11,801 nucleotides of DNA from Candidatus Thorarchaeota archaeon (lineage in GTDB: Archaea > Asgardarchaeota > Thorarchaeia > Thorarchaeales > Thorarchaeaceae), in the NCBI GenBank assembly GCA_046482545.1, contig JAWOEX010000034.1:1-11801 (forward strand), written 5' to 3'. Below are positions 1 through 11,801 of the stretch, piece by piece; position 1 is the first letter of the stretch; each line of letters opens with the position of its first letter. The notes beneath the pieces are model-generated. The model did not search any database, had not been told where the DNA came from, and was given only the letters and a program-made list of their open reading frames with translations. A program made the translations under genes and the position numbers.

Positions 1-1091
1 ACAATTGCGAATTCATCGCATACACCTTCCCAACCACGGTCTCTGGAATATTTGTCCGCATTGGTTGTATAAAGTGTGTATGAATCATCAACAGGGGTCA
101 TCAGGTTATTTACACCTCCATTTAGGAATCGACCCACATCAGGAGGGAAAAAGTAATCGAAGTCATCGATGATTATTGCAGCTTGATAGTAGATACCGTA
201 GTATTCGGGATGATAAAGTCTTCTGAATGTGGGGATATTGAAGCCGTCATCGGACATCCCTTCCCAATAATAATCAGGATTGTTTGATGCTGTAGTCATG
301 TCATCCGACGGAGGTAACAGGTTATTCCAATCACCCGCACCGTATCTCTGCATATTGGTATAACCAGTGTTATCAGTGTAGGAGATGTAATCACTTGACC
401 CCGCAATTTCAATCCCAACATCAGATGAATACGGAGTTATTCCGCCGTCATCATAGTAAGCATTGCCGTATACTTCTGCTTCTGCTTCCTTGAGGCCGAT
501 AGATGTTTGGGGAATCGTAACTGTAAGAATTTCTATATTGTGGTAGTCTGTTAGATGCACCGATTTGCTATCACAAATCTCTTGATCCTGCGTGTTTGGC
601 TCATCATAGCTTGTAAAAGCCAAAGTGAAATACGCAGAATAGTAACCAACCAAGTATATATCATATTGAATGTCAATCGTCTCGGTTCTGCTCCAGACGG
701 AGGGTATGGTCACTACTATATCGACACTACGGTATGATGTCGTAGTCTGGGTGGATTCTAGCTCCGCATGACCTCTTTGCACTCGTTCGGTTATCTCACC
801 ATGGGAGTAATGAATCTCTTTGAACTCGAGTCGTGGCGGAACAGATTGCTCCAAATAGGAAATATCCTCAACATTCGTCAAAACCGAGCATCGATCACCT
901 GTACGGTTGATTACATACGGCATGCTAGTGTTCAAAGAGCTGCTCAACTGCTGTTGCTGATTTCCCCTTGTTTCTAGAGGAGGAATAGGCTCCAAACCAT
1001 AATCAGTATCTCCGACCATTAACAGGGGAAAGAGGATAATTATGGCCATTACAACTGAAATAATCTCATTTTTGTTCAATACGAAACTCAT
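1..1091 (-). CDS. Secreted/surface protein of unknown function, 3'-truncated by the window edge (at least 363 aa)
   Basis: Absent from the ORF track because it has no stop codon in the window. Manual translation from ATG at 1091-1089 stays open to position 1 (MSFVLNKNEIISVVMAIIILFPLLMVGDTDYG...DRGWEGVCDEFAI). It has a hydrophobic N-terminal signal-like segment and a Y/D/T/S-rich body. An alternative TTG start lies four codons downstream. Confidence 0.85.
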   Translation of the reverse strand, partial: MSFVLNKNEIISVVMAIIILFPLLMVGDTDYGLEPIPPLETRGNQQQQLSSSLNTSMPYVINRTGDRCSVLTNVEDISYLEQSVPPRLEFKEIHYSHGEITERVQRGHAELESTQTTTSYRSVDIVVTIPSVWSRTETIDIQYDIYLVGYYSAYFTLAFTSYDEPNTQDQEICDSKSVHLTDYHNIEILTVTIPQTSIGLKEAEAEVYGNAYYDDGGITPYSSDVGIEIAGSSDYISYTDNTGYTNMQRYGAGDWNNLLPPSDDMTTASNNPDYYWEGMSDDGFNIPTFRRLYHPEYYGIYYQAAIIIDDFDYFFPPDVGRFLNGGVNNLMTPVDDSYTLYTTNADKYSRDRGWEGVCDEFAI

Positions 1092-1440
1092 CTCTACCAA
1101 ACTGTGTAGGACACTAGATTTAGATAATATAAGGCCTCCAAGGTCGCGCTAGAAGCCGCCAAGAGCCCCAATCTAAGCCATTTCTGAATCCAAGGAAGAA
1201 ACAACTTGGAAAAAGACCAAATACTGCAAAGTCTAATCTAAACATTCGGACAATAATTCATAATGGATAATGCGACAGGGAAGTACCAGAAAAGGCGAAT
1301 TGGTAGTGAAGACAATAGCCATGTACCGAACATGGTTTTACCGTTCCACAAAGCACAGCTATGAAGGTTTCTAAAGTGAAAATCAAGATAGAGCTCAATC
1401 TATTGTTTATGGGCCCTTCAATACGAAGAACAATTGAGAA

Positions 1441-1544
1441 ATGCTGAGGATGGAGGTACAGTTTCTTGAGGTTCTGCTCAAATCTTGACAACTCTAGGTG
1501 CAGCACGAGTCATACTTTCGGTCCGCTCGCCTCGTAGAATAATA
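1441..1544. repeat. Dispersed structured repeat, copy 1 (core 1441-1509 plus right arm)
   Basis: ATGCTGAGGATGGAGGTACAGTTTCTTGAGGTTCTGCTCAAATCTTGACAACTCTAGGTGCAGCACGAG followed by TCATACTTTCGGTCCGCTCGCCTCG. 1441-1532 matches 7060-7151 at 90/92 positions. Confidence 0.97.
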
Positions 1545-1556
1545 TTGGACTCATTC

Positions 1557-2603
1557 TCATTCGGAGGGTCTAACCTCAGTATCACGATCGGTAAGTCGAG
1601 TAGCGGTAGCTTGAATCCTTTGTCTCCAACACTCTTGAAGTGCCATCTGAGCTTCTACCGGGCGTCCGCTTCTCTTCAGTGCATGGTAAATCATGGTATA
1701 TACGGATGGTTGCCTATACCCTAGCTCGATACTTCGCCGGCTTCGTTTCACAGCTTCGTCCCACTGTTGCTTGAGCATAGCCACCTCTGCCAGGTGAAAC
1801 CAGGTCTTTCCCTCATGTTCAGCCACTGGAAAAGCCATTTTCAGCAGCGTGTCAGCCTCGTCGATCAGTAATGCTTCATCTTCGGGGGTATCTGTTGATT
1901 TCACTTTACGAAGAAGCACGTCAGCGAGGCAGATAATTGCTGTATGCCAATCTGGTCGGACAGCTACCGCTTTCCTCAGATAGTCTTCTGCCTCATCATA
2001 TCTCTTCGCTTCAGCAAGAAACCGTCCATAATCCAACAGGGGCATTATTTCCCCAGGTGCTAGATTTAGTGCCTGAAGAAAAGATTCCTCTGCTTCTTCA
2101 GCTTTCTGTAGGTTCGTAAAACAGATTCCAAGATGACGATGGATTTCCGCATCCCGTATGCCAGAATCGTGAGCAGTTTGCAGAGATTCCAGAGCCTCAT
2201 GGTACTCTTCCTTGTGACACAGAATGACTCCGAGACGATACCATAGATCGGGCATTGTGTCATCTTGCTTGAGAGCTCTCCGAATCAGTATCTCTGCTTC
2301 TTCAAGCTTGTTCATATCTGTCAGCATCATAGCCAGATTATGAAGAGTAGGTACGTGATCAGGGTTTATCTTCAGCGCCCTCAACAACGCCCTAACAGAT
2401 TCTTCTTCCTCATCTGATTGCATATAGCACAGGGCGATTTTGCCCCATGTGTCCTCGCACGGGACTGTTATTTCCATGGCCTCTAGGAAGCAATCTATTG
2501 CCAAACGGAACTCAGAATTGGCCATGTGCTTCTCTCCCTTCTCGCACAGCTCGAGATACCGAATCAAAATCTCACGCGGTAGATCATCTATATCGGTCGT
2601 CAT
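1557..2603 (-). CDS. Tetratricopeptide repeat (TPR) protein
   Basis: 348-aa ORF with repeated ~34-aa helical TPR motifs (TWGKIALCY...ALKINPDH, TLHNLAMML...ALKQDD, LWYRLGVIL, IHRHLGICF...ALNLAPG, LLDYGRFL...AVAVRPDW). Confidence 0.92.
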   Translation of the reverse strand: MTTDIDDLPREILIRYLELCEKGEKHMANSEFRLAIDCFLEAMEITVPCEDTWGKIALCYMQSDEEEESVRALLRALKINPDHVPTLHNLAMMLTDMNKLEEAEILIRRALKQDDTMPDLWYRLGVILCHKEEYHEALESLQTAHDSGIRDAEIHRHLGICFTNLQKAEEAEESFLQALNLAPGEIMPLLDYGRFLAEAKRYDEAEDYLRKAVAVRPDWHTAIICLADVLLRKVKSTDTPEDEALLIDEADTLLKMAFPVAEHEGKTWFHLAEVAMLKQQWDEAVKRSRRSIELGYRQPSVYTMIYHALKRSGRPVEAQMALQECWRQRIQATATRLTDRDTEVRPSE

Positions 2604-2912
2604 TCAGCTCACCACGGCTATTCGTCTGTGATTTTCTTTCCTAGAGCAATAGATAAGGTTCTAGCAAAATGAGGAAGCCTCAAAGATGGCAAACTGTCGC
2701 TTTGTTCCTCGTTGATGATATACAAAGAAATTGAGGCCGATGAAACTGTGTTTCTTTGCAAATCGCAATGGAAAGAATGAGCTATACTGATGAAACATGG
2801 CTACTCTTGGAAGAACTACCCACATACGTCATCTCAACTGTTCCGTCGAATGTTCCATTGTCAAATCATGATGCCGTTCTTGAAGTGGTGTCGGGTAGCT
2901 CCCCAAAACCTT

Positions 2913-3623
2913 CTACTCATCAGCACTTGTAGTAGATTCGGATTTGGATACTGTTTTGTAGCTGATAGGTATGAAGAAAACTGGCATGAGTCCAATATAG
3001 GCAATCGAGCTGACCGTGTTTGCGAGGGGAATCCAGTCAACACCGCCAAGCCCAGGAAACAGAGAGGTACTACCGATTACGGCAACAATGAGGGCTCCAA
3101 GACCACCTAGAAAAGCTAGAATATAACCTGAAACCATTATTCTGTCCGGTTCTTCACCGGTTATCCCCGTCAGTCCTGAAAAGAACAGGGATAGAACAAT
3201 AAGAAATGAGGCTTGGCTCCAGAGAATCCCCACAGTTGCCAACTGTTCAGGTTCAAGCCACAGCGCACCAGAATGCCCAGATTTTAGGAGAAATGGACCA
3301 TAAAGAAGAGCCCACCATTCTGTCATAAGAGTTGCGGCTAAGGCTGTAACTCCCGCAAGTGTCATGGTCAATCGGGTCGATGTTTCCTCGTATAGCGATG
3401 CAGAAGCAAATAGGCCAGCAACCATCAAAGGGAGTGCAGCTACAGAGAGATAACCAATCCAAGCGATAGCCCCAAGTGGCCAATACAAGAATTCAAGGCC
3501 GGGATAATTACTAGTTCTGCCCGACTTTAGCATTACTATCGATATGAAGACTTTGACCAAAGCCAACAAGCAACCTAGCACTCCCACTGCTTTTACTTTG
3601 TTCAATGTGTCACTCAGTACCAA
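2913..3623 (-). CDS. Multi-pass membrane protein of unknown function (paralog A)
   Basis: 236-aa ORF with about six hydrophobic segments. TTG start is preceded by GGAGGT, but the spacing is short, so the exact start is uncertain. Shares motifs with 10938-11663 (TLNKV..GV.G, GY.L...GGL.A.I, YIGL...F..PI). Confidence 0.85.
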   Translation of the reverse strand: MVLSDTLNKVKAVGVLGCLLALVKVFISIVMLKSGRTSNYPGLEFLYWPLGAIAWIGYLSVAALPLMVAGLFASASLYEETSTRLTMTLAGVTALAATLMTEWWALLYGPFLLKSGHSGALWLEPEQLATVGILWSQASFLIVLSLFFSGLTGITGEEPDRIMVSGYILAFLGGLGALIVAVIGSTSLFPGLGGVDWIPLANTVSSIAYIGLMPVFFIPISYKTVSKSESTTSADE

Positions 3624-3709
3624 CTACCTCCTTCAACCATAAGGATAGCATTATTGTTTATTCGGTACATCAATTTCGCCTCATTTGATTTGATTCTGTA
3701 CTGCCCTCT
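3621..3709 (-). promoter_or_regulatory. Conserved 5' leader/promoter region of paralog A, including a GGAGGT ribosome-binding site
   Basis: Aligns with 11661-11744 at 75/84 positions plus one 5-bp ATTTG duplication. Homology ends abruptly after CTGTACTGCCCTCT. Confidence 0.75.
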
Positions 3710-3777
3710 AAGCGTATCTTCCCAGTGTAAAGGAGGAGACCTAACCATTTGACTCCCATTCCTACTATCCTGACATG

Positions 3778-4017
3778 AAAAGGAGCGGCACTATTTGAGA
3801 CTTACTCTCAGAATCGATCCACGAATAGGCATAACTAGGAAAGCAGAACAAGGCCGCCTCCGAAGATTGGCAAGGCGGCATATCAGCTCTTCTTGTTTTG
3901 AAAATGCACTACTAAAATAAAATAGATGCTGAGGATGGAGGTACTGCTTTTCTGAGGTCCACACCAAATCTTGACAACTCTGGGTGCAGCACGAGCTATA
4001 TATTCATTGTAATTCCA
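3778..4017. repeat. Dispersed structured repeat, copy 2 (core 3926-3995, long left arm, short TATAT...TAATTCCA right arm)
   Basis: Core ATGCTGAGGATGGAGGTACTGCTTTTCTGAGGTCCACACCAAATCTTGACAACTCTGGGTGCAGCACGAG. Left arm 3778-3925 aligns with 4611-4754 and in part with about 6984-7059. Confidence 0.93.
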
Positions 4018-4052
4018 ATCATCCAAGAAGGATTTTCATTATTGATTCTGTT

Positions 4053-4565
4053 TCACTGGAGCCAAGTGGGCACATCTTCAGGTGGGGGATATCTTTTGAT
4101 AATGACAAGGCCCACGAGTAAACTCAGGGGAATCGGAATAGTGGGCCAAAACGGAGCACTCGGGGAGGTTAAATAAATGATAAGATAAAACAGGTCATTT
4201 ATCAGAGGGGGGATTAGGACGATGCATCCGGTCGCGAGTGCTTTCTTGACAGATGTTTGCCCCAAATAGAGACGGTATAGCATGTACGCAAATAGAAGCT
4301 GAGGACCGCCTATGATAATGAGGGCTTGGAGTAAAGAGAAGCCAGCAAAGTACAAAGAGAATGAGATACGTGTTGTAGAGTCTGCGTCGTACGCATGGAA
4401 CATCCAACCACCAGCATATATGAATAAGTCGAATGGGCCGCAGTATACCCAACACGGAAGAAGAAGTGCACACAAAGCAACAATGATTCCAGCTTTCGCA
4501 GCAAAATATCTATTCTCTTTCTCCGCTTTCAGTTCCTTATCACTCATTTCCGATCTTACCCTCAC
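4053..4565 (-). CDS. Small multi-pass membrane protein of unknown function
   Basis: 170-aa ORF with a GTG start (or the downstream ATG of MSDKE), 4-5 hydrophobic segments and a Pro-rich C-terminus (PTIPIPLSLLVGLVIIKRYPPP). It is the only gene between repeat copies 2 and 3. Confidence 0.8.
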   Translation of the reverse strand: MRVRSEMSDKELKAEKENRYFAAKAGIIVALCALLLPCWVYCGPFDLFIYAGGWMFHAYDADSTTRISFSLYFAGFSLLQALIIIGGPQLLFAYMLYRLYLGQTSVKKALATGCIVLIPPLINDLFYLIIYLTSPSAPFWPTIPIPLSLLVGLVIIKRYPPPEDVPTWLQ

Positions 4566-4610
4566 TGCACCATCTATTAGATATGTTTCGAAATGATTCG
4601 CGTATAGTGC

Positions 4611-4845
4611 AAAGGAACTCTATTTGAGATTTGCTCTCAGAAGTGAACCATGAAAAAGCAGATAAAAAACAGAATAAAGCTGTCCGCCAAGGATAGTAAA
4701 ACGGAACATCAACTCGTCTTACAAAAGCAATTCTACCCAAAAAAACCAACTGAAATGCTGAGGATGGAGGTACTGTTCCTTGAGGTCTTCACCAAATCTT
4801 GGTAACTCTAGGTACTGCACGAGTATATGATACGCAATAATTCCA
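4611..4845. repeat. Dispersed structured repeat, copy 3 (core 4755-4823, long left arm, short right arm)
   Basis: Core ATGCTGAGGATGGAGGTACTGTTCCTTGAGGTCTTCACCAAATCTTGGTAACTCTAGGTACTGCACGAG. TAATTCCA lies 15 nt after the core, exactly as in copy 2. Confidence 0.93.
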
Positions 4846-4883
4846 TGTTTTAATTCATCTTGATAATTAGTGACATTGATATT

Positions 4884-4895
4884 GGAATTATATGA
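4884..4895 (+). promoter_or_regulatory. Putative archaeal-type BRE/TATA box for the dprA-PRTase pair
   Basis: GGAATTATATGA, with TTATAT at 4888-4893 about 27-32 nt upstream of ATG 4920. That spacing fits a leaderless archaeal transcript. Motif evidence only. Confidence 0.4.
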
Positions 4896-4919
4896 TATAG
4901 AATTGTGTGCTGATGAGAT

Positions 4920-5843
4920 ATGCAAGATGACATCCTCTATTGGCTAGCAAGCACCAAATTACCTGAATTTGCAATCGAAGATGCACTTCTGGTATTGGGA
5001 AAATTTGGGAGTTTGAAGACAGCTTGGAAAGCAGATAAGGAGGTCTTGAAGGGGATTAAGGGAAGCCAAAGACTCTCTAAGGCAATACTGAATCACAAGT
5101 CGCCCAGTATCATTGACGAGTGCAAGGAGATAGTCAACTGGGCGGAGAAAGAGTCGATTCATATAATCCCATATATGTCACAAGATTATCCTCGCCTTCT
5201 TAGAGAGGCTAACAATCCACCTCCAACGCTTTTCGTCAAGGGCGATCCGAAGATAATGCATAATAAGACAATAGCGATGGTAGGAACTCGGGATCCATCA
5301 GAATATGGAAAGTCAGCAAGTCGGAGAATAGCTAGTGAACTTGTCAGATTGGGGTATGTAGTGGTTTCGGGTTTGGCATTTGGTATTGACGAATCTGCTC
5401 ACAAAGGTGTTCTTGATGAAGATGGTCTAACCATAGCGGTACTTGCGAGTAGTGTAGACAATGTCACTCCGAAATCAAATAAAGAGCTTGCTAACAACAT
5501 TCTCCGAGGAGGAGGCTGCCTCGTCTCAGAATATGGCCCAAAGGAGCCTATTAGGCGAGGGAATTTCGTGGAACGTAACAGGATAATAGCCGGCCTCTCA
5601 AATGCCACAATCGTAGTTGAGGGTACAAAGAACAGCGGAACTCGTCATCAAGCTACATATGCAAAGGAAATGGAACGGCCAATATTCGTGGTTGAGCCGG
5701 AGAATCGCGAGATAGAGCAAGCAGAGCTACCACTGATTCTCATTGATGAAGGAGCTATTTCCGTTAGAAGTGGACCAGAAGCCGTGAGAGAGCTTTGGAT
5801 GACAAGATTGGACAAGGGCGAAACGGAGTTGAAAGCTGCTTGA
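4920..5843 (+). CDS. dprA: DNA-processing protein DprA/Smf family
   Basis: Hallmark DprA motifs: YPRLLRE..NPPPTLFVKGD, IAMVGTR..SEYG, VVVSGLAFGIDESAH, GGCLVSEY, FVERNRIIAGLS.ATIVVE...SGT. N-terminal SAM/HhH-like region; no evident C-terminal winged-helix domain. Confidence 0.95.
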   Translation: MQDDILYWLASTKLPEFAIEDALLVLGKFGSLKTAWKADKEVLKGIKGSQRLSKAILNHKSPSIIDECKEIVNWAEKESIHIIPYMSQDYPRLLREANNPPPTLFVKGDPKIMHNKTIAMVGTRDPSEYGKSASRRIASELVRLGYVVVSGLAFGIDESAHKGVLDEDGLTIAVLASSVDNVTPKSNKELANNILRGGGCLVSEYGPKEPIRRGNFVERNRIIAGLSNATIVVEGTKNSGTRHQATYAKEMERPIFVVEPENREIEQAELPLILIDEGAISVRSGPEAVRELWMTRLDKGETELKAA

Positions 5844-5889
5844 TATTATGGCTACTTGTCAATGAACTTCAGGAGGAATTAAAGTAGTA

Positions 5890-6627
5890 ATGGATTATAC
5901 TCTGAAGTATAAAGAGATTAGAATGTCTATTCGTGCGGAGATATCCGATAAGAATGATGGAAGTGTGCTTGTCCTCAGGAATTCGTTTCCAGAAGGGCGC
6001 AGGGAATATGAAATCCTCAGACCGAAGTGCCCAAGATGCTATCATCCAACTGAGAGTTATGGCTCTGGAGATTGTAGAACATGCCGAAGATGGATAGCCT
6101 TACAACGAGCCATAGCTCTGGGAGTGTATATTCCTACTGAATACTGGGATGGAGCACCGCCGAATGATCTTTCTGATGATATCTTTCGTGCTAAGAATGA
6201 GGAGGAGATGGTATACGCAAATCTTCTGGGAGTAGCTCTCAGTCATTATGCCTTAAGACTCCATTCGGTCCTATTAGAATTTGATCGAGTAATTCCTATG
6301 CCGACTGCCAAGAGCTATAATCGAGAGAGAATAATGGCAAGCATTGTTTCACAGATTCTAGATATCAAGTTATTGGATAATGTACTTTACAAGATTCCTG
6401 GCAGACAAATGAAGGGATTGTCCCTTAGTGAAAGACAAGAGAACGCAAGGAAGACGATTCATGCTGAAGGAGGAAAGTCATTGGACGGTGAAACAATTAT
6501 AGTAGTCGACGATGTCCTCACCGCAGGATGTTCTCTTGATCGATGTTCTGTAGAACTCCAGAGAATAGGGGCCGGTAAAGTGGTTGGACTTGTTGCTGGA
6601 AGAACATATCATCCCAGTACCAACTAG
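5890..6627 (+). CDS. ComF/ComFC-like phosphoribosyltransferase-fold protein with zinc ribbon
   Basis: CPRC...CRTC zinc-binding pair, RQMKGLSLSERQEN segment typical of the ComF family, PRPP-binding loop IIVVDDVLTAGCSL and C-terminal GAGKVVGLVAGR. AGGAGG at 5871-5876; starts 46 bp after the dprA stop. Confidence 0.88.
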   Translation: MDYTLKYKEIRMSIRAEISDKNDGSVLVLRNSFPEGRREYEILRPKCPRCYHPTESYGSGDCRTCRRWIALQRAIALGVYIPTEYWDGAPPNDLSDDIFRAKNEEEMVYANLLGVALSHYALRLHSVLLEFDRVIPMPTAKSYNRERIMASIVSQILDIKLLDNVLYKIPGRQMKGLSLSERQENARKTIHAEGGKSLDGETIIVVDDVLTAGCSLDRCSVELQRIGAGKVVGLVAGRTYHPSTN

Positions 6628-6983
6628 TTTGGTTCTTTCTTAGATAGGCATCTATGTATCCTCCATGAAATTATCAAATACAAGTTGTCAGTACATATTT
6701 CTTGAAATATATGTATTTCAGAAGTGTCTTAATCATATATTTGACCGGAACATTATCTCTTGGTTCAGTTCTTACGACCAGTGAATGATGCGCAGAGAAT
6801 TCAGGCCAAAAAGCTGTGTGCATCTAATGTTTCTCCAATTCTTTTTCAATGCATGAGAGGTACTCTGTCAACAATGAATAGATTCTTTCTATAATCATGA
6901 ATAGCGTCATGATAAAGTGAAAAGTCGAGAAGTAGACAATTCCAGAGGGGGCAAAGAGCAATGGATTAGATATGTTGACTAGA

Positions 6984-7163
6984 CCGTTTATTCTGAATGT
7001 TTCTTCAAACGGAAAACCATCTCTTCTGTTCACAAAATTACACTACCAAAACAAAATAGATGCTGAGGATGGAGGTACAGTTTCTTGAGGTTCCGCTCAA
7101 ATCTTGACAACTCTAGGTGCAGCACGAGTCATACTTTCGGTCTGCTCGCCTTGGATACTCGTA
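6984..7163. repeat. Dispersed structured repeat, copy 4 (core 7060-7128 plus both arms)
   Basis: Core and right arm are 90/92 identical to copy 1. The left flank CACTACCAAAACAAAATAG resembles copy 2 (CACTACTAAAATAAAATAG). Confidence 0.97.
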
Positions 7164-7295
7164 AGAGCTCCAACTAATTCGAATCTCGTTGTGTTTACTT
7201 GATGTCTTTTCTCAGCGAACTCAAGCATCTACAAGCTTCAAACCAAGTCCACCGTTATCAGTGTTCCATAGGTCATTCACGGAGACAAGGCTTAG

Positions 7296-7724
7296 TCAAG
7301 TCTGCTCCTGATGAAATGAAGATTCGAGATATGACCGTCCTTCGACTGTTGTTTCTACCCGATATGGGATGTCATGTAATACCATAGCTATGATTGAAGC
7401 AATCAAAAACAAAAGCCCAATTATCAATGGTAGCGAAATCAAATTAACTCGGAAGACATACCAAAGAGAAGATGAAACAAGAAATGAGCTCAAAGCAGCG
7501 CCAAACAGCGAAAAGCGGCGTTCCTGAGCCAATATTCTTAATCCACAGACTTTTCTCTTACAGTCCATGATTTTACGTGAATATAGAGATTCGAATCTCT
7601 CAATCAGATTCAACTTCCGTTCTAATCTCAACTCCGTTCCTTTCAGTAAATTGCATATGGTCTCATTGATTTCATTCTCAAGTGTGTTTTTATCAGGAGA
7701 ATAAAGTAAATCGTCGCTGGCCAT
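7296..7724 (-). CDS. Membrane protein fragment; probable C-terminal part of the split metalloprotease gene
   Basis: 142 aa with two C-terminal hydrophobic helices. Overlaps the upstream ORF by 82 bp. Its frame stays open upstream to the G6 tract at 7736-7741 (...PLLLEMASDD). Confidence 0.6.
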   Translation of the reverse strand: MASDDLLYSPDKNTLENEINETICNLLKGTELRLERKLNLIERFESLYSRKIMDCKRKVCGLRILAQERRFSLFGAALSSFLVSSSLWYVFRVNLISLPLIIGLLFLIASIIAMVLHDIPYRVETTVEGRSYLESSFHQEQT

Positions 7725-9304
7725 CTCCAGTAAGAGGGGGGATCAGATTCATTGATAGTCGATAGTATTCCGACCAGATTTTCGATGTCGTCCTCAAACT
7801 CGTCTGAATTAGTGAGTGATTTCTTAATTGAATTGAGAATCTGCGGGGTTTTCCAAACCATTTCACGCTCTGTAAAATCGACAACAACAAGGACCAAGGT
7901 CAACAGACTGCTAAGACATACGAGGCGTGTATGAATATCAGCGAACGCAACAAGGGAATTGGTAATTTGTGCAACTGCTAAAGAAACTACAAACCCAATT
8001 GCTATGTTTAATGGCAACACCAAAGGTTTAGGATAAAACACGGTCGTCTTATTGTAAATCATTGACAGCGTGCGGTATCTTTTGAAAAGTAGCTTCTTTA
8101 TTTTGGAAATCCAATTTCTGGGAGATGCTATTATCAATGCAAAAAGAGTAACAACACATATCGATATTATTAGTGGAAAATGAAGCTTCCATAGGGGTAT
8201 AGAATCACTAACGTAGTAAAGAATGCTACTAGAAGGTTCAGTTGGTGCCATGGATCGGATGCTAGAATATAGAGATTCATTGCCCGAGCTCATGAGCAAG
8301 ATACCGTGTGGAGATTCACCGTAGCTAAACTTAGGCATGTATGTTCTGAAATAACGTGGACAGGACCTTCTCAGAATGGTTCCTGTTTCCTCATTGATTA
8401 AAATCTCTGTCATATTCGAATCTCGCGTTTCAACGAGACGATATTGATTCGACATGTTGACATAGCTTATAGATTCCAACTCGAGTCTTTCCAACCATTC
8501 TGTGCTGTATATTTCTTCAAACACGTTTTCTAATTGGCCTAACAAGATATTCAGTCTATGTAAATTAATTGTCTCATTGTCAATACCATCGTGGTACGCA
8601 ACAAGAATACTTCTTTGTGATTGGACGACATCAAAATCATAAAGCCCATCCCCTTTAGGTTGCCATTGATTTAGTACTTCCGTGGAATTGAATCTGACAA
8701 GATTAAGAGACTTATTCTCAGACTCTTTGTAGAGAATCAAAGGGTCTTCCCCCTCAAAGCAGTTCGACATCTTATGGTCAACAAGATAAAGAAAAGGGCA
8801 GAAACTATGGTTCCACAGCCCTTTGCTAAGATGGATAAACGTCAAGCCATATGTTTCATTCATGTGGGAGCGGGCACATAAGAAAAATTCATCAGTTGTA
8901 GAGGTTACCTGAAATTCGTGGAGGGCATATCCCACTAGGTCCGTCAGATTCGTCATATGGAAATCTCCGGGTTCTAAATCTAGATGATATGATAGAGCAC
9001 CTGCATAACTCCTCATTGCTCCGTAGAACCGCCCTACCAAGAAAATCGAACCATCATAGTAGCAGAGAGAAATATCATATTCATTAACCACGTAACTGGT
9101 TCTGTTAGTGCTTGCCAAAAAGTACCAATCACGAGCGGAGTTGTTTGAGAAATACAAGTCTGTCTGTGTATCGGATTTATTGTAATAGCTTATAGTAGAA
9201 AAAATCATACTCGTATCTAACCAATCATCCCTTGGGGCGGAGGTCACTAGAATGCTAGTATATGGTGCCCGGTCTGAAGATGTATCCTTTCTGAAATTAT
9301 CCAA
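7643..9304 (-). CDS. Extracellular-type domain plus transmembrane helices; probable middle part of the split metalloprotease gene
   Basis: 553 aa with 12 N-x-S/T sequons before the first TM helix but no N-terminal signal peptide. TTG start overlaps the upstream ORF by 58 bp. Confidence 0.7.
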   Translation of the reverse strand: MDNFRKDTSSDRAPYTSILVTSAPRDDWLDTSMIFSTISYYNKSDTQTDLYFSNNSARDWYFLASTNRTSYVVNEYDISLCYYDGSIFLVGRFYGAMRSYAGALSYHLDLEPGDFHMTNLTDLVGYALHEFQVTSTTDEFFLCARSHMNETYGLTFIHLSKGLWNHSFCPFLYLVDHKMSNCFEGEDPLILYKESENKSLNLVRFNSTEVLNQWQPKGDGLYDFDVVQSQRSILVAYHDGIDNETINLHRLNILLGQLENVFEEIYSTEWLERLELESISYVNMSNQYRLVETRDSNMTEILINEETGTILRRSCPRYFRTYMPKFSYGESPHGILLMSSGNESLYSSIRSMAPTEPSSSILYYVSDSIPLWKLHFPLIISICVVTLFALIIASPRNWISKIKKLLFKRYRTLSMIYNKTTVFYPKPLVLPLNIAIGFVVSLAVAQITNSLVAFADIHTRLVCLSSLLTLVLVVVDFTEREMVWKTPQILNSIKKSLTNSDEFEDDIENLVGILSTINESDPPSYWRWPATIYFILLIKTHLRMKSMRPYAIY

Positions 9305-10446
9305 TCTTCGGTAAGGGTATCACTAATCTCTATAGTGACTCCAGATTTTGTCCATTTATTAACGCGAACTGCGAAGGAGTTATTCTTGTCAAAAAATGTT
9401 TCTCCCTCTCTAAGTGAGGCATCAGATAGAGAATTTGATTGGATTGGTACCTGAAGTCGGACAGCATCACGTCTCAACTTGATTCGTGTTTCATTAACAA
9501 GCATTACTAAGACACCATAGTCAGGGAGAGAAGAATCATAACCAATTTTGGAACGAGCTTCTACCAAATAGTACCTGCCATCGGGCAGGTGATATCTTAT
9601 AGCTCGATAACCCCTTGTCTGACAAGCAATTGGAACTAAATCGATTGAGAGACTGCCATTCGTAAATTCATAAACATCTGAATCTTGAATCAGGCCACTC
9701 TCAAGCTTCGCGAACGAGGACATATGACTTGGTTTCGACCCATCCGGATTTCCGTTATGGTTTCCACTGCTCATCAGTCCCCAGTAAGATATGCCTGTAG
9801 AAGGAGGGTTCTTCGAATGATAATCATACAAATCTGAAGCGCCCAAATCATGACCTAATTCATGTGCTACAGATCCAACAAGATCGTATTCAGAAACAAC
9901 AGAAACCCCTGTGAATGTTCTTCCATCGAGTGTAGTATACCAACCCTCTTTATGACATGTTGAAATACGAGTCTTATTATCGGAAATCTCAGGTGACTGT
10001 CTACTGTATCCGGAATGTACAACCACAAGACGGTCATAGGACCAGAAATCTACACGAAATTCGTTCGCCTTTATGGCTTCGACAATAAGCGAGTCTTTAG
10101 CTCCTCCATGTTCAACATCGCCGTATGTATTAACAGTTGCATAATCTGTCATTTCTTGCGGTATTCGGACCCAACCTGCAACAGTACTCGAAAATATCAA
10201 TTTGTGATAGGAGCATTCCCAATAATAGTCATCAACCTTGTCCATAACATCTTGGAGGTCTCTTATTGATGTCGATGGCGGAGTGTCTTCTGTAAAGACG
10301 GGCAACACGATAATTTGTTGTACCCCAGTAGATTCACTAGGACGTAAGGAAAGGGTGAAACCTGCTGCAAGGATTCCACCGCAAAACGAAAACTGTAGAA
10401 CAAGAAGCACGATATATGCCAGATTCTTTGACCTGTATGAAACCAT
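9247..10446 (-). CDS. M6-family (immune inhibitor A-like) zinc metalloprotease domain protein
   Basis: N-terminal signal/anchor. Motifs VDDYYWECSY, VVVHSG, zinc site VAHELGHDLGASDLY, Met-turn WGLMSSG, PSHMSSFAK and YYLVEARSKIGYDSSLPDYGVLV match the M6 protease domain pattern. Confidence 0.88.
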   Translation of the reverse strand: MVSYRSKNLAYIVLLVLQFSFCGGILAAGFTLSLRPSESTGVQQIIVLPVFTEDTPPSTSIRDLQDVMDKVDDYYWECSYHKLIFSSTVAGWVRIPQEMTDYATVNTYGDVEHGGAKDSLIVEAIKANEFRVDFWSYDRLVVVHSGYSRQSPEISDNKTRISTCHKEGWYTTLDGRTFTGVSVVSEYDLVGSVAHELGHDLGASDLYDYHSKNPPSTGISYWGLMSSGNHNGNPDGSKPSHMSSFAKLESGLIQDSDVYEFTNGSLSIDLVPIACQTRGYRAIRYHLPDGRYYLVEARSKIGYDSSLPDYGVLVMLVNETRIKLRRDAVRLQVPIQSNSLSDASLREGETFFDKNNSFAVRVNKWTKSGVTIEISDTLTEDWIISERIHLQTGHHILAF

Positions 10447-10673
10447 ACTTTATAGCCTCAATTACACAACCTAATGGACCTATACAATATATTTTGAAAG
10501 AGACATAAATAATCCACCTCTTTACTTTTTGGAACGTCTAAAGATGAAAGGTAAATACTGCAGAGACCAATTCGATACATTCCCCAGAAGAAGCATGCGA
10601 CATATTTTTGAGATTATAGGATGTCATCTGAGGCTCCGAGGAACGAAAAGCTAACTCATACTTCAATATTCAA

Positions 10674-10797
10674 GCTAACAAAATAAAATAGATGCTGAGG
10701 ATGGAGATACGTGTTTCTTGAGGTTCTGACCCAAGTCTTGGGAACTCTAGGTGCAGCACGAGTCATATTTTCGGTCTGCTCGCCTCGGACAGTAATA
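10674..10797. repeat. Dispersed structured repeat, copy 5 (core 10692-10762 plus arms)
   Basis: AAAATAAAATAG, then ATGCTGAGGATGGAGATACGTGTTTCTTGAGGTTCTGACCCAAGTCTTGGGAACTCTAGGTGCAGCACGAG, then TCATATTTTCGGTCTGCTCGCCTCGG. Confidence 0.95.
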
Positions 10798-10937
10798 CGA
10801 AGCAGATGGAGTACCGCCACCAGTCCAATCAGTAGTAGTGTTTGTGTCTTCTTTATGGTCTCATCTCCAGAGTGGTTGCGTATCTGTTAGTGTGAATCAT
10901 GTATCATAACCTCATACCAGCGAAATGTCAGCAATGA

Positions 10938-11663
10938 CTACTCCTCTGAATCTTCTCCTTGTTCCTGGATATCGGGGTGTTTCTTGGATTGGGTAATCGG
11001 TCTGTAGAATGCCGCTCCAAGCCCGATATACCCGCTGACAGCTATGATGTACGATATCAAAACAAATACGCCATCGCCGTACGTTGAAACAAACAACCCA
11101 CCGGTCACAAGCCCGTAGATGATAGCAACAAGTCCACCAATCAGGCTTAGAACGTAGCCAGCATTGGCGACCTTATCCGACCCTCTCTCGAAGATACCAG
11201 CTAAGCCTGCTAGTACCACGGACAGAAAGGCAGCTGTGAATCCCTGCACCATCAGGGTTTCCAAGTTCAGGAGCTGTGGTGGGGTTATTGGAATCTCATA
11301 CTCAACGGTAATCCATACATCTGTATACGGAATAAGCCATTGTACCATCAGTACGACACTTATTAGAGAAGCTATAGCACCTAGAGCACTGAATGTTTTG
11401 GAAAGCTTGTTTGAATATTCAATAATTGAGACAAAAAGGGCCAGAGCAACAAGGATTCCGACCATCAAATGGAGACACCCAGCTGAACCTATATCCCTTA
11501 TGTCATAAGGTAAGGTGCCCCACTGTTCATAGGTACTTGGCCATATAAGCTCGACAGAGTATGTCGTTCCATCGTAAATATTCAAGGCATTTACTGCACT
11601 TAGTATAGACCCAACAACGCCTGCTTTTCTTACCTTGTTCAATGTTTCATAATCCACTGCCAA
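10938..11663 (-). CDS. Multi-pass membrane protein of unknown function (paralog B)
   Basis: 241 aa with about six hydrophobic segments, homologous to 2913-3623. Starts at TTG (or a GTG two codons later) after GGAGGT. Confidence 0.85.
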   Translation of the reverse strand: MAVDYETLNKVRKAGVVGSILSAVNALNIYDGTTYSVELIWPSTYEQWGTLPYDIRDIGSAGCLHLMVGILVALALFVSIIEYSNKLSKTFSALGAIASLISVVLMVQWLIPYTDVWITVEYEIPITPPQLLNLETLMVQGFTAAFLSVVLAGLAGIFERGSDKVANAGYVLSLIGGLVAIIYGLVTGGLFVSTYGDGVFVLISYIIAVSGYIGLGAAFYRPITQSKKHPDIQEQGEDSEE

Positions 11664-11744
11664 CTACCTCCTAGAACCATACGGATAGCATTATTGTTTG
11701 TACTGTACATCAATTTCACCAGATTTGATTCTGTACTGCCCTCT
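11661..11744 (-). promoter_or_regulatory. Conserved 5' leader/promoter region of paralog B
   Basis: 75/84 identical to 3621-3709. Contains an imperfect inverted repeat (GTAC-AGA-ATCAA...TTGAT-GTAC on the minus strand) and GGAGGT. Confidence 0.75.
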
Positions 11745-11801
11745 GTGTGATTGGCATCAGATGTCAGTCTCCACTCAGATGAATACAACTGGAGAACACA
11801 A

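Follow-up and report, generated by a model that had tools for sequence, protein, structure and literature searches.

In additive flexible genomic islands, as described for instance in Alteromonas, cassettes accrete in tandem at the 3′ ends of tRNA and tmRNA genes (PMC4898812). Other stacked cassette collections are the sedentary chromosomal integrons and CALINs, both of which have been reported from Asgard archaea (PMC9668308). Archaeal pre-23S rRNA, in turn, is released from a processing stem whose BHB is cleaved by EndA and ligated by RtcB to yield circular 23S rRNA (PMC12918454). The window analysed here, a whole stretch of 11,801 nucleotides from a Thorarchaeota genome of 3 Mb and 99% completeness (G000; C-numbers denote its contigs, other G-numbers related genomes), is best explained as part of a large genomic island that has grown additively behind a single 23S gene. 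As in the Alteromonas islands, the cassettes are stacked behind a conserved stable-RNA gene which is itself kept intact, a displaced piece of the target gene marks each addition, and the cassettes vary in number and order between relatives and cross species borders. In contrast, the target is not a tRNA or tmRNA gene but the 3′ end of an rRNA gene (23S and 16S) together with processing arm and tail, one genome contains ca. 32 marked junctions with ragged repeat starts, and we found neither an integrase in or near the array or elsewhere in G000 nor a constant att core. A literature search, mostly outside subscription journals, retrieved no description of such rRNA-tail arrays.

A preliminary description of the window had listed five co-oriented repeat copies, all of which were recovered at 1441, 3926, 4755, 7060 and 10692 (spacings of 2485, 829, 2305 and 3632 bp) and match each other in BLAST with E values of 1e-15 to 1e-40, far beyond chance. 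The copies are all intergenic, as claimed, and four of the five indeed lie downstream of a minus-strand stop codon, at distances of 22, 47, 132 and 140 bp; the exception, copy 3, is located 91 bp before the dprA start. The proposed core of ca. 70 bp (69–71 bp), however, was drawn too short, as the actual unit spans 94–155 bp, starts at variable positions in or just after the 23S gene and ends in a T-rich tail (Table 1). Read in its natural orientation, the minus strand, the repeat consists of a 5′-truncated 23S 3′ end, the 3′ BHB processing arm and usually the T-rich tail, whereby the copies in the window carry at most the last 24 nt of the 23S gene.

Table 1. Features of the window, with identity of the repeat copies to the native copy and energy of their predicted duplex with the 5′ arm (native duplex: -74.1 kcal/mol)
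Feature	Position	Strand	Description	Identity to native copy	Duplex (kcal/mol)
Cassette A, first part	1..1440	-	Leader and secreted/membrane protein gene 1100->3, running on into C17		
Orphan copy 1	1441..1534	-	Last ~14 nt of 23S and 3′ BHB arm, without the shared T-rich tail (cassette-A leader comes next); BHB half ACCT-AGA-GTT at 1499-1490	86% (C2:83850-83944)	-74.4
TPR protein, 348 aa	1557..2603	-	Pfam TPR_2, E 7e-32		
Membrane protein, 236 aa	2913..3623	-	Paralogous to 10938-11663 and a C31 gene; membrane call from hydrophobic sequence		
Longer trailer/leader	3587..3908	-	Common to several cassettes starting with the paralogous membrane-protein gene; also at 4620-4700, 11582-11801 and on C18, C19 and C31		
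Orphan copy 2	3909..4005	-	Starts at 23S end; 3′ arm and T-rich tail; BHB helix with one change (ACCC)	89% over 97 nt	-75.7
Small membrane protein, 170 aa	4053..4565	-	Homologues in C32, G001 and G002 arrays		
Orphan copy 3	4701..4828	-	Starts ~5 nt past 23S end; 3′ arm and tail; BHB half intact	76% over 130 nt	
DprA/SLOG, ShosA-like	4920..5843	+	PF02481, E 2e-65; PADLOC ShosA, E 9e-73		
Phosphoribosyltransferase, ShosT-like	5890..6627	+	PADLOC ShosT, E 4e-10; PF00156 weak, below cut-off		
Orphan copy 4	7009..7163	-	Last ~24 nt of 23S, 3′ arm and tail	80% over 156 nt	-75.5
Split peptidase M6 gene	7296..10446	-	PF05547; frames 9247-10446 (399 aa), 7643-9304 (553 aa) and probably 7296-7724 (142 aa)		
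Orphan copy 5	10681..10797	-	Last ~24 nt of 23S, 3′ arm and tail	85% over 117 nt	
Membrane protein, 241 aa	10938..11663	-	First gene of the cassette ending at copy 5		

The native copy abuts the Rfam-defined end of the only 23S gene of G000, whose flanking arms form a canonical BHB with a 4-bp helix (AGGT/ACCT) and 3-nt bulges AAT and AGA. This arrangement, including the circular junction, corresponds exactly to the archaeal pre-23S processing stem; in contrast to the latter, G000 additionally possesses ca. 32 3′ halves lacking a 5′ partner. The circular-23S junction was recorded in RNA contigs of two metatranscriptomes from two studies (X3 and X4), which stem from related strains and not from G000's own sample, and places the cut in each 3-nt bulge behind its second base. 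These RNA contigs align to copy 5 and leave it at 10747, where the AG of the 3′ arm is joined to the T of the 5′ arm; loose ends in X3 and X4 were found at 10747 and 10791. Other joints, at which an RNA contig goes back, were considered as circles and dismissed, since each is situated within a repeat and other copies account for it. The predicted pairing ability is kept in the orphan arms: of 50 copies, 48 form a better duplex with their own 5′ arm than do controls carrying random mutations, and the exact BHB half is retained in 40, the RNA contigs being blind to strand and read-through. The internal GTT...AAC, previously read against attC, belongs to the BHB half ACCT-AGA-GTT and is not a scrambled attC.

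This origin of the site bears directly on the integron-like appearance of the locus. The array shares with sedentary integrons and CALINs the gene-site-gene layout, the long co-oriented series of one- to few-gene cassettes in variable order, a cargo of toxin-antitoxin, defence and unknown genes, and a seemingly polar growth in which the distal end decays. Nevertheless, an integron or CALIN whose attC sites deviate from the norm is very improbable, and integron membership has already been refuted: in agreement with the earlier statement that the site is no canonical attC, a RYYYAAC...GTTRRRY pair is absent from all five copies on either strand, neither strand forms a hairpin of the single-stranded attC type (eight folds do not surpass those of shuffled sequences, z -0.12 to +1.15), the ragged starts and the mosaic core leave no fixed crossover, the site is rRNA-derived, and the genes occur in both orientations with upstream regions of their own. 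IntI is likewise missing, with no PF00589 match in G000, G001 and G002, although CALINs lack IntI anyway. The other initial alternatives, under which the repeat is a MITE- or REP-like non-autonomous element or else a reiterated small RNA gene, would agree with short, multi-copy, intergenic units, one of them ectopic on C31, in a genome that also contains a dispersed repeat family of ~570 bp. They are refuted by the clustering and the rRNA origin of the copies, and we attach next to no probability to them; moreover, the copies are co-oriented with ragged starts and lack inverted ends and hairpins, and, with a limit of E 1, none of the copies matched a small RNA in an Rfam scan of the window, which returned only chance miRNA matches. 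No tRNA or tmRNA was detected in a scan of eight array and flank loci.

Searching the core against the whole genome, as initially suggested, revealed the expected single co-oriented array: ca. 30–32 orphan 23S-end copies extend over ~76 kb, only the C31 copy being ectopic. The window is a slice of this array, its link to the 23S contig C2 being deduced and not assembled. The start of C2 looks chimeric. A parallel array of ~31 kb follows the 16S gene of G000 with the same layout and an unrelated tail sequence. In G001, G003, G005, G047, G063, G075 and G080 the repeats are found behind the 23S gene on one and the same contig, and the anticipated variation of gene content and order among strains is evident from cassettes that are common to different species in differing order (A-B in G000, B-x-A in G001). 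Relative to the 23S end, repeat starts scatter between -60 and +68, one lying at -192, and the copies decay outward (Spearman -0.54, p 0.03). The start point of a repeat is inherited with the preceding cassette and the tail with the following one, while the core between them is a mosaic. Accordingly, in small and not independent pair sets (18 and 25), the tail columns track the downstream cassette, with identities mostly of 0.8–1.0 against a background of 0.4–0.7, and the core columns track neither flanking cassette. In G000, three different junctions are found ahead of cassette A. The 5′ rRNA ends are almost never copied; the cassettes lie in both orientations with their upstream regions retained, and of ~40 co-oriented genes upstream of a repeat a single one extends into it. 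Arrays were confirmed in a second Asgard family and were not found within 20 kb of rRNA in the tested genomes of nine other families, a patchy distribution which suggests a lineage-specific factor; as a phylum-wide probe with the G000 23S end is insensitive beyond the family, other families were probed with their own rRNA ends. A 16-mer scan of genome contigs returned chance bacterial matches.

One might object that the 23S ends of several strains were glued to unrelated contigs during assembly, because G000 is a short-read bin in which the array is fragmented, contigs branch at repeats and C2 has its chimeric-looking start. The probability of such an artefact is minute, as the copies differ by 2–25% and have unique flanks, the cassettes are reassembled nearly unchanged from two runs, another public assembly contains copies 3 and 4 together with the block between them, junctions are common to three species, and a 16S array is present in a single-contig genome. 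The sequencing depth of ~23 over cassette A versus 10–15 over other blocks, together with the contig branches, fits either two strains or duplicated cassettes.

With respect to the cargo, the initial assignments of the TPR protein (Pfam), the DprA plus phosphoribosyltransferase block and the peptidase M6 were confirmed. Cassette A overlaps with C17 by 191 nt and is 93% identical to C84 of G001, where its order is different; its protein has no Pfam match. On the basis of their sequences, DprA and the phosphoribosyltransferase constitute a candidate defence pair, since genes 4920-6627 match the ShosA and ShosT profiles of ShosTA (PADLOC) in the expected adjacency; unlike ShosTA, they occur here as cargo only and the ShosT match is partial. 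The M6 gene is truly split, given that its first two frames correspond to one 797-codon frame in G051 and that run contigs cross the junctions gap-free; frame 7296-7724 is probably its third part, as judged from the overlap. The cargo of the whole G000 array comprises toxin-antitoxin, defence-like, transport and membrane genes, for which the patchy RNA cover in X3 and X4 was not taken as evidence of expression or habitat. A donor (non-array) context of the cargo at the capture junctions was not found.

The window had initially been interpreted as a gene-capture and shuffling platform with its own recombination site and a dedicated enzyme encoded elsewhere. The cassette array of varying content and order stands, but the site and the enzyme are not supported. 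The supposed site is the 23S 3′ end with its processing arm, of variable start and mosaic core, and G000 gave no match in profile searches that covered PF00589 (tyrosine recombinase), PF00078 (reverse transcriptase), PF07508 (serine recombinase), PF01548 (IS110) and PF01867 (Cas1) and did not extend to resolvase PF00239 or LAGLIDADG. One Y1 transposase of G000 (C24) is unlinked and was not found in four array-bearing relatives. Site-specific elements might still have accreted at the 3′ regions of 23S and 16S by plasmid or virus integrases that were lost or acted in trans, later deletions having removed the integrase and eroded the displaced rRNA piece to variable lengths. This scenario, which we regard as unlikely, would be compatible with the layout of the additive islands at tRNA ends (PMC4898812), with the few long rRNA copies, which measure about 200 nt in G001 as well as G021, 112 nt in G047 and at least 349 nt in G225, with the tight gene-repeat junctions, which deletion would explain, and with a tyrosine recombinase somewhere in 28 of 81 family genomes. 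On the other hand, the long copies share no single start, PF00589 is without match in ten array-bearing genomes (G000, G001, G002, G003, G021, G045, G047, G063, G069 and G080) and on any array contig, and no integrase is among the matches listed for 60 scanned G000 cargo proteins. The same layout behind the unrelated 16S tail also implies that one site-specific enzyme would not serve both targets, so that two enzyme lines would be needed.

Still less likely appears an unrecognised system that is dedicated to gene capture and coupled to the transcription or processing of rRNA. Through an enzyme or a repair route, it would join incoming genes at the rRNA 3′ end or the BHB arm, possibly via an RNA-DNA hybrid. 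Such a system would account for the strict confinement to 3′ ends, the conservation of the BHB half, the whole genes at the junctions and the patchy distribution, and a conserved RadA-paralogue/XPD/Hel308/FEN1-like cluster with membrane proteins (C9) is present in most of the family. However, no reverse transcriptase was found in G000, the copies span both sides of the BHB cut and are therefore not copies of processed RNA, and the cassettes occur in both orientations with upstream regions kept. The C9 cluster was rejected as an array factor because it does not track the arrays cleanly: its membrane protein as query is found in 0 of 12 genomes of the other array-bearing family and matches distantly in family f19, whose one tested genome has no 23S array. 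Somewhat more readily, although with considerable doubt, we could envisage an integrase-free platform in which rRNA 3′ ends are landing pads and a dedicated but unrecognised host pathway, coupled to the termination or processing of rRNA, captures whole genes and shuffles them between species.

We instead consider it reasonably probable that ordinary host homologous recombination (RadA), and not a site-specific enzyme, moves the cassettes, with the rRNA gene as a long anchor and the repeat as a short second arm. RadA homologues are present. Judging from the sequence patterns, DNA of a relative in the order 23S-arm-cassette-repeat would recombine by one crossover in the 3.3-kb 23S gene and a second one in the 100–150-bp repeat, which would add the cassette at the first position, push the older ones outward and always leave a working 23S end. 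Crossovers between internal repeats would delete and reorder blocks. Once its cassette enters the first position, an arm would have to serve as the native arm, and we propose that orphan arms are for this reason kept able to pair. The conserved gene would thereby anchor the uptake of a foreign flank, as in homology-facilitated illegitimate recombination and in rRNA-flanked hypervariable regions such as SAR11 HVR2; in these cases the flank is replaced or deleted, whereas here it gains and the old end stays as a repeat. Most speculatively, a new gene might first be captured by an illegitimate join near the homology end and then be trimmed by deletion, and arrays might be confined to 3′ ends because a 5′ version would duplicate the strong rRNA promoter. 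Several points speak against the host-recombination model, namely that plain recombination has no built-in 3′ polarity, that the arrays are patchily distributed, that neither ComEC nor Ku was found in five genomes, and that repeats of 80–90% identity over ~100 bp are poor recombination substrates. Furthermore, random illegitimate joins should cut most genes, yet only 1 of ~40 is affected, so that strong later purging must be assumed.

The arrays, which in a genome of 3 Mb occupy ~76 kb downstream of 23S and 31 kb downstream of 16S, mark a major route along which accessory genes move in Asgard archaea. Since short-read assemblies break at orphan rRNA tails beside rRNA genes, such islands are under-counted in bins. 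An integron-like array can thus arise from the tail of an essential gene itself, even where a recombinase is not recognisable. The strict 3′ polarity, together with the conservation of the BHB half and the patchy occurrence, provides testable handles on the uptake and joining of foreign DNA in uncultured cells, and, if the integrase-free landing-pad reading were true, the arrays would represent an integron-equivalent for Asgard archaea.

The repeat of the window is of rRNA origin. All five direct copies occupy the positions and spacings recorded in the preliminary description, are intergenic and resemble each other far above chance. The window is one entire contig (C13) of a 3.05-Mb bin (completeness 98.9%), and a search of this whole genome (G000) detected about 32 further copies, co-oriented and confined to contigs C13, C17, C18, C19 and C45, the final 23 kb of C32, and single copies on C31 and at the end of contig C2. 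This last copy overlaps the 3′ end of the sole 23S rRNA gene (Rfam RF02540, 2416 bits). A weak opposite-strand match immediately ahead of this gene represents the 5′ arm of its processing stem, and both arms together fold into an extended duplex that contains a canonical bulge-helix-bulge (BHB; helix AGGT/ACCT, bulges AAT and AGA). When aligned to the fifth window copy, contigs of related strains from two salt-lake metatranscriptomes of two studies extend into 23S sequence at one side and switch at position 10747 to the 5′ arm at the opposite side; the join lies behind the second base of each bulge. This join is the junction of a circular 23S rRNA, as EndA cleavage and RtcB ligation would give, which has also been reported from Asgard archaea (PMC12918454). 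For related strains, the RNA data prove the role of the motif in 23S processing at its native locus, orphan copies apart. The rRNA genes of the genome are unlinked. One housekeeping protein belongs to a 90% cluster that also contains a sequence labelled Candidatus Thorarchaeota and another labelled Lokiarchaeota; taken with the unlinked rRNA genes and the tRNA-Sec, this suggests that the organism is a member of the Thorarchaeota.

Coordinates of the array and of associated features (C, contig; L, excised locus)
Feature	Position	Remark
Window repeat copies	C13 1441, 3926, 4755, 7060, 10692	fifth copy 10681-10797
23S rRNA gene	C2 80561-83864; L001:12562-15865	3304 nt against a 2987-position model; surplus of ~300 nt in expansion segments or inserts
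Start of C2	C2 1-330	GC-rich bacterial-looking coding sequence joined to a 16S fragment, probably chimeric; true 16S 5′ part at C33 end
16S-tail array	C2 1495-32912 (1.5-33 kb; L019 onward)	six or seven 16S-trailer copies, ragged starts
Ectopic 16S-trailer copy	C9 196063-196235	
Locus of the ectopic 23S-arm copy	C31, L004:7441-16956	copy without BHB half; membrane-gene cassette alongside; RadA paralogue and probable TBP paralogue within a few kb
Long orphan copies	L066:16824-17099; L054:10861-11226; L216 (genome G225)	L216 copy ~7.6 kb behind 23S end
Split peptidase M6 gene	window 7296-10446	two or three overlapping frames
Trailer plus leader	window 3587-3908, 4620-4700, 11582-11801	250-300 bp, 80-90% alike
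DDE transposase-like gene	L006:7638-8552	98% DNA identity to one in the G001 array; treated as passenger
Dispersed ~570-bp repeat	L006:4620-5201	one copy of many
C9 cluster	L236:500-19500; C9 213-232 kb	co-oriented
tRNA-Sec	C34 60819-60909	ARAGORN

The copies are co-oriented, with ragged starts, a mosaic core and a shuffled cassette order. Among 67 copies from three species, the repeat starts between 60 nt inside the 23S gene and 68 nt past its end, with one at -192. In comparisons of 18 and 25 non-independent pairs, the start travels with the preceding cassette and the tail with the following one, while variable core positions follow neither. Flanking genes are nearly always whole; only one of about 40 co-oriented genes enters a repeat. 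A few orphan copies hold at least 200-350 nt of 23S sequence; erosion may have affected these junctions least, and they may be the most promising place to seek the capture signature. Cassette order and content differ among relatives: the cassette A occurs behind three different junctions within the source genome, where it precedes the 5-kb ABC cassette B, whereas relative G001 displays the order B-x-A; B is also present in G002.

Contig overlaps give the order (C19 or C18)-C13-C17-C32 outward from the 23S gene, and C45 offers a second path into C32; the assembled chain of G000 stops short of C2, to which it is probably linked. Copies on the same contig behind the 23S gene are found in relatives G001, G003, G005, G047, G063, G075 and G080. 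The outer end on C32 borders housekeeping-type genes, as judged from translations. The array contigs total 75.8 kb (GC 44.3% versus 45.4% for the genome) and carry PIN and HepT/nucleotidyltransferase toxin-antitoxin genes, PADLOC candidate defence genes, ABC transporters, a heavy-metal ATPase, a prolyl oligopeptidase, TPR proteins, one DDE transposase and many unknowns; of the 76 ORFs that lie within or next to the array, only 14 are matched by a homologue in other parts of the genome. The M6 gene forms a single continuous frame in relative G051; contigs of the run cover it without a gap, so that the split is present in the sample itself. The trailer/leader segment precedes paralogous membrane-protein genes and may be an ancestral 23S neighbour, re-acquired several times. 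A dispersed repeat of about 570 bp, unrelated to the rRNA tails, occurs genome-wide in both orientations (up to ~65 matches per copy) and is also inserted into the G001 array.

At least seven genera of the family have orphan 23S tails, each with a sequence particular to it. A second array, built on 16S tails, carries PIN toxin-antitoxin, ABC and metabolic genes, and such 16S arrays are common in the family, a single-contig genome included. The 5′ side is different: only one 23S 5′ end occurs in each of G000-G002 and in nearly all of the 60 family genomes with a match, although diverged leaders of other genera could escape, and G000 likewise has just one 16S 5′ flank. One exception, G049, has a second 23S 5′ piece on a different contig. 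Outside the family, dense 23S arrays were found in two genomes of a second Asgard family (f22); tested genomes of nine others showed no array, or one short match, within 20 kb.

Sequence comparison suggests that cassettes are probably added and reordered by host homologous recombination. Two crossovers, in the 23S gene and in a repeat, would gain a cassette at the first position, and repeat-to-repeat crossovers would delete and reorder blocks. Homologous recombination accounts for the inheritance pattern, the twin 16S array, the outward decay of copies along C13-C17-C32 (rho -0.54, p 0.03) and the conserved arms: in 48 of 50 copies, pairing with the 5′ arm of the same genome is better than in controls given an equal number of random changes, and 40 of 50 retain the exact BHB half. 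Gene conversion by the native arm would equally produce such arms. Recombination of this kind does not explain the first capture of whole genes, the 3′ polarity or the patchy distribution.

The preliminary description had postulated an enzyme encoded outside the window; the searches returned no known recombinase. Tyrosine recombinases were absent from G000, G001, G002 and seven more array-bearing genomes and from every array contig, PF07508 recombinase, IS110, reverse transcriptase and Cas1 were not found in G000, and neither were ComEC and Ku detected. Accretion by an integrase, since eroded, appears rather unlikely, and a dedicated, unrecognised pathway coupled to rRNA processing is more doubtful still. 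Several RadA homologues are encoded, one of them in the C9 cluster beside XPD-like and Hel308-like helicases, a FEN1-like nuclease and membrane proteins. This cluster is no more than a candidate for DNA-exchange machinery, since the search for its 758-aa membrane protein was positive in 38 of 48 family genomes but negative in f22.

Integrons have been reported in Asgard archaea (PMC9668308), and the array behaves like one, yet it was negative in every molecular integron test applied. It comes closest to the additive islands known from tRNA ends (PMC4898812), which are alike in working; in contrast to them, the present array has an rRNA target, ragged junctions and no integrase. No published description of such rRNA-tail cassette arrays was found in the literature searched. 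The array is a real, non-integron structure, an additive island of a new form built on rRNA tails.
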